Assembly (NCBI GenBank): GCA_963752285.1
Contig: CAVVXN010000001.1
Coordinates: 800,001-864,000 of the forward strand
Origin: an uncultured Planctomycetota bacterium
Lineage (GTDB): Bacteria; Planctomycetota; PLA2; JAEUHO01
DNA length: 64,000 nucleotides
Direction: 5' to 3'
Part shown: positions 1 through 64,000 of the stretch, one piece after another
Position numbering within the stretch: position 1 is the first letter of the stretch
Layout of the letters: each line of letters opens with the position of its first letter
Program-made: the position numbers and the translations under genes
The notes under the pieces: model-generated
Databases searched by the model: none
What the model was told of the DNA's origin: nothing
The model's input: the letters and a program-made list of their open reading frames with translations, nothing else

Positions 1-1
1 G

Positions 2-325
2 CACCTCGCCGAGCTCGTCCCCGTCGTGGCGGCGGACCGTCTCGACGACGACCCCGAGCCGGTGCTCCGCCTCGGCGACCAGCTCCTCGCCGCGCGCGTG
101 GACGAGCTCGGCGAGATGCGACGCATCGACCGCACGCCCGACGGCGAGCTGGAGATCGCGCGCGAGGACGAGCTCCTGGAGACCGCGATCCGTGCGCTTC
201 GCGAGATCGTCGCGGCCGCGCCCGACCACGACCGGGACCGGGCGTGCCGCGCCCTCGCCCCGTGGCGCCGCCTCGTGCCGCACGACCCCACGGTCGCCCG
301 CCTCGCCGCCTCGATCGGTTGCTGA
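2..325 (+). CDS. Hypothetical protein, 3' part (runs off window start)
   Basis: Frame open from position 2 to TGA at 323-325 with GC3-rich codons; no recognisable motif. Confidence 0.55.
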   Translation, partial: HLAELVPVVAADRLDDDPEPVLRLGDQLLAARVDELGEMRRIDRTPDGELEIAREDELLETAIRALREIVAAAPDHDRDRACRALAPWRRLVPHDPTVARLAASIGC

Positions 326-348
326 ACCTACCCCGACCGGCCGTACGG

Positions 349-723
349 TCAGGCGGGCGCGGTCTCGGGGAGGGGGAGGCGCGGCGCGTCGGCCCACAGG
401 AGCTCGAGGTCGTAGAACGCGCGCGTCTCGGGCGTGAACACGTGGAGGACCACGTCCACGAAGTCCACGCAGATCCAGCTCCCGGCCTCCACGCCGGACT
501 CGCTGAGCGGGCGCGTCCCCTCGCGCTTCGCCTCGCGGACGACCTGATCGGCGATGGACCGCGCCTGGCGTTCGCTCCGCGCCGTTACGACGAGGAGGAA
601 GTCCATGTAGTCCACCAGCGTCCGGACGTCGAGTGCCACGATGTCCTCGGCGCGCGTCGCCCGCGCGAGGGCCGCGAGGCGCTGGACGAGGGCCTCGCTG
701 TCGTACGCCGCCGATCCGGTCAT
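349..723 (-). CDS. rsfS: Ribosome silencing factor RsfS (Iojap family)
   Basis: EDIVALDV...DFLLVVTARSERQARSIAD...WICVDFVDVVLHVFTPETRAFYDLELLW matches the RsfS pattern. Confidence 0.93.
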   Translation of the reverse strand: MTGSAAYDSEALVQRLAALARATRAEDIVALDVRTLVDYMDFLLVVTARSERQARSIADQVVREAKREGTRPLSESGVEAGSWICVDFVDVVLHVFTPETRAFYDLELLWADAPRLPLPETAPA

Positions 724-817
724 CTTGCTCCGTGGGACGTGCGGGGCCGCATCGCCCCGCGGGACGGCATGGTCCCCGATCGGGCGGGGTCCGTCGGCGG
801 GGGAGCCGGGGCGCGCC

Positions 818-1444
818 TCACAGCCGGTCGAGCGCGTCGAACTCCTGGAAGTCCACCACGCCGTCGTGGTTCGTGTCCGCCCGGCCGATGCGGTCGCCGA
901 GGCTCTTCGTCTCGTCGGGCTGGAGGAGGCCGTCGCCGTTCAGGTCGATCGACTCGAAGGCGAGTCTCCGCTCGGTGGTCGGCTCGAGGTGGATCGAGTT
1001 CTTGGTCTGGAAGATCGCACCGACCGTGTCCCCGAGCGTTCCGATGCCGACGCCCACCTGGTCGAACCCATGGTTCCGGTCGGGCACGTACCGCCACCCG
1101 CGCCCCATCTGGTCGATCCGTCCGACCACCTCGCGACGGTTCTTCGAGGTGACCGTGTACGAGTCGTACACGGGCCCGCCGCGGAGCTGGCGGTACTGCG
1201 TCCGGATCAGGAGGCCCCGCTGGACGGGACGGCCGTTCCCGGTGTCCTCGAAGACCTTCGAGATCGAGACACGCTTGTCCACGAGCCAGTCCCCGCGGTC
1301 CAGGCGAACGGGGATCTCTCCCGCGCCGGGCGCCACCGTGAGCGCGGCCTGGGCGGAGGTGGGGCCGCCGTGCCCGGTCCGGCAGCCGGCGACCAGGAGC
1401 GCCGCGCCGAGTAGAGCCGCTCGAATCCGCCACGTGTAGGTCAT
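818..1444 (-). CDS. Lipoprotein with C-terminal EF-hand pair
   Basis: Signal peptide with lipobox LVAGC; EF-hand loops DLNGDGLLQPDE and DTNHDGVVDFQE. Confidence 0.75.
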   Translation of the reverse strand: MTYTWRIRAALLGAALLVAGCRTGHGGPTSAQAALTVAPGAGEIPVRLDRGDWLVDKRVSISKVFEDTGNGRPVQRGLLIRTQYRQLRGGPVYDSYTVTSKNRREVVGRIDQMGRGWRYVPDRNHGFDQVGVGIGTLGDTVGAIFQTKNSIHLEPTTERRLAFESIDLNGDGLLQPDETKSLGDRIGRADTNHDGVVDFQEFDALDRL

Positions 1445-1540
1445 CCGGGTCCTCCCGCCCGCGGGCCTAGGATACGGCCCCTCGTCGGCGATCGACAACC
1501 CGACCGGCCGATCCTCTTCGTCGAAGGCGCCCTGCCCGCC

Positions 1541-3511
1541 GTGACCGATCCGAACCCCGTCGCCGAGCTCGGAGGGCTTCTCGGGCCTTCCGGTCCCGTC
1601 GCGCGCGCGCTCGGCGGCACGGGCAAGGGATACGAGGCGCGCGCGGAGCAGATCGAGATGGCGGGCGCCGTCGCGTCGGCCCTGTCATCGACTCGTCACC
1701 TCGTCGTGGAGGCCGGGACCGGGGTCGGGAAGTCGTTCGCCTATCTCGTCCCGTTGCTCCACTTCGCCGCCGAGACCGGACGGACCGTCGCCGTCGCGAC
1801 GAGCACGATCGCCCTCCAGGAGCAGCTCGTCCGTCAGGACCTGCCGCTCCTCCAGGCGTGCCTCCCGTTCGAGGTCTCGTTCACGCTCGTCAAGGGCCGC
1901 GGGAACTACGTCTGCCTGCGCCGGCTCCACCTCGCCACGGACGACGCCGCGGCCCTCTTCGACGACGACGGCCCCCGCCGGGAGCTCGAGGCGATCCGGG
2001 CGTGGGCGCGGACCACCGCGGAGGGCAGCCGGCAGGACCTCCCGTTCCGCCCGCACCCCGCCGTCTGGGACCTCGTCCGTGCCGAGCAGGGCAACTGCAA
2101 GGGACGCGCGTGCTCCTTCTACGCCCGGTGCCCGTACCAGGCCTCGCGACGGCGCGCGCACGCGGTCCGCTGTCTGATCGTGAACCACCACGTCCTGATG
2201 GCGGACCTCGCGCTGCGCCGTTCGGGCGCGTCGTTCCTCCCCGAGGTCTCGGCCCTCGTCATCGACGAGGCCCACGACCTCGAGGACACGGCCGCCGAGC
2301 ACCTCGGCCTCCGTGTCTCGAGTCTCGGGACCGCGATCCTGCTCGGTCGCCTCTGGCAGCCGCGGACCGGGAAGGGGCTCCTCGCGGACCGCAACGAGTC
2401 CCTCCGCCGCGCCGTCGAGGGCGCGCGGCGGGCGTCGGACGGCTTCTTCGACGACCTCGGCGCGATCGTGCACGAGCACGGCGGGGGCCAGGGCCTCGTG
2501 GCCCTGGGCGACGGCTTCCCGGTCGAGGACCACCTGACGGACCGCCTCCACGACCTCGCGTCGCGGCTCCTCGAGACGGGGCGCACCGCGGCGGACGAGG
2601 ACCGAAGGATGGAGCTCCTCGCGCGGGGCCGCCAGATCGAGTCGTGGGCGGACGCGCTGGCGGACCTCGTCGTGCCGCAGCCGGGGCAGGTCCGCTGGCT
2701 CGAGCGGGCCGGCCGCGCGCACGTCGCGCTCACGAGCGCCCCGGTGGACGTCGGGCCGCTGCTCCACGAGGTCCTCTGGTCGAAGCTCGACACGGTGGTC
2801 CTGACGAGCGCGACCCTGGCGACGGGGCGCCCGCCGTCGTTCGCGTTCCTGCGTTCGCGCCTCGGCCTCGCGGACGCGGACGAGCTGGGCGTCGGGAGCC
2901 CCTTCGACTACCGCGCGCAGGCGCGGATCGTCGCGCGGCAGGACCTGCCCGACCCGGTCCGCGACCCCGCGGGCTTCGAGGCGGCGCTCCCGGCCGCCGT
3001 GCTGGAGGCCGTCCGCGAGTCGAAGGGCGGCGCGTTCGTCCTCTTCACGGGCTACGGCGCGATGCGCCGGACGGTGGACGAGATCCGCGCGGACCTCCAG
3101 GCGGACGGGCTCGAGGTGCTCGTGCAGGGCGAGGGCCTCGAGCGGCCCGCGCTGATCGAGCGGTTCCGGACGTGCGAGGCGGTCCTCTTCGGCGTGTCGT
3201 CGTTCTGGCAGGGCGTGGACGTGCCCGGGCGCGCGCTCCGCCACGTCGTGATCGCGCGCCTCCCGTTCGAGGTGCCGACGCACCCCCTCCAAGTGGCGCG
3301 GGCCGAGCGCGTGCGCGCGGAGGGCCGCGACCCCTTCCACCACCTCTCGCTGCCCGTAGCCGCGCTGCGCCTGAAGCAGGGCTTCGGGCGGCTGATCCGG
3401 CGCCGGGACGACACGGGGACCGTCACGATCCTCGATCCCCGGGTCCTCACGCGGGCCTACGGGCGTACGCTCCTCGAGAGCCTGCCGGCGTGTGAGGTGG
3501 TCCGCCGCTGA
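1541..3511 (+). CDS. ATP-dependent DNA helicase, DinG/YoaA family
   Basis: EAGTGVGKS Walker A, KGRGNYVC plus CKGRACSFYARC Fe-S cysteines, IDEAH, LTSATL, FWQGVDVPG, KQGFGRLIR. Confidence 0.93.
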   Translation: MTDPNPVAELGGLLGPSGPVARALGGTGKGYEARAEQIEMAGAVASALSSTRHLVVEAGTGVGKSFAYLVPLLHFAAETGRTVAVATSTIALQEQLVRQDLPLLQACLPFEVSFTLVKGRGNYVCLRRLHLATDDAAALFDDDGPRRELEAIRAWARTTAEGSRQDLPFRPHPAVWDLVRAEQGNCKGRACSFYARCPYQASRRRAHAVRCLIVNHHVLMADLALRRSGASFLPEVSALVIDEAHDLEDTAAEHLGLRVSSLGTAILLGRLWQPRTGKGLLADRNESLRRAVEGARRASDGFFDDLGAIVHEHGGGQGLVALGDGFPVEDHLTDRLHDLASRLLETGRTAADEDRRMELLARGRQIESWADALADLVVPQPGQVRWLERAGRAHVALTSAPVDVGPLLHEVLWSKLDTVVLTSATLATGRPPSFAFLRSRLGLADADELGVGSPFDYRAQARIVARQDLPDPVRDPAGFEAALPAAVLEAVRESKGGAFVLFTGYGAMRRTVDEIRADLQADGLEVLVQGEGLERPALIERFRTCEAVLFGVSSFWQGVDVPGRALRHVVIARLPFEVPTHPLQVARAERVRAEGRDPFHHLSLPVAALRLKQGFGRLIRRRDDTGTVTILDPRVLTRAYGRTLLESLPACEVVRR

Positions 3512-3518
3512 CGTCGGG

Positions 3519-4583
<1,065 letters not shown>

Positions 4584-4703
4584 CGGGGCCCTCCGAGGTC
4601 GTGGGACGTACGACGCGTACGGTAGCGCCACGGGCCCCTCGGCAGGAGAAAAGCCGCCGAGCAGAGGGGCCTCCGACCCCGCCCCGCGGACCCCGGGAAG
4701 GGG

Positions 4704-6932
4704 TCAGGGGAGGGTGGGGTCGTAGGGCCGTCCGACGCGCACGCGGGCGTCGATCGCGAGGACCCCGTCGGGCCGCGCGACGATCGGGTTCATCTCGAGC
4801 TCGAGGATCTCCGGATGCTCGTCCACGAGGGCCGCGAAGCGCAGGAGCGCGGTCTCGAGGGCGTCGAGGTCCACGGGCCGCCCGCCGCGCGCGCCGACGA
4901 GCAGCGGCCACGCCTTGAGCCGCCTCAGCATCCGCTCGGCGAGGCGACGCGTGAGCGGGAGGATGCCGAATCGGACGTCCTTCATGACCTCCACGTGGAT
5001 GCCGCCGAGGCCGACCATGATCACGGGCCCGAACACCGGGTCCGCGCGGGCGCCCATCACGACCTCCACGCCGCCCTCGACCATCGGCTGCACGAGGAGC
5101 CGGTGGGGCGCGCCCGGCGCGTGACGTTCCGCGAGTGACGTGAGCCGGAACGCCGCCCCGAGGATCGTGTCGTCGCCGTCGAGGTGGAGCGCGACGCCGC
5201 CGACGTCGGACTTGTGCAGGAAGGCCTCGCCGTCGAGCTTCAGCGCCACGGGCGTCCCGAGCTCGTGCGCGGCCTGGACGGCTTCCTCGGGCGTGGCGAC
5301 CTGGCGGAACGGCGGGACCGGGATCTTCGCCGCGTCGAGAATCCTGAACGCGTCGCCGATCGGGAGCCACCGCCCCCGCTGGTCGATCCCGTGCGCGAAG
5401 AGGAGCGGGGCCGCGGTCTCCGGCGGGAGGTCCTCCGCGGACGGGCTCTCGACCGGTTCGCCGGCGGAGAGCACCGCGCGGATCCGGTCGTGGTCGATGT
5501 CGTCGAACGTCTCGGGCTGGCCGGGGTCGTCCTCGCGGAGGCGCTTCAGCCGGACGAGGTGGTCCGCGACCCTGACGGCTTCCTCGGGGTACGTGTAGAC
5601 GGGGAAGCCGCCGCCCTCCTGCACCATCGCCTCGACGACCTTCTCGCGCGCCATGAAGCAGCCGAAGACGGGCTTCGTCGCGCCGCGCGCCGCGCCGAAG
5701 ATGGCGGAGGCGACGTCCGTCGCGTTCACGTGCACGGGAGGCACGAAGATCGCGATCACCATGTCCACGCCCGGGTCCGCCATCACGAGCGGAAGGGCGA
5801 GACCGTACTCCTTGGCCCCCGCGCTCGCGACCATGTCCACCGGGTTCGCCACGCTCGCCTCGGGGACGAGGAACTCGCGGAGGCGCGCCTGGGTCTCGTC
5901 GCTCAGGCGCGCGAGGCCGAGGCCCCTCCCGACGAGGAAGTCCACGGCGAGCACCGCGGGCCCGCCCGCGTTCGTGACGATGGCGATCCGGTCGCCCGGC
6001 GGCAGGGGCTGGGTCGTGAGCGCCTGCGCGACGTCGAAGAGCGCGCGGACCGTGTCCACCCGGAGCATGCCCGTCTGCTCCATCAGCGCGTCCACCGCCA
6101 CGTCGGCGCCGGCCAGCGCGCCCGTGTGGCTCGAAGCGGCCTTCGCGGCCTCCGCGGTCCGACCCGCCTTCACGCAGAGGACGGCCTTCGTGCGGCTCAT
6201 CCGGCGCACCATGGGCACGAACTTGCGCGGGTTGCCGAACGACTCGAGGTACATGAGCACGACCTTCGTGTCGGGGTCGTTCTCCCAGTACGCGAGGAGG
6301 TCGTTGCCGCTCACGTCCGCGCGGTTCCCGATGCTCGCGAACATGCTGAGGCCGAGGTTCAGGTCCACGGCGTGGTCGATGATCGAAACGCCCATCGCGC
6401 CCGACTGCGAGAGGAACGCCACGGGACCGGGGCGCGGGAAGTTCGGGGCGATCGTGGCGTCGAGGCGCACGTCGGGGAGGGCGTTCAGGACGCCCATGCA
6501 GTTCGGCCCGACGAGGCGCATGCCGTGGGCGCGGCAGAGGTCCCTCAGGGCGCGCTCCCGCTCCGCGCCGACGGGGCCGATCTCGCGAAACCCCGCCGTG
6601 ATGACCACGATCGCCCGCACCCCGCCGTCTGCGCACGACCGGGCCACTTCGAGGACGCTCGGCGCCGGCACGCAGACCACCGCGAGGTCCACGGGGTCGG
6701 GGACCTCGGCGATCGAGGGATAGCACTTGACCGAGTGGATCGACTCGGCGTGCGGGTTGACCGGGAACACGGACCCCGTGAACCCGCCGTCGATGATGTT
6801 CTGGAGGACCTGGTTCCCCACGCTCCCGGGGTTCCGGCTGGCGCCGATGACGGCGACGCGCCGGGGGCGGAAGAGCGCGTCCAGGCCCTCACGGGCCGCG
6901 ACGACCTCCGGTTCCGCGACGGGACGCGCCAT
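4704..6932 (-). CDS. Acetate/acyl-CoA ligase (ADP-forming), fused alpha-beta with ATP-grasp domain
   Basis: VAVIGAS CoA-binding fold, GPNCMG, SQSGA, ASSHTGALAG phospho-His motif, HKSDVGGV, LEMNP. Confidence 0.9.
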   Translation of the reverse strand: MARPVAEPEVVAAREGLDALFRPRRVAVIGASRNPGSVGNQVLQNIIDGGFTGSVFPVNPHAESIHSVKCYPSIAEVPDPVDLAVVCVPAPSVLEVARSCADGGVRAIVVITAGFREIGPVGAERERALRDLCRAHGMRLVGPNCMGVLNALPDVRLDATIAPNFPRPGPVAFLSQSGAMGVSIIDHAVDLNLGLSMFASIGNRADVSGNDLLAYWENDPDTKVVLMYLESFGNPRKFVPMVRRMSRTKAVLCVKAGRTAEAAKAASSHTGALAGADVAVDALMEQTGMLRVDTVRALFDVAQALTTQPLPPGDRIAIVTNAGGPAVLAVDFLVGRGLGLARLSDETQARLREFLVPEASVANPVDMVASAGAKEYGLALPLVMADPGVDMVIAIFVPPVHVNATDVASAIFGAARGATKPVFGCFMAREKVVEAMVQEGGGFPVYTYPEEAVRVADHLVRLKRLREDDPGQPETFDDIDHDRIRAVLSAGEPVESPSAEDLPPETAAPLLFAHGIDQRGRWLPIGDAFRILDAAKIPVPPFRQVATPEEAVQAAHELGTPVALKLDGEAFLHKSDVGGVALHLDGDDTILGAAFRLTSLAERHAPGAPHRLLVQPMVEGGVEVVMGARADPVFGPVIMVGLGGIHVEVMKDVRFGILPLTRRLAERMLRRLKAWPLLVGARGGRPVDLDALETALLRFAALVDEHPEILELEMNPIVARPDGVLAIDARVRVGRPYDPTLP

Positions 6933-7022
6933 CCGAGCTCTCCTTCGGCGTTCGTGCGCGTCAACCGTACATCGCCCCACGCAAATCGGCGCGCGCGGAT
7001 GCGACCGGAGGAAGGTCCCTGG

Positions 7023-9848
7023 CTACTCGGAGCTCGTTCGTGTGCGATCGGTCGTCCGGTCGCCGTGCGACGACGTCGGCTCCTTCGCGGCCTTCTTCCG
7101 TGCGGCCTTCTTCCTCGTGGCCTTCTTCTTCGTGGCCTTCTTCGCCGCCGTCTTCTTCTTCGCGGACGGGGTCCGCGCCGCCTTCTTCTTCGGGCCGCGC
7201 GGGGCCCCACCGGTCGCGCGCGCGGCGCGTCGGCCTCGACCGGGCCGTCCGCCGCCCGCCGCGAGTCGCTCCCGGCGGCGCTGGAGGAGGTCCACCGCCT
7301 CCTCCGTCGTGAGCTGGTTCGGGTCGCGGTTCCGCGGCAGGCTCGCGTTGACCTCGCCGTCCGTGACGTACGGGCCGTACCGGCCGCTCATCACCTTGAG
7401 GGGCGCCCCCGAGGTCGGGTGGGCGCCGAGGTCCCTGAGCGCCGTGGGTGCGCGCTGGCTCCGGCCGCGGCGCGGCTGCTTCAGGATCTCCACCGCCTCG
7501 GGCAGCGTGATCTCGAGCACGTTCTTGCCCTCGGGGATCGACCGCGACTCGTCGCCCCACTTGACGAACGGGCCGTAGCGTCCGGTCATCGCGAGGACCG
7601 GACGGTGCTCGGGGTCCTCGGGGTGCGGACCGAGCTCGCGGGGGAGCGAGAGCAGGCGGAGCGCCGCTTCGAGGGTCACCGCGCCGGGCTCCATCCCCGG
7701 GAGGAGGCTCTGCATCTTGGGCTTGGGCCCGTCGGCCGTGGCGTCGCCGAGCTGGACGTACGGGCCGTAGCGCCCGACGCGAACGTAGACGGGCTTCTTC
7801 GACTCCGGGTCGGTGCCGATCGGCGTCGGGCCCTGCGCGGCGCGGTCGATCAGGATGCGGGCGGCCTGCACGTCGATCTCGTCGGGGACCGCGTCGTCGG
7901 GAAGGGGCGCGTTCGAGGTGCCGTCGGTCATGAAGAGGCCGTAGCGCCCGATCCGGACCTCGAAACGCCGGCCGTCCTCCTCGCCGATCGGAATCGTGCC
8001 CGCGGCGCGCGCATCCACCTGGTCGAAGCCCGACTCGACGAGCCGGAGCAGGCCCGGCGCGCCGTTGCCGTACCAGAAGCGGTGGAGATAGGAGGGCCCG
8101 TCCTGCTCGCCGCGCGAGACGCTGTCGAGATCGTCCTCCATCCGTGCCGTGAACTCGTAGTCCACGAGCTCGCCGAAGCTCCGGACGAGCATCTGGACCA
8201 CGGCGATGCCCATGAACGAGGGGACCAGGCTCCCGCTCTTGCGGAAGGCGTAGCCGCGATCGAGGAGCACGCCGATGATGCTGGCCCACGTGCTGGGACG
8301 CCCGATGCCGCGCCGGTCGAGCTCCTTGACGAGACTCGCCTCGGTGTACCGCTGGGGCGGCTGGGTCGCGTGGCCGTTCGGCTGGAGGCTCGACGTGTGG
8401 AGGGCCTGGCCCTCGGCGAGCGCGGGGAGCACCGTGTCGCGCTCGGCGAGCTCGCCGATGGGGTCGTCGGAGCCTTCGACGTACGCGCGCTGGTAGCCCG
8501 GGAACTCGATCGTCCGGCCCTGCACACGGAATACGGCGTCGTCGATCCCGACGCGCACCGTCACGTTCCGACCCCGCGCGTCGGGCATCTGCGAGGCGAC
8601 CGTGCGCATCCAGATGAGCTCGTAGAGGCGGGCGGCCTCCTCGCCGTGGCGCTTCCGAACCTCGCCGATCGCGAGGAACGAGCGGCCGGCCGGGCGGATC
8701 GCCTCGTGCGCCTCCTGCGCGTTCTTGACCTTCGTCTTGTAGGTGCGCGGGCTCGCGGGCAGGTACGGCGGGCCGTAGTGGTCGCGGATGAACGAGCGTG
8801 CGCCCTCGATCGCCTCGCTCGAGAGCGAGGTCGAGTCGGTGCGCATGTACGTGATGACGCCGTTCTCGTACAGTCCCTGCGCCACGCTCATCGTGCGGCG
8901 CGCGGAGTAGCGGAGCTTGCGGCCCGCCTCCTGCTGGAGCGTGCTCGTCGTGAACGGCGCCGAGGGGCTCCGGACGTACGGTTTCTCCTCGACGGAGAGC
9001 ACGCGGGCCGGGCGGTCCACGAGGCGCTTCTGGAGCGCGTACGCCGCCTCCTCGTCGAGGTGGACCACGTCGGGCGACGTCAGGCGGCCCGTCTCGGGCG
9101 CGAAGTCTCGACCCGTCGCCACGCGCCGGCCGCCGACCTCCACGAGGCCCGCCTCGAAGTCCGCCGCGCGGCGGCCCTCCCCGTCCTTCCCGAGTTCCGT
9201 CGCGAACGTGGCGGCGAGGTCCCAGTAGGACGCGCTCGTGAACGCCATGCGCTCGAGCTCGCGCTCGGCGAGCAGGCGGAGCGCGACGCTCTGCACGCGG
9301 CCCGCGGACTTCGCGCCGCGGATCTTCCGCCAGAGGACGGGCGACACCTCGTAGCCGTAGAGGCGGTCGAGGATGCGTCGCGCCTCCTGCGCGGCGACGA
9401 GGTGCATGTCGATGTCGCGCGGATGCGAGAGGGCGTCGCGGATCGCGTCCTCGGTGATCTCGTGGAAGACCATCCGGTGCATCGGCACCTTCGGCTTCAG
9501 CACCTCGACGAGGTGCCACGAGATGGCTTCGCCCTCGCGGTCCTCGTCAGTCGCGAGCCAGAGCTCGCCCGCGCCCTTCAGATGCTGCTTCAGCTTCTGG
9601 ATCTGGGACTTCTTGTCGGGCGAGACGACGTAGACCGGCTCGAAGCCCTTCTCGATCCGGATCCCGTGGCGGGTGCCCTCGCGTGCCTCGGGCGGGAGCT
9701 TCGCGTCCGAGGAGGGGAGGTCGCGCACGTGGCCGACCGACGCCTCGACCACGTACCCCGGTCCGAGGAAGCGCTCGATCGTCTTCGCCTTGGCGGGCGA
9801 CTCGACGATGACGAGGGCGGCGGAGGAGGCCTTTTTCGAGGCGACCAT
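7023..9848 (-). CDS. topA: DNA topoisomerase I with C-terminal repeats and Lys-rich tail
   Basis: IVESPAKAKTI, ATDEDREGEAI, SAGRVQS, ITYMRTDS (catalytic Tyr), AQEAHEAIRP, GIGRPST, repeated GRYGP(Y/F)V. Confidence 0.97.
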   Translation of the reverse strand: MVASKKASSAALVIVESPAKAKTIERFLGPGYVVEASVGHVRDLPSSDAKLPPEAREGTRHGIRIEKGFEPVYVVSPDKKSQIQKLKQHLKGAGELWLATDEDREGEAISWHLVEVLKPKVPMHRMVFHEITEDAIRDALSHPRDIDMHLVAAQEARRILDRLYGYEVSPVLWRKIRGAKSAGRVQSVALRLLAERELERMAFTSASYWDLAATFATELGKDGEGRRAADFEAGLVEVGGRRVATGRDFAPETGRLTSPDVVHLDEEAAYALQKRLVDRPARVLSVEEKPYVRSPSAPFTTSTLQQEAGRKLRYSARRTMSVAQGLYENGVITYMRTDSTSLSSEAIEGARSFIRDHYGPPYLPASPRTYKTKVKNAQEAHEAIRPAGRSFLAIGEVRKRHGEEAARLYELIWMRTVASQMPDARGRNVTVRVGIDDAVFRVQGRTIEFPGYQRAYVEGSDDPIGELAERDTVLPALAEGQALHTSSLQPNGHATQPPQRYTEASLVKELDRRGIGRPSTWASIIGVLLDRGYAFRKSGSLVPSFMGIAVVQMLVRSFGELVDYEFTARMEDDLDSVSRGEQDGPSYLHRFWYGNGAPGLLRLVESGFDQVDARAAGTIPIGEEDGRRFEVRIGRYGLFMTDGTSNAPLPDDAVPDEIDVQAARILIDRAAQGPTPIGTDPESKKPVYVRVGRYGPYVQLGDATADGPKPKMQSLLPGMEPGAVTLEAALRLLSLPRELGPHPEDPEHRPVLAMTGRYGPFVKWGDESRSIPEGKNVLEITLPEAVEILKQPRRGRSQRAPTALRDLGAHPTSGAPLKVMSGRYGPYVTDGEVNASLPRNRDPNQLTTEEAVDLLQRRRERLAAGGGRPGRGRRAARATGGAPRGPKKKAARTPSAKKKTAAKKATKKKATRKKAARKKAAKEPTSSHGDRTTDRTRTSSE

Positions 9849-9994
9849 GCGGGGCGGATCCAGGGGGGGCGGGGCCGCGGCGTCGCGGCGGGACGGGGAG
9901 ACGACGGGGGGCCGAACCTACCGGCGACGGGGGGCCGGGTGGGTGGACGCTCCGACCCTCTCCAACGATCCGTCGGCCGGTTCGGCGTCTTCGT

Positions 9995-10879
9995 TCAAGT
10001 CCTTCGTCCCGGGGCGGACACGGCGAGGGCCGCGAGGTCGAGGACCCGCCGGGCGGGCGGGGCCGGGTCGGGCGGGAGCGGGACGGGGGGCGGCGGGCCC
10101 TCCGGCTCCCGCGCGGGACGGGACGCCCGCCGACGGGCCTTGCGGCGCCGGACGGCCCCGGCGAGGCGGGCGATTCGACGCGCGAGGTCGAGGGCCCCCG
10201 GGTCGTCGCCCGCGTACGCGCGGAGGAAGGCGCGGGGCGCCTCCTCCCCGAGGAGGAGCTCGATGGCCACGGTCCACTGCGCGAGGTCCTTCCGTCGCGC
10301 GCGGTCGAGCGCCGGCCCGGGACGTACGAACCGCGCCGCGGGAAAGCCGATCGGCCAGAGGTCCCCGTCGCGGCCGAGGAGCACGTTCTTCGGGTACGCG
10401 TCGCCGTGGCGAAAGCCCGCGTCGTGCCAGCGCCGCCACGCCGCGGCGGCGCGGGCCAGGAGATCCGGGCCCCCCGGTCCCGCGAGCCCGCGGTCGAGCG
10501 GCGCGCGGTCCACGAAGAACGGGCGGACGAGGACCGCGCCGAGGAGGAGCCCTCCCGCGCGGCGTTCGCCGACCGCGAGGGGATGGGGCGTCGCGATGCC
10601 CCGCGTGCGCGCCTCGAGGGCCGCCGCGGCCTCGCGCCGCTCCCGGCTGGGCCTCAGGAACGCGTGGCGGTGTCGCTTCGCGCCGCGGACGCGCCGCCAC
10701 TTGAGGAAGACGGGGGGCGGGCCCGCGAGGACGACGGCGGCGGACTGCTTGTCCGACGAGAGCACGCGCCCCGCGCCGGCCACCGCCATCGCCGAGGCGA
10801 CCGAGGCGACGCCCAGGCGTCCGAGCGCGCCCGTGGACTCGAGCGCCGAGGGCACTCCGAGCCACCAGGTCTCACGCAC
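9995..10879 (-). CDS. Lipopolysaccharide kinase-like protein (Kdo/WaaP/InaA family)
   Basis: VFLK, RREAAA, GIATPHPLA, WHDAGFRHGDAYPKNVLL, RRKDLAQ; GTG start overlaps upstream stop; the expected metal-binding Asp reads IG, so it may be degenerate. Confidence 0.65.
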   Translation of the reverse strand: MRETWWLGVPSALESTGALGRLGVASVASAMAVAGAGRVLSSDKQSAAVVLAGPPPVFLKWRRVRGAKRHRHAFLRPSRERREAAAALEARTRGIATPHPLAVGERRAGGLLLGAVLVRPFFVDRAPLDRGLAGPGGPDLLARAAAAWRRWHDAGFRHGDAYPKNVLLGRDGDLWPIGFPAARFVRPGPALDRARRKDLAQWTVAIELLLGEEAPRAFLRAYAGDDPGALDLARRIARLAGAVRRRKARRRASRPAREPEGPPPPVPLPPDPAPPARRVLDLAALAVSAPGRRT

Positions 10880-11537
10880 GCGGGGCGTCCTCTTTTGCAA
10901 AGACGGCCACCGCGACGAGCGAGAACCACCCGCAGAGCCTCCGCGGGCGCGATGCGAGGACGAGGCCCGCGGCCCGCGCCTCGTCGCGGATCTCGTCGTG
11001 CGTCCACGCCGCGCGGCGCCGTGCGCGGCCCGCGCGGCGCTGCGCGCCCATCTTCCAGGTCGTGGCGTCATTGAACGAGAGCACCACGCGGCGGCGGGCG
11101 ACCCGCGCGAGCTCGGCGAGGATCCGGTGGCGGTCCTCTCGTTCGAGGACGTGGTGGATCAGCCGGTGACACACGACCGTGTCGAACGCGCCGTCCTCGA
11201 AGGGCAGTCGCTCCGCCGGGGCGACGACGAGGTCTACCCGCCCCGACCCGACCTCGGCGGCCAGCGCGTCGCTCGCCTCGGCGACCATCGACGCCGACGC
11301 GTCCGCGCCCGTCACGTGCTCGGCGCGTTCGAGCAGCACGGGGACGAGCCGGCCCGCGCCGCAGGGGCAGTCGAGGACGCGCCCGGCGGACCCGGCCCGG
11401 CCAAGCGCCGCGCGGACCACGGAGAGCTCCCGCGCGTTCGAGAGCCGGCGGAAGAGGCTCCGGCGGTACTTCTCGCGGTAGGCGTGCGCCCCCTCGGGGC
11501 TCTCGTAGCGGCGGGCGAGGTCGGCGTCGATCGACAC
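10872..11537 (-). CDS. Class I SAM-dependent methyltransferase
   Basis: VLDCPCGAGR motif I, GADAS, LPFEDGAFDTVVCHRLIHH. Confidence 0.88.
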   Translation of the reverse strand: MSIDADLARRYESPEGAHAYREKYRRSLFRRLSNARELSVVRAALGRAGSAGRVLDCPCGAGRLVPVLLERAEHVTGADASASMVAEASDALAAEVGSGRVDLVVAPAERLPFEDGAFDTVVCHRLIHHVLEREDRHRILAELARVARRRVVLSFNDATTWKMGAQRRAGRARRRAAWTHDEIRDEARAAGLVLASRPRRLCGWFSLVAVAVFAKEDAPRA

Positions 11538-11680
11538 GCGCGGTCTCCGGCAACCGAGCGTACCGCGCTCCGTGCGCGCTCGCCCCAAGGGTATGCTCCA
11601 CGGCGCTCGGAGGGTCTCGGGGCCCCGGGGCGCCTGGGGCGCCGCGTCGCCTCGAGGGCGAGGTCCAGGCGGGAGCGTCG

Positions 11681-12487
11681 ATGGAGGTGCGGATCCTGGG
11701 GTGCAGCGGCGGGATCGGGGCGTGGAGCCCCGCCCCGCCGGGACCGGATGCCGTGGCCCGCGGGCTCAGGCTCACGTCGTCCTACCTGCTCGACCACGAG
11801 ATCCTTCTCGACGCGGGGACGGGGGTGGGCGCGCTCACGCACGCCGAGATGCGGCGCGTCCGACACGTCTTCCTGACCCATTCGCACCTCGATCACGTCG
11901 GCTCGCTGCCGCTCCTCGTGGACACGATCTTCGAGGACCTGAAGACGCCCCTCGTGGTGCACGGCCTGCCCGTGACGATCCAGGCCTTGAAGGACCACGT
12001 CCTCAACTGGAAGATCTGGCCCGACTTCGCGGAGCTCCCGACGAAGGAGCGGCCGGTGATGGTCTACGAGCCCATGAGCCCCGGGGAGCAGGTCCGTGTC
12101 GGGGAGAAGACCCTCGAGATGGCGCCCGTGGTCCACGCCGTTCCCGCGGTGGCGTACGTGGTGACCGAGGGCGAGCGCCGGTTCTGTTACACGGGCGACA
12201 CGTCCACGAACGACTCGCTCTGGGCCTTCCTCGACGGCGCGCCGGGCCTCGACCTCCTTCTCGTCGAGTGCGGGTTCCCGAACGCCAACGAAGACCTCGC
12301 GCGTCTCGCGAAGCACTACTGCCCGCGCCTCCTGGCCCGGGACCTCGGGAAGCTCCGCCACCCCGCGCGGATCGCGATCACGCACCCGAAGCCCGGGGGC
12401 GAGGACGTCACGTGGCAGGAGTGCGTCGCGGCGATCCGCGGCCACGAGTTGATCCGCGTCGAGCAGGCGATGACGCTGTCGATCTGA
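11681..12487 (+). CDS. 3',5'-cyclic nucleotide phosphodiesterase, class II (metallo-beta-lactamase fold)
   Basis: ILGCSGGIG, LDAGTG, THSHLDHV, HVLNWKIWPDF, YTGDT, ECGFPN. Confidence 0.85.
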   Translation: MEVRILGCSGGIGAWSPAPPGPDAVARGLRLTSSYLLDHEILLDAGTGVGALTHAEMRRVRHVFLTHSHLDHVGSLPLLVDTIFEDLKTPLVVHGLPVTIQALKDHVLNWKIWPDFAELPTKERPVMVYEPMSPGEQVRVGEKTLEMAPVVHAVPAVAYVVTEGERRFCYTGDTSTNDSLWAFLDGAPGLDLLLVECGFPNANEDLARLAKHYCPRLLARDLGKLRHPARIAITHPKPGGEDVTWQECVAAIRGHELIRVEQAMTLSI

Positions 12488-12533
12488 TCGCGGCCCCGGC
12501 GGCCGCCCGCGGCCGAGGTGGGCCGCAAGGAGG

Positions 12534-12986
12534 TCAGATCGCGCGGCGGTACTTCGTGAGGAACCCCCAGGCGATGTCGCCGGGGGTCAGCATGCCGACC
12601 ACCCGCCCGTCGGCCACGACGGGGAGCTGCTTCACGCGGCGCGCGTTCATGAGCGCCCCCGCCTTCAGCACGTTCTCGCCGGGCGACACCGTGGCCACGC
12701 TCTTCGTCATCACCTGCTCGACGGGCAGCAGCGCGACCTCCTCGAACCGGTCCTCCATGCGTTGGGGGTTCGAGAGGTAGTCCTCGCGCTCCGCGAGGTC
12801 CTGTTGCGTCGGGAGGACGCGCCGGCGAATGTCGCTGAGCGTCACGACGCCGAGCAGGTGCTGGGCCTCGTCCACGACCGCGAGTCCGTTCACGTGGAGG
12901 CGGAGCATGGTGGCGAGCGCGTCGCCGATCCGCGTCGAGGGGGGGATCCCGACCATCCCGCTCGTCATCCAGTCGCCGACCTTCAT
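12534..12986 (-). CDS. CBS domain pair protein
   Basis: MKVGDWMT...LAVVDEAQHLLGVVTLSDI...VEQVMT...LPVVADGRVVGMLTPGDI; GGAGG upstream of ATG. Confidence 0.88.
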   Translation of the reverse strand: MKVGDWMTSGMVGIPPSTRIGDALATMLRLHVNGLAVVDEAQHLLGVVTLSDIRRRVLPTQQDLAEREDYLSNPQRMEDRFEEVALLPVEQVMTKSVATVSPGENVLKAGALMNARRVKQLPVVADGRVVGMLTPGDIAWGFLTKYRRAI

Positions 12987-13153
12987 CGCGTCCTCCCGGC
13001 GGGGCGGGCGCGCCCCGACGACAAGGTGCCGCGAGGTCGCGCGTCTGGCCACCTGGGGACCGACCGAAGGGGGACCGCGCGCCGCCCGTCCGGGGGCGGG
13101 CGGAGGAGCGGCGCGTCGCCTGGGCCTCGGCGACGCCGCCCGGCGCTCGGGGG

Positions 13154-15925
13154 CTATCCCTCGGGCACGTGCGTGAACGTGCCGTCCCCCGCCTTGGCGA
13201 GGCGCTCGAGGAACGGAAGGTCCACCCCGAGGTTCCCCATGGCGATCACGTGGAGCTCGACCTTCGCGAAGCGGTTCAGGCTCGCGAACCACGCGAGGAG
13301 CGTCTCGGACTGCGTGATCTCGCCGCGCGTCGGCGAGCCGTCGGTCAGGAAGTAGACGGTGTCCGGGATCGGGTCGAGGTCGGCCTCGATCGTCGGCTTG
13401 TCGAGGAGGCCCAGCGCGGCGAGGAGCGCGCCGTGGATGTTGGTCTCGCCGTCGGCCTGCTGGGCCTTCACCGCTCCGATCGCCGCCGAGACGTTGCCCG
13501 GCGTCGCGGGCATGAGCCGCTTCTTCCAGGGCCGCACGTCCGTCGAGAAGAAGACCAGGTTGAACCGGACCTGGGGATCGAGCTTCTGGAGGGCCTCGGT
13601 CAGGACCTGCTTGGCGAGGTCGAAGCGCGTCCCCGACTGGGGCAGGTTCCCCAGGCCCTTCGCCGCGACCTCCGGAATGTGGATCGTCGTCTTCATGGAC
13701 CCGCTCGTGTCGAGCACGAAGCCGACGCTGTGCGAGAAGATCCGCTGGCCGTAGTAGCCGGGATCGTCGGGACCCGGGGGCTCCGGCTTGCCGTACTCGT
13801 CGCCGAGCTCGGCGCGCTTCTCGGGCTGGGGGCCGAGGCCTCCGTGCTCCGCCTTCTGCGTGTCCCACCACTTGCGCCACGTCTCGGGGTTCTTCCCGAG
13901 GTCGTCGCGCGCGATCACCTTGAGGGCCGCGTAGAGCTCGCGGTAGAGGCGCCCGCCCTCCTTGTTGAACCTGTCGATCAGCGCGTCCAGCGCTTCCTCG
14001 GTGCCGATGCGTGCGAGCGCCCGGGCTGCGGTGACGCGGACCTGCCAGTCCCGGTGGGAGAGGTAGGGAATGATCGCGAGCGTCGCGGCGCGGTCGGGCC
14101 GGCCATACGAGGCCGCCGCGTCGGCGACGAGCATCCACGTCTTCGCCGTGTGTTCGGACTGGAGCGCGCGGAGCAGGGTCGGGTACGACTTGTCGTCGTG
14201 GATCTGCCCGAGGGCCCACGCCGCCTCGGCGCGGACGAGCCACTGCCGGTCGGAGAGGAGCGCCTCGAGGCGCTCCCGCGCCTCGGCGAGCTTCAGATGG
14301 CCGAGGACGTGGGCGACGCCCGCGCGGACCAGGGTGTTCGGGTCGTCGAGGGCCTCGGTGCGGAGGTACGCGAGAACGTCGGGGTTCTTGGTCTCCCCGA
14401 GGACGACCTGGATCGACTCGCGGACGAGGTCGGACGCGTGGTCGAGGCGCGAGATGACGACGCGCGCGGTCTTGACGTCGTCCACCTTGTCGAGCCCGCG
14501 CACGAGGCCGGCCAGCACGGCCGGGTCGTCGGTGTCGAGGATCCGCTTCCGCTCGCGGGCGCCGGGGGTGTCCTCGTCGTCGTTCTGGTCGGCGCGGATC
14601 TCGCCCATGGTCGGGCGCTTGCCCGAGAGCCGGTCCACCCAGCGCAGGTGGAAGTCGTTGGGCGTGATGCCGAGGCCCTGCTTGAAGGCGACCCCCTCTT
14701 CCTGGCCCTCGCGCAGGGCGGCGAGGACGGCGAGCCACCGGTCGCGGTCCTCGTGCAGCATCAGGTTCATCATCGACCACGTCCGTATGTGGTCGTCGTA
14801 CGTGAACTTGCCGAGAGAGTCGCGCTGGAAGAACGTCTCGATGGGGTCGAGCTTGCGGTGGGCGAGCGCGCGGGCCTTCTTCTCCCAGTCCTTCGGGCTT
14901 CCCGTGGGGGCCGTCGTCTCGTTCGAACAGAACGACGCGCAGTCCTGGTGCTCGGGGAGCAGCTTCTCGAGGAAGTGGGCCGCGCCGACGAAGGCCCAGA
15001 TCGGGCAGTACTTCTCGTTCGGTTGCACGCCGTGCCAGCACGAGAACAGGAGGTGTCCGATCATGTGGCGGCAGTACGCGTGGAGGTCCTCGTCGGTCCG
15101 CAGGTCCTGGAGGCTGCCTACGAACCCGTTTCCCGCGAATCCGCCCGAGATGCGATCGCTGCCGCCCCCGTAGAGCATGTTGGTCCGCGGGCTGCCGAGG
15201 TACGCGGCCGCGGCGGCCTCCTTCTCGGAGTTCCGCGCGAAGAGGAACACGGCCATCGGTGAGCCGAGGCTGACGTTGCCCTCGAAGTAGTGGTTGAAGT
15301 CGCGCCACGCCATCTCGCAGCGCTGCGCGTAGAGATGTGCGACCTCGTGCCCGCTGGCGAGGCGCGGCGCCCCGCCATCGGTCGGGATCTTGAGCTTCCG
15401 GTTGATGTCGGTGACCACGTAGAAGTGGGGCGACACGACGATCCACAAGTCGTTTCGATCATAGCGGTGCTCGATCGCGAGCTGCGTCTCGAGCATCTTC
15501 CGCGTCTTCTCGTCGTTCACGCCCAGGGCCTCGTCGCACTCCGACGCCTCGGGCTCCTTCCAGCACTGGCTGCACTTGAGTCCCCACGACCAGGCGTGGC
15601 GCTTCCAGAACGCCTCCTCCTTCTGGTTGCCCCAGCACGCGGCGCTCGCGCCCTTGGGGCGGTCGAGGTTCTTGCAGTTCGCGCCACCGCCCGCGCACCG
15701 GGCACAGACCTGGTCGATCGGCGGGCGGAGCGGGGAGCGGAGGTACGCCCAGCAGGCCCCGCCCCCGGCCTGGTCGCTCGGGCGCTCCATCTGGCCGGGG
15801 ACGTAGGGGTCCTCCGCGGCGGTCGGGAGGCCCCGCGCCGCGAGGACCGGGAGCAGGAGGACGAGGACGGCGGCGCAGCGGAGGAGGGGGCGGTGACGGC
15901 GCACGGACGGAGAGTCTACGCGCAC
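13154..15925 (-). CDS. Secreted protein: Cys-rich/peptidase-like N-terminus, HEAT repeats, VWA domain
   Basis: Signal-like hydrophobic stretch; HEAT repeats (LVRAEAAWALG, QVRVTAARALA); VWA MIDAS DTSGS, ETN, LTDG; start uncertain. Confidence 0.8.
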   Translation of the reverse strand: MRVDSPSVRRHRPLLRCAAVLVLLLPVLAARGLPTAAEDPYVPGQMERPSDQAGGGACWAYLRSPLRPPIDQVCARCAGGGANCKNLDRPKGASAACWGNQKEEAFWKRHAWSWGLKCSQCWKEPEASECDEALGVNDEKTRKMLETQLAIEHRYDRNDLWIVVSPHFYVVTDINRKLKIPTDGGAPRLASGHEVAHLYAQRCEMAWRDFNHYFEGNVSLGSPMAVFLFARNSEKEAAAAAYLGSPRTNMLYGGGSDRISGGFAGNGFVGSLQDLRTDEDLHAYCRHMIGHLLFSCWHGVQPNEKYCPIWAFVGAAHFLEKLLPEHQDCASFCSNETTAPTGSPKDWEKKARALAHRKLDPIETFFQRDSLGKFTYDDHIRTWSMMNLMLHEDRDRWLAVLAALREGQEEGVAFKQGLGITPNDFHLRWVDRLSGKRPTMGEIRADQNDDEDTPGARERKRILDTDDPAVLAGLVRGLDKVDDVKTARVVISRLDHASDLVRESIQVVLGETKNPDVLAYLRTEALDDPNTLVRAGVAHVLGHLKLAEARERLEALLSDRQWLVRAEAAWALGQIHDDKSYPTLLRALQSEHTAKTWMLVADAAASYGRPDRAATLAIIPYLSHRDWQVRVTAARALARIGTEEALDALIDRFNKEGGRLYRELYAALKVIARDDLGKNPETWRKWWDTQKAEHGGLGPQPEKRAELGDEYGKPEPPGPDDPGYYGQRIFSHSVGFVLDTSGSMKTTIHIPEVAAKGLGNLPQSGTRFDLAKQVLTEALQKLDPQVRFNLVFFSTDVRPWKKRLMPATPGNVSAAIGAVKAQQADGETNIHGALLAALGLLDKPTIEADLDPIPDTVYFLTDGSPTRGEITQSETLLAWFASLNRFAKVELHVIAMGNLGVDLPFLERLAKAGDGTFTHVPEG

Positions 15926-16395
15926 GCCCTCAGCGGCACGCGCACCCCGTTTCGCTCTCGCGGTGGCCCTTGGGCGGCGGAGACGAGCGGGGCGCAGGGC
16001 GATCGGCGGCGCGTGCGGGACGGGCCCGGCGCAGCGAACGCGCACCTGAGGCAACCGGCCGGGAAGAGGTGGGCGGCGGCAACTTTCTGGAGAAAAGGGG
16101 AAATGTGTGGAATGAGAAGGAAAGTTTTACGCTATCGAGCAACCGCCGGACCCACCGCCAGCAGGATAGAGGGGACCGGGCGGTGGACGCAAGAATCGGA
16201 GTGGGCACTCGGGTCTCGGCCCGCCTGGACCGGCCGGGTCGTTGGCCCCGTCGGCCCGCGGGCGTCGCGTGAAGATGTCGGTCCGGCACCGCGCGGTGCC
16301 ACGCCGACCCGGGTCGGAGAACCCGCGCGCGGCGGCGCTCGATCGTGTGGCGCGAGGGGCAGGACGCGGCCGGTGCGAGGCGACGCGACGCGGCG

Positions 16396-17271
16396 TCACG
16401 CGCGCGCGTCGGCGCGTTCGGCGAGGACGGCGTCGAGGTCCGCCGCCGAGCCCGCATAGAGGACGCCCCGCGGACCGCGCCGCGCACCGCGGGCGCCGGC
16501 GCCGCCCGCGACGAGCCGCACGCGCGACGGGAGCCTCTCGCGCAGATCGGCGAGCGCGCGGTCCGTTCTCACGCCGCCGCTGGCGAGGGACACACTGATG
16601 CCGACGACGGCGGCGTCGCTTTCGAGCGCGGTGTCGAGGATCTCGCCGGGCGGCGTCTCGACGCCGAGCACGACGGGTGTGGCGCCGGCCGCCGAAACCA
16701 GGAGCGCGGCCATCTGGAGGCCGAGCCCGTGGCGTTCACCAGGCAGCGTGGCGAGGAGGACCGTGGGGCCGCGCCGCGCCGGGGCGCGGCGGCGCAGTCC
16801 GCGGAGCACGTCTTCGGCGGCCTCGCTCGCGAGGTGCTCGTGGCGGATCGCGAGCGCGCCGTCGGCCCACATGCGTCCGACGTGATGGAGGAGCGGTGCG
16901 AGACGGTCGGTGACGAACGCGCGCGGGCCGAGGCGGCGGGCGTCGCCGAGCAGCAGGCGTCGGAGCGCGGTGCCGTCGCCGCTCGCGACGGGGCGGAGGA
17001 GTCGCGAGACGCCGGGGAGGGGCTCGCGCGAGCCCGGGCCGTCGCGGAGGAGCCGGTCGAGGGCGTCGTCGTCGAGCGGAATGACGACGGAAGGCCGGAT
17101 TCCCAGACTCAGCGCCTCGGCGACACGGCGCACGCGTCGAACGTCGGTCGCGGTGTAGCGCCGGTGGCCCGAGGGGAGCCGGGTCGCCTTCGGCCACCCG
17201 TAGCGCCTCTCCCAGGCGCGGAGCGTGTCGGGCGAGATGCCCGTGCGGTGGGCGACGGTTCCGATCGACAC
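16396..17271 (-). CDS. MerR-family regulator with B12-binding domain (CarH/LitR-like photoreceptor)
   Basis: SIGTVAHRTGISPDTLRAWERRYG MerR HTH, W-x9-EH (WADGALAIRHEH), GERHGLG cobalamin-binding motif; true start may lie further upstream. Confidence 0.85.
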   Translation of the reverse strand: MSIGTVAHRTGISPDTLRAWERRYGWPKATRLPSGHRRYTATDVRRVRRVAEALSLGIRPSVVIPLDDDALDRLLRDGPGSREPLPGVSRLLRPVASGDGTALRRLLLGDARRLGPRAFVTDRLAPLLHHVGRMWADGALAIRHEHLASEAAEDVLRGLRRRAPARRGPTVLLATLPGERHGLGLQMAALLVSAAGATPVVLGVETPPGEILDTALESDAAVVGISVSLASGGVRTDRALADLRERLPSRVRLVAGGAGARGARRGPRGVLYAGSAADLDAVLAERADARA

Positions 17272-17934
17272 GAGGTCACGCGCCCCACGGGCGTGGGGGC
17301 CCCACCTGTCGTGCGTCGTGCCGCTCGCTCGCGGCGTGGCGGTGCGGAGCGCGCGACGAGCCGTGTGCAGAGGGCGAGCGATGTTCGTGGAGCTGGCCGC
17401 CGATCGGGTCGCGGCGCTCGGGACCGGAGGTGTCGCGGTGGGCCCCGCAGTCCCGCCCGCACGCGCCGGCTGGAGGAGCGCCCGCGCCGGGGGGGAAGGA
17501 TGCGTCCCGTCCGGCCGGGGCCCGTCCTGGGCCGCGGGGTCTGCAAATCGGGGGGGCCTGCGGATCTGCGCCACGGCGTCCGACGATCTCCTTCGATGGC
17601 CCGTCGCCCCGTTCCCTCGCGCATCGTTCGGCCTCGGAGGACCCGGGACTTGTCCAGAATATCCTCCGGACGGCGATTCTCCCGCAGGCGCCCGCTCGGC
17701 CGGCCCCCGCGGGTGCGCCGACGCGCCCCCGTCCACCGCGATGGCAGCTCCGGCGCGCCCGGGGCACGCTCCGCGGCGGGATGCGTGCCCCGGGATCCAC
17801 GGCGCACTCCGTCGAACCGTCGCGCCACGGCGCCCCGTTCGCCGTCGTGACGGAGCCGGTCTGGAGGAGGTCCCCGCGCCCCGACGCTTCCGACCCGACG
17901 CCGCCCTCCGTACGCTGGCACGAACCCAATCATC

Positions 17935-18008
17935 GGGCCCGTAGCTCAATCGGTGAGAGCAGGGGACTCATAATCCCTTGGTTCCAGGTTCGAGTCCTGG
18001 CGGGCCCA
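17935..18008 (+). tRNA. tRNA with CAT anticodon, probably tRNA-Ile2 (lysidine type); CCA not encoded
   Basis: Cloverleaf: acceptor GGGCCCG/CGGGCCC, D arm GCTC/GAGC, anticodon arm GGGGA-CTCATAA-TCCCT, T arm CCAGG-TTCGAGT-CCTGG; GACTCATAATC context resembles Ile2 rather than Met. Confidence 0.93.
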
Positions 18009-18158
18009 CTCCCCTCCAAGGGCCATTTCTTCGCCTCTGGCGCCCATCACGATCCGTAATCCACCCCCGACCGAGAGCCCCCGTTCGCGCAAGGAGCGGC
18101 GAGGAAGTGCGAGGTCGTGGCACCCGTCCCCCAAAGTTTCCCCCAAAGTGGCTCTCCG
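17960..18158 (+). repeat. 199-bp direct repeat copy 1 (attL-like: tRNA 3' part plus 150 bp)
   Basis: Identical by eye to 30281-30479 (offset 12321). Confidence 0.93.
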
Positions 18159-18636
18159 TCGCGGGGCCCGCGCCATCAAGAGGTCCAGGCTAGGCGGGGT
18201 CTGGGAGCATCCGGAGGGTCAGATCGCCGGCGTGGCGACGGACGACCTCCAGCAGGCCGTTGCGGCAGCCCTCGGCTGCCCGCGCGAGGACATGTTCTTC
18301 GTGCAGCGTGACCCTCACGTACTGCGCTGATGGTGGGCCTTGAAGAGGACGCCGACGTGACGCGGGGCGGGACGGTGATCGGAGAGGCCAGGTACGGTGC
18401 GAACGAGGCACCTCCTGCCGACGAGGGGGAGCAGGTCCACACCGGGCCACCGACTCCAGGGCCGCACACGGTGCGAAACGTGGCGTACCCGGCCGCGGGG
18501 CTGCGCTGAGCCCCTGTGCGGGGCGCCACCGAGCGCCTGCGTTGCCATCCGCGGTAGGAGGCGCGTAGCATGCCGCAAGCACGTTGCGGACTGGCTCGGG
18601 GTGGAGCAGCCAGACCAGCCGCGCCGGGGAGCCAAC

Positions 18637-18801
18637 ATGCGTACAAGGGGAGCGATTCTCGGGGGGGCCACGCTTCTCGCGATCCTGGCGGCGGTGACCG
18701 CCAGCCGCGCGTGGGGCAGCGACGACGCGACCACGCCCGACCCGTCGGCACGAGTCGCAGACTGTGACCACGCCGGATCGACCGCTCTCACCCGAATGTA
18801 G
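18637..18801 (+). pseudogene. Possible remnant of a secreted protein (signal peptide only)
   Basis: MRTRGAILGGATLLAILAAVTASRAWG after GGAG, stops after 54 aa. Confidence 0.3.
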
Positions 18802-18827
18802 GATCCCCGACGGAGAGGCGCTCCCGC

Positions 18828-19076
18828 ATGGCGAACATCCTCGCGGTCCCGGGTCCGAACTCGAGGTATCGGACTCCAGGGGCCGCTCCCGCCGGGTTCT
18901 TCTCGGGCTTCTGGCACGGGCTGATCTGCCCGTTCACCTTCCTGATCAGCCTCTTTGCCCCAGGCGTCCGGATCTACGAGACGAACAACTCCGGTCTCTG
19001 GTACGATTTCGGGTTCTTCCTGGGGATTGCCGCCACGTTCGGCTCCGGCGGCAGGAACGCTGCGCAGCTCCGCTGA
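18828..19076 (+). CDS. Small conserved-looking membrane protein
   Basis: AGFFSGFWHGLICPFTFLISLF...IYETNNSGLWYDFGFFLG; GAGG RBS upstream. Confidence 0.75.
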   Translation: MANILAVPGPNSRYRTPGAAPAGFFSGFWHGLICPFTFLISLFAPGVRIYETNNSGLWYDFGFFLGIAATFGSGGRNAAQLR

Positions 19077-19080
19077 TCGC

Positions 19081-20091
19081 CTACCGGGTGGGGGGCTGAC
19101 GAGTCCGTAGCGACGCGACGAACCTGGGGTCAAGGTCCAGTGCCTCTATGTCCAGCCGCTCTCCCAACACCTCCTTCTTACGGCCTGGCGGGAGGCCCTG
19201 GAAGGCACGAATGCTCTCGTCAGATGCGAACAGGGCGAGTGTCTCCGGCTGTGACAAGATGCGCCTGTATAGCCATCTCGCTAGCTCATGCGCCTGATGC
19301 ACACGACGCAGTGCCAGCGCCTCCGTAGGCTCAAACAGGTGCGGGGCTGCCGCTTTGAGGTCATTCATGTGTTCCGTCGCACTTCGAAGATCGTAGATGT
19401 CCGCCAAAGTTGTATGCGAGACGTCTGCTAGCGCCTCCACGCGGCTCTTGAACTGTGACTTCGTCTTGCCCTGCTCTGGCACGACTAGCGCTTCGACGGC
19501 ACGCACGGACTGGTGAAGACGATCCTCAGTGTGTCTGGCCTCAAGAGCCCTCTTCAGTGCCCGCAGTCCGCGCCTGAATCGATCGAAGCTGTCGAGTTCG
19601 TCGTTCAAAGTCTGAATCCCGGCGGCGGCCAAGTCGGCTTCGCGGAGAACCGCGTCGTCGACCGTGAGCCATGGCGTTCCCTGGAACCAGTAAAACTCCT
19701 GGAGGCTGCTGGTCTTGCGGACCTGGACTACTCCCTCGTGGTGCGAACCGCCGATGCGGACGCCAGGTTGCTCCAGATTCATGGATCCCTGCAAGAGCAG
19801 GCCCAGGACGACGCAGGTGCACCTGCCCTCGAGTGTGGAGAACTCCTCGTCCACGATGCCCAGTTTGTCGGACGGCCTTTGAGCGAGGATGTAGAGACGG
19901 CACTTCCTGAACCGATCTGCGTACAGACTCCCCAGTGCCTTCCGCATGTGGGCGTCGAGCTCGACGGGGGGAGACGGGAGCGCTAGGGTCTGAGAGCCCA
20001 GACGGACAGGTGCGACGACATCGCTCGCCGCGCCAACAAGGCCGCAACACACGAATTTGTGACCGGGCAGTATCAGTTGGGGCTCAGTCAT
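19081..20091 (-). CDS. HEPN-motif protein (ApeA-like architecture, putative RNase)
   Basis: C-terminal helical region with AVEAL and IYDLRSATEH (R-x4-H); A/T-richer island gene. Confidence 0.6.
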   Translation of the reverse strand: MTEPQLILPGHKFVCCGLVGAASDVVAPVRLGSQTLALPSPPVELDAHMRKALGSLYADRFRKCRLYILAQRPSDKLGIVDEEFSTLEGRCTCVVLGLLLQGSMNLEQPGVRIGGSHHEGVVQVRKTSSLQEFYWFQGTPWLTVDDAVLREADLAAAGIQTLNDELDSFDRFRRGLRALKRALEARHTEDRLHQSVRAVEALVVPEQGKTKSQFKSRVEALADVSHTTLADIYDLRSATEHMNDLKAAAPHLFEPTEALALRRVHQAHELARWLYRRILSQPETLALFASDESIRAFQGLPPGRKKEVLGERLDIEALDLDPRFVASLRTRQPPTR

Positions 20092-20215
20092 GGCGCCATC
20101 TTGCGCGCACCCACGCTGCCAGGCGAGGCTCTTCCCTTCGCTCCCTCATCAGTGACGGCAGCGCCACTGGGCGGAGGCCCGAACGTCATGGGGGCGACAG
20201 TGCTCAGTGGTCGCC

Positions 20216-20720
20216 CTACCCTCCAACAGACTCGCGTCGCTCGCTGTTTGCCGCCGGCGCGGGACCCGAACCTGCCCCCACATCGATCCTCCCGACGGCC
20301 TCCCGCGCATCGTCCATCTGGAGCCTTACGTACACGTTCGCCGTGAGCGTCGGCGTCGAGTGCCGCATGAGCTTCTGGGCCTGGGCGAGGGAGACGCCGG
20401 CGCGCGCGAGGAGGGTGCCGTAGGTCGTACGGAGGGCGTGGAGGTCGATCACCCCGGCCGGCGTCTGGACGGGGATCCTCGCCGCCCCGAGGTCCTTCCG
20501 GAGCGTCACCGTGTTCGGGACCGCCCGGAAGACCTTGGCGCTCGGGAGCTGCTGGTCGCCCCGGAGCGTGGCGAGCGCGGCCACGGTCCCGGGCGGGAGC
20601 GGGAGCACGGCCTCGCGGCGGTTCTTGGCCTGGGACGCCCGGACGCGGACCGTCGCCACCTCCAGGTCCACGTCGGCCCAGGTGAGCGAGGCGAGCTCGG
20701 AGCGCCGCAGCCCCGTCCCT
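20216..20720 (-). pseudogene. Tyrosine recombinase/integrase, catalytic C-terminal fragment
   Basis: TGLRRSEL (R), KNRR (K), HALR (HxxR), MRHS (H), NVY (Y); similarity stops abruptly upstream of TGLR and no N-terminal domains are present. Confidence 0.85.
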
Positions 20721-20793
20721 GGTCCCGCAGAGGAGCATTCCCGGTACTGGATCTCGCCCGTGCAGCAGTTCGGTGACCGAGTAGAAGCCGAGG

Positions 20794-21723
20794 TTGGTCT
20801 TCGAGCCCTTCGGCGGGCCATGGACGAAGTTCAGCGCATCGGCGGCGAAGCTTGCGATCCTCGCGCTGGTGGCGCTCCTGGGCCCGCGTCTCTCCTACGA
20901 ACGGGTCCGGATCTTCCTGCCGGGGCTGGGCCGGCGGGAGGCGAGATCGTGGCTCCGGCGCTCTCGGCGGGACTGGGCGCGGGCGCGGGAACGGGGGCAG
21001 GCGTTGCTCCGGTGGCTCGCTCCCGGGACGGTGTGGGCGATGGACTTCAGCGAGGCGCCCACTCCGATCGAGGGGCGGTACCGCTACCTGCTCAGCGTGC
21101 GGGACCTGGCGAGCGGGATGCAACTGGTGGCGCTGCCGTGCCACGACACGACCGAGGCCACGGCGACGGCCGCGCTCGAGGCGGCGTTCCTTGCGCACGG
21201 CGCGCCGCTCGTGCTCAAGACGGACAACGGCTCGGCGTTCATCGCCGGGGCGTTCCGGGCGCTGCTCCTTGCCTACGGGGTGACCGCCCTCTACTCCCCG
21301 CCACGCTGGCCTCGCTACAATGGGGCCTGCGAGGCCGGGATCGGCGGGCTCAAGACCCGGGCCCACCACCTCTCGGCGTGGGCCGGGCGGCCCGGCGAGT
21401 GGACCCTAGAGGACCTGGAGCGTGCTCGATGCTACGGCAACGAGTTCGGACGGCCGTTCGGGCGAAGTCGGCCCGTGCCGGCGGGGGTCTGGGCGACGCG
21501 GCGCCCCCCGACGCCGGAGGCGTCAGACGCCTTTCGCGAGGCGCTCGCCCGGCACCGGGAGGCGCTGGCCGCGGTACGACATCCCGAGTCGGGGCGTTCC
21601 CGGCTCGCGCTCGACGAGCGCACGGCGATCACGCGCGCGCTCACCGAGCTGGGCTACCTGGAGTTCAAGACGAGGCGCGTTTCTCTACCCATTTCCCCGC
21701 CTTTGGCGGCAGGGATTCTCTGA
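20794..21723 (+). mobile_element. DDE integrase-core (rve) transposase, IS3/IS481-like, probably 5'-truncated
   Basis: WAMDFS (D), LKTDNGSAF (D), PRYNGACEA (E); followed by ...GGACCACACA, a possible right end at about 21733. Confidence 0.8.
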
Positions 21724-21852
21724 GGACCACACAAGAACCTGGAGCCGTGGCCACGGGTCATGACGGCTCTATGGGGCGAGCAAATGCGGTTGGATGAAGT
21801 GCGGTTGCTGCAGCCATAGTGCGATGAGCGCCGCCGAGCTGTACTTGTCTGG

Positions 21853-24132
21853 GTGTCCGCACGTTGCGGCAACGAGGAGGTCGGGAGGATCGAAGTGACT
21901 ACCTTCCCGTCCTGCAGGGGGCGTGTGACCGTAGCGCGGTCGCGTCTTGTCTTGGGAACACACGTCCTTCGGGTTGTTTGTCAGTGGGTGCTGCTGGCGG
22001 TGACCCTCTTTGCGTGTCGCGCCGGAAGCCGCGGGCCAGTCGACGTTTGCCCGAAGGAAATCGAGCGCGATGCATCAGTGAAGCGACTGTCCACCGCTGC
22101 CGCTGCGTCGGCGGCAGCCGGTGTGCCGCGTGGTGCGAGTGCCTCGGTCGTAATCACAGTGGTGGATGGTTCTGCCAGACCCATCGCTGGTGCGCGGGTG
22201 CGTATCTCCAGCGATCTCACGGTACTGACTGGCTGGGACGGTGTCGCGCATGTGCAACGAGCGCCGGTCGGGGAGTACAGAGCAGCCATCTGGTCCCAGG
22301 GACATCGCGCACAGGCTGTCCCCCTGGAGGTGATCCCGGGAAGATCGGTATCGGCGCGAGTGGTCCTGCGCGCGTGCCGTGGTCTACGCAGTGTGGTCCT
22401 CGATGCCGAATCAGCTCGGCCAGTGGCAGACGCGGAGTTGCGCCTGTATGACGACGGCGACTGGGGAGCACCGTGGCCGGAGAGCGTCCCGGCCCATGTC
22501 GGTCGCCCGACTTGGCAGGCCCGAAGCGATGGGCGCGGGGAGATCACCCTTCCATGCTCCTGGGGCGCTCTGGAGATCCGTGCGCGTGGCTACGCAACGA
22601 TCTGGAAGTTCTACGACGCCACGAAATCAAGCATGCGCCGCCGGTTCCCGGTGTACCTCCCCCAGTCAGGATGCGTGCGGGGTCACGTCGTCGCGGGACT
22701 GGAAAGCCGATGCAGCGTCGTGGCGACGCCGAGAGAACTCGCGCTACACGTCTATCCTGACGAGGGTTATTCTGACCCGTTCTTATGGAGAACCCCCGTC
22801 TTCAGGGATGCGCTTCGGGTGAGGACGGTGTCCGTCCAGCAGGGGGGTGGCTTCTTCATCGAAGGGGAGCCGATCGGGGAAGTCCTTGTCCTACGTGTCA
22901 TGTGCTCCGGCCATGAGCCCGGTACTGCGGTGGTCGTGCGCGCGGCCCTAGGAAAGCGGAGTCCCGACGTGTCGCTCCGGCCAGGTCCGCTCTTCCTGCA
23001 GGGTAGGCCGGATGGGGACCGAAACCGCGACGCGACGACGTCGGCCTTCGAAGTGGCTGGGCAGGTTGTCGACGAGGCCGGAAGGCCGGTGGCGGGGGCG
23101 GGTGTCTGGATCCACGGAAGGCGGGGCGCCGCGGCCCTGACGGACGCAGGAGGACACTTCGCAGGGATACGGGGCGCACTGGAGCCTCTGACTGAGATCG
23201 TTGCAGCGAAGGCCGGCTACAGCCGAGCTACGCGGGACCTGCGGACGTCCGGCAACGCCAGGGTGGTCTTGACCCTGGAGCGAGCCGCGCGACTCGTGGG
23301 AGAGGCCCGGATCCCGATGACCGTCACGGAACCCGGATCTCTCGGCCTCTCATGGCAGCTCGGCTGGGGTGAAGCCGTGGTGCCTTGGCCCGCTCACGCG
23401 CGAGGACGCTTGCGATTCGACATCAGCGCTCCGCCTGGGCACCTTGGCGATCTTCGCATTGAAGCGTGGCCGTTCGCCGCGGAAGTTCGGCAGGTAGAGA
23501 CCGTGCCCGGCCAGACCCTCGATCTCGGAACCGTGCAGCTCGCTCCCATTCCTCATGAGGTGATCTCGGGCACGGTCCGGAGGGAAGAGGGCGGTGCGCT
23601 ACCCGACGCTGAGGTCACGTTCAAGCGCGATGAAGAAGTCGGTACGGCCGCGCAGGCGACAACGGATGAGGCAGGGGCGTTTCAGTTCAACGTTCGAGGT
23701 CAAGTGCTGGGCGGCGAGTTGCGCGTGGTGCGGGCCGGTTACTGCAATGTGGTGAGGCACATTGTAGCTGGTCCCGGGCCCAAGCGAGTGGACATCGCAA
23801 TGGAGGAAGCGGGGACGATTGAAGGAAGGGTCCTCGGGGCCGAGGGGCACCCTGTCTTCTTGCTCCAAATCGAGGCTTGGAGTGCGGCCTCGAAGGAGAC
23901 CTGGGGTGCCCTCACCTACACGGATCGTGGTGGACGTTACTACCTTGAGCTGAAGCCGGGGCTCTGGTCGCTGCGCTGGGCTCTTCCGGGGCACCAGCAC
24001 GTGGGACGTGGAGATGAGAGGATCATCCGGGATCGGTTCCGAGTTGGGGCAGGAGAGCACCTGTCCCTTGTAACGTACCTCTCGGACTTGCCTCAAGTGG
24101 GAGTTCCGAAGCCGCGCGAGCGTTCCCGGTGA
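21853..24132 (+). CDS. Exported protein with repeated carboxypeptidase-regulatory-like beta-sandwich domains
   Basis: Repeats such as VVDGSARPIAGARV, GQVVDEAGRPVAGAGV...TDAGGHF, GTVRREEGGALPDAEV...TTDEAGAF; possible lipobox LFAC; start uncertain. Confidence 0.7.
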   Translation: MSARCGNEEVGRIEVTTFPSCRGRVTVARSRLVLGTHVLRVVCQWVLLAVTLFACRAGSRGPVDVCPKEIERDASVKRLSTAAAASAAAGVPRGASASVVITVVDGSARPIAGARVRISSDLTVLTGWDGVAHVQRAPVGEYRAAIWSQGHRAQAVPLEVIPGRSVSARVVLRACRGLRSVVLDAESARPVADAELRLYDDGDWGAPWPESVPAHVGRPTWQARSDGRGEITLPCSWGALEIRARGYATIWKFYDATKSSMRRRFPVYLPQSGCVRGHVVAGLESRCSVVATPRELALHVYPDEGYSDPFLWRTPVFRDALRVRTVSVQQGGGFFIEGEPIGEVLVLRVMCSGHEPGTAVVVRAALGKRSPDVSLRPGPLFLQGRPDGDRNRDATTSAFEVAGQVVDEAGRPVAGAGVWIHGRRGAAALTDAGGHFAGIRGALEPLTEIVAAKAGYSRATRDLRTSGNARVVLTLERAARLVGEARIPMTVTEPGSLGLSWQLGWGEAVVPWPAHARGRLRFDISAPPGHLGDLRIEAWPFAAEVRQVETVPGQTLDLGTVQLAPIPHEVISGTVRREEGGALPDAEVTFKRDEEVGTAAQATTDEAGAFQFNVRGQVLGGELRVVRAGYCNVVRHIVAGPGPKRVDIAMEEAGTIEGRVLGAEGHPVFLLQIEAWSAASKETWGALTYTDRGGRYYLELKPGLWSLRWALPGHQHVGRGDERIIRDRFRVGAGEHLSLVTYLSDLPQVGVPKPRERSR

Positions 24133-24313
24133 ATCGGCTCTGCGCCGACTCATTCGCGCTCCGCCGATGGGATGGGCGCGCGTCCCGCAGCCCCTTGACC
24201 GTGTGCTTCCGGCGATGGTGCGTGAGTCCGGGCCGCGGCGGCTGCGCGGGGCGCCGGGCGGGGCTCGGCGGGCGAGGGTGAGACCGGCGCCCGGCGCCGA
24301 CTTCCCGTCTTCG

Positions 24314-24355
24314 GAGGTGCGTGTCAATCCCTTCTGGAGCTTCCTGCCCAGAAGT
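24314..24355 (+). repeat. Cassette-boundary motif X, copy 1
   Basis: GAGGTGCGTGTCAATCCCTTCTGGAGCTTCCTGCC, similar to 27074 and 29755. Confidence 0.75.
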
Positions 24356-24540
24356 CGGCACCGGGAGGACGCGGCCGTATCCGCCGACGAGGCCCGGCCC
24401 GGCGCGGAACCCGGTGCCTGACTTCCCGCAGACGGCGCCGACCAGGAGGGCGGAAAGTCGTCCTGCCGGGGCCGCGCGAGCAACGGGGAGGGCGCTTGGA
24501 GCCGGGTCTGATCGAGCTGGCGGTCACGCGTGACACGACA

Positions 24541-24616
24541 ATGGCCTGCCGCGGTAGGATCCTGGCCATGGCCGAGCCCGGGGAAGGTCCGCGGTCGGGG
24601 CGCGTGGCGGTGCCGC
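24541..24616 (+). repeat. Rhs leader motif Y, copy 1 (putative promoter plus start)
   Basis: Shares GCGGTAGGATCCTGGCCATGGCCGAGCCCGGGG.AGGTCCGCGGTCGGG with 27461-27536. Confidence 0.85.
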
Positions 24617-24653
24617 CTGCGCGCGACGCTGGGACCAAGCGTGCGCGACGCGG

Positions 24654-25865
24654 GTGCTGGGCCGACGGGTGGGGAAGGCCGTGACGGGTGGCGTGACCGA
24701 GCGGTACGTCTACGCGGGCGTCGAGACGATCGCGACCTACGACGGCTCGAACACCTGGAAGCAGGACTTCGTCTTCGGCCAGGGGATCGACAACGTGTTG
24801 ATGCTCGAGCAGGCGGACGTGCTCGACTTCGACTCGGACCAGAACACGACCGAGACGACAAGGTCCTTCTACCACAAGAACGCGCTCGGCTCCGTGATGG
24901 CGATCACGGACATGAACGAGGCGACGGCGGTGTCGTACCGGTACGATCCGTACGGCGAGGTAACCGTCACGCGCGGATGGCAGACGCAGTCGGCGGACCC
25001 GCTGCAACAGCACTGGACGTACCCGGGGCGGTTCTTCGACGAGGAGACGGGGCTCTACTACTATCGGGCGAGGTGCTTTGGCCCGGAGAAGGGGAGGTTC
25101 CTGGAGAGGGATCCGCTGGGCTATCAGGTTGGTCCGCACTTGTACAACTATGCAGGCGATCGACCTATCGGCATTCGCGATCCACTCGGCCTGGACGGAC
25201 TGGCGGACCCCGACCGGGCAGGCCCTGAGCCTGGTAGCGCGAATGACCCCGGTGGGTTTGATGAGAATCGCGGAGGCGGGCAGTTTGATCCGTTTACGTC
25301 CAGCGCAGGCACTCTGGAGTTCAGACTCGATGTCTACTTCTGGATTCCACGTGGCCACGGCCCCGCGGGAGGACTCTACGTGCAGTCGCGCATCTTGGTG
25401 TTTGCGACCGGGTGCAAGACGCAGCCCGGGACGTCTTTGCCATGCCCCAATCCACGCCTGACCGTGGAGTACTTCAGGTTGGATGGATATCGGACGAAGA
25501 TCCCGGACACCCATAGCTCCACGTTCATGACTGGATACTGTGCGGGCACAGTGCACGTTAGTTTCACTCTTACCTTGGGCGCGTTGATTGTGCGGGACCC
25601 CAACACCGGCGACTGGACGTCCGGCGCAGCATACTACCGGGCAGCGGCGTACGGCTACGTTCCACCCGCCACCCACACGACGTTCGGATTGGATAATGTA
25701 CACTTCACTCCCCTGAGTCGGCCTCGACGGTGGTATTACCAATTCAATTTCGATCAATGCACAGGCTCACCATCCAGGATCCGGTGCAGCTGGGACAGGA
25801 TCACTCGCCCGAGGCTCCGAGAGGATCCGGTTCCGAAGCCGCCCGTCATAACGCCTAGTGACTAG
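24654..25865 (+). CDS. Orphan Rhs module 1: C-terminal core plus Cys-rich toxin tip
   Basis: LGRRV...NALGSV...YDPYG...GRFFDEETGLYYYRAR...GRFLERDPLG...PIGIRDPLGL followed by unique C-terminus. Confidence 0.88.
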   Translation: MLGRRVGKAVTGGVTERYVYAGVETIATYDGSNTWKQDFVFGQGIDNVLMLEQADVLDFDSDQNTTETTRSFYHKNALGSVMAITDMNEATAVSYRYDPYGEVTVTRGWQTQSADPLQQHWTYPGRFFDEETGLYYYRARCFGPEKGRFLERDPLGYQVGPHLYNYAGDRPIGIRDPLGLDGLADPDRAGPEPGSANDPGGFDENRGGGQFDPFTSSAGTLEFRLDVYFWIPRGHGPAGGLYVQSRILVFATGCKTQPGTSLPCPNPRLTVEYFRLDGYRTKIPDTHSSTFMTGYCAGTVHVSFTLTLGALIVRDPNTGDWTSGAAYYRAAAYGYVPPATHTTFGLDNVHFTPLSRPRRWYYQFNFDQCTGSPSRIRCSWDRITRPRLREDPVPKPPVITPSD

Positions 25866-27012
25866 GGAGTACGCTGTGAACGCCGGTCTGTTCCGAGGTT
25901 CGCTAGTGGCCGCCGCCTTCGTTGTGTCCCTTACCCTAGCCTCTTCTCGTGCCGAGGATCGACCTACCCGAGACGACGTGCGACATGTGTTCCGGGCATT
26001 CGCACCCGAGTACTACCGCCGCTTCTACGCCTGGGCCAATGCACAGACATTTGTGCCGGGAGAGAACCTAGGAAAGGAGGAGCGTGACGCACGATATGCG
26101 TCACTGCGCCGGAGGAGCGAGTTGTGGGCTGAGGCTTTCCAGGAGGTGTTGGTGCTGGACAGCGATCAGACCTTCGTGCTCGAGTTTCGCGACCTTGTGT
26201 CCATGCCTGACAAGGTGCCCGTGATGTCCGTGATCCCGGAAGGGGCATGGACCAAGTGGAGCGGTCGGTGGGCACGGACTGGAACGACGTTGCGACTGAC
26301 GGTGTGGCGAATCAATGGATTACCTGTGGCTTCGCCAGTTGACTGGGTGGCTGTATGGATTCGGAGAGAGGTCGTCATTCCGAACCTGCGACAGGGCTAT
26401 GCACCAGCGGTCATGCACGAGGTTCTTGGCGGGGATGTGGGTACGAACCAGGTCTTGGACAGGAATGAGGATGCAAGCCAGCGGTGTGTGTCTATCTCGT
26501 CGACGGAGAGTCGGCTCGGCAGGTTGGCAAAGAGCATTACGGGCCTGCTGCGATTCGCGCTTGGTGAGAAGCATCGCAAGGCGTCTCAGAGGAGCGCGTT
26601 TGCAGACAACCCTCACCATTGGCTGCAAGTGCTGCGGGGGCCGAACGAGGCGCAGTGGACGGAGGCTGCCGTGGAGCTCGTCCGTCTCCACTCCACTGAG
26701 GCTGCTACGACCTTCATGAAGATCCTCGATGAGCGGAGAGGTGAAGGCGAGGTTCGGGTAGTTGCGGCGAACGCGCTAGGGGAGTGGAGAGTCGTTGACA
26801 GTGTGCCCACACTGATACGATCTCTCCAGGACGAAGACCGCGTTGTGCGGCTTTCAAGTATGTACGCTCTGGAGAGCGTAACCGGTCACCACATCGAAGT
26901 CGAAGGAAGTGATCGGAGTGAGGAAGAGGTTGCGAGTTGGCTGCAATCGCAGTGGTCGGCCTGGTGGGCAGAGAACGAGGCATCTGTGCGTGCTTCTCAT
27001 GCCGGGAGCTGA
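25858..27012 (+). CDS. Putative immunity protein, exported, with C-terminal HEAT repeats
   Basis: ORF overlaps the Rhs1 stop; signal-like N-terminus; VRVVAANALG, LQDEDRVVRLSSMYALE. Confidence 0.65.
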   Translation: MTREYAVNAGLFRGSLVAAAFVVSLTLASSRAEDRPTRDDVRHVFRAFAPEYYRRFYAWANAQTFVPGENLGKEERDARYASLRRRSELWAEAFQEVLVLDSDQTFVLEFRDLVSMPDKVPVMSVIPEGAWTKWSGRWARTGTTLRLTVWRINGLPVASPVDWVAVWIRREVVIPNLRQGYAPAVMHEVLGGDVGTNQVLDRNEDASQRCVSISSTESRLGRLAKSITGLLRFALGEKHRKASQRSAFADNPHHWLQVLRGPNEAQWTEAAVELVRLHSTEAATTFMKILDERRGEGEVRVVAANALGEWRVVDSVPTLIRSLQDEDRVVRLSSMYALESVTGHHIEVEGSDRSEEEVASWLQSQWSAWWAENEASVRASHAGS

Positions 27013-27073
27013 GGCACCAGAACCTGTTCCGTCCCCGATCGGTGTTGACTCCTGACGGCCTTGGGAATCCTCA

Positions 27074-27116
27074 GAGGTATGTATCAGTCCCTTCTGGATA
27101 TTTCTGCCGAGTACTC
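27074..27116 (+). repeat. Cassette-boundary motif X, copy 2
   Basis: GAGGTATGTATCAGTCCCTTCTGGATATTTCTGCCGAGTACTC; 3 mismatches to the copy at 29755. Confidence 0.85.
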
Positions 27117-27242
27117 TAATATCGGGGTCGCGGATCGTCCCGCCGCAATGACGGCCGTGGGCGTGTGTGAGGGTCGGGGCGGCGCCCCCCAGTCGGGCCG
27201 ACCGGGCATAGGACCCGCCGTGTCGGGTTCCTCCCCCTCGAT

Positions 27243-27325
27243 GTCGTCAGGCGGAGCACACCCCGCATTGCGCAGCTCGGCTTACGGCGAGGCGGGCGGC
27301 CCGGGCTTCGCGGCGCCGGGTGGCG
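27243..27325 (+). repeat. Diverged spacer motif Z, copy 1
   Basis: GTCGTCAGGCG..GCACACCCCGCA..GCGCAGCTCGG...AGGCGGGCGGC.CGGGCTT...GCGCCGGGTGGCG shared with 29921-30003. Confidence 0.75.
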
Positions 27326-27460
27326 AGGGGCGCCCGGACGTTGACGCCCGTCCCGAAGTAGACTTGGTCCGGCGTCCGGCCCTGGATGGCCTGTGATTAG
27401 CCCGCCGTCAACACCGGGCCAACTGTCCCCATAGGGCTTCGGACGCCGCCTTTCGCACGC

Positions 27461-27536
27461 ATGGCCCGTTGCGGTAGGATCCTGGCCATGGCCGAGCCCG
27501 GGGCAGGTCCGCGGTCGGGACGCACGGCGGCGCCGC
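27461..27536 (+). repeat. Rhs leader motif Y, copy 2
   Basis: Matches 24541-24616; TAGGAT at 27475-27480 lies 7 nt before in-frame ATG 27488. Confidence 0.85.
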
Positions 27537-29047
27537 GCGCCCGCAGGACAGGCTCGGCCCGCGGCAGGGCGGATGCGCCGGGCCGGCGGGTCGAGAAGGC
27601 CGTGTCGGGCGGCGCGACGACGCGCTACGTGCTCGACGCACAGCAGGTCGTCGAAGAGTACGACGGGCAGGACGTCTGGCAGGCGCGGTACGTCTACGAG
27701 GACGGGATCGACCGCCCGCGCGTCATGGACCGGGCGGACCAGGCGGACGTGAACGGAAACCAGAACACGACCGAGGTGCTCCGGTTCACGTACCACCAGC
27801 AGGCGCTGGGGTCGGTGACGGAGGTTTCGGAGCCCGGCGGGAGCGTCGTCGAGTGGGTGACCTACGACGCTTACGGCAAGCCCACGACTCTGGACCAGCA
27901 GGGAAACGCGGTCGCACAGAGCCCGGTCGGGAACCCGTACCTGTACACCGGGCGCGAGTATGACGCCGAGACGAAGACCTACTACTTCCGAGCGCGTGCG
28001 TACGACCCGGAGACTGGGCGGTTCCTGCAGAGAGATCCCGCTGGGTACGTCGGGGGGCTGTCCCTCCACCAGTACGTGGGGTCGGGCCCAGCTTCGTTCA
28101 CCGACCCGTCGGGGCTCATGCCGGAACCGAAGGACAAGGAGAACAAGCCAGTCGAGTGGCTTCGGTGGGCGGGCCAGCAACTCGTGGCTGCTCAGGAGAG
28201 GGCAGACGCTGCGTGGCGAGCCTATGACGCCGCTCTGGATGCGGCCTATGCGGCAGGGGGAGTGGTCAACGGTCTCCAGAAGCAGATCGACGATCTCAAG
28301 GAGAAGATCAAGGAGATGGAGGAGAAGTGCCTCGACACGACGCAGGAGGAGAAGGATCTTGCCAAGTTGGAGGAGCGCCTCGCGGACGCGAAGGCGGCGC
28401 AGGACGAGGCGTGGCATAAGGTCGACGAGGCTATCGCCGCCGCCGACACGGCTCAGGACGCTCTTGACGCCGCCGAAAACGAATTCCACAAGGCAGCGCA
28501 AAACATGTGGACTAAGAGCGGTGGGACCGGAAGTGTGCCACGCGGGGATCTCGGGGCTCTTAGCAGGGAGGACTTCAAGAGGTTGGCCAAACTCGATTTG
28601 ATCGCGTTCGGCGCGCGCGGGCAGGGCGGCGCCGATGACTGGTCTGCGCTGGCGATCGGCTACGGCCCGACCCGCTTCAGGGAACTAGGGATTGATCCAG
28701 ACACTGGACAACCTCGTATGGGTAGTGGGAACTCCAGGGGCATGTGGATTGATGTCAACGATACGTTGGACCCGGCGTACGGGGCGCGAAGTGGGATCGG
28801 TGAACAGATGCTAGGAGAGGTGTGGTTACATGAGGCTCGGCACTACTCGGAGGGAAACGACGAGCACTTTGTCTCATGGCCGGATGGAGCCATGCCGGAG
28901 ACAACCGACGCGAATCGATGGCAAGGCTACGAGGATCATTCGCCGGATCCGGCACGAGGAGTTGAGCATGGTGGGCGGAGTGGCTGGCTCCCGTATGACC
29001 AGCAGACGTCGCGTAACGCGCAAGTCGCCGGACGAAGGTACAGGTGA
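27488..29047 (+). CDS. Orphan Rhs module 2: C-terminal core, coiled coil and HExxH metallopeptidase-like tip
   Basis: GRRVEK...QALGSV...YDAYG...YTGREYDAETKTYYFRARAYDPETGRFLQRDP...PASFTDPSGL; VWLHEARH in tip. Confidence 0.9.
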   Translation: MAEPGAGPRSGRTAAPRARRTGSARGRADAPGRRVEKAVSGGATTRYVLDAQQVVEEYDGQDVWQARYVYEDGIDRPRVMDRADQADVNGNQNTTEVLRFTYHQQALGSVTEVSEPGGSVVEWVTYDAYGKPTTLDQQGNAVAQSPVGNPYLYTGREYDAETKTYYFRARAYDPETGRFLQRDPAGYVGGLSLHQYVGSGPASFTDPSGLMPEPKDKENKPVEWLRWAGQQLVAAQERADAAWRAYDAALDAAYAAGGVVNGLQKQIDDLKEKIKEMEEKCLDTTQEEKDLAKLEERLADAKAAQDEAWHKVDEAIAAADTAQDALDAAENEFHKAAQNMWTKSGGTGSVPRGDLGALSREDFKRLAKLDLIAFGARGQGGADDWSALAIGYGPTRFRELGIDPDTGQPRMGSGNSRGMWIDVNDTLDPAYGARSGIGEQMLGEVWLHEARHYSEGNDEHFVSWPDGAMPETTDANRWQGYEDHSPDPARGVEHGGRSGWLPYDQQTSRNAQVAGRRYR

Positions 29048-29095
29048 ACACCGGCGCCTGGGAGTAGCCACTCTCGTCCCTTCCCGAAGCGGGAA

Positions 29096-29725
29096 GTGGT
29101 GCCCGAGCAGTCTGTGGGGACTATGATGCCGGTCAAGGGCTGGAAGTGGGGCCTCGCCGTCGTACTCGTCGGTGCTTGCGTCCTCGGGGTCATTGTCTGG
29201 AAGATGACCGCGTGGAGCGGCGGGCCTGAAGAAGAGGACGGAAGTGCCAAGTGGATTGACATCGGGGAGGGGGTTATGCTCGTGCGCATACACCTCCGTG
29301 TGACGGACGCCGAGGGAATTCCCGTGGCTGGGGCGCGTGTCGTGTCAGACTTGAGCCGCACGGCGCTGGAGAGTGAGGAGGCTATCAATGACGTGCGGCG
29401 AATGGTCGATTCCGCTCTCGCAGAGGGTTTCAGGGGCGAGGAACAGGTCGCGATTGCCACCACGGATCAGAGTGGGGTGGCTGTGTTGGAGTACACCTCT
29501 GGGCGCGGAGGCGAGATCGCTTGGATCCCAGCGGTCCAGCGTGGGGAATTCCCCTTCGCGTGGTGGGTGCGCGTGGACGCGCCGACGTGCGGGACCTTGA
29601 TTCGGCCCCTGAATGAACCGAGGAACATCCGCTTCGACCTGCATCCCGGTCCGGTCGGACGCGGACGCTTTGGCGAGATCAAACGGGTTGGCGAGGCGGA
29701 TTTCGAGATCCGGTGTGAGAAGTAG
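29096..29725 (+). CDS. Putative immunity protein with N-terminal membrane anchor
   Basis: Directly after Rhs2; WKWGLAVVLVGACVLGVIVWK TM; VTDAEGIPVAGARV...TTDQSGVA beta-sandwich motif; start could be 29123 or 29126. Confidence 0.6.
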   Translation: MVPEQSVGTMMPVKGWKWGLAVVLVGACVLGVIVWKMTAWSGGPEEEDGSAKWIDIGEGVMLVRIHLRVTDAEGIPVAGARVVSDLSRTALESEEAINDVRRMVDSALAEGFRGEEQVAIATTDQSGVAVLEYTSGRGGEIAWIPAVQRGEFPFAWWVRVDAPTCGTLIRPLNEPRNIRFDLHPGPVGRGRFGEIKRVGEADFEIRCEK

Positions 29726-29754
29726 AGGCCGTGGGTGAAGGCTGAGATGCATCC

Positions 29755-29797
29755 GAGGTGCGTATCAGTCCCTTCTGGAGATTTCTGCCGAGTACTC
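29755..29797 (+). repeat. Cassette-boundary motif X, copy 3
   Basis: GAGGTGCGTATCAGTCCCTTCTGGAGATTTCTGCCGAGTACTC. Confidence 0.85.
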
Positions 29798-29920
29798 GAA
29801 CAGCGGGACGGCGGGTTCCCCCTGCCGCGAAGGGGCAGCGGGGGGGCGTGAGCGGGTTGCTGGCACGCACGTCCGTGCCGATCGTGCATGAGGGTCGAGG
29901 TGTCGGGGATCCTCCTCGGC

Positions 29921-30003
29921 GTCGTCAGGCGCTGCACACCCCGCAGCGCGCAGCTCGGTTGGCGGCCAGGCGGGCGGCACGGGCTTGGCAGCGCCGGGTG
30001 GCG
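29921..30003 (+). repeat. Diverged spacer motif Z, copy 2
   Basis: Colinear 83-bp match to 27243-27325. Confidence 0.75.
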
Positions 30004-30280
30004 CGGCGGTCGGAGTCGCGGGCGGCGGCGTGGCCGACCGTCCCCCGACGTGGCGCGTGTTCCCCGGGGGCGTGGTGTGGTCCGCGGACCGTGCGCCGGG
30101 CGCGACACGGCGCGACGTGGGCGCCTGGAGGCGGCCGACGAGGCGCCCGGTCGCCAGGCCCCCCGGCGGGGCGCGCGCCCTGTTCGGGCGGTCACCGTAC
30201 GATCGGCCCCCTGACCTACCCAAAGTGCCCCTCGCCGTCGCCCACGGAGGGCCATTTCATGCGGGTCTTATTGCGTTTCC

Positions 30281-30479
30281 CAGGGGACTCATAATCCCTT
30301 GGTTCCAGGTTCGAGTCCTGGCGGGCCCACTCCCCTCCAAGGGCCATTTCTTCGCCTCTGGCGCCCATCACGATCCGTAATCCACCCCCGACCGAGAGCC
30401 CCCGTTCGCGCAAGGAGCGGCGAGGAAGTGCGAGGTCGTGGCACCCGTCCCCCAAAGTTTCCCCCAAAGTGGCTCTCCG
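30281..30479 (+). repeat. 199-bp direct repeat copy 2 (att junction; tRNA 3' fragment at 30281-30329)
   Basis: CAGGGGACTCATAATCCC...GGCTCTCCG identical to 17960-18158; tRNA 5' end missing. Confidence 0.93.
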
Positions 30480-30676
30480 CGTTCGGTCCCCAGGAGCGCG
30501 CGCGTAGTCCACGACGGGCGTCTCCCTCCCCGGCGGTGAGGGCCCCGGTTCCGACCCCCGAGATCGCGTCTGCGCGCGGTTAGGGCAATGCAGTCATCGT
30601 AGTCCGTCAGAGTGTATGCACGGTGGACGCTGCGCGCTACCGTGACATTCATCCAACTGGCGAAAGGAGGTGACCA

Positions 30677-31735
30677 ATGAGCAGATGGATCCTCACGCTC
30701 TCTTTGGCAGTTTTTCTGTGGCCAAGGGAGGCCCTAGCACGAGATGAGGAACAGCACGTCAAGGAGTTGCAGGAGAGAATCGCCGTGCTGGAGAAAGAGA
30801 ACCACGTCCTGAGGCAGAAAGTCCTCTGGCATGAGTTGCTAGCAGCGGCCCGGTTGCCCAGGTCGGCTACTCGTGTGGATGTACTCCGATTAGGCCCCGG
30901 TTCCCGTCAGGCAAATGAACGGAGCGAGCACCTCAAGGGGATCCGGCTTCCCGATCGCCCCTCCAAGAGCGCTGTAAGGGAGTACGTCGGGAGGATCCTC
31001 GAGGCGGCACAGGATCACCGGCAGGTTTTCGAGTCGGTCGATCCCGAGATTGCTCTACTGGAAGCGGTTGGCCCCGCCAATGTAGACATATTGATCGAAC
31101 CGCTCGTATACCTCCCTCACATAGGTCCCTCGTATTACCTCATCGAGGCACTCGATACACTAGTCGGGGCAGAGCACAAGGAGTTGATTCTCGATAACCT
31201 CGCCGCTGCCGATGAGCTCGTGGCGATTGTCACTGATCGTGGATGGGTGAGAGACGCGGCGCCGATATTGCTGGGGGTTCTCGCAAAGAGGTCTGCGTTG
31301 CTGTCGGTGGAGTGGGTAGAGGCGGCCGCCAAAGTTGCCGGCCCGGACCGTTACGACGACTTGAAGTTCCAACTCGTCAACAACATGTCTCCCCTTCGCA
31401 TCTGGAAGGCGATCCGCTCCTTGCCTGGAATTGGCCCACTGGACAAGTTGATCGCTGAGAGGTGGCAACGAACGCCGAGGGTCGAGGACTCCTGGTCCTG
31501 GCAGCGGCTCGCTGCAGTCGCTGCCTACTGCGGTCACCTAGATGCGTTGGCGGCCGTGGTGCGGCACCTAGAGTCGAATGATGGGGAATTGTGGGGGACA
31601 TTCCAAACCCTGACTGGCTATGATGGTCAACCTGGCCCCCCGGAGCAGGCTGAGAAGGCAAGGAGGTGGTTCGCGGAACATGAGGGCAGCCTTGTCTTTG
31701 ATCGTTCGCAGGGGCGCTATCGAATCGTCAAGTGA
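30677..31735 (+). CDS. Secreted hypothetical protein
   Basis: Strong RBS AAGGAGGT; signal peptide MSRWILTLSLAVFLWPREALA; short coiled coil then helical region. Confidence 0.75.
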   Translation: MSRWILTLSLAVFLWPREALARDEEQHVKELQERIAVLEKENHVLRQKVLWHELLAAARLPRSATRVDVLRLGPGSRQANERSEHLKGIRLPDRPSKSAVREYVGRILEAAQDHRQVFESVDPEIALLEAVGPANVDILIEPLVYLPHIGPSYYLIEALDTLVGAEHKELILDNLAAADELVAIVTDRGWVRDAAPILLGVLAKRSALLSVEWVEAAAKVAGPDRYDDLKFQLVNNMSPLRIWKAIRSLPGIGPLDKLIAERWQRTPRVEDSWSWQRLAAVAAYCGHLDALAAVVRHLESNDGELWGTFQTLTGYDGQPGPPEQAEKARRWFAEHEGSLVFDRSQGRYRIVK

Positions 31736-31845
31736 GACGCACGAGCTCAGCGCGGCCACCATCTGAGCCGAGGAGCGGGATGCGTGAATCGCGCACGTCC
31801 GGATGTGTGGAAGGCCCGGGAGGCAACTCCCGGGCCTACCCGACT

Positions 31846-32841
31846 CCGTACGGTACGGTCACGATCACGCGGAGGGGGCAGACACAGTCGTCGGATCCCC
31901 TGGGGCAGCACTGGACGTACACGGGGCGGTTCTTCGACGTGGAAAGCGATCTGTACTACTTCCGTGCGCGCTACTGCCACAGCGGCCTCGGGCGCTTCAT
32001 CGAGCGCGATCCCCTGGGATACACGCAGGGGGGCAACCTCTTTCGGTACTGCGAGTCTGACCCCACCAACGTGTCTGACCCGCTCGGCTTAGGGGACTTC
32101 GAGGGGTGGGGGGGGCCCAAGAGCGAGATCCCGGAGACACCGGGCAAACCAGTCGGCGTGAGCATCGGCGAAGGCTCTGATCAGACCTCCATTCCAGGTT
32201 TACTTTGGCAAGGCGGCTACCACCTGAACGCCGCAAGCGTCTGGGATGTGTTCTATGAGATCCATTGGTTCTATCTTGTGGGGCATGTAAGTACCCCGGT
32301 AGGGGGCACGGTTTTCTGCGGACGGGTACAGACGCCCGCGGAAGGAGCGGGGAGCGAGGGGGGGGCCACGACGCAAGGAGGAGGCTGCGGGGGCGGTGGA
32401 GGCGGTGGGGATAGGTGCCTTAAGTGCACATGGAGGGGACTTCAGAGAACGAACTGGTCCCTGTACGTCGAGTGGGCGTACCAGGTCACCGGCAAGCGTA
32501 CCATCAATTGGCCGGACTTCCTCGCTAGGACGATCAGGCTTGGTAAGGCCGCGGCGGAAGTCATTACTGGATTGCAGGATGGCGACGCGCCCGGGACAAT
32601 GAGCCACGTGCCGGAACTCTACAAGGTATTCATGGCTTGGTTATCGATAAGTAAATTCGGCGTGAGGATCAATGTCCTCAAGTCGGTGTACGACACATGG
32701 GAGGACACGATCATTCTGAGCGCGAATTGCAGAGTGGTGGACTGCCCTCACACTGTCACGAGAGACCAGATGGGTTCGAAGGAGCTCTGCGGTCGCTTGA
32801 GAGCAAAGTCTGGGGGTGGTGCCAGCGTAGGTCCACGGTGA
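31846..32841 (+). pseudogene. Orphan Rhs module 3: short core remnant plus Cys-rich tip
   Basis: PYGTVTITR...QHWTYTGRFFDVESDLYYFRARY...GRFIERDPLG...PTNVSDPLGL; frame open from 31732 but Rhs similarity starts at about 31846. Confidence 0.8.
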
Positions 32842-33113
32842 GAGGCCCGGAGCGGGTGAGTGACGTTGCCCGAGTGGAGAACGCGGATGCGAATCCAGCG
32901 GGGGCCTTCATGCCGGGGGTGCTGGTCGCGTCCGGCGCTTCGAGCGTGGGGCGGGTTAGGGTAGGGCTCCCTGACCGGGCGAGCTCTCGCGTGCCGGAAG
33001 CGTCGTTGACCACGGTAAGCTGCCTCGTAGTACGATCGGAAGGCGACGGGCTTCGCGGTGGCTATTGGCCAGCCCGGCGCCGGTGCCCTGGCGCTGCGGA
33101 AAGGAGAGCCCCC

Positions 33114-34733
33114 ATGGCGAGTCGACCCGCTTCGCGTGTTCGTGGTGACGGCATCTTCAGAGCGTCCCTCCTACTCGTGGGACTTCTCGCGGCGGCTTCC
33201 GAGGTCGCGCTGGCGGACAGTCCTGTTGCGCCCGCAAAACCAGCGCCCGTCCCCGCAGTCGATCTCGATCTGCTCCTGAATCAACTGTTTCCGCTGGTCA
33301 AGGATCCAGCCTTCAACAGCCTCGGGGTCCGGAAGGGCGAGGAGCTGACGCGCGCTGTATTGGAGCGACTTCCAGTGGGTCGGCGGGCGGACATCGCTCT
33401 CGGCCTCGGGGATGCGCGCATGGGGACCGCGATGATCTTCAGCGTTCCCGCCACATTGGACGCTTACGTTCTTGACTTTCGTCGGCCGGAGGACGCCCGC
33501 GTCTTCGTGAGCGCCATGCATGCCGCCTCTGAAAAGCAGGACGCGACGAGGGACGGCAATCCCGACACCGACCGGATTCTGGAGGCTACATACGAGAAGG
33601 GCGCCGGGCCGGATGGTCGCATGCCAGGCTACGTTGTCCGAAGGCGAAAAACGCGCGGCAATCGCCCTATCCAGGTACTCAGCGAGGTGGCCCAGTTGGG
33701 ATCGATCGTCGTCATGATCGATGTCGAGAACTTGGTGGACATCGGCCGCCGTGAACTCGATGACGCGATCGCGCGCGTCGAGTCCGCCCTCGCGAACCCC
33801 GACGCCGCGCGGAAGGCGCCGAGTGCGAGACCGGTCCTCCTCCGTTCACTCGGTCCACTGACGTCCGTGCGTGCGGTCGGAGCGGACGGCAGCCGAGTGC
33901 CCCGCTTCAACTACCTGGTGCAGTGGGAGGAGACGGGCGGCTACATGAGCGACTCCGGTGGCGCCGAGGGCGTCGCTCTGGTGCGCGTGCCGCCGCACGT
34001 ACCTTACGTGGTGAAAGTGTGGGCCGCCCGCTCCGCTGCGGACGGGCCGTTGCCCTGGGGACCGGCGTCAGGAGAGTTCAAGGCCGACACCCAGGATGCG
34101 GAGATCAGATTGCCAAAGGGTCTGACCCTCTCGGGCACCGTCCGCGACCGGCAGGGCGAGGCGGTCGAGGACGTTCGCGTGGTGGCAATCACGACGGAAG
34201 GTGAACGCGGGATGCCCGCGAGTGCGCTTCCACCGGGCGGACTAGGGGTGTCAGACGCCTTCGACGCGCACGGCCAAGACACGAGCGGGTCGGACGGGAC
34301 CTTCCACCTGCAGGGCCTCGGCCCAGCACGCTACCGGGTCACGGTTGCCCCCGATCGGGAGTGGTTCACGGTCAATGACGTGGAGTCCGATGCGGGGTCG
34401 GAAGCCCCAGTCACGTTGGTCGTCGAGAAGGCATTGGCCGTTGACGTCGTGGTTCTCGGGCCGGATGAGAAGCCAGTAGTAGGAGCCGAGGTATCCGCGT
34501 TCTCCGTCCAGAAAGGCCGAGTCACTTCCGTTCGTTGGGACCGTGATCTGTCGTTCACGACCGACGGATCGGGTGTGGCTCACATGCGCGGTCTGAGGCC
34601 GGGCGGGAACTACCGACTGAGCGTGCGTCCACCCAAGGAGCGAGAGGATCTCAGCTCGCACGATCAGGAAGACTGGTCGCCGGAGGCGACGATCGTGCGG
34701 CTCGACACAGTAGAGGCGGTCAAGACGCGATGA
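33114..34733 (+). CDS. Exported protein with carboxypeptidase-regulatory-like domains
   Basis: AGGAG RBS before ATG; LLLVGLLAAASEVALA signal; LSGTVRDRQGEAVEDVRV...SGSDGTF, GPDEKPVVGAEV...TTDGSG. Confidence 0.7.
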   Translation: MASRPASRVRGDGIFRASLLLVGLLAAASEVALADSPVAPAKPAPVPAVDLDLLLNQLFPLVKDPAFNSLGVRKGEELTRAVLERLPVGRRADIALGLGDARMGTAMIFSVPATLDAYVLDFRRPEDARVFVSAMHAASEKQDATRDGNPDTDRILEATYEKGAGPDGRMPGYVVRRRKTRGNRPIQVLSEVAQLGSIVVMIDVENLVDIGRRELDDAIARVESALANPDAARKAPSARPVLLRSLGPLTSVRAVGADGSRVPRFNYLVQWEETGGYMSDSGGAEGVALVRVPPHVPYVVKVWAARSAADGPLPWGPASGEFKADTQDAEIRLPKGLTLSGTVRDRQGEAVEDVRVVAITTEGERGMPASALPPGGLGVSDAFDAHGQDTSGSDGTFHLQGLGPARYRVTVAPDREWFTVNDVESDAGSEAPVTLVVEKALAVDVVVLGPDEKPVVGAEVSAFSVQKGRVTSVRWDRDLSFTTDGSGVAHMRGLRPGGNYRLSVRPPKEREDLSSHDQEDWSPEATIVRLDTVEAVKTR

Positions 34734-34787
34734 AGCGCGGTTACCGCCGCGGCGTCGCGGTGCGCTGACCTGCCACGGGACGCAGGA

Positions 34788-35211
34788 GGCGAAGCTCGCG
34801 ATCCTCGCGCTGGTGGCGCTCCTGGGCCCGCGTCTCTCCTACGAACGGGTCCGGATCTTCCTGCCGGGGCTGGGCCGGCGGGAGGCGAGATCGTGGCTCC
34901 GGCGCTCTCGGCGGGACTGGGCGCGGGCGCGGGAACGGGGGCAGGCGTTGCTCCGGTGGCTCGCTCCCGGGACGGTGTGGGCGATGGACTTCAGCGAGGC
35001 GCCCACTCCGATCGAGGGGCGGTACCGCTACCTGCTCAGCGTGCGGGACCTGGCGAGCGGGATGCAAATGGTGGCGCTGCCGTGCCACGACACGACCGAG
35101 GCCACGGCGACGGCGGCGCTCGAGGCGGCGTTCCTTGCGCACGGCGCGCCGCTCGTGCTCAAGACGGACAACGGCTCGGCGTTCCTCGCCGGGGCGTTTC
35201 GAGCGCTGCTC
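34788..35211 (+). mobile_element. Second, truncated copy of the rve transposase segment
   Basis: Near-identical to 20844-21267 (offset 13944); ends after TDNGSAF...RALL, lacking the catalytic E. Confidence 0.88.
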
Positions 35212-35356
35212 GAGGCATCCGTCACCGGCGTCAGCCGGCCGACCTCTCGCGCCTCGTCTTTGGACGACGCTGCGCATATTGGTGCGGCCTGTCGGCCGAG
35301 CCCCGGGGAGAACCATGGGAGGCGGGGCGCGCCGCGCCCTGGCCTTCGGCACCCGC

Positions 35357-36526
35357 TCAACGTGCGTCCGGGTCCGCGGAGGGGACCGCGGGCACGCGCT
35401 CCCAGAGGAGCGTCTCTCCGTCCCCGGGGCCCTCGTGGTCTTGGACCGCGCGCCGCCCGCCCGTCAAGAGGTGGCGCCCGTCCGGCGCGAACGCGACGCC
35501 CATCGGGTACCGCGTCGTGGCGTACTGGCGGATCGTCTGTCGAGGGAGCGCGGTCCGCGCGTCGCGGATCACGATGTCTCCCGTGCCTTCGACCGTGACC
35601 AGCAGCGTGGCGTCGGGGGAGAACGCGGCTTGGATCAGCAGCCGGTGGTTGGCGCTCGAGTCCGCCACGCCCGCTCCTTCGAGCTCGAGTCGGGCGATCG
35701 TGGTGCCGGCGGGCATCCGAAGGATCTGGAGCGCGAGCCGCGCGTCCTCGCCCGGCCGGCGGAAGCCCGTCTGGAACCGCGCCGGATCCGACGCGACGAG
35801 CCACAGCCGACCGTCGCAGCTCTCCGTCACGAGAAGACCCGGCCGCCGCTCCGGCGCACGGCCCGCGCGTCGAATCTCCGTCTCGAAGGAGTCGCGACGC
35901 ATCACCGCAAACCCGCCTTCCGCCAGGAAGCAGGCATCCCAGACCCCCTTCTCGGCGCCCGGGATCCGTGTGACCGCTCCGGACCCGAGGTCCGCCCGGT
36001 AGGCCGTCCCGTCGTCCACGACGACGATCGACGCGCCGTCCGGCGCGAACTGGACGCGCGCCGGCGAGCTCACGGCGGAAGTCGTCGGCGAGAAGGGCAG
36101 CGCGATCCGCCGGGCGAGGGTCCACGCTCCGTCGCGGAGGCTCAGCACGACCAGCGCCTGGCCCTGTACCGAGGCCATTCGCCTCGAGTCGTTCGAGAAG
36201 GTCACGCGATGAGAGGCTGGGGCACCTGCTCCTTCCGTCGGCCAGGCCTGCTGTCCCGTCGCCGCGTCGTAGACGGCCAGCTTCCCGTTGTAGCCATCGG
36301 ACACGCCGACCCATCGGCCGTCGGGACTGAAGGCGGCGTGCCACGGGAAGCTCACGTTTCGCGGACCGAAGGAACTGCGGAGCACGTAGAGCGGAGGCGC
36401 GGACGCCGAGTCCGGAGCGCCCATGGACGGGCTCGCTCCCGAGGCGAGGACCGACAGACACGAGAGCGCCGTGAGCAGGCGGCCCGCCGATCTGGAGCCA
36501 GGCCGCACATGGAGCGCGCCGTTCAT
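35357..36526 (-). CDS. WD40/beta-propeller repeat protein, exported
   Basis: Repeated AAFSPDGRW, VTFSNDSRR, VQFAPDGAS, AAFSPDATL, VAFAPDGRHL. Confidence 0.8.
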   Translation of the reverse strand: MNGALHVRPGSRSAGRLLTALSCLSVLASGASPSMGAPDSASAPPLYVLRSSFGPRNVSFPWHAAFSPDGRWVGVSDGYNGKLAVYDAATGQQAWPTEGAGAPASHRVTFSNDSRRMASVQGQALVVLSLRDGAWTLARRIALPFSPTTSAVSSPARVQFAPDGASIVVVDDGTAYRADLGSGAVTRIPGAEKGVWDACFLAEGGFAVMRRDSFETEIRRAGRAPERRPGLLVTESCDGRLWLVASDPARFQTGFRRPGEDARLALQILRMPAGTTIARLELEGAGVADSSANHRLLIQAAFSPDATLLVTVEGTGDIVIRDARTALPRQTIRQYATTRYPMGVAFAPDGRHLLTGGRRAVQDHEGPGDGETLLWERVPAVPSADPDAR

Positions 36527-36797
36527 GCGGCACGCGAGGACCCTGGTCGCCGATGGACGTGGCCCGCTGCGGGCCCGGCCCGGGACGCTCGCGGTGCCAG
36601 GAGCGACACGAGCAACAGTACCCCGGAGGCGGCGCCGAACCCGATGGATCGCCTCATCTCGACCTCCGACGGAACAGGCCTCCATGAGAACGTCGGCGGA
36701 GGGCCCCCCCCTCCGTGGGGCGGTGCCACCTTCGCGGGAGCTCGCGGTCCGGGCCGCCCCCGGGGCGCACTCCGGGGCGCACTCCGGGGCGTTCGCC

Positions 36798-37613
36798 TCA
36801 GCGCCTCGTCGCAACGGCTGCCGCGTCGTCCCCCTCCGTGTCGTCCTTCCGAGCAACGAAGAACACCCGCCGAAACGGATAGGCCACGGCGCCGTTTCGG
36901 AGCGGGTAGGCCTCGCCGAGGCGCGGACGGAGCCGGGCCCGGAGCTCGTTCCAGTCCTTCGCGTCCAAGGTCGCGCGAACGGGCCGCATGGTCGTGCCTT
37001 CCATCCACGCGAGGACCGGGTGCTCGCCGTCCGGCGCCGCCGGAAGTCGGTGCACGTACGTCGTCTCCCAGGCATCGACCCGACAGCCGCACGCGACGAG
37101 GATCTCCGCGTAGTGGACGGCGTCGGGGACCGGCGCGGGCAGTCGTTCCACCAGCCCAGGCCGCTTCGATCCGATCTCCGCGACGAGCGCTCGAAGCGCC
37201 TGGTGCGACGGCGCGTCGTGGTTCCCCGGGACCTGGACAGCCAGCCAGGCGCCCGCCGGGAGCGCGGCGACCCATGGGGCGAGGAGGTCCTCGTGATGAT
37301 CCACCCACTGCAGCGCGGCGTTCGAGACCACCACGTCCGTGTCCTCCTCGGGCGACCACCTCCTCAGGTCTCCCTGGCGGAACGTAATGGGGTAGGCCGC
37401 GGCCCTCGCCTCCCGGATCATCTCGGGTGCGGAGTCGATGCCGAGGACGCGCGCCTGGGGCCAGCGCGCGGCGAGCGCCGCGGTCAGGTGGCCGGGTCCG
37501 CAGCCGAGGTCCACGACCGAGCGCGGCCGCGCGGCGCCGATGCGGGCGACGAGGTCGGAGAAGGGACGCGACCGCTCGTCCGCGTACCGCAGGTACTGGG
37601 CGGGATCCCACAT
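36798..37613 (-). CDS. tam: Trans-aconitate 2-methyltransferase
   Basis: MWDPAQYLRYADERSRPFSDL, VVDLGCGPG, SNAALQWV, LAVQVPGN, DAWETTY, YPFRRVFFVA. Confidence 0.9.
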   Translation of the reverse strand: MWDPAQYLRYADERSRPFSDLVARIGAARPRSVVDLGCGPGHLTAALAARWPQARVLGIDSAPEMIREARAAAYPITFRQGDLRRWSPEEDTDVVVSNAALQWVDHHEDLLAPWVAALPAGAWLAVQVPGNHDAPSHQALRALVAEIGSKRPGLVERLPAPVPDAVHYAEILVACGCRVDAWETTYVHRLPAAPDGEHPVLAWMEGTTMRPVRATLDAKDWNELRARLRPRLGEAYPLRNGAVAYPFRRVFFVARKDDTEGDDAAAVATRR

Positions 37614-37825
37614 GCCGTCGCGTCCTCGGCGCGCCTCGGTGACGCCCGTGTGCCGCAGGCTACCCGGGGACGAAGTGTCCACGTTCCGCGCGGCGCCGAC
37701 AGGTCGCCCCGCACGCGAGCGTGGATCGCGTGCCGAGGCTCCCGTCCGTTCGTATGCTCCCCGGGGTGGGTTCCGAATCGGTTCCGAAGCTCGCCCGGGC
37801 GAGCGAACGTCGGGAGGGCCTGCGG

Positions 37826-37987
37826 ATGACCATGAGACTGACGAAGAACCTCGGCATGCTGCTGCTCGGGATCTGGTTGATCCTGACCGGGTTGGTCCCG
37901 CTCCTTCACCTGAGCATCGCCCACCTGGGGACGATCCTGGGCCTCCTCGCCGTCGTCGCCGGGGTGCTCATCGTCCTCGGGAGATAG
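37826..37987 (+). CDS. Small two-helix membrane protein
   Basis: GGAGG RBS; KNLGMLLLGIWLILTGL...ILGLLAVVAGVLIVLGR. Confidence 0.75.
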   Translation: MTMRLTKNLGMLLLGIWLILTGLVPLLHLSIAHLGTILGLLAVVAGVLIVLGR

Positions 37988-38077
37988 CGGCTCGGGCGAG
38001 CGATCCCTGCCCCGCGCCCTCCTGTCACGGGGCGGCGCTGGCCAGCGTCGTGGCGATCGGCGAGGATCGTCGGCGCG

Positions 38078-39955
38078 ATGCCGAGGTCCCGAGCCCTCTG
38101 CCTGGTCGTCCCGCTCGCGGCCGCGGTCGCGCTGGCGGCCGTGCTGTTGCTCCGGACGCCGGGTGCGCCGGTCCCGTGGCGGCCCGCGCCCGTTGCGGGC
38201 GGCGCGCCGGTTTCCGAACCACGCCTCACGGGGTCGGCCCGGCCCGTCGGCGTCGAGGCCTTCGTGCTCCGTCTGGCCCGCGCCGGCGACGAGACCGAGC
38301 GCCTCGCGGCCGAGCAGGCCCTCGTCCGGGCCGCGGCGGGGGATCCCGATCTCGTCCCGCGTCTCCTGGCCCTCGCACGGTCCGACCCGAGGAGCCTCGA
38401 CGCGCTGAACCTCCGTCTCGACGACGTCTTCCAGGCGCTCGCGCTCCTCCGGCGGCCCGGCGCCCTGGCCCTCGCCGGACTGCTGCGAGATCCCCCGCCG
38501 GCGGCCGGTGATGCCCGCGACGCCATCCTCGTCGCGCTCGCGAGCATGGGGCCCGAGGCCGCGCCGGCGTTCCCGGCGCTCCTCGAGCTCTTCGACGGAC
38601 CGCCCGCTCCGGGGCGCCGCATTCGGGTCCTCGACGTCGTGCGCGCGATCGGCCCGGCCGTCAAGGAGATGGCGCCGCGCCTCGATGCCCTGATCCGCCC
38701 GCCGGTAGACGACGAGGTCGCGGGCGCGGCGGCCCGCGCGCTCCTCGCCGTCTCCGGCCCGACCGAGGAGGTGCTCGCGACGCTGCGCGCGGCGATCGAG
38801 GACGAGGACACCGAGGCCCGGTCCGCGGTGATCCGGGCCCTCGCCGACGCCGGTGCGGCCGCGGCTCCGATGGTGCCCCTCCTCGTCTCGCTCCTGGAGG
38901 ACACGGAGTCCGAGGTCCGCGTGCAGTCCGCGTTCGCGCTGGGCGAGATCGGCGTCGCGTCTCCCGAGGTGATCCGGAGACTCTCCTGGCTCCTCCTCGA
39001 GGAACGAAGGGCCGTGCAGGTCTACGTCGGCAACGCGCTCGTGCGCCTCGGCGAGCCGGGTTGGAAGGCGCTCGGCGAGGTGGCGCGGAGCAGCGAGCAC
39101 ACGGGCGACCGCCTCGTCGCGCTCGAGGCCCTCGCGAACGCGAAGGTGGACCTCCGTCCGTGGGCCGACGTGCTGCTCCAGGTCATCGACGGCTCGTCCG
39201 AGTCGGGAGAGCGATCCGAGGCGGTCCTTCTGCTCTACTTCCTCGACCCTCCGCTCGAGCCCGCGCGGGTGCTGCCCGTGATCCGACGCGAGATCGCGCG
39301 GGGGCACGCCGCGGCCGTGCTGCTGCTCCTGGCGGCGACCCCCGGCGCCGAGGCGCACGAGCTGCTCCTCTCGTTCGCGCGGAGCGGAGGGGCGGAGACG
39401 CGCTTCGCCGTCGCCGAGGTGACCAAGCAGCGCGCGGGACAGACGGGGCTCGCGCGCGACCTGGTCTTCGAAGCCCTGGCGGGCACGTCGGACGCGCGGA
39501 TCCTGGCGCGGGGCTTGCGGATCCTGGCGCTCCTGCGCCCCCCGCTCGACGCCGGGGACCTGCCTTCGATCGCGCCCTACCTGCGGTCCGAGGACGCGTA
39601 CGTCCGCAGCGCGGCGATCGCCGCGATCGAGCCGATGACCGGCCCGCGCCGGACCGTAGACGCCGCGCTGATCGCGGAGCTCGACGACGATCGAAACCTC
39701 TACGCCGCGGCGTGGTCGCTGGCGCGGCGCGACGCGTCGGCGGCCGAGGTGGTCCCTCGTCTGATCCCCGCGATCGGCCGCGCCGCCGCGAAGGGTGCGA
39801 ACGCGTACGCCTTGGTCTGGCCGCTGTGCAAGCTGGGTCCGCGGTGGCCGGGAACCCTCGCCGCGCTCGACCGCGAGATCGCCGCGGCCGAGGCGCGCGC
39901 GCGCCCCACGCTCCAGAGCCTGAAGAAGTCGCTCGTCGAGCTGGCGTCACGTTAG
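38078..39955 (+). CDS. HEAT repeat protein with N-terminal membrane anchor
   Basis: LLEDTESEVRVQSAFALGEIG, IEDEDTEARSAVIRALA, LRSEDAYVRSAAIAAI. Confidence 0.8.
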   Translation: MPRSRALCLVVPLAAAVALAAVLLLRTPGAPVPWRPAPVAGGAPVSEPRLTGSARPVGVEAFVLRLARAGDETERLAAEQALVRAAAGDPDLVPRLLALARSDPRSLDALNLRLDDVFQALALLRRPGALALAGLLRDPPPAAGDARDAILVALASMGPEAAPAFPALLELFDGPPAPGRRIRVLDVVRAIGPAVKEMAPRLDALIRPPVDDEVAGAAARALLAVSGPTEEVLATLRAAIEDEDTEARSAVIRALADAGAAAAPMVPLLVSLLEDTESEVRVQSAFALGEIGVASPEVIRRLSWLLLEERRAVQVYVGNALVRLGEPGWKALGEVARSSEHTGDRLVALEALANAKVDLRPWADVLLQVIDGSSESGERSEAVLLLYFLDPPLEPARVLPVIRREIARGHAAAVLLLLAATPGAEAHELLLSFARSGGAETRFAVAEVTKQRAGQTGLARDLVFEALAGTSDARILARGLRILALLRPPLDAGDLPSIAPYLRSEDAYVRSAAIAAIEPMTGPRRTVDAALIAELDDDRNLYAAAWSLARRDASAAEVVPRLIPAIGRAAAKGANAYALVWPLCKLGPRWPGTLAALDREIAAAEARARPTLQSLKKSLVELASR

Positions 39956-40136
39956 AGGCTTCGTCGGCGGGCCCGCGGACGCGAGAGCGCCGCGACCGCT
40001 CCCGACCGGGACTCGAGCGCGCCAGATCCCGGTCCGGGACGGCGCCGTTCGCGATCCCGTCCGATCCGGCCCGGGACGGGGCCTCGACGTGATCGCGCGC
40101 TCGACGCGCGCCTCGCCTTCCCGGATACTCGCACGG

Positions 40137-40625
40137 ATGCCCGACCAACCCGCTCCTCGCTTCTCCGGATACGCGTACGGCGGCGCGCGCGCGCTCGTCC
40201 AGCTGCACGACCGCCACCTGCGGTCCTTCGTGGCCGTGTGGAAGCAGGCGTTCGAGGAGGGCGTGCCGCTCCCTCCGACGGACGATCCCACGTGCCAGTC
40301 CCTCGAGGCGATGCTCCGCCACGTGCTCGGAGCGGCCCGCAGCTACATGACGTGGATGTGCGAGCGTCTCGGGCTCGACGATCCGGGGATCGACCGGGTC
40401 CCCGAAGACGTGGCGCAGGATCCCGACGCCTACCTCGGGCACGTGCTCGCCCGGTGGGACGGCCCGCTCCGTTCTCTGGACGCGGAGACGGCCGAGAAGG
40501 GCGTGTACCCCTCGCGATGGGGGACGGAGTACTGCATCGACGCGATGCTCGAGCACGCGGTGATGCATCCGCTCCGACACGAGTTCCAGCTGGAACGGGC
40601 CCGCGCGGCGAGCCCCGTGGCCTGA
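40137..40625 (+). CDS. DinB/YfiT-like four-helix protein
   Basis: MLRHVL...MLEHAVMHPLRH metal-binding His pattern. Confidence 0.7.
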   Translation: MPDQPAPRFSGYAYGGARALVQLHDRHLRSFVAVWKQAFEEGVPLPPTDDPTCQSLEAMLRHVLGAARSYMTWMCERLGLDDPGIDRVPEDVAQDPDAYLGHVLARWDGPLRSLDAETAEKGVYPSRWGTEYCIDAMLEHAVMHPLRHEFQLERARAASPVA

Positions 40626-40744
40626 CGCGCGGCCCGACGACCCGGGGGGGGCCGGATCCGACTCGGCCCGTGCGAGGTACACGCTCACGTGGCGGCGCGC
40701 GGCGACGGCGGAGGACCGGTGCGCGCGTTCTCTCGTGGCGTCGG

Positions 40745-41143
40745 TCACGCCGGTTCGTGGCGAACGACGGCGTCCGCCTCGATCTCCACCAGCATCTCGG
40801 GGTCGATCAGCGACCGGACCTCGACCATCGTGGTGGCCGGCGGCTGATCTCGGAACCGCTCGGCGTGCGCGCGGCCGATCTCGCGCCAGCGCGAGATGTC
40901 CGTGACGAAGATCCGCGTCCGGACGACGTCGCCGAACCCCGCGCCGACGTCGGCGAGGGCCCGTCCGATGATCTCGAGACACCGTGTCGCCTGCGCGTAG
41001 GCGTCGCCGGGCGCGTGGACGCCGCCCCCCTCGGCGACGGGGGCCGTGCCGGTCACGTAGACGTGGTCGCCCGCCCGAATCGCCCGGCAGTACCCGACCT
41101 CCGCCTCCCACGGCGCCCCCGAGCCGACCCGCTGGAACTCCAT
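40745..41143 (-). CDS. RidA/YjgF family protein
   Basis: SGAPWEAEVGYCRA, VTGTA, DVVRTRIFVTDI, PATTMVEV, LVEIEADA. Confidence 0.92.
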   Translation of the reverse strand: MEFQRVGSGAPWEAEVGYCRAIRAGDHVYVTGTAPVAEGGGVHAPGDAYAQATRCLEIIGRALADVGAGFGDVVRTRIFVTDISRWREIGRAHAERFRDQPPATTMVEVRSLIDPEMLVEIEADAVVRHEPA

Positions 41144-41268
41144 GGCGTCTCCCTTCTCGAGCCGAGATCCCGGGGTGTTCATAGGCCGCGGGAGGTCCCC
41201 CGCGGTCCCTCGCGCTCCCGCGCCCGCCGGGCCACCCGGGCCGCGGCCCGGGGCGCGGCCGCTCGGTG

Positions 41269-42072
41269 CTACGAACCGGTCTCGGGCTCGGCCTCGATCT
41301 CGGGCCGGGCGAGGACGTCCGACGCGGGCTCCAGCTCCGCCTGGACGCGCGCCTCGCGCCAGAGCGCCACGGCCATCAGCACCGCGAAGAACGCGGAGGC
41401 CCCGTACGTGCCGAGGTCGAGGCCGCCCTGCGCCACGGGCTTGGTCAACAGGTCGCCGAAGGTGGCGCCGAACGGCCGCGTCAGGACGAACGCCACCCAG
41501 AAGAGGAACACCGACGAGAGCCGGGTGAAGTAGTGGGCGAGGGCCGTGATGGCGAGGAGCGCGGCGATCACGACCGCGCCGTGAAGGAACCCGAGGCCCA
41601 GGTCGTCGGACAGGTAGTCACCGGCGGCCGTTCCCAGCGTGTTCGCGATCAGGAAGCCGGCCCAGTAGAAGAGCTCGGCGCCCGGCGTCTCGATGCGTTC
41701 GACGGAGAGCGACCGTTCGACGAGGTACCAGATGGCCAGGGTCACGAGCAACATCGCCACCAGGAGCGCCGCGCCGACGGCGTAGCCGAGTTCCAGGGTG
41801 CGGTCGATGTAGTCCGAGGCGGCCGTGCCGAGGATCGCCGAGGCGGTGAAGACGCTCCAGTACGAGAGCGGGCCGTAGCGCCGAAGCGACATCTTGACGG
41901 CGAGCAGCACGAGGAACAGCGCCAGGAACACCAGGATCGTGACGCCGTAGCCCATGTGGAGCGTCATCGAGAACATGTCCGCTCCCGTCTCTCCGAGGGT
42001 GGTGGACGCGATCTTGATGACCCAGTAGGCGAAGACGATCCGGGGAACCCGGTTGAGGACGTCGCGTGTCAC
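41269..42072 (-). CDS. COG4705/DUF347 membrane protein
   Basis: YWVIKIASTTLGETGAD, ELFYWAGFLIANTLGTAAGD, FWVAFVLTRPFGATFGDLLTKP. Confidence 0.88.
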   Translation of the reverse strand: MTRDVLNRVPRIVFAYWVIKIASTTLGETGADMFSMTLHMGYGVTILVFLALFLVLLAVKMSLRRYGPLSYWSVFTASAILGTAASDYIDRTLELGYAVGAALLVAMLLVTLAIWYLVERSLSVERIETPGAELFYWAGFLIANTLGTAAGDYLSDDLGLGFLHGAVVIAALLAITALAHYFTRLSSVFLFWVAFVLTRPFGATFGDLLTKPVAQGGLDLGTYGASAFFAVLMAVALWREARVQAELEPASDVLARPEIEAEPETGS

Positions 42073-42283
42073 GGCTGCGAGAGCTCCCGGGGTGCGCGGC
42101 GAGGCATGATAGTCCTGGTCGGGGCCCCGCGATTCGCGTGAACCAGGAAGCGTGGGTCGCAAGACCTCTGGGATGACCATGGCCGGCTGCCCGTCGGACG
42201 CCGAGACGCTCTCCGTCACGCCGACTTCGTCCGCGCGGGCACCCTGGCGCTCCGGGTCCGGTATCGACTACGCTTCCCCGGCC

Positions 42284-42706
42284 ATGCTGCATCTCCACGA
42301 CGCCGTCATCCTGGCCGAGGACTACGCGAAGCTCAGGGACTGGTGGATCCAGGTCGTCGGGCTCGAGCTGCAGAAGGAGGTGACGGCGCACTACCACTAC
42401 GCGAAGCTCGGGCTGGGCGGCACGCTCGTCCTGGGCATCGCGTCGGCGCGCGAGATGGGCGCGGCGCCGCCGACACCCCGGGCGAACGCCGTGGTCCCTC
42501 AGCTTCGCGTCGAAGACGTGCATGCGTTCCTCGCGGGTCTTCGTGCGCGCGGAGGCGTCGTCGGCTTCGGGCCGTCGTTCGACGAGGAGGGCGGCTTCTG
42601 GTACGGCGGGTTCGAGGACGGCGAGGGGAATCCCGTATGGGTCGTCTCGCAGCAGGGGGCGGAGACCCCGCCTGGGAGCGGGGCGCCCGGCGCGGGTCCG
42701 GGTTGA
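42284..42706 (+). CDS. VOC/glyoxalase family protein
   Basis: LRVEDVHAF...LRARGG...FEDGEGNPVWV. Confidence 0.8.
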   Translation: MLHLHDAVILAEDYAKLRDWWIQVVGLELQKEVTAHYHYAKLGLGGTLVLGIASAREMGAAPPTPRANAVVPQLRVEDVHAFLAGLRARGGVVGFGPSFDEEGGFWYGGFEDGEGNPVWVVSQQGAETPPGSGAPGAGPG

Positions 42707-42873
42707 CCGGGCGACCGCGCCTTCGCGGCCCGGAGGCGTGGGGTGCGCGTCCGGGGGAACGCGACGTGAACCGAGTCTCGCCCCGCGGGCCCGCCCGCGT
42801 GGGCGCGGAAGGGGGCGCGCGTCGAGGACCCGGCCGGCCACGTCCCTGCGCGGACGAGCGAACCGCCGGCCGC

Positions 42874-44268
42874 TCAGCGTTGGAGGAGCTCCGCCACGCA
42901 GCAGGTGAGACGGCGCGCGGTCGGGAGGTGGAGGAACTCGTTCGGCCCGTGCGCGTTGCTGCCCGGTCCGAGGACGCCGGTCACGACGAACCTCGCCGCC
43001 GGGAAGCGCTCGCCGAGCATCGCCATGAAGGGAATCGTCCCGCCTTCGCCGTGGTGCGCGACGGGCTTCCCGAAGTGGCGACGCGAGGCCTCGTCGAGGC
43101 GATTCGCGAGCGCCTCGCCGGGGTCGGGCGCGTTCCATCCGTCGGCGGCGTCCCCCGGCTCGAACGTGACCCGCGCGCCGTAGGGGGGATCGGCCTCGAA
43201 GATCTCCTTCAACCGCGCGACGGCGGCCCGCGCGCCGCAGCCCGGCGGGACGCGGACCGAGACCTCGACGCTCGTCGTGGGACGGAGCACGTTGCCGGCC
43301 TTCTCGAGCGAGGGCAGCCCGGCCGCGCCGATCACCTCGATCGTGGGCCGCCACGTGTTCGCGAGGAGGAGCTCGACCGGGTCCTCGCTCGTCGCGTGCG
43401 CGCCGGGGACGAAGGGAAACTGCGCCCCCACGTCGCCGTGGAGCACGTCCGCCGTGGCCCGCGCCTGGGCGCGGCGCGCCGCGGGGATCTCCACCGAGAG
43501 CTCGGGCGGGAGGATCCGCCCCGTCGTCTCGTCCTCGACCCGCGAGAGCAAGGCGCGCACGATCCGGAAGGTCGAGGGAACGATCCCGCCCGCGCCGCCC
43601 GAGTGGACGCCCTCCTTCAGGACCTCGACGGTGAGCGTCCCGCTCACGAGGCCCCGGAGCGAGGTCGTGAGCCACAGGCGGTCGTAGTCGCCGCACCCGG
43701 AGTCGAGGCAGATCACGAGGTCCACGCGCCCGAGGCGGTCCTCCAGGTGCTCGACGTACGCCGGGAGATCGGGGCTCCCGCTCTCCTCGGAGCACTCGAC
43801 GAGCACGACGCAGCGCGGGACCTTCCCGCCCGCCTCGTGGACCGCGCGGATCGCGGTCAGGCTCGCGAAGACCGCGTAGCCGTCGTCCGCGCCGCCGCGC
43901 CCGTAGAGACGGTCGCCCTCGATCACGGGGACGAAGGGGCCGAGGCCCTCGCGCCAGCCCGTCATCTCGGGCTGCTTGTCGAGGTGGCCGTAGAGGAGGA
44001 CGGTCCCCTCGCCCTCGCCCGGCACCTCGAGGACGAGGAGCGGCGTCCGCCCGGGCAGGCGGACCACCTCCACCGCGAGGCCGGGCACCGGCTGCGTCCG
44101 GCACCAGGCGGCCGCGAGGTCCACCGCGCGGTCCATGTGCCCGTGCGCGGCCCAGTCGGGATCGAAGGCGGGGGAGAGATTCGGGATCCGGACGTACTCC
44201 GTGAGCCGGCCGACGATCTCGTCGGTCCAGATCCCGTTCACGAACGATTGGAGGCGCGCGTCGTCCAT
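42874..44268 (-). CDS. M20 family metallopeptidase
   Basis: YGHLDKQP, LYGRGGADDG, ECSEESGS, CLDSG, SNAHGPNE. Confidence 0.92.
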   Translation of the reverse strand: MDDARLQSFVNGIWTDEIVGRLTEYVRIPNLSPAFDPDWAAHGHMDRAVDLAAAWCRTQPVPGLAVEVVRLPGRTPLLVLEVPGEGEGTVLLYGHLDKQPEMTGWREGLGPFVPVIEGDRLYGRGGADDGYAVFASLTAIRAVHEAGGKVPRCVVLVECSEESGSPDLPAYVEHLEDRLGRVDLVICLDSGCGDYDRLWLTTSLRGLVSGTLTVEVLKEGVHSGGAGGIVPSTFRIVRALLSRVEDETTGRILPPELSVEIPAARRAQARATADVLHGDVGAQFPFVPGAHATSEDPVELLLANTWRPTIEVIGAAGLPSLEKAGNVLRPTTSVEVSVRVPPGCGARAAVARLKEIFEADPPYGARVTFEPGDAADGWNAPDPGEALANRLDEASRRHFGKPVAHHGEGGTIPFMAMLGERFPAARFVVTGVLGPGSNAHGPNEFLHLPTARRLTCCVAELLQR

Positions 44269-44366
44269 CCCGGGATCCTATCCACGCGGCACCGTCGCGC
44301 CTCGTCCCGACCGGCGTCCCGGAGTCCGCGCGGGCGCCGTCCCGGCTCCGGGGGTACGTTGCGGGC

Positions 44367-45083
44367 GTGAGCGACGCGGCGAGCCCTCGGCAGCGGTGGC
44401 GATTGCTGGAGGGGGAGGAGGGTCTCTTCTGCCCGCAGCTTCAACAGGTCGTCGCGACGACCACCAACCGTTGCCCGCGCTGCCCGACGCCCCCGACGAC
44501 GTTCGCCCCGGGGCTCTGCCCCGAGTGCGACACGCCGCTCGAGGCGGCCGAGGCCGGGACGGCCCGGGCCGTCGGCCGCTGTCCCGATTGCCACGGCGCG
44601 TGGTTCGACAGCGGCGCGATCCACGAGGCGTTGGACCTCCGCGTGGGCCTCGTCGAGCGGCCGCCGAAGTTGGTGCAGGTGCGTCAGCAGCTCGCCGCGT
44701 GTCCCGTCGAGGCGCCGCCCTCGCGAAGTCATCCGCGTTGCGTTCGGTGCCAGGAGCCGATGTTGCGGCGCCAGGTCGCGCCCCTCTCGGGCATCCCGGT
44801 CGAGCAGTGCGGCACGGACGGCCTCTGGTTCCCGCCCGGCCGCTACGAGCAGTTCGCCGCGTTCCTGACGGCCGGCGGCCTGGAGCTCGCCCCGAGCGAG
44901 ATCCACCGCGACGCGGCGGAACGGAAGCTGCTCGCCCGCGAGCGAGAGCTCGACGAGAAGCTGCAGCAAGGAGCGCCAGCAGCGCACGCACTGGGGCCTC
45001 GGCTTCCGCGGTCCCTCGTAACGAGGATCCCTCGCGTACGCCGCCTGCTGGGGAAGGGTACGTCTCACGCCCGGACGAGGTAG
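44367..45083 (+). CDS. Multi zinc-ribbon protein (TFIIB-type zinc fingers)
   Basis: CPRC, CPEC, CPDCHGAWFDSG, CVRC, QCGTDGLWF. Confidence 0.7.
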   Translation: MSDAASPRQRWRLLEGEEGLFCPQLQQVVATTTNRCPRCPTPPTTFAPGLCPECDTPLEAAEAGTARAVGRCPDCHGAWFDSGAIHEALDLRVGLVERPPKLVQVRQQLAACPVEAPPSRSHPRCVRCQEPMLRRQVAPLSGIPVEQCGTDGLWFPPGRYEQFAAFLTAGGLELAPSEIHRDAAERKLLARERELDEKLQQGAPAAHALGPRLPRSLVTRIPRVRRLLGKGTSHARTR

Positions 45084-45805
45084 ACCACCGACACCACGAC
45101 GAGACACCCGAGCACGAGGCGTCGGAACGTGTCGCCGTTCAGGTGCCCGGAGAGACGCGTCCCCACGTAGAGGCCCAGCGCGAGCACGGGCGCGAGCACG
45201 GCGTCGTCTCGGAGCACCGGGCCCGTGAGCAGGCCCTCCGAGGCGTAGAGCCCGAGCTGGAGCACGCACACCACGAGGAAGAAGCCCTGGAGGACGGCCT
45301 TGAAGGTCCCCTGAGGCCAACGGCGCGCGGTGCCGTACACGATGGCCGGCGGGCCGCCCGTGTTGAACGCCGCCCCGAGGAACCCGCCCGCGACGCCCAG
45401 GCCGACGCCCAGCGGGTCGAGAGCCCAGACCGGGCTCGACGAGCCCGGGGACTCCACGCCGCCGAAGACGAGCCCGTGGGTCGCGTAGAGCAGCAGCACC
45501 GCTCCGAGCAGGCGCATCACGACGTGCGGTTCGACCGACACGACGAGGAGCGCGCCGAGCGGCGCCCCGACCACGCCGCCGACGAGCAGGGGGGCGGCCG
45601 CGCGGAACGTGAAGTCCCGGCGGTAGTGCCACAGGAGCGACACGTTGTTCAGGAGGCCGAACACGGCCACGAGCGCGACCGCCGTTCGGTAGCCGAGGAT
45701 CCACGGCACGATCGCCATCGCCACCATGCCGAACCCGAACCCCAGCACGCCCTGCGTGAAGGCCGCGAGGAGGACGACGAAACCGACGGTCACGAGCGGG
45801 GGCAT
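45065..45805 (-). CDS. TauE/SafE family (sulfite exporter-like) membrane protein
   Basis: AAFTQGVLGFGFG, GAPLGA, GGFLGAAFNTGGPP; about 8 TM segments. Confidence 0.88.
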   Translation of the reverse strand: MPPLVTVGFVVLLAAFTQGVLGFGFGMVAMAIVPWILGYRTAVALVAVFGLLNNVSLLWHYRRDFTFRAAAPLLVGGVVGAPLGALLVVSVEPHVVMRLLGAVLLLYATHGLVFGGVESPGSSSPVWALDPLGVGLGVAGGFLGAAFNTGGPPAIVYGTARRWPQGTFKAVLQGFFLVVCVLQLGLYASEGLLTGPVLRDDAVLAPVLALGLYVGTRLSGHLNGDTFRRLVLGCLVVVSVVYLVRA

Positions 45806-46092
45806 CGGCGCGGAAGCGTAGCCGGAACCGGCGCCGACATCGCGTGTCGTTCCGGCGAGAGCGGACCCGGGTTGCGCGTCGTCGCCGGAGGGCATCGAGC
45901 GTGCGTTCGCATGGCGAGCGACGACAGGGGCATCCGACGGCCGAGAGCGCGAGAACGGCGTCGCGCGCCTCGACAGGTCGGCGCGTTCGTGCGGCGGATC
46001 GGGTTCGCGCGGCCCGGGACGCCCCGGAACGCGCGTATCCTCCTCTCCACGGTCGCGGGGAGAGGCCCCGCCCGACGATCGGGGGCCCGCCC

Positions 46093-47700
46093 ATGAAGCG
46101 TCTCGTCTCGAAGGACGTCCGGTCGCGGAGCGTGCTCCTCACGGTGCTCGTGGTGATCCTCCTGGTGGGGCTGCCCCTGGCCGTCTGGCTCGACCTGCGC
46201 GACCTCTCGGAGTCGTCCCTCCGGCGCCAGACGAGCGACCTCAACTCGGTCATCGGGAGCATCCGCGCCTACTACGCCAAGAACATCGTCGGTCGCGTGC
46301 TCGCCTCGCCGCACGACACCCAGGTGCTCCCCAACTACGAAGACGTCCCGGGGGCGATCCCCATCCCCGCCACGCTCTCGCTCGAGCTCGGGAAGGTGAT
46401 CTCGGAGCAGCAGTCGAACATCTCGTACCGGTTCGTCTCGGACTACCCGTTCAAGAACCGCGCGGTCCACCCGCTCGACGGGTTCGAGCGGGCCGCCCTC
46501 GCGTCGCTCCGCGAGAACCCCGACCAGTCGCTGACCGACGTCTCGTCCACGCTGACCGAGAGCAGCGTGCGACACGTCACGCCGATCATCATGGGGGCCA
46601 CCTGCGTCGCGTGCCACAACACGCATCCCGACAGCCTGAAGCGAGACTGGAAGGTCGGAGACGTGCGCGGCATCCAGGAGGTCGCGATCCAGCAACCCCT
46701 CGCTGCGAACCTCCTCTCGTTCAAGTACCTGCTCACGTACTTCGCCTTCGCGGCGACCTGCGGCGTGACGTTCATCGTGCTGCAGGGCCGGCAGGCGCTC
46801 GCGATCGGGCGGATGAACCAGGAGCTCGAGGCCAACAACGACTTCCTCGCCACCGTGTCGATGAAGATCTCCCGCTACCTCGCGCCCCAGGTCTACAAGA
46901 GCATCTTCACCGGACAGCGCGACGTGGTGATCCACACCGAGAGGAAGCGTCTGACGATCTTCTTCTCCGACATCAAGGACTTCACGGCGACGACCGAGCG
47001 CCTTCAGCCCGAGGAGATCACCGCGCGATTGAACGAGTACTTCACGGAGATGTCGAAGATCGCCGCGGCGCACGGCGGGACCGTGGACAAGTTCATCGGC
47101 GACGCGATGCTGATCTTCTTCGGCGATCCCGAGACGCGCGGCGCCGCCGAGGACGCGAAGGCGTGCCTGCGGATGGCCGTCGAGATGCAGGGCCGGCTCG
47201 CCGAGCTGAACGCCCGCTGGCGGAACGAGGGCATCGAAGAGCCCTTCCGTGTCCGCATGGGCATCAACACGGGCTTCTGCAACGTGGGCAACTTCGGCAG
47301 CGCGGACCGCATGGACTACACGATCATCGGCGCGGAGGCGAATCTCGCCGCTCGGCTCCAGACGATGGCGGACCCGGGACAGGTCGTGGTGAGCTACGAG
47401 ACGTACGCGCTCGTGCGCGACCTGGTCGTCGCGCGTCCGCTGCCGCCGATCTCCATGAAGGGCATTCCGCGCGAGGTGGTGCCGTACGCCATCGACGGGC
47501 TCGTGGACGCGAGCGGCGCTCCCCAGCGCATCTTCAGCGAGCACATGACGGGCCTCGACTTCTACCTCGATCCCGTCGCGGTGGACGCCCAGGCGGCCGA
47601 CCACGCCCGCGCGGTCCTCCGGCGCGCGCTCGCCGAGCTCGACCGCCGCGCAGGGAGAGAGGCCCCCGCCCCGACCCGGCGCGCGGACGACACGGACTAG
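46093..47700 (+). CDS. Class III adenylate/guanylate cyclase with periplasmic heme-c (DUF3365/Tll0287-like) sensor
   Basis: TM, PIPAT, YRFVSDYPF, CVACH, WKVGDVRG, TM, FFSDIKDFT, VDKFIGDA, RMGINTG, DYTIIG, NLAARL. Confidence 0.9.
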   Translation: MKRLVSKDVRSRSVLLTVLVVILLVGLPLAVWLDLRDLSESSLRRQTSDLNSVIGSIRAYYAKNIVGRVLASPHDTQVLPNYEDVPGAIPIPATLSLELGKVISEQQSNISYRFVSDYPFKNRAVHPLDGFERAALASLRENPDQSLTDVSSTLTESSVRHVTPIIMGATCVACHNTHPDSLKRDWKVGDVRGIQEVAIQQPLAANLLSFKYLLTYFAFAATCGVTFIVLQGRQALAIGRMNQELEANNDFLATVSMKISRYLAPQVYKSIFTGQRDVVIHTERKRLTIFFSDIKDFTATTERLQPEEITARLNEYFTEMSKIAAAHGGTVDKFIGDAMLIFFGDPETRGAAEDAKACLRMAVEMQGRLAELNARWRNEGIEEPFRVRMGINTGFCNVGNFGSADRMDYTIIGAEANLAARLQTMADPGQVVVSYETYALVRDLVVARPLPPISMKGIPREVVPYAIDGLVDASGAPQRIFSEHMTGLDFYLDPVAVDAQAADHARAVLRRALAELDRRAGREAPAPTRRADDTD

Positions 47701-47864
47701 CGTTCTGAGTCCGAACACCAGTCTCCGGACCTGTGGGGTCCCGGTTTCCCGCCCGGCGGGCGCCGGTCGCCATCGCTACGGGCCCCGACGGAACGTACGC
47801 GGTGGCCGGGCGGACCGTGTCTCGGCTTCGCCGGCGGGACGTCGGCCCATGTAGGATTCGACGC

Positions 47865-48938
47865 ATGTCGGCACGGACGCGACGCACCATGAGATGGGTG
47901 ATCGGCGGCGTCTCGGTCGCCGGCCTCTTGGGCCTCGCCGCCGTCCTCCCCGGTACGGCTCGCGGCGTGCCCGCGGTCGATTCCGGCGTTCGCGCCGCCG
48001 GCGACGGCGCCGCCCGCGCCCCCGCCGAGCCGCGTACGGCGGTCCACCTGGCCGGCCGTGACGTGCGGCACGAAACGACGACGCGCGCGGGCGCCGAGAG
48101 ACGCGTTGCGGTCCGGCCGGAGGCGCGCGGACGCGACGATCCTCTCCTGCGGCTCCACTTCCCCTACGTCGAAGAGGGCTCGGTCCTGGCGATCGAGGTC
48201 CTACCACCGCGCACACAGGGCCGGGTGAGCCCCGGGCAGGCCGTCCTCGTGTCCCGGACGCGGTCGGTGGACCTCCCCTGGCGCGAAACCGATCACGCAG
48301 ACCTCCTGGTCGTCTCCCCCGGGGACGGCCGCTACGCGTTCGTCCGAGACGCCGGGGTCTCGGCGACCCCGATCGAGGTCGAGCTCCGTCCCGGCCGCCC
48401 CTTGCGTTGCCGACTCGTGTTCCCCGAGGGTGTGATGGGCGAGGACCTGGATTGGGAGCTGCGGGCCGAGGGCTTCGACTTCGTCGCGTGGACGACGGGC
48501 GGCGGAGGCGCGGGGTCCGAGACCTCGTTCCCGGCCGTTCCCGAGGACGGTGTCGTGGTGGTGGTGGCGCGTGCGCACGCGAGGGAGCGGGGTCTCGGCC
48601 GGGTGGACGTGGATCCCGGGTACGTGGGCCACGTTCGCGCGGTCCCGCCCGGGCCCGCCCGCGTCGAGATGCGAAGAGGCGTGCTCGTGGGCGTGCGGCT
48701 GAGCGGGGTGGAGGCGACCGACCTCGAGGGCGCCGACGTCGGCATCGAGGCCACGGAGGGCGACGCGAACGCGATGGCCCTGCTCGTGGGCTACGGCGAG
48801 ATCTTCGCCGCGTGGCCCGGCACGTGGACCTTCCGGGCCCGGGGACGCCTCCGCGATGGCCGCGTCGTCTCCGGCGAGCGCGTCGCCGAGGTCGGGACCG
48901 ACGAGAGCCTCGTCGATCTCGTGCTCGCCGCGGAGTGA
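47865..48938 (+). CDS. Hypothetical exported/membrane-anchored protein
   Basis: N-terminal hydrophobic segment, beta-rich remainder; TAGGAT 7 nt upstream of ATG. Confidence 0.6.
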   Translation: MSARTRRTMRWVIGGVSVAGLLGLAAVLPGTARGVPAVDSGVRAAGDGAARAPAEPRTAVHLAGRDVRHETTTRAGAERRVAVRPEARGRDDPLLRLHFPYVEEGSVLAIEVLPPRTQGRVSPGQAVLVSRTRSVDLPWRETDHADLLVVSPGDGRYAFVRDAGVSATPIEVELRPGRPLRCRLVFPEGVMGEDLDWELRAEGFDFVAWTTGGGGAGSETSFPAVPEDGVVVVVARAHARERGLGRVDVDPGYVGHVRAVPPGPARVEMRRGVLVGVRLSGVEATDLEGADVGIEATEGDANAMALLVGYGEIFAAWPGTWTFRARGRLRDGRVVSGERVAEVGTDESLVDLVLAAE

Positions 48939-49106
48939 CGGGGCGCCCCGGGGGCCGGTTCGTGTGCGGCGTCCTGGTCCGGCGCTCGAGGCGGGTGCGC
49001 CGCAGGCGAGCGGGAGGGAACCGGGGACGTGCGCGCCAGGCGCCGCACGATCGACGCCGCTCGGGCCGCCCTCGACGACGCGCGCCACCGGGTAGAATCC
49101 CGCAGG

Positions 49107-49695
49107 ATGGCCGAGCCGGACGTCGCCGCGCTGCTCGTCGAGGTCGGGCGGGGATCGCCCGAGGCCGCTACGCGTCTCTTCGAGGCGCTCTACGCCGAGC
49201 TTCGGGAGGTGGCGGGGCGCGTCTTCGGCCGGCAGCGCGAGGGCCACACGCTCTCGCCGACCGTCCTCGTGCACGAGGCCTACGTGAAGCTGGTGACGTC
49301 GAGGTCGAGCGCGAGCCCCGCGGACCGCGCGCACTTCCTGAACCTCGCCGCGCGCGCCATGCGGCAGGTCCTCGTGAACCACGAGCGCGACCGGCGCGCG
49401 AAGAAACGGGGCGGAGGCGAGGAACGGCACCGCGTCACGCTCTCCGACGCGCCGACGCCCGTCCGCGGCGCCGACGGTGGACCTCCTCGACCTCGACGAG
49501 GCCCTCGCGGCGCTGGATCGCCTGGACGGACGTCAGGCGCGGATCGCCGAGATGCGGATCTTCGGCGGCCTGGCGATCGAGGAGATCGCCACGCTCCTCG
49601 GCGTGTCGAAGCGAACGATCGAGCTCGACTGGCGGATGGCGAAGGACTTCCTCGGCTCCCGGCTCCTGCCGCCCGCCACGCGCCCCCAACGCTGA
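49107..49695 (+). pseudogene. ECF sigma factor (planctomycete TIGR02999-like), frameshifted near 49475
   Basis: LYAELREVA...HTLSPTVLVHEAYVKL...RAMRQVLVNHERDRRAKKRGG in one frame; DLLDLDEAL...IATLLGVSKRTIELDWRMAK in the +1 frame. Confidence 0.85.
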
Positions 49696-49704
49696 GCGAA
49701 GCCG

Positions 49705-52700
49705 ATGGACCCCCAGCGCTACCGACGCGTGAAGGAGGTCTACTTCGAGGCCTCCGCGTTCCCCGAGGCGGACCGGGAAGCCTACCTCGTGACCGCCTGC
49801 GCGGGGGACGCGGCTCTCGAGGCGGAGGTGCGGCGCCTCCTCGCGACGCGCCCGCCCAGCACCGACGGCGTACGGCCCGGCCCGGCGCGCGGCGCGCCGC
49901 CGGAGGCGCTCCGCGACGGAACGCGCGTCGGCGAGCACGTCCTCGTTCGCGTCCTCGGGGTCGGCGGGATGGGCCGCGTCTACGAGGCCCGCGCCGACGA
50001 CGGGTCCCGCGTCGCGATCAAGGTGTTCCATCCGCACCTCCTCGAACGGGCCGGCTCCCGCGCGCGCTTCCACCGCGAGGTCGAGATCGGGCGCCGCGTG
50101 ACGCATCCCTGCGTCGTCCGGACGCTGGGCGCCGGCTCCGTGACGCTCGCGAGCGGCCCCGTGGACTACCTCGTGATGGAGTACGTCCAGGGCCGCACGC
50201 TCCGCCAGGTGCTCGACCATCTCGGCTCGCTGCCCGAGGGCCTCGTGCGCGAGATCGGGTCGCAGGCCGCGCGCGGCCTCGAGGCCGTGCACGAGGCGGG
50301 CGCGGTCCATCGGGACGTGAAGCCCGAGAACCTGCTCCTGACCGAGGACCACCGCCTCCGCATCACGGACCTCGGCGTCGCGAAGGTGCTCGAGGGCGTG
50401 CCGAGCCTCACGAGCGACGGGCAGTTCGTCGGGTCGCTCCACTACGCGGCCCCGGAGCAGCTCGGCCAGGGCACGATCGGGCCGGCCACCGACCTCTACG
50501 CGCTGGGCGTGGTCCTCTACGAGCTCGCGACCGGGTCGCACCCCTTCGCCGCCGAGAGCCCCGCCGCCATGCTCCGTGCCCACCTCGAGCGGGTGCCGAC
50601 GCCCGCCGTGGACCGCGGCGTGGGCGTCTCGCCCTTCCTCTCGGCGGTGCTCGCGACGTTGCTCGCGAAGGACCCGCGCGACCGGTTTCCGTCCGCCGCC
50701 GCCCTCGCGGGCGTGCTCGAGGAGGGCGAGTCGGCGCCGTGGTGGCGCGATCACGCGACGAGGTCGGCGCCGGCGCGCCCGCCGCTCGTCGCCGTCGCCC
50801 GCGAGACGGCGATGTACGGGCGGGTCCAGGAACGCGAACGGCTGGAGGCCGCGTGGGGGGACGCGCGCGAGGGCCACGGGCGGACCGTCCTCCTCGTCGC
50901 CGACGCCGGCTTCGGAAAGACGCGGCTCGTCGGCGAGCTCCTCCAGTCGCACGCCACCGACGACGCCGCGCGCCTCTACGGCGCGTTCGAGCCGGGCGGA
51001 GGCGGAGGGCTCCGGAGCGCGCTCGCGCGCTACTTCCTGGAGGACGCGCCGGAGGAGCGGATCGAGGAGTACCTCGGCGAGTCGCGGGCGCTCCTCCCGG
51101 GGATCGTCGCCTGGCTTCGGCGCCAGCTTCCGCCGGCCGACCGGCCCTTGCCCGACCTCGCGACGCGAAACGCCCTCGCCGCGCGGCTCCTGACCGGCCT
51201 CGCGGCGCGCCGTCCCGTGCTCTGGGTCGTGGAGGACCTCCACCACGCCGGCGCGGACGCGCTCACGACGGTGTTCTCGCTCGCGCGCGCGGCGGCCGGG
51301 AAGGCCGTGCTCCTCGTCCTCACGTCGCGCGAGCCGCTGCCGCCGGCGCCGCGGGCCGAGCTCGGGCGGATCACCCGCTTCGAGTCGGTCCCGCTCGGCC
51401 GCATCCCGACCGCCGACGTGGAGGGGATCTGCCGCGAGCGTTTCGACGACGAGGACGCCGCGCGTCGCGTGGGCCCGCGCGTCGCGGCGCTCGCCGACGG
51501 GGTGCCGCTCTTCGCGCTCGAGATCCTCCGCGGCCTCGAGATCGGCGGACGGCTGACGCGAACGCCCAGCGGCCGCTACGTCGAGACCCAGCCGATCGAC
51601 GACATCGAGGTGCCGCCGACGCTTCGCGAGCTCGTGGGCGACCGGCTGCACGGCCTCACGCGGGAGGAGGCCGAGATGCTCGACGTCGCGGCCGTCGCCG
51701 GCGGTGCGATCGACCCCGACCTGGTCGCGCGCGTGCGCGGCGTGACGCGCCTGCGCGTCCTCGAGGTCCTGGGCCACCTCGAGAAGAAGTCGCGGCTCGT
51801 CCGGAGCGACGGCGCGACCCTCCGCTTCGACCACCCGCTGATCGGCGAGGTGGTGTACGACGCCCTTCCGCCCGCGCTCCGCCAGGAACTCCATCGCCTC
51901 GTGGCGGAGGCGATCCTCGCGGGCGCGGACGGGCCCGACGCCGTGACAGGCCAGGCCGCCGCCGCCGCGGTGCACCACCACCTTCGCGGCGCGACGCCCG
52001 ATCGGGCCCTGCCCCTCGCGCCGCGGGCCATCGAGTGGCTCTCCGGCAACCACCACGGGCCGCGGATGGTGGACGTGCTCGTCCGCCTGCGGGAGGTCCG
52101 AGACGTCGATCCCGTGGTCCGCGTGCGGTACGGGATCCATCTCGGCCGGACGCTCCAGCAGCTCGGCCGGTCGGACGACGCCCAGTCGACACTCGCCGAG
52201 TCGATCGAGGAAGCCGACCGCCTCGGCGACCCGGGACTCCGCGTCGACGCGCGCGCCGCGCTGGGGTACCTCCGGATCGAGCGGGGCGAGTTCGACGGTG
52301 CGCTCCAGACCCTCGACGAGGTGTCGCCGCTCCTCGGACCGGGCGCCGATCCCGCGCGTCGCGCGGACGCCCTCGGCGCGCGCGGTCAGGCCCTCTGGTG
52401 CCTCGGTCGCTACGAGGACGCGCGCCGGTGTCACGAGGAGGCGCTGGCCCTCGCCCGCGACGTCGGGCTGTCGAACTTCGAGGCGCGCGCGTCCTCGGAC
52501 CTCGCGGTGGTCTGTCACGAGCTCGGCGAGCTCGACCGCGCCGAGGCGCTGCTCCGTCGCGCGATCGAGATCCAACGCGCCGAGGGGACGCTCCGGAACG
52601 AGGCCGTCTCGATCTCGAACCTCGCGAACGTGCTCCACGACCAGGGGCGGAAGGCCGAGGCCCTCGAGAGCTACGAGGCCTCGCTCGCGCTGTGCCGGAA

Positions 52701-53352
52701 GCTCGCGTTCCGTGACGGCGAGGCGGTCGCGCTCGTGAACCTGGGCGAGGTCCACCTGCGCCTCGGCGCGCCGGAGGAGGCCGAGCGCGCGTTCCGCCTC
52801 TGCGCGCGGATCACGCGCGAGACGGGTTCTCGTCGTGTCGAGGCCTACGCCTGGCACGGCCTCGGGCTCCTCGACGCGATGCGGGGCGACCGCGACGCGG
52901 CCGAATCGCACCTCGAGCGCGCGCTCGCGCTTCGGCGCGAGATCCAGAACATGCAGGCGGTCGGGGACACGCTCCTCGCGCTCGGCGCGCTCCACCAGGA
53001 TCAGGGCGACACGGAGCGGGCCGCGGCGCGGCTCGGCGAGGCGCTCGCGGTCGCCGAGTCCGTCGGCGACACGAGCACGGCGACCCTGGCCGGGATCCGC
53101 CTCGCGCTGCTCGGGAAACGGAGCGCCGAGGACGCCGAGGCGCGCTACCTCGCGGCGCGCCCGCGGCTCCGTCACGACGCGGCGGCGGAGGCGAGCTGGC
53201 TCCTCTGGCGGGCGACGGGGAAGCCCGGCTGCCTCGAGACCGCGCGGGCCCTCCTCGCCTCCGAGCGCGCGAACGCCCCGGCGGGCGCGGCGGAGCGGAT
53301 GCTCCGGGCCGTGCCGGTCCACCGCGAGGTCGAGGCCGCGCGCCGGGCCTGA
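49705..53352 (+). CDS. Ser/Thr protein kinase with P-loop ATPase (AAA_16/STAND-like) and TPR domains
   Basis: LGVGGMGRVY, VAIK, HRDVKPEN, DLGVAK, YAAPEQ; ADAGFGKTRL, VVEDLH; C-terminal TPRs. Confidence 0.92.
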   Translation: MDPQRYRRVKEVYFEASAFPEADREAYLVTACAGDAALEAEVRRLLATRPPSTDGVRPGPARGAPPEALRDGTRVGEHVLVRVLGVGGMGRVYEARADDGSRVAIKVFHPHLLERAGSRARFHREVEIGRRVTHPCVVRTLGAGSVTLASGPVDYLVMEYVQGRTLRQVLDHLGSLPEGLVREIGSQAARGLEAVHEAGAVHRDVKPENLLLTEDHRLRITDLGVAKVLEGVPSLTSDGQFVGSLHYAAPEQLGQGTIGPATDLYALGVVLYELATGSHPFAAESPAAMLRAHLERVPTPAVDRGVGVSPFLSAVLATLLAKDPRDRFPSAAALAGVLEEGESAPWWRDHATRSAPARPPLVAVARETAMYGRVQERERLEAAWGDAREGHGRTVLLVADAGFGKTRLVGELLQSHATDDAARLYGAFEPGGGGGLRSALARYFLEDAPEERIEEYLGESRALLPGIVAWLRRQLPPADRPLPDLATRNALAARLLTGLAARRPVLWVVEDLHHAGADALTTVFSLARAAAGKAVLLVLTSREPLPPAPRAELGRITRFESVPLGRIPTADVEGICRERFDDEDAARRVGPRVAALADGVPLFALEILRGLEIGGRLTRTPSGRYVETQPIDDIEVPPTLRELVGDRLHGLTREEAEMLDVAAVAGGAIDPDLVARVRGVTRLRVLEVLGHLEKKSRLVRSDGATLRFDHPLIGEVVYDALPPALRQELHRLVAEAILAGADGPDAVTGQAAAAAVHHHLRGATPDRALPLAPRAIEWLSGNHHGPRMVDVLVRLREVRDVDPVVRVRYGIHLGRTLQQLGRSDDAQSTLAESIEEADRLGDPGLRVDARAALGYLRIERGEFDGALQTLDEVSPLLGPGADPARRADALGARGQALWCLGRYEDARRCHEEALALARDVGLSNFEARASSDLAVVCHELGELDRAEALLRRAIEIQRAEGTLRNEAVSISNLANVLHDQGRKAEALESYEASLALCRKLAFRDGEAVALVNLGEVHLRLGAPEEAERAFRLCARITRETGSRRVEAYAWHGLGLLDAMRGDRDAAESHLERALALRREIQNMQAVGDTLLALGALHQDQGDTERAAARLGEALAVAESVGDTSTATLAGIRLALLGKRSAEDAEARYLAARPRLRHDAAAEASWLLWRATGKPGCLETARALLASERANAPAGAAERMLRAVPVHREVEAARRA

Positions 53353-53451
53353 CGGCCCGCGCCACCGGGTCGCGGTCGGCGTTGCGGTCGGCGCGGGGAA
53401 TCCGTGTCTCTCCTTCCGGGGGCGCGTGGGGCGCTCCCGCCGGGAGCCGAC

Positions 53452-54582
53452 ATGGCCTCCTTCCCGCCCGCGCTCCACCGTCCACGGGCCCTTGCCGGGG
53501 CGCTCGTCCTGGCCGTCCTGGGGAGCGCCGCCGTCGCCCTCGGGCCCGGCCGGCCGCGGGGCGGGTCCGACCCGTCGCCGCCCGCGCGTCTCTCCCGGAC
53601 GGGGCTCTACGCCGACCCCGCGACCCTGGCCGTCGCGCGGGGCGTCCTTTCGTACACGCCGCAGTACCCGCTCTGGTCGGACGGCGCGACGAAGCGGCGG
53701 TGGATCCGGATCCCCGAGGGACGTGCCATCGACGCCTCGGACCCCGACCACTTCGACTTCCCCGTCGGGACGCGGATCTGGAAGGAGTTCTCCTTCGGGC
53801 GCCGGGTCGAGACGCGGTACATGGAACGCCGCGCGGACGGGGCGTGGACGTTCGCGACGTACCGCTGGAACGAAGACGGAACGGACGCCCTCCTCGTCCC
53901 GCCCGGGGGCGCGCCGGCCGCGGCCGAGTCGGCCCCCGGCGTCTGGCACGACATCCCCTCGCTCTTCGACTGCCGCGCGTGCCACGGAGACGGCCGCCTC
54001 GCGGTGCTCGGCTTCTCCGCGCTCCAGCTCTCGGCCGACCGCGATCCCCTGGCTCCGCACCGGGAGACCCCTGCGCCCGGCGCCGTGGACCTCGCGGGGC
54101 TCGCCCGGCGCGGGCTCGTCCGGAACCTCGACGCCGCGCTCCTCCACGTCCCGCCGCGCGTCGCGGCCTCGAGCGACGTCGCCCGCGCCGCGCTCGGGTA
54201 CCTCCACGCGAACTGCTCGTCGTGCCACCGTCCCGACTCGGACCTCGACGGCGTCGGCCTTTCCTTCCTGGTGCGCCTCGGCGGCGCGCAGCGCGGCCGC
54301 TCGGACGCGCTGGCGACGGCCGTCGGCCGGGCGAGCCGGTTCGGTCGCGCACCCGGCGTCGCGGCGCCGCTTCGCGTCGCGCCCGGCGACCCGGACGGGA
54401 GCGTCGTCGTGCGGCGCATGTCGTCGCAAAACGCGCTCGTTCGGATGCCGCCCTTCGGGACGCACGCCGTCGATCCCGACGCGCTCGCGCTCGTCGCGCG
54501 CTGGATCCGCGAGCTCGAGAACCAACGCGGTAGCGACCGCCGCGAGGGTGCGGCGGCGGCTCCCGCCCGATCGGAGCCCTGA
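53452..54582 (+). CDS. Exported diheme c-type cytochrome-like protein
   Basis: Signal peptide; YPLWSDGATKRRW, FPVGTRIWKEF; CRACH and CSSCH; RMPP distal Met. Confidence 0.75.
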   Translation: MASFPPALHRPRALAGALVLAVLGSAAVALGPGRPRGGSDPSPPARLSRTGLYADPATLAVARGVLSYTPQYPLWSDGATKRRWIRIPEGRAIDASDPDHFDFPVGTRIWKEFSFGRRVETRYMERRADGAWTFATYRWNEDGTDALLVPPGGAPAAAESAPGVWHDIPSLFDCRACHGDGRLAVLGFSALQLSADRDPLAPHRETPAPGAVDLAGLARRGLVRNLDAALLHVPPRVAASSDVARAALGYLHANCSSCHRPDSDLDGVGLSFLVRLGGAQRGRSDALATAVGRASRFGRAPGVAAPLRVAPGDPDGSVVVRRMSSQNALVRMPPFGTHAVDPDALALVARWIRELENQRGSDRREGAAAAPARSEP

Positions 54583-54583
54583 C

Positions 54584-55135
54584 ATGAAGACGACCCTGGT
54601 CCTGACCGTGATCCTCGCCGCCGTGGCCGGCATCGGCTGGCTGCGTCCCGCCGAGGGCCCCGCCCGCGGCGCCGCGCGCGGACGTTACATCGTGAACGCC
54701 TTCGCGTGCGCCGACTGCCACACGCCCTTCCAGATGGGGCCGCACGGTCCCGAACCCGACCTCGCGCGAGCGCTCTCGGGTCACCCCGAATCGCTCGCCA
54801 TGCCCCCTGCGCCGCGGCTGCCCGCCGGTCCGTGGGCGGTGACGGTCGCCGCGACGAACACGGCGTGGTCCGGACCGTGGGGTACGAGCTTCACCGCGAA
54901 CCTGACCCCCGACGACGAGACCGGCCTCGGCCGGTGGACGGCGGACATGTTCGTCGCCGCGATCCACAGCGGCCGCCACATGGGGCACGGGCGCCCGATC
55001 CTCCCGCCCATGCCCTTTCCGGCCCTCTCGAACCTGAGCGACGACGACCTCCGCGCGGTCTTCGCCTACCTGCGCACCCTACCGGCCGTCCGGAACCACG
55101 TTCCCGACCCCGTGCCGCCCGCCGCAGCCGAGTGA
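54584..55135 (+). CDS. c-type cytochrome (monoheme)
   Basis: Signal; ARGRYIV, CADCHTP, ANLTPDDETGLGRWT, PPMP, LSDDDLRAVFAYL. Confidence 0.85.
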   Translation: MKTTLVLTVILAAVAGIGWLRPAEGPARGAARGRYIVNAFACADCHTPFQMGPHGPEPDLARALSGHPESLAMPPAPRLPAGPWAVTVAATNTAWSGPWGTSFTANLTPDDETGLGRWTADMFVAAIHSGRHMGHGRPILPPMPFPALSNLSDDDLRAVFAYLRTLPAVRNHVPDPVPPAAAE

Positions 55136-55449
55136 CCGCGGCGGACCGGGCGGGGCGCGTGGACCGCGCGTCGCAAAACGGGCGACGCGCGGTCCCTCGT
55201 CCTCGTCCGAATGGGACGAACTTCGATGCGCTGGGCGTCACGCGGCCCGCGGCACGCCCGGATCCCGAGGACCGCGCGGCTCGTCGTCGGCGAGCCGTCG
55301 AAGCCCATCCTCGTGGCCCGGCGCGATCGGCCCGGCCCGCCCCGCCCTCCCCGCGGTCGGGTCCGTGGTCCGTGCCCGGCGGGCCGGGTCCGCGGGACGG
55401 CCCCGAGAGCCCTGTTTCTCGGGCGTTCCGAGCGACGCCCTCCCCCGGT

Positions 55450-55502
55450 CGGGCGTGTCGGTGGTTCTGTCTATGTTAGGTCCTCCAGACCACCGCAGCC
55501 CG
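55450..55502 (+). promoter_or_regulatory. Imperfect hairpin directly upstream of the RBS of the HNH-RuvB gene
   Basis: CGGGCgTGtCGGTGGTtCTG pairs with CAGACCACCGCAGCCCG; loop contains TATGTT. Confidence 0.45.
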
Positions 55503-55519
55503 GAAAGGGGGAACCCCAG

Positions 55520-58168
55520 ATGCCCGCCCTCGAAGACGTCCGCCAGGCCCTCTCGTCGATCGACCTCGTCCCGGGGCTCTCCGTCCAGAACGTCGAGATG
55601 CGCCTCGACGTCGGCCTCCGTCTCGGAGACGTGGGACAGCGCGTCCTCGCCTTCTACCTCGTCGAGATGGACGCCCGCCGCCTCTACCAGGCGCTCGGGT
55701 ACCCCACGACCGCCTCCTACGCCGAGGACCGCCTCGGTTTCGACCGGCGCCGGACCGCCGAGCTGATCCGGGTCGGGCGCGCGCTGCTCGCGCTCGAGGA
55801 GCTCGACCGGGCCTTCGCGCGGGACCGGCTCCCGTGGTCGAAGATCCTCCTGCTCTCGCGGGTCGCGACCCCGGAGCACGAGAAGGCGTGGCTCGGGCGC
55901 GCGCTCGAGAGGACGACGCGCGAGCTCGAGGCGGAGGTCCGAAGCGTCAGGGTGGGCGCCCCTCCGCCCCAGCCCGGCGAGCGAAGGGGTCTTCCCGAGG
56001 TTCGCTTCGAGGTCGAGATGAAGGTCTCGGCGCTCGTCCAGGCGAAGCTCGAGCAGGCTCAGGCCCGCGTCGAGGCGGAGCGCGAGACGCCGATCGGAGG
56101 GCCCGAGCTCCTGGACGTCCTCCTCGACACGTTCCTCTCGCTCGAGGAGGACGGGACCGCGCCGGGGAAGAAGCGCGTGGACGCGTCGCTCTACAAGATC
56201 GTGCTCCACGAGGAGGAGCCACCGGAAGCCGGGGACCAGGCCGGGGACGAGGCTTGCGACGAGGCCGAGGACGCGCACGAGACGGAAGAGAGCGACGGAG
56301 GCGCGTCGCCCCCGCTCGGGGACGCCGCGAGCGACGAGGCGAATCACGCGGCGCACCGCGCCGCGAGCCGCGTTGCGGGCCACGCCGCGAGCCCTGCCGC
56401 GAGCCACGCCGCGAGCCACGCCGCGGGCCACGCCACGAACGTCGCGGGGAGTGACGCGGGGCCAACCGCACCGACCACGCGGTCCGCCGACGGCCCGCGG
56501 CTCTGGCTGGAGGGGGGCCTCTCGCTCGACGCGTCCCTCAGCGCGGCGATCCGCTGCGACGCGGCCGTGACCCGGATCGACGAGGCGCGGCACGGTCGCC
56601 ACGACGATCCAGGTCACGATCACGACCACAAGGACGTGAAGACCCCGCCGTGGCTTCGGAGGCGCGCGCTCGCCCGCGACGACCACCGCTGCCGGGGCTG
56701 CGGCTCCCGCTACCGGCTGATGGTCCACCACGTCCGGTGGCGCTCCCACGGAGGGCGGACGCACCTTCGAAACCTCGTGACGCTCTGCGTGCGCTGTCAC
56801 GCGCTGGTCCACGCCGGCCTCCTCGTCGTCACCGGGAGGGACGCCCGCCGACTCTCGTTCCTCGGGCGGGACGGGCGGGCGCTGCGACGTCCGCTCCCGG
56901 CCGAGGACCGCCTCGCGATCTTGGAGATCCCGCCCGCACGGGACGGTGGGGGGGCGGGAGCGCCCGCGCGACCCGGGCCCGCGGGCGCGGCGCACGCGGG
57001 GATCGGGCGCGCGGAGGCCGGGTGCGCGGAGGCCGGGTGCGCGGAGAGCGGGCGCGCGGAGACCGGCTGCGTCGGGATCGGGAACGTGCCCCGGGAGATC
57101 GACGGGGCGTGGTGGCGGCGCCACAAGGATCTCGTCCGGTTCCGGAGCGAGACGACGCTCTCGCTCCGTCCGGGCGTCGCGCGGCCGGTGGACGAAAGGG
57201 CTGCGAGCCGAGGCGCCGCGAACCGGGAGGGTGCGCGGAGCGAGCCGATCCCGGTCGAGCAGGCCTTCCCCGGCCTCGTGGGCCAGGACGCGCTCCTGGC
57301 GCGGCTCGCCGTGACCTCCAAGGGGTCCCGGGCCCGGGGGGAGACGTTTCCCCATGTGCTCCTCGTCGGCCCCGCGGGCACGGGGAAGACCACGATCGCG
57401 CGGGGGATCTCGCGCCTCGAGGGAACCCGGCTCGTCGAGGCATCGGGGAGCTTCCTCTCCGACGTCGGCGCGATGGTCCGGCTCCTGGCCGGACTCGAAG
57501 AGGGCGACGTGTTCTTCCTGGACGAGGTCCACGCGATCCCCGCGGCGGCGCTCGAGACGCTCTACCAGGCGATGGTCGAGCAGGCCCTTCCGCTCGTGGT
57601 GGAGATGGGCGTCGAGTCGCGGCCCGTCCGGCTCGTGCTCCCGCGCTTCACGCTCGTCGCCGCGACGACCGAGGAGCCGCGCGTCCCGCTTCCGCTCCGG
57701 AGCCGGTTCGGGCTCGTGGAGACGCTCGGCTACTACGGGGCGGCGGACCTCGCGCGACTCGCGGTCGCGCGGGCGGGGGCGAAGGGGTACGCGCTCGGGC
57801 CGGAGGCGGCGAAGGGGCTCGCGAAGGTGGCGAGAGGAACGCCCCGTGAGGCGATCCGGCTCGTGGAGCGAACGCTCGACGCGGCGGCGGCCGAGGGCAC
57901 GAGGCGGATCGACGCCCGGGTCGCGACGAGAACCCTCTCGCTCCTCGGCTACGACGCCGACGGGCTCGACCCGACCGAGCAGCGCTACCTCGCGCTGCTC
58001 CGTGCGAGCGCGGGGCCCGTGCCGCTCGGCCGGCTCGCGCGGATGCTCGGGACGAGCGCGGGCGCGGTGCTCCAGAGGGTCGAGCCCTACCTCTGCCTTC
58101 GCGGCCTCGTCCGCGTGACGCCGACGGGGCGCGTCGCGACGTACCGACCTCGGATCGCGGAGGCCTGA
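55520..58168 (+). CDS. DUF222-like/HNH endonuclease/RuvB-like AAA+ ATPase fusion protein
   Basis: N-term YAEDRLGF...ELIRVGRAL...LPWSKILLL; HNH RDDHRCRGC...VHHVRWRSHGGRT...NLVTLCVRCH; RuvB VGQ, GPAGTGKTT, FLDEVH, AATT, LRSRFG, RGTPR, EPYL, TPTGR. Confidence 0.88.
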   Translation: MPALEDVRQALSSIDLVPGLSVQNVEMRLDVGLRLGDVGQRVLAFYLVEMDARRLYQALGYPTTASYAEDRLGFDRRRTAELIRVGRALLALEELDRAFARDRLPWSKILLLSRVATPEHEKAWLGRALERTTRELEAEVRSVRVGAPPPQPGERRGLPEVRFEVEMKVSALVQAKLEQAQARVEAERETPIGGPELLDVLLDTFLSLEEDGTAPGKKRVDASLYKIVLHEEEPPEAGDQAGDEACDEAEDAHETEESDGGASPPLGDAASDEANHAAHRAASRVAGHAASPAASHAASHAAGHATNVAGSDAGPTAPTTRSADGPRLWLEGGLSLDASLSAAIRCDAAVTRIDEARHGRHDDPGHDHDHKDVKTPPWLRRRALARDDHRCRGCGSRYRLMVHHVRWRSHGGRTHLRNLVTLCVRCHALVHAGLLVVTGRDARRLSFLGRDGRALRRPLPAEDRLAILEIPPARDGGGAGAPARPGPAGAAHAGIGRAEAGCAEAGCAESGRAETGCVGIGNVPREIDGAWWRRHKDLVRFRSETTLSLRPGVARPVDERAASRGAANREGARSEPIPVEQAFPGLVGQDALLARLAVTSKGSRARGETFPHVLLVGPAGTGKTTIARGISRLEGTRLVEASGSFLSDVGAMVRLLAGLEEGDVFFLDEVHAIPAAALETLYQAMVEQALPLVVEMGVESRPVRLVLPRFTLVAATTEEPRVPLPLRSRFGLVETLGYYGAADLARLAVARAGAKGYALGPEAAKGLAKVARGTPREAIRLVERTLDAAAAEGTRRIDARVATRTLSLLGYDADGLDPTEQRYLALLRASAGPVPLGRLARMLGTSAGAVLQRVEPYLCLRGLVRVTPTGRVATYRPRIAEA

Positions 58169-58436
58169 CCGGGGAGACGCACGCGACGAGCGGCCGCCCC
58201 TCGAACGGAGGAAGGGGAGCCGGACGCGCGCGAGCGCGACGGGGGAGAGGTGCGTCCCGAGGCCGCGGCGCGCGGCTGCGGCGCGAGGCCGCGCTGCGGG
58301 CGGGGCGCGAGGGCGCGGCGCGCGGGCGCGGCGCGGGCGCGGTCGGGGTGCGGGTGCGGTCGGGGTGCCGAATCGGGGGGAGGCGGGCGAACGAGGCGCC
58401 CCATTAGCCCGTCCGATCTCGCCGAGGGCGATCGGA

Positions 58437-58481
58437 CGAGGTCGGCGAGGTCGGCGAGGTCGGCGAGGTCGGCGAGGTCGG
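58437..58481. repeat. Tandem repeat (CGAGGTCGG)x5
   Basis: Five exact 9-mers. Confidence 0.9.
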
Positions 58482-58503
58482 CAGGCGTCCGGACGGGGCG
58501 CTT

Positions 58504-58850
58504 TGTAAAGATCGGCGCGCGCCGGACGTCCGGCAAAACCGACCGGGGGTCGGGATTGCGCTCGACGCTTGGCCGGAGCCGCATCCCGTGGGCGCCCGCG
58601 CGTAGAGGGCGGCGGCGCGAGAGCTTCCAGGACGACGGGCGCGCGCCGGACGCCTGGCCATGCCGAGCGTCGGGTCCCGACGGACCGTCGGGTCCCGACG
58701 AACCGCCGGGTGTCGCGCGGGTTGGGCGCCCGGGGTGGTCGCGGGCGGCGTTGCCGGGGTCGGATCGGCGGCGCCGAGGGGCTCGTGTGCAAGGGCTTCT
58801 GTAAAGACCGGGGCGCGCCGGACGTCCGGCAATGCCGACCCGGGTCGGCA
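58504..58850. repeat. Two related ~50-bp double-palindrome units (58504-58553 and 58800-58850)
   Basis: TGTAAAGA.CGG.GCGCGCCGGACGTCCGGCAA..CCGACC.GGG(G)TCGG in both copies. Confidence 0.8.
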
Positions 58851-58926
58851 ATCGACATCCGGGACCTCGGGGCTCGTGTGGGGCGGGCCCGGGCCGCGCT
58901 TGGTCCCCCTCCGGACGCTGGACAAT

Positions 58927-58940
58927 ACTGACCAGTCAGT
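58927..58940. promoter_or_regulatory. Probable TetR operator
   Basis: Palindrome ACTGAC-CA-GTCAGT next to a -35-like TGGACA, upstream of the tetR-efflux operon. Confidence 0.7.
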
Positions 58941-58995
58941 CGGTTTTGGGTGCTCGGCGTCGTCCGGACCGGGCCGCCCGGAGGACGCACATCCC

Positions 58996-59562
58996 TTGCA
59001 GACACGATCCGAGGACAAGCGCCAACGCATTCGTCGCGCCGCCGCCGAGCTCTTCGCCACGCGGCCGTATCACGAGGTCCTTCTCTCCGACGTGGCGGCC
59101 GCTGCCGGCGTGGGGAAGGGCACCATCTACGTCTACTTCGAGAACAAGGACAGCCTCTATCTCTCGGTCTACCTGGAGGAGTTCGTGGCCCTGGTGGACG
59201 CCCTCGATGCGTCCGCCGACGCCGCTCCGGACGCCCCCGAGGCCCTCCGCCAGGTGGTCCAGCAGCTCGTCGCCCACATCTTCGGGAGCCCCCACGTCTC
59301 CGAGCTGCTGCGAAACGTCGGGGCCCCCGGCGCGCTGACCCCGTTCCGCGAGCAGCACGGGCGCCTGACGGCGCTGATCGCCAAGGTGATCCGGCGGGGC
59401 GTCGAGGCGGGCCGGTTCCAGGACCCGCGCCCCGACCTCACCGCGGTCTACCTCCCCGGGATCGTCCGGTCGGCGCTCCTCTACGGTCCGCAGGGACTCA
59501 CGGCCGTCGAGGTGAGCGAGCACCTGGTCGGGCTCCTCCTCTCCGCGCTCGCGGCGAGGTAG
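58996..59562 (+). CDS. TetR/AcrR family transcriptional regulator
   Basis: IRRAAAELFA...DVAAAAGVGKGTIYVYFENKDSL; TTG start after GGAGGA. Confidence 0.9.
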   Translation: MQTRSEDKRQRIRRAAAELFATRPYHEVLLSDVAAAAGVGKGTIYVYFENKDSLYLSVYLEEFVALVDALDASADAAPDAPEALRQVVQQLVAHIFGSPHVSELLRNVGAPGALTPFREQHGRLTALIAKVIRRGVEAGRFQDPRPDLTAVYLPGIVRSALLYGPQGLTAVEVSEHLVGLLLSALAAR

Positions 59563-59564
59563 CC

Positions 59565-60887
59565 GTGCCCGAACCCGACGAGCGGAAGCGACCGAAGAAG
59601 AGGATCGTCCTCCTCGTGGTCCTCGGGGTCGCGGCCGCCGTCGGGGCCGCCTTCGGCGTGCCGCGGGTCCTCTACGCGCTCCACCACGAGTCCACGGACG
59701 ACGCGTTCGTCGAGGGCACGATCGCCTCCGTGAGCTTTCGGATCTCGGGGCACGTCCAGGCCGTTCACGTGGACGACAACGAGCGCGTGCCCGCGGGGGC
59801 GCCGATCGCGGAGCTCGACCCGGCGTCGTTCGAGGTGAGGCTCCACGCCGCCGCGGCCGCGCTCGAGGCCGCGCGGGCGAAGCTCCAGGGGCTCGAAGCG
59901 CGCGTACGCCTCGCCGAGCAGACGACCGCGGCCGACGTCGAGGGCGCCGCGGCGGCCGTGGACGTCGCCGAGGCCGAGCTCGCCGCCGCGCGCACGCGCG
60001 TGGACGTCGCCGAGCAGAACGAGAACGGCGCGGGGATCGACGTGAAGGTCGCCGCCGCCGAGCGGGACGAGGCCCTCGCCGCCGAGGCGTCCGCGAGGGC
60101 CTCCGCGGAGCTCGACGCGACCGATCTCGAGCGCTCGAAGGTCCTCTACGCGCAGAAGACCATCACGAAGGCCGAGCTGGACCGCGCCGAGGCCGCATCG
60201 CGCGTCTCCGCCGCGAAGCTCGAGGCCGCCGGCAAGATGATCGCCGCCGCGCGCGCGCGACTGGAGCAGGCGAGCACGAGGGTCGCGGTCGCGAAGAGCA
60301 TGGTCACGCAGGAGAAGGCGGGCGTGGACCGCGCACAGGCAGCCCTCGAGGCGGCGCGCGCGAAGCAGAAGAGCGCAAAGAGCGCGACGCTCCAGGTGGA
60401 GGTGGCGAAGGCCGAGCGCGACGAGCAGCGCGCCGAGGTCGAGGGGGCCGAGGCCGACCTGGCGCAGGCGAGGCTCGACCTCGGGTACACGAAGCTCGTC
60501 GCCCCCGTGGCGGGACGGGTCACGAAGAAGTCGCTCACCGTGGGGCAGTGGGTGGAGCCCGGGCAAGCGCTCATGGCGCTCGTTCCCGACGACGTGTGGG
60601 TGGTCGCCAACTACAAGGAGACGCAGGTCGGCGACATCCACCCCGGCCAGACCGTGCGGGTCCAGGTGGACGCGTTCCCCGAACACGACTTCCGGGGGCG
60701 CGTGGACAGCATCCAGGCGGGGACGGGCTCGCGCTTCAGCCTTCTCCCCGCCGAGAACGCGACCGGCAACTACGTGAAGGTGGTCCAGCGCATCCCGGTG
60801 AAGATCGTCTTCGACCCGGCGCCCGACCTCGACGCGTTCCCTCTCTCGCCCGGGATGTCGGTCCAGGCCGACGCAGACGTCGACTAG
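59565..60887 (+). CDS. EmrA/HlyD family membrane fusion protein
   Basis: TM, ESTDDAFV, long coiled coil, ANYKETQ, GTGSRFSLLPAENATGNYVKVVQRIPVKI. Confidence 0.92.
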   Translation: MPEPDERKRPKKRIVLLVVLGVAAAVGAAFGVPRVLYALHHESTDDAFVEGTIASVSFRISGHVQAVHVDDNERVPAGAPIAELDPASFEVRLHAAAAALEAARAKLQGLEARVRLAEQTTAADVEGAAAAVDVAEAELAAARTRVDVAEQNENGAGIDVKVAAAERDEALAAEASARASAELDATDLERSKVLYAQKTITKAELDRAEAASRVSAAKLEAAGKMIAAARARLEQASTRVAVAKSMVTQEKAGVDRAQAALEAARAKQKSAKSATLQVEVAKAERDEQRAEVEGAEADLAQARLDLGYTKLVAPVAGRVTKKSLTVGQWVEPGQALMALVPDDVWVVANYKETQVGDIHPGQTVRVQVDAFPEHDFRGRVDSIQAGTGSRFSLLPAENATGNYVKVVQRIPVKIVFDPAPDLDAFPLSPGMSVQADADVD

Positions 60888-60894
60888 CGCGCGC

Positions 60895-62430
60895 GTGAGC
60901 GAGGCGTCCTCCACCAACAAGTGGATCGTCGCCGGCACCGTCATGTTCGGGACGTTCGTGGCGGTGATGGACATCAGCGTCGTGAACGTGGCCCTGCCGC
61001 ACATGATGGGCACGTTCGGCGAGACGCTCTCCGCGATCACGTGGGTCGCGACCTCCTACAGCATCGCCGAGATCATCCTCGCGACGATGGCCGGGTGGTG
61101 GAGCACGCTCCTGGGTCGGAAGCGCCTCTACCTCGTGTCCTTCGGGGTCTTCACGCTGGGCTCGATCCTGGCGGGAACCGCGCGGACGTTCCCGCTGATG
61201 ATCGTGTTCCGCGTGATCCAGGGCATCGGCGGCGGCGCGCTGATCCCGGTCTCGCAGGCCATCCTCCGCGAGTCCTTCCCCAAGGAAGAGCAGGGGATGG
61301 CCATGGCCATCTACAGCATGGGCGTGGTCCTCGCGCCGGCCATCGGGCCGGTGCTCGGCGGATGGCTCACGGACGCGTACGGCTGGCCGTGGATCTTCTA
61401 CATCAACGTGCCCGTGTGCGTGATCGGCATGCTCCTGGTCGGAGCGTTCGTGCACGACCCCGAGTACCTGCGTCGCGGCGTGAAGAAGATCGACTGGACC
61501 GGCATCGGGCTGCTGGCCCTGGGCCTGACCGGGATGCAGATCGTCCTGGAGCGCGGCGAGCAGGAGAACTGGTTCGAGTCGAACGCGATCGTGCTGGTGT
61601 CCATCGCCACCGTCGTGGCCCTCGCGGTGCTCGTCTGGGTCGAGCTCAAGAGCCGGGAGCCGGTCGTGGACTTCCGAATCCTCAAGAACGTGCCCCTCGC
61701 CGTCGGCTCGGGCATGGGCCTCATCTTCGGCATTGCCCTCTTCGGCTCGACGTTCATCCTCCCGCAGTTCACGCAGGACCTCCTCGGCTACCCCGCGTTC
61801 GACGCCGGCCTGACGCTGCTCCCCCGCGCGATCACGCTCTTCCTGGTGATGCCGCTCGTGGGGAAGCTCTACGGGAAGATCGACTCTCGCGTCCTGGTCG
61901 GCCTCGGGCTCCTCGTCATCTTCTGGTCGTTTCACGACCTGGCCGGGCTCTCGCTCGACGCCGGCTTCTGGAACCTGGTGCCCATGCTCCTCCTGATGGG
62001 CGCGGGCATGCCGTTCATGTTCGTGACGCTCACGACCGTCTCGCTCAGCACGATCCCCCGCGAGGACATGACCCAGGCGTCCAGCATCTACACGCTGTCC
62101 CGCCGGGTGGGGGGGAACATCGGCTACGCGTTCGTCGCGACGATCGTCGCGCACCGCATGCAGCTCCACCGCGTGCGGCTGGTCGAGCACCTCACCCCGT
62201 ACGAGCCGCACGTCCGCGCGTGGATCGGCGGGCTGACGGAGCGCATGGCGGAAATCGGCCGTGGTCCGCGCGCCGCGGCCGACGCCGCCCTGAAGACCGT
62301 GGACGGCCTGGTCTCACGCCAGTCGGCGATGCTGGCCTACAACGACGCCTCACTGATCCTCGGCGTCCTCCTCCTGGTGACGATCCCGCTGATCTTCTTC
62401 CTCCCCGGCCGCCACGCCACCGGGAGCTGA
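60895..62430 (+). CDS. DHA2 family MFS efflux permease (EmrB-like)
   Basis: MDISVVNVALPHM, WVATSY, FRVIQGIGGG, APAIGPVLGGWLTD, WIFYINVP. Confidence 0.93.
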   Translation: MSEASSTNKWIVAGTVMFGTFVAVMDISVVNVALPHMMGTFGETLSAITWVATSYSIAEIILATMAGWWSTLLGRKRLYLVSFGVFTLGSILAGTARTFPLMIVFRVIQGIGGGALIPVSQAILRESFPKEEQGMAMAIYSMGVVLAPAIGPVLGGWLTDAYGWPWIFYINVPVCVIGMLLVGAFVHDPEYLRRGVKKIDWTGIGLLALGLTGMQIVLERGEQENWFESNAIVLVSIATVVALAVLVWVELKSREPVVDFRILKNVPLAVGSGMGLIFGIALFGSTFILPQFTQDLLGYPAFDAGLTLLPRAITLFLVMPLVGKLYGKIDSRVLVGLGLLVIFWSFHDLAGLSLDAGFWNLVPMLLLMGAGMPFMFVTLTTVSLSTIPREDMTQASSIYTLSRRVGGNIGYAFVATIVAHRMQLHRVRLVEHLTPYEPHVRAWIGGLTERMAEIGRGPRAAADAALKTVDGLVSRQSAMLAYNDASLILGVLLLVTIPLIFFLPGRHATGS

Positions 62431-62447
62431 CCCTCGGCGCCGCTACC

Positions 62448-63512
62448 ATGGGCGGCTCGCCCGGAGGCGGGACCGTCCCGGAGGGATTCCAGGTGACCAG
62501 GGAAGCGCTCGTGCATCCGGCCCTCGCGTCGATGGTCCGCGCCGTGCGGGCCGCGAGTCGCATCACGTGCGCGGTGCAGGCCGACCTCGTCTCGGCGGCG
62601 ACCTTGGGCAAGGAGGACCACAGCCCCGTGACGGTCGGCGACTTCGCGGCGCAGGCCGTCGTGGCCCGCACGCTTCGCGAGGCGTTCTCCGACGTGCCGC
62701 TCGTCGCGGAGGAGGGGACGGGGCTCCTCGCAAGGCCGGAGAACCGCGAGGTGCTCGAGGCGGTCGTGCGCGAGGTGCGCCGCGAGTGGAAGGACGCCGA
62801 GGCGGATGACGTCCTCTCCGCGATCGCGCACGGCGATCGCGAGGCGCGCGGCCTGCTCCGGTTCTTCACCCTCGATCCGATCGACGGGACGAAGGGATTC
62901 CTCCGCGGAGAGCACTACGCCGTCGCGCTGGCCCTGATCGAGGGCGGGCGTGTGGTCGCCGGCGTCCTCGCCGCGCCGAACCTGGAGGGCCAGGGCGGCG
63001 CGCGCGGCGCGCTCTTCGCGGCGAGCCGGGGCGAGGGCGCGTTCGAGCTGCCCCTCGGGGGCGGGGGCGAGGGCGGGGGCGAGGGCGGCGGCGAGGACGG
63101 GAGCGAGGGCCGCGCGATCGCCGTGTCGGGCGTCTCCGACCCGAGCCAGGTCCGGATCTGCGAGTCGGTGGTCAAGGCGCACTCGCACGGCGGGAAGGCG
63201 GCGGAGGTGGCGGCGCGCCTCGGTGTCGCCGTTTTGCCCGTGAGGATGGACAGCCAGGTCAAGTACGCGCTGGTCGCGCGGGGCGACGCCGAGCTCTATC
63301 TGCGCATCCCGCGCAACGACCAGTACGAGGAGAAGATCTGGGACCATGCGGCCGGTTCGCTCGTCGTGACGGAAGCCGGCGGGCGCGTGACCGACGTGCT
63401 CGGACGGCCCCTCGACTTCTCGCGCGGCCGGACCCTGGTCGAGAACTCGGGCATCGTCGCGAGCAACCGGCGTGTCCACGACGCGGTGCTCGCCGCGCTC
63501 CGCGAGATCTGA
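62448..63512 (+). CDS. 3'(2'),5'-bisphosphate nucleotidase, HAL2/CysQ type
   Basis: KEDHSPVTVGDF, VAEE, LDPIDGTKGFLRG, DSQVKY, EKIWDHAAG; start may be 62493. Confidence 0.9.
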   Translation: MGGSPGGGTVPEGFQVTREALVHPALASMVRAVRAASRITCAVQADLVSAATLGKEDHSPVTVGDFAAQAVVARTLREAFSDVPLVAEEGTGLLARPENREVLEAVVREVRREWKDAEADDVLSAIAHGDREARGLLRFFTLDPIDGTKGFLRGEHYAVALALIEGGRVVAGVLAAPNLEGQGGARGALFAASRGEGAFELPLGGGGEGGGEGGGEDGSEGRAIAVSGVSDPSQVRICESVVKAHSHGGKAAEVAARLGVAVLPVRMDSQVKYALVARGDAELYLRIPRNDQYEEKIWDHAAGSLVVTEAGGRVTDVLGRPLDFSRGRTLVENSGIVASNRRVHDAVLAALREI

Positions 63513-63521
63513 CGGTCCGTC

Positions 63522-64000
63522 GTGATCGCCGCACTTCTGGTCGGCGTCGCGTTCGGCTTCTTCGGATCGGTCCCGGTCGCCGGCCCCGTGTCCGTGGTCG
63601 TGTTCGTCCGCGGCGCGGAAGGGCACGTGCGAAGCGGCCTGGCCACCGCCATCGGCGGGGCCCTGGCGGAGGGGATCTACGCGTTCCTCGCGGTCTGGGG
63701 GTTCAGCACGTTCCTCGTGCGGCACCCCTGGATCGAGCCGGTCTCGAACGGACTCGCCGCGGCGATCCTGCTCCTCCTGGGCGTCCTGTTCCTCCGCCGC
63801 AAGCCCCACGAGCTCCCGAAGGACCCCGGGGCCCACGGGCGGAGCCTGTTCGTGGGGTTCCTGCTCGTCGCGCTGAACCCGACGCTCATCGCGACGTGGA
63901 CCGCCGCCACGGCGGTCCTCTACTCGAGCGGCCTCCTCTCGCTCGAACCGATCCGGGCGGTGCCCCTGGCGATCGGCGCCGCGGCGGGCATCGTGGCGTG
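63522..64000 (+). CDS. LysE family translocator, runs off window end
   Basis: MIAALLVGVAFGFFGSVPVAGPVSV...GGALAEGIY...GFLLVALNP; not in the ORF track because it has no stop in the window. Confidence 0.8.
   Translation, partial: MIAALLVGVAFGFFGSVPVAGPVSVVVFVRGAEGHVRSGLATAIGGALAEGIYAFLAVWGFSTFLVRHPWIEPVSNGLAAAILLLLGVLFLRRKPHELPKDPGAHGRSLFVGFLLVALNPTLIATWTAATAVLYSSGLLSLEPIRAVPLAIGAAAGIVA

Follow-up and report, generated by a model that had tools for sequence, protein, structure and literature searches.

A DUF222-like HNH nuclease fused to a RuvB-derived motor in a Planctomycetota bacterium, with a damage-type promoter motif and nearby REP-like palindromes

Background

A single gene of an uncultured Planctomycetota bacterium encodes a DUF222-like helical domain, an HNH nuclease domain and a complete RuvB-type AAA+ motor in one polypeptide. 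The gene lies in a contiguous stretch of 64,000 nucleotides, referred to below as the window. It is best explained, with a probability that we put at about 0.45, as a damage-induced, self-contained nuclease-motor of the multicopy DUF222-HNH ('13E12-like') superfamily, which would have captured its RuvB motor once and is likely to be selfish or semi-selfish.

Among the multicopy genes of high-GC bacteria that still lack an explanation, the DUF222-HNH ('13E12') genes rank with the commonest; to our knowledge, no mechanism has been assigned to them since the first M. tuberculosis genome. Selfish behavior has long been suspected for the 13E12 repeats. An earlier note on this DNA, made from the letters of the window, had recognized the fusion; it mentions neither that the gene belongs to a multicopy family nor the damage-type promoter or the palindrome on the 3' side. 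Also new here is an exact match to the RecA-NDp/PafBC promoter consensus, that is, a predicted promoter, ahead of the fusion gene.

Results

The gene and its reality

The features of the gene and its surroundings are collected in Table 1. The open frame spans 55136-58168 on the forward strand, with a GC3 of 0.91 versus a GC2 of 0.57. The longest ATG ORF of this frame begins at 55211; a start at 55520 is favored on the grounds that the homologous Met is the start of the paralogue on contig C5, that a purine-rich stretch (~55502-55513) lies ahead of it, and that the promoter-like motif is found upstream. The earlier description of a single 882-codon ORF with three modules is borne out by the open frame, GC3, Pfam domains and relatives, and the motifs listed at the time (GPAGTGKTT, FLDEVH, AATT, LRSRFG, RGTPRE and EPYL...TPTGR) are all present in the translation.

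Table 1. Positions in the window of the fusion gene, its modules and the DNA motifs near it
Feature	Position	Strand	Basis or remark
RecA-NDp-like promoter motif, TGTCGGTG-N8-TATGTT	55456-55477	+	42 nt before start codon; exact consensus match
Direct repeat GTTC-N7-GTTA	55464-55478	+	overlaps promoter spacer and -10 region
CDS, 882 aa: ParB-like/DUF222-like domain, HNH and RuvB-like AAA+	55520-58168	+	translation, Pfam, gene calls, alignments
N-domain core (aa 20-145), all-helical, ParB-type HTH-like fold	55577-55954	+	predicted structure, pLDDT >90
Disordered linker, acidic and Ala/Ser/His-rich (aa 217-372)	56168-56635	+	pLDDT <50
HNH (beta-beta-alpha-Me) nuclease domain (aa 373-458)	56636-56893	+	Pfam HNH, invariant residues, fold
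Conserved 'WWRRH' block (aa 515-560), small structured element directly before motor	57062-57199	+	pLDDT 92-94
RuvB-derived AAA+ module (aa 582-876): P-loop domain, lid, winged helix	57263-58147	+	Pfam RuvB_N, AAA_lid_4, RuvB_C
REP-like double-hairpin element, copy 1	58495-58565	.	palindrome GCCGGACGTCCGGC at 58521-58534
REP-like double-hairpin element, copy 2	58797-58857	.	same palindrome at 58817-58830
Palindrome sequences GCCGGACGTCCGGC and GCCGAACGTTCGGC			candidate target sites of N-domain

The earlier note had allowed for a mis-assembly or frameshift between nuclease and motor, for a lack of homologous fusions elsewhere, and for a RuvB part with a dN/dS near 1. None of these was found: the genome encodes two more full-length paralogues, the fusion recurs in 15 of 24 sibling genomes, at least 150 representative clusters contain it, and the dN/dS of the RuvB part is 0.08. 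Long spurious open frames do arise in high-GC DNA, but the probability that the fusion is an artefact of assembly or annotation, or a dead read-through of two genes, is practically nil, given that 18 intact copies from sibling genomes share its architecture with the two further paralogues, that 51 of the 150 listed representatives match as one stretch over at least 700 of 758 profile positions, and that coding constraint is visible in both GC3 and dN/dS. A search of sequencing runs returned three DNA runs with 5-9% of the sampled words, and no RNA run was listed.

The earlier note knew of no described protein with this architecture, and a literature search likewise found no description of an HNH-RuvB fusion in print. 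The fusion is not a one-off, since databases already hold many copies under the names 'AAA family ATPase' or 'RuvB'.

Nuclease domain and adjoining segments

The HNH domain matches Pfam HNH (PF01844) at aa 391-432 with an E of 2.3e-9 (37.7 bits against a cut-off of 21.4). It contains the catalytic His, the Asn and the two CxxC zinc pairs of the beta-beta-alpha-Me motif, and none of the 25 sequences departs from C391, C394, H403, H404, N418, C423, C426, H427 and H431; an HNH domain with a complete motif, as first proposed, is thus corroborated by both Pfam and the invariant residues. Its best fold matches in VIA-align are TagI (6ghs, Z 8.3), EcoKMcrA (6ghc, Z 7.4) and IscB (9nvu, Z 7.2), with a weak match to ZRANB3 (5mkw, Z 4.6).

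The disordered linker preceding the HNH domain is largely private to the window copy, being missing from 24 aligned relatives. The 'WWRRH' block has no family match; conservation reaches 90% or more at its residues D528, W531 and W532.

The N-terminal domain

Pfam DUF222 (PF02720) has no match in the 882-aa protein at E <= 0.1. However, when the family profile was compared by hhalign with P0032, a bona fide DUF222-plus-HNH protein (Pfam DUF222 E 2e-21), the two aligned with a probability of 99.2 and an E of 2.6e-19 over 331 colinear columns, from the N-domain through HNH. The designation 'DUF222-like' therefore holds as remote homology, but not as a direct Pfam match.

The modeled N-domain bears a weak resemblance to the DNA-binding domains of ParB, Spo0J and KorB, on which two aligners agree. 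In VIA-align, Spo0J (1vz0) is the best match (rmsd 2.8, 106 aligned), although helical models can attain a Z as high as its 9.7 by chance alone; ParB-parS (6s6h, Z 9.4), KorB (1r71, Z 7.7) and 8qa8 (Z 7.4) are further matches, and Noc is among the best ParB-type folds. In Foldseek, the top six rows are chains of three ParB/Spo0J entries, with non-significant E values of 0.02-0.06. The N-terminal CTP-binding domain of ParB (ParB/Srx) has no Pfam match in the fusion protein.

At least eight stand-alone N-domain-HNH relatives are encoded in the same genome. One of these is a dispersed 1.28-kb repeat with sharp ends, three aligned copies of which are 96.5-98.8% identical. In a sample of the phylum, N-domain matches were found in 34 of 401 genomes, 21 of which had more than one match.

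The RuvB-derived motor

The full RuvB-like region of the earlier note withstood scrutiny in its P-loop domain, lid, winged helix and all motifs. Pfam places RuvB_N at aa 584-735 (E 1.9e-35), AAA_lid_4 at aa 739-811 and RuvB_C at aa 815-875, all above cut-offs. The module is 33-40% identical to solved RuvB, with which its motifs align residue for residue; the Walker A and B motifs, sensor 1, the arginine finger and sensor 2 show no variation in any of the 25 sequences. One polypeptide thus carries an intact nuclease and an intact motor, as had been claimed, with the motifs of both unchanged across relatives.

In a phylogenetic tree, the 42 fused RuvB modules group together in a single clade (SH-aLRT 100) with a stem of 1.03 substitutions/site beside the RuvB of Planctomycetota, whereas the canonical RuvB of the genome groups with the RuvB of its own family, outside the fused clade. 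Since all fused modules fall in one clade, the tree indicates that the motor was captured once by the fusion branch. The end branches of the fused modules are much longer than those of canonical RuvB.

Gene calls over 40-64 kb, together with Pfam on the fusion's neighbors, show neither ruvA nor ruvC in the window, in agreement with the earlier note. All three canonical genes, whose separate presence it had proposed to check, are found elsewhere in the genome (ruvB at C5:725766-726653, ruvA at C5:1762921-1763493 and ruvC at C4:123273-123719), so that the fusion is additional to them. One alternative is that the protein is a plain RuvB paralogue, still partnered by RuvA and RuvC for branch migration, with N-terminal domains that are regulatory or inert baggage. 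Its RuvB-like part does span the RuvB model from position 23 to 318 of 330, and it retains, from Walker B to sensor 1, the stretch that corresponds in the alignment to the presensor-1 hairpin of solved RuvB. Such a role nevertheless appears very improbable. Both NCBIfam RuvB equivalogs were missed (NF000868 and TIGR00635; 241.6 bits against a cut-off of 282, and 218.6 against 299.05), the hairpin sequence has diverged, and the fused modules occupy a separate long-stem clade. Moreover, conservation is as strong in the N-domain and in the active site of HNH as in the motor, so these parts are not baggage.

Copies, distribution and selection

The three fusion paralogues of the genome are full-length and 41-57% identical. 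In public data, each of the best 150 representative clusters has an E <= 4e-96, and the ESM Atlas contains a 123-member cluster whose commonest phylum is Planctomycetota (phylum known for 42 members). Among 24 genomes of the same family, extra matches occur in 15, with as many as 18 in one genome, and are missing from nine; fusion matches were found in none of the 11 genomes of the sister family. Of 23 copies examined, 18 are intact, three are split between frames and two bear stops. Fragments of the fusion gene also occur among the copies.

In one orthologue pair (G007/G024), every module is under purifying selection, with a dN/dS of 0.08 for the N-domain, 0.14 for HNH, 0.17 for the 'WWRRH' block and 0.08 for RuvB; the linkers of this pair have values of 0.5-1.0. 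Such constraint on every module would be expected just as much of an enzyme that benefits the host.

Recent mobility of the fusion is not supported, because its copies are old, as judged by their 41-57% identity, and no terminal repeats, target duplications or empty sites were found for them. A comparison of the flanks of 23 copies revealed no terminal repeats or shared neighbors, and homology among the copies stops at the gene borders. In a search of related genomes for empty sites and synteny, no empty site was found and no insertion boundary was definable: in G001, of the same genus, the TetR-HlyD-MFS block persists at 76% nucleotide identity and is preceded by different genes; in G007, the cytochrome c-like gene(s) known from the upstream side occur at another locus, for which no fusion match was listed; and G020 gave end fragments only. 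The near-identical copies, terminal repeats and paired occupied and empty sites by which insertion sequences and homing genes are recognized are thus not seen with the fusion.

No neighboring gene recurs across the 23 fusion loci, which upholds the earlier view that the gene has no conserved partner. The combination of a nuclease with an NTPase motor is a common defence layout, and a patchy and variable copy number, together with HNH fold matches that include the modification-dependent restriction enzymes TagI and EcoKMcrA, would also suit an anti-phage or anti-plasmid nuclease, i.e., an ATP-driven translocating endonuclease with McrBC-like or AAA+-plus-nuclease logic. A defence role is quite unlikely, however. 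PADLOC-DB gives weak domain-level matches (DpdF, E 9.7e-6, over HNH; mad8 and TRIP13 over the P-loop) and no system match, neither defence-island neighbors nor recurrent partners occur at the 23 loci, and the promoter motif described below is common to DNA-metabolism genes. In addition, none of 72,556 plasmid and 50,697 phage records covers at least 80% of the query, their matches being to canonical RuvB only. PHROGs yielded domain-level matches only. Of the three roles offered in the earlier note (junction resolvase, selfish homing-type element, ATPase-nuclease defence protein), defence thus receives no support from PADLOC, gene surroundings, plasmids or phages.

A damage-type promoter motif

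The motif upstream of the fusion gene, in a Planctomycetota host, is an exact match to the consensus tTGTCRgtg-8nt-TAnnnT, given in PMC5656591 for the mycobacterial RecA-NDp/PafBC damage promoter. In its strict form the motif has three matches in the 4.64-Mb genome, against ~0.5 expected, and all three precede DUF222-like HNH genes. In a relaxed form it has 23 matches, eight of which lie before family members, seven before genes of DNA-metabolism type (recA, ssb, pol III alpha (dnaE), thyX, class II RNR, topo VI-B and an RdgC-like gene) and three before no ORF. The remaining five precede other, unrelated genes, which speaks against the explanation preferred here.

Of 20 fusion copies, 12 have the relaxed motif ahead of the gene in coding-strand orientation and eight lack it; downstream and on the other strand it was found in none of the 20. 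The stand-alone N-HNH relatives in the genome carry the same leader motif, and the genome encodes an HTH_PafC+WYL+WCX protein, i.e., a PafC-like regulator. PMC3381160 describes the 13E12 genes of M. tuberculosis as damage-induced, with RecA_NDp and LexA sites.

In 10 of 20 fusion copies the direct repeat GTTC-N7-GTTA stands 39-81 nt ahead of the approximate start, and in none of the 20 does it lie downstream; with an AT-rich spacer it has 16 matches in the genome, eight of them before DUF222-like HNH genes. A reading of GTTC-N7-GTT[CA] as a LexA/SOS box was rejected, since neither lexA nor recA is preceded by this pattern, which shares positions with the RecA-NDp-like motif. The repeat may simply be part of the promoter.

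A promoter motif held in common with recA, ssb, dnaE, thyX and RNR would also be expected of a host-beneficial repair enzyme, i.e., a damage-induced, one-polypeptide alternative to RuvABC or a ZRANB3-like processor of forks and cruciforms with no selfish component, which would migrate and cut branched DNA where forks stall or palindromes are extruded. The purifying selection on all modules and the intact RuvB motifs fit such an enzyme, and a precedent exists in ZRANB3, which the abstract of PMC5481773 presents as a translocase-HNH, ATP-dependent endonuclease acting in replication stress. This reading is, on balance, somewhat improbable. Unlike core repair genes, the fusion is patchy, being missing from nine of 24 same-family and all 11 sister-family genomes; elsewhere it reaches up to several diverged copies, including split and stop-bearing ones and fragments; canonical ruvA, ruvB and ruvC are all present; and its end branches are far longer than those of canonical RuvB.

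REP-like palindromes at the 3' side

The two REP-like elements downstream of the gene share a 14-bp palindrome, GCCGRA-NN-TYCGGC, with ACGT or ATAT at its center. Between -91 and +650 nt of the stop codon, the palindrome accompanies all three fusions of the genome versus none of eight stand-alone relatives. In 229 kb of fusion loci, 19 palindromes were counted versus ~1 predicted from the density in the window's genome, and 11 of the 19 lie at or past the stop. In G009, eight of 44 palindromes lie in its two fusion loci; in G019, three of eight lie beside fusions. Genomes with the gene contain 33, 44, 8, 8 and 28 palindromes versus 5, 6, 3, 2 and 2 in genomes without it, in a comparison between kin whose groups were defined by presence of the gene.

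When the loci were scanned for perfect palindromes that might form a common parS-like site, the REP-like family alone emerged. Its variants do not track the protein phylogeny; for example, c1 and c5 are sisters with different variants. Rfam has no match over 54900-59100 at E <= 1. The palindrome is part of a REP-like repeat found throughout the genome, and might act as nothing more than a terminator or be a passenger.

Discussion

If the protein is a damage-induced nuclease-motor of the DUF222-HNH superfamily, its action might proceed in four steps. The gene would be transcribed, together with recA, ssb and dnaE, from the RecA-NDp-type promoter under a PafBC-like WYL regulator; here the motif is observed, and induction by damage would be its expected consequence. 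The ParB-like helical N-domain would then dock on specific DNA, the candidate site being GCCGRA-NN-TYCGGC by the 3' end of the gene, as the fold likeness and the association of gene and palindrome suggest. The RuvB-derived module, judging from its intact motifs, would form a ring that pumps duplex DNA or migrates a branch such as a cruciform or Holliday junction without RuvA. Finally, HNH, given its invariant active site, would nick or cleave at the migrated branch. The net effect would likely be recombination at or near its own locus, which maintains or spreads the gene in a selfish or semi-selfish manner.

A bolder proposal extends to the whole superfamily. DUF222-HNH proteins would be ParB-guided, damage-induced nucleases that act on four-way or cruciform DNA extruded at specific palindromes by RuvB-type branch migration, with the motor built in here and, where the nuclease stands alone, supplied by the host RuvB. 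The branch fused to RuvB would represent a new type of selfish element associated with REPs, in which cutting and recombination at REP-like palindromes serve either its own copying or the seeding of those palindromes. As a whole, this proposal is unlikely to hold.

A nuclease welded to a complete RuvB motor, with both under selection, leads to the testable hypothesis that the substrate of such nucleases is DNA requiring branch migration. The fusion thus hints at how DUF222-HNH nucleases work and, if the hint is true, may be a 'Rosetta stone' for the superfamily. A damage regulon of the RecA-NDp/PafBC type may exist outside Actinomycetota, and one particular nuclease-motor gene may be linked with a family of REP-like palindromes. 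If the proposed action is true, a self-loading RuvB-type ring with a targeting domain and a nuclease would constitute a compact translocate-and-cut machine of possible practical interest.

Comparison with known systems

RAYT transposases, flanked by REP palindromes, are the known REP-associated elements. The fusion resembles them in that its gene is physically tied to genome-wide extragenic palindromes; however, it combines HNH with AAA+ where RAYT is a Y1 transposase, and its palindromes lie mostly on the 3' side only. ParB, Spo0J, Noc and KorB, which bind parS-type palindromes, provide the best fold matches for aa 20-145, and a 14-bp palindrome likewise lies near the fusion gene. The likeness is weak and confined to the fold of a predicted structure, and the fusion differs in having no detected CTP-binding/Srx domain.

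ZRANB3, a human SNF2 protein with a C-terminal HNH, also combines a DNA translocase and HNH in one polypeptide and is tied to the DNA-damage response, as stated in the abstract of PMC5481773. However, its SNF2 motor is reported to be monomeric, whereas the RuvB-type AAA+ presumably forms a ring. Homology between the two is limited to the HNH fold, and ZRANB3 is eukaryotic, single-copy and recruited by PCNA. With RuvB, the fusion shares the three-domain fold and every motif from Walker A to sensor 2, but its motor is fused, scores below the equivalog cut-offs, and belongs to a separate, fast-evolving clade with several copies beside canonical ruvB.

Also among the closest known systems are the DUF222-HNH proteins (REP13E12/13E12) of Mycobacterium tuberculosis and other Actinomycetota, with which the fusion shares a helical N-domain followed by HNH, colinear by profile, as well as a multicopy habit and a RecA-NDp-type promoter upstream (for 13E12, PMC3381160). 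It differs from them in its Planctomycetota host, in the missing direct Pfam DUF222 match, and in its copies, which are old and diverged rather than near-identical repeats. The fusion also adds a complete RuvB-type AAA+ module and the 'WWRRH' block.

Results

Domain content and modelled structure

The 882-residue fusion (55520-58168, + strand) lies in a frame that is open over 55136-58168 and has a coding-type composition (GC3 0.91, GC2 0.57). Four Pfam domains were matched above their cut-offs, namely HNH (E 2.3e-9), RuvB_N (1.9e-35), AAA_lid_4 and RuvB_C, which bears out the earlier note's reading of a single ORF with an HNH domain and a full RuvB-like part. Three observations support position 55520 as the start codon: the homologous Met is the start of the closest paralogue, the sequence at about 55502-55513 is rich in purines, and a promoter-like motif is located upstream. 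Since the NCBIfam RuvB equivalogs are covered almost in full (positions 23-318 of 330 and 5-297 of 305) yet score under their cut-offs (241.6 vs. 282; 218.6 vs. 299), the fused RuvB is regarded as a diverged paralogue. The proposed DUF222-like N-terminus held at the profile level but not by direct assignment: the Pfam DUF222 model had no direct match in the fusion protein, whereas a 25-sequence fusion-family profile aligned colinearly, from the N-domain to the HNH, with a protein in which Pfam recognises both DUF222 (E 2e-21) and HNH; hhalign gave this alignment a probability of 99.2 and E 2.6e-19.

In a 25-sequence alignment, HNH residues C391, C394, H403, H404, N418, C423, C426, H427 and H431 are invariant, as are Walker A G617/G620-T-G-K623, Walker B E669, sensor 1 T716, arginine finger R729 and sensor 2 R772/R776 of the motor. 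AlphaFold2 also modelled the HNH domain and the RuvB-like part confidently, and the linkers as disordered. Against solved structures of RuvB, the motor gave Foldseek matches of E about 1e-23 at 33-40% identity, with the motifs aligned one-to-one, and the closest folds to the HNH domain were the HNH domains of TagI, EcoKMcrA and IscB. For the N-domain, the top VIA-align matches were ParB-family DNA-binding domains: Spo0J 1vz0 (Z 9.7, rmsd 2.8 over 106 residues), ParB-parS 6s6h (Z 9.4), and KorB 1r71 and 8qa8 (Z 7.7 and 7.4). Foldseek independently ranked ParB/Spo0J first and Noc within the top ten, at non-significant E values of 0.02-0.09. We consider a ParB-like fold likely for the N-domain. 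In the window's copy alone, the linker between the N-domain and the HNH contains an insert of roughly 90 residues, relatives having a short linker.

Features of the fusion and its host genome (C1-C5, contigs of the host; other nucleotide positions are those of the window)
Feature	Position	Remarks
N-domain	aa 20-150	all-helical; pLDDT above 90 (AlphaFold2)
Acidic, Ala/Ser/His-rich low-complexity linker	aa 217-372 (56168-56635)	for the most part an insert seen in the window's copy alone (alignment)
'WWRRH' block	aa 515-560	small, conserved; pLDDT 92-94 (AlphaFold2)
RecA-NDp-like motif	55456-55477	reads TGTCGGTG-GTTCTGTC-TATGTT
REP-like element 1	58495-58565	palindrome 58521-58534
REP-like element 2	58797-58857	palindrome 58817-58830
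REP-like repeat, five-fold tandem array	C1:643040-643600	
Fusion paralogue	C5:126044-128521	full-length, 56.7% identical to window's copy
Fusion paralogue	C2:102793-105330	full-length, about 41% identical to window's copy
Canonical ruvB	C5:725766-726653	product 37.7% identical to fused module
Canonical ruvA	C5:1762921-1763493	
Canonical ruvC	C4:123273-123719	
HTH_PafC+WYL+WCX regulator	C5, locus L157:1051-2151	
1.28-kb repeat copy	C1:577600-578930 (C1:578869)	aligned
1.28-kb repeat copy	C4:69500-70810 (C4:70759)	aligned
1.28-kb repeat copy	C5:1365000-1366260 (C5:1366208)	aligned
1.28-kb repeat, fourth copy	C2:500700-502000 (C2:501973-501980)	near-identical

Copies and distribution

The host genome (4.64 Mb, 5 contigs; the window is C1:800001-864000) encodes a separate canonical ruvA, ruvB and ruvC, all outside the window. 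The fusion is neither an artefact nor a one-off: its architecture, which might have been a mis-assembly or a lone fusion, recurs in two paralogues of the same genome, in sibling genomes, and in 24 public protein clusters of 677-839 aa found by a word-indexed search, one of them named 'AAA family ATPase [Planctomycetia bacterium]'. An exhaustive profile search of 1.84 billion representatives listed 150 best matches, all at E <= 4.4e-96; among these, 51 form one stretch over at least 700 of 758 profile positions, while fragments are common among the rest.

Among 40 relatives, matches beyond canonical RuvB were found in 15 of 24 same-family genomes (up to 18 per genome), and in none of 11 sister-family or five other-family genomes, one of the latter having its canonical RuvB match in two pieces. 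When the N-domain was searched for by itself, 34 of the 401 genomes sampled from the phylum had matches, located in open frames of either about 700-900 aa or about 400-560 aa; these two size classes, defined by N-domain matches only, would fit the fused form and the stand-alone form (N-domain plus HNH). Ten genomes yielded 23 fusion copies, of which 18 are intact, three are split across two frames, and two have in-frame stops. An isolated 43-residue fragment (C1:303091-303219), which shares 77-83% identity with the sensor 2 region of the fused module, lies about 2.5 kb from a partial LexA-type C-terminal (S24-like) match (C1:300369-300641).

Phylogeny and selection

The tree comprised 26 canonical RuvB sequences and 42 fused RuvB modules, the latter taken from 18 intact genome copies and 24 metagenome proteins. 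The fused modules form their own clade (SH-aLRT 100, stem of 1.03 substitutions per site), which stands beside the canonical RuvB of Planctomycetota in an unresolved position and has end branches several times as long as those of canonical RuvB. Therefore, the motor was captured once and has evolved fast since. The window and C5 copies are sisters, the C2 copy branches apart, and some genomes show lineage-specific expansions. In the single close orthologue pair used (related genomes G007 and G024, 92% nt identity), dN/dS was 0.08 for the N-domain, 0.14 for the HNH, 0.17 for the WWRRH block, and 0.49 and 1.03 for the linkers; the RuvB part, for which a value near 1 had been named as counter-evidence, gave 0.08.

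A damage-type promoter motif in the leader

A repeat, GTTC-N7-GTT[CA], occurs upstream of 10 of 20 fusion copies, and was rejected as an SOS box, being absent upstream of lexA and recA. The motif before the window's copy exactly matches 'tTGTCRgtg - 8 nt - TannnT', the mycobacterial RecA-NDp consensus given in PMC5656591; PafBC is described as turning on its targets via this motif (PMC6789036, PMC8223512). The strict motif occurs three times in the host genome (about 0.5 expected), each time before a family member: the window's copy, the C5 copy and one stand-alone gene. A relaxed form, TGTC[AGC][GC]NN-N8-TAnnnT, has 23 occurrences there, eight before family members (all three fusions and five stand-alone genes), seven before recA, ssb, DNA polymerase III alpha, thyX, class II ribonucleotide reductase, topoisomerase VI-B and an RdgC-like gene, five before unrelated genes, and three without an ORF downstream. 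Among 20 fusion copies from 9 genomes, 12 have it upstream on the coding strand and none has it downstream or on the opposite strand; these 12 make up most of its 14 occurrences on both strands of 229 kb of fusion loci. Two WYL+WCX proteins are also encoded in the host, one of them with HTH_PafC in addition. From these motifs we infer that the fusion gene would be induced by damage in this organism, and the motif-bearing genes together with the HTH_PafC regulator suggest a PafBC-type damage regulon outside Actinomycetota.

In several family members, at L111 and L112 (loci of related genome G016) and before stand-alone genes of the host, an element (A/T)TTCCGGGCTC(N)CCGGG precedes the TGTC motif and could form a hairpin or serve as a second operator.

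Evidence from the promoter and from selection is shared between recombination that maintains or spreads the gene and its main rival, host-beneficial repair, in which the fusion would be a one-polypeptide RuvABC analogue or a ZRANB3-like processor of forks or cruciforms. The patchy, multicopy and partly decayed distribution fits repair less well, and we consider that role rather unlikely.

Neighbourhood and unit borders

In the window, the fusion is surrounded by a Ser/Thr kinase-AAA_16-TPR protein, a TetR-HlyD-MFS efflux set, a gene for a cytochrome c-like protein, and another small ORF upstream that carries a CxxCH motif; no neighbour protein recurs across 23 fusion loci, and none of the 72,556 plasmid and 50,697 phage records searched has the architecture. 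Anti-phage or anti-plasmid defence, one option offered with the earlier proposal of a self-contained translocate-and-cut enzyme, is without support from PADLOC, neighbourhoods or mobile-element collections and appears improbable.

Nucleotide homology between the window and C5 copies begins about 70 nt ahead of the start codon and ends a few bases past the stop; the unit thus comprises the gene and a short leader. One stand-alone gene with its leader forms a 1.28-kb dispersed repeat in the host, 96.5-98.8% identical among three aligned copies, with unrelated flanks and sharp ends, one about 53 nt ahead of the leader motif and the other a few bases past the stop, so the superfamily is able to multiply as gene-sized units. 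The repeat shows this capacity for the superfamily, and present-day multiplication is not thereby shown for the fusion.

A 9-nt unit, GGTCGGCGA, is tandemly repeated about 4.5 times (58440-58483) in the spacer 3' of the fusion. At L101 (G007:C7), about 200-400 nt upstream of the fusion gene, lies a repeat of about 130-150 nt that recurs at 18 or more scattered sites in sibling genome G024 and resembles a MITE or REP element.

Palindromes near the stop codon

A 14-bp palindrome, GCCGGACGTCCGGC (11 copies in the host), and its variant GCCGAACGTTCGGC (5 copies; about 16 sites together) belong to a REP-like repeat, a double hairpin of about 115 nt, in the order CCGACC..GGTCGG, GCCGGACGTCCGGC and TCTTTACA. 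One of these palindromes lies between -91 and +650 nt of the stop codon in all three host fusion copies, and beside none of eight stand-alone relatives there. Sibling-genome fusion loci (229 kb) hold 19 sites vs. about one predicted from the host density, 11 of them at or past the stop codon and some within the last codons. The C-terminal tail [AT]PNVR[HRQ], present in 12 of 25 aligned proteins, is the palindrome translated, with one mismatch in each of three copies whose DNA was read. The fusion loci account for 8 of 44 sites in G009 (two loci) and 3 of 8 in G019. Five genomes with the fusion have 33, 44, 8, 8 and 28 sites vs. 5, 6, 3, 2 and 2 in five same-family genomes without it, a contrast that is a lead and not a test because the genomes are kin and the groups are defined by the gene itself. 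The palindrome could be a docking site for the ParB-like domain; it could also be a target or relic of insertion, or a mere terminator or REP element accumulating at the 3' end of the fusion.

Discussion

We propose, with a probability of roughly 0.45, that the fusion is a damage-induced, self-contained nuclease-motor of a 13E12-like multicopy superfamily, its probable role being recombination that maintains or spreads its own gene. The ParB-like domain would provide targeting, the motor RuvB-type translocation or branch migration, and the HNH domain cleavage, with recombination maintaining or spreading the gene as the net effect. The architecture had been put forward as undescribed, and no HNH-RuvB fusion was found in the literature searched, although paper supplements may list architectures; none of the DUF222 papers listed deals with its mechanism, and neither RuvB, AAA nor DUF222 appears in the main text of the His-Me finger classification.

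Two known systems invite comparison. The fusion shares its Walker, sensor and arginine-finger motifs with RuvB, but its module scores under the RuvB equivalog cut-offs. The 13E12 genes of M. tuberculosis (DUF222-HNH, multicopy) are described as damage-induced, with RecA_NDp, and many as LexA-bound (PMC3381160); a RecA-NDp-like motif likewise stands before family members in the host.
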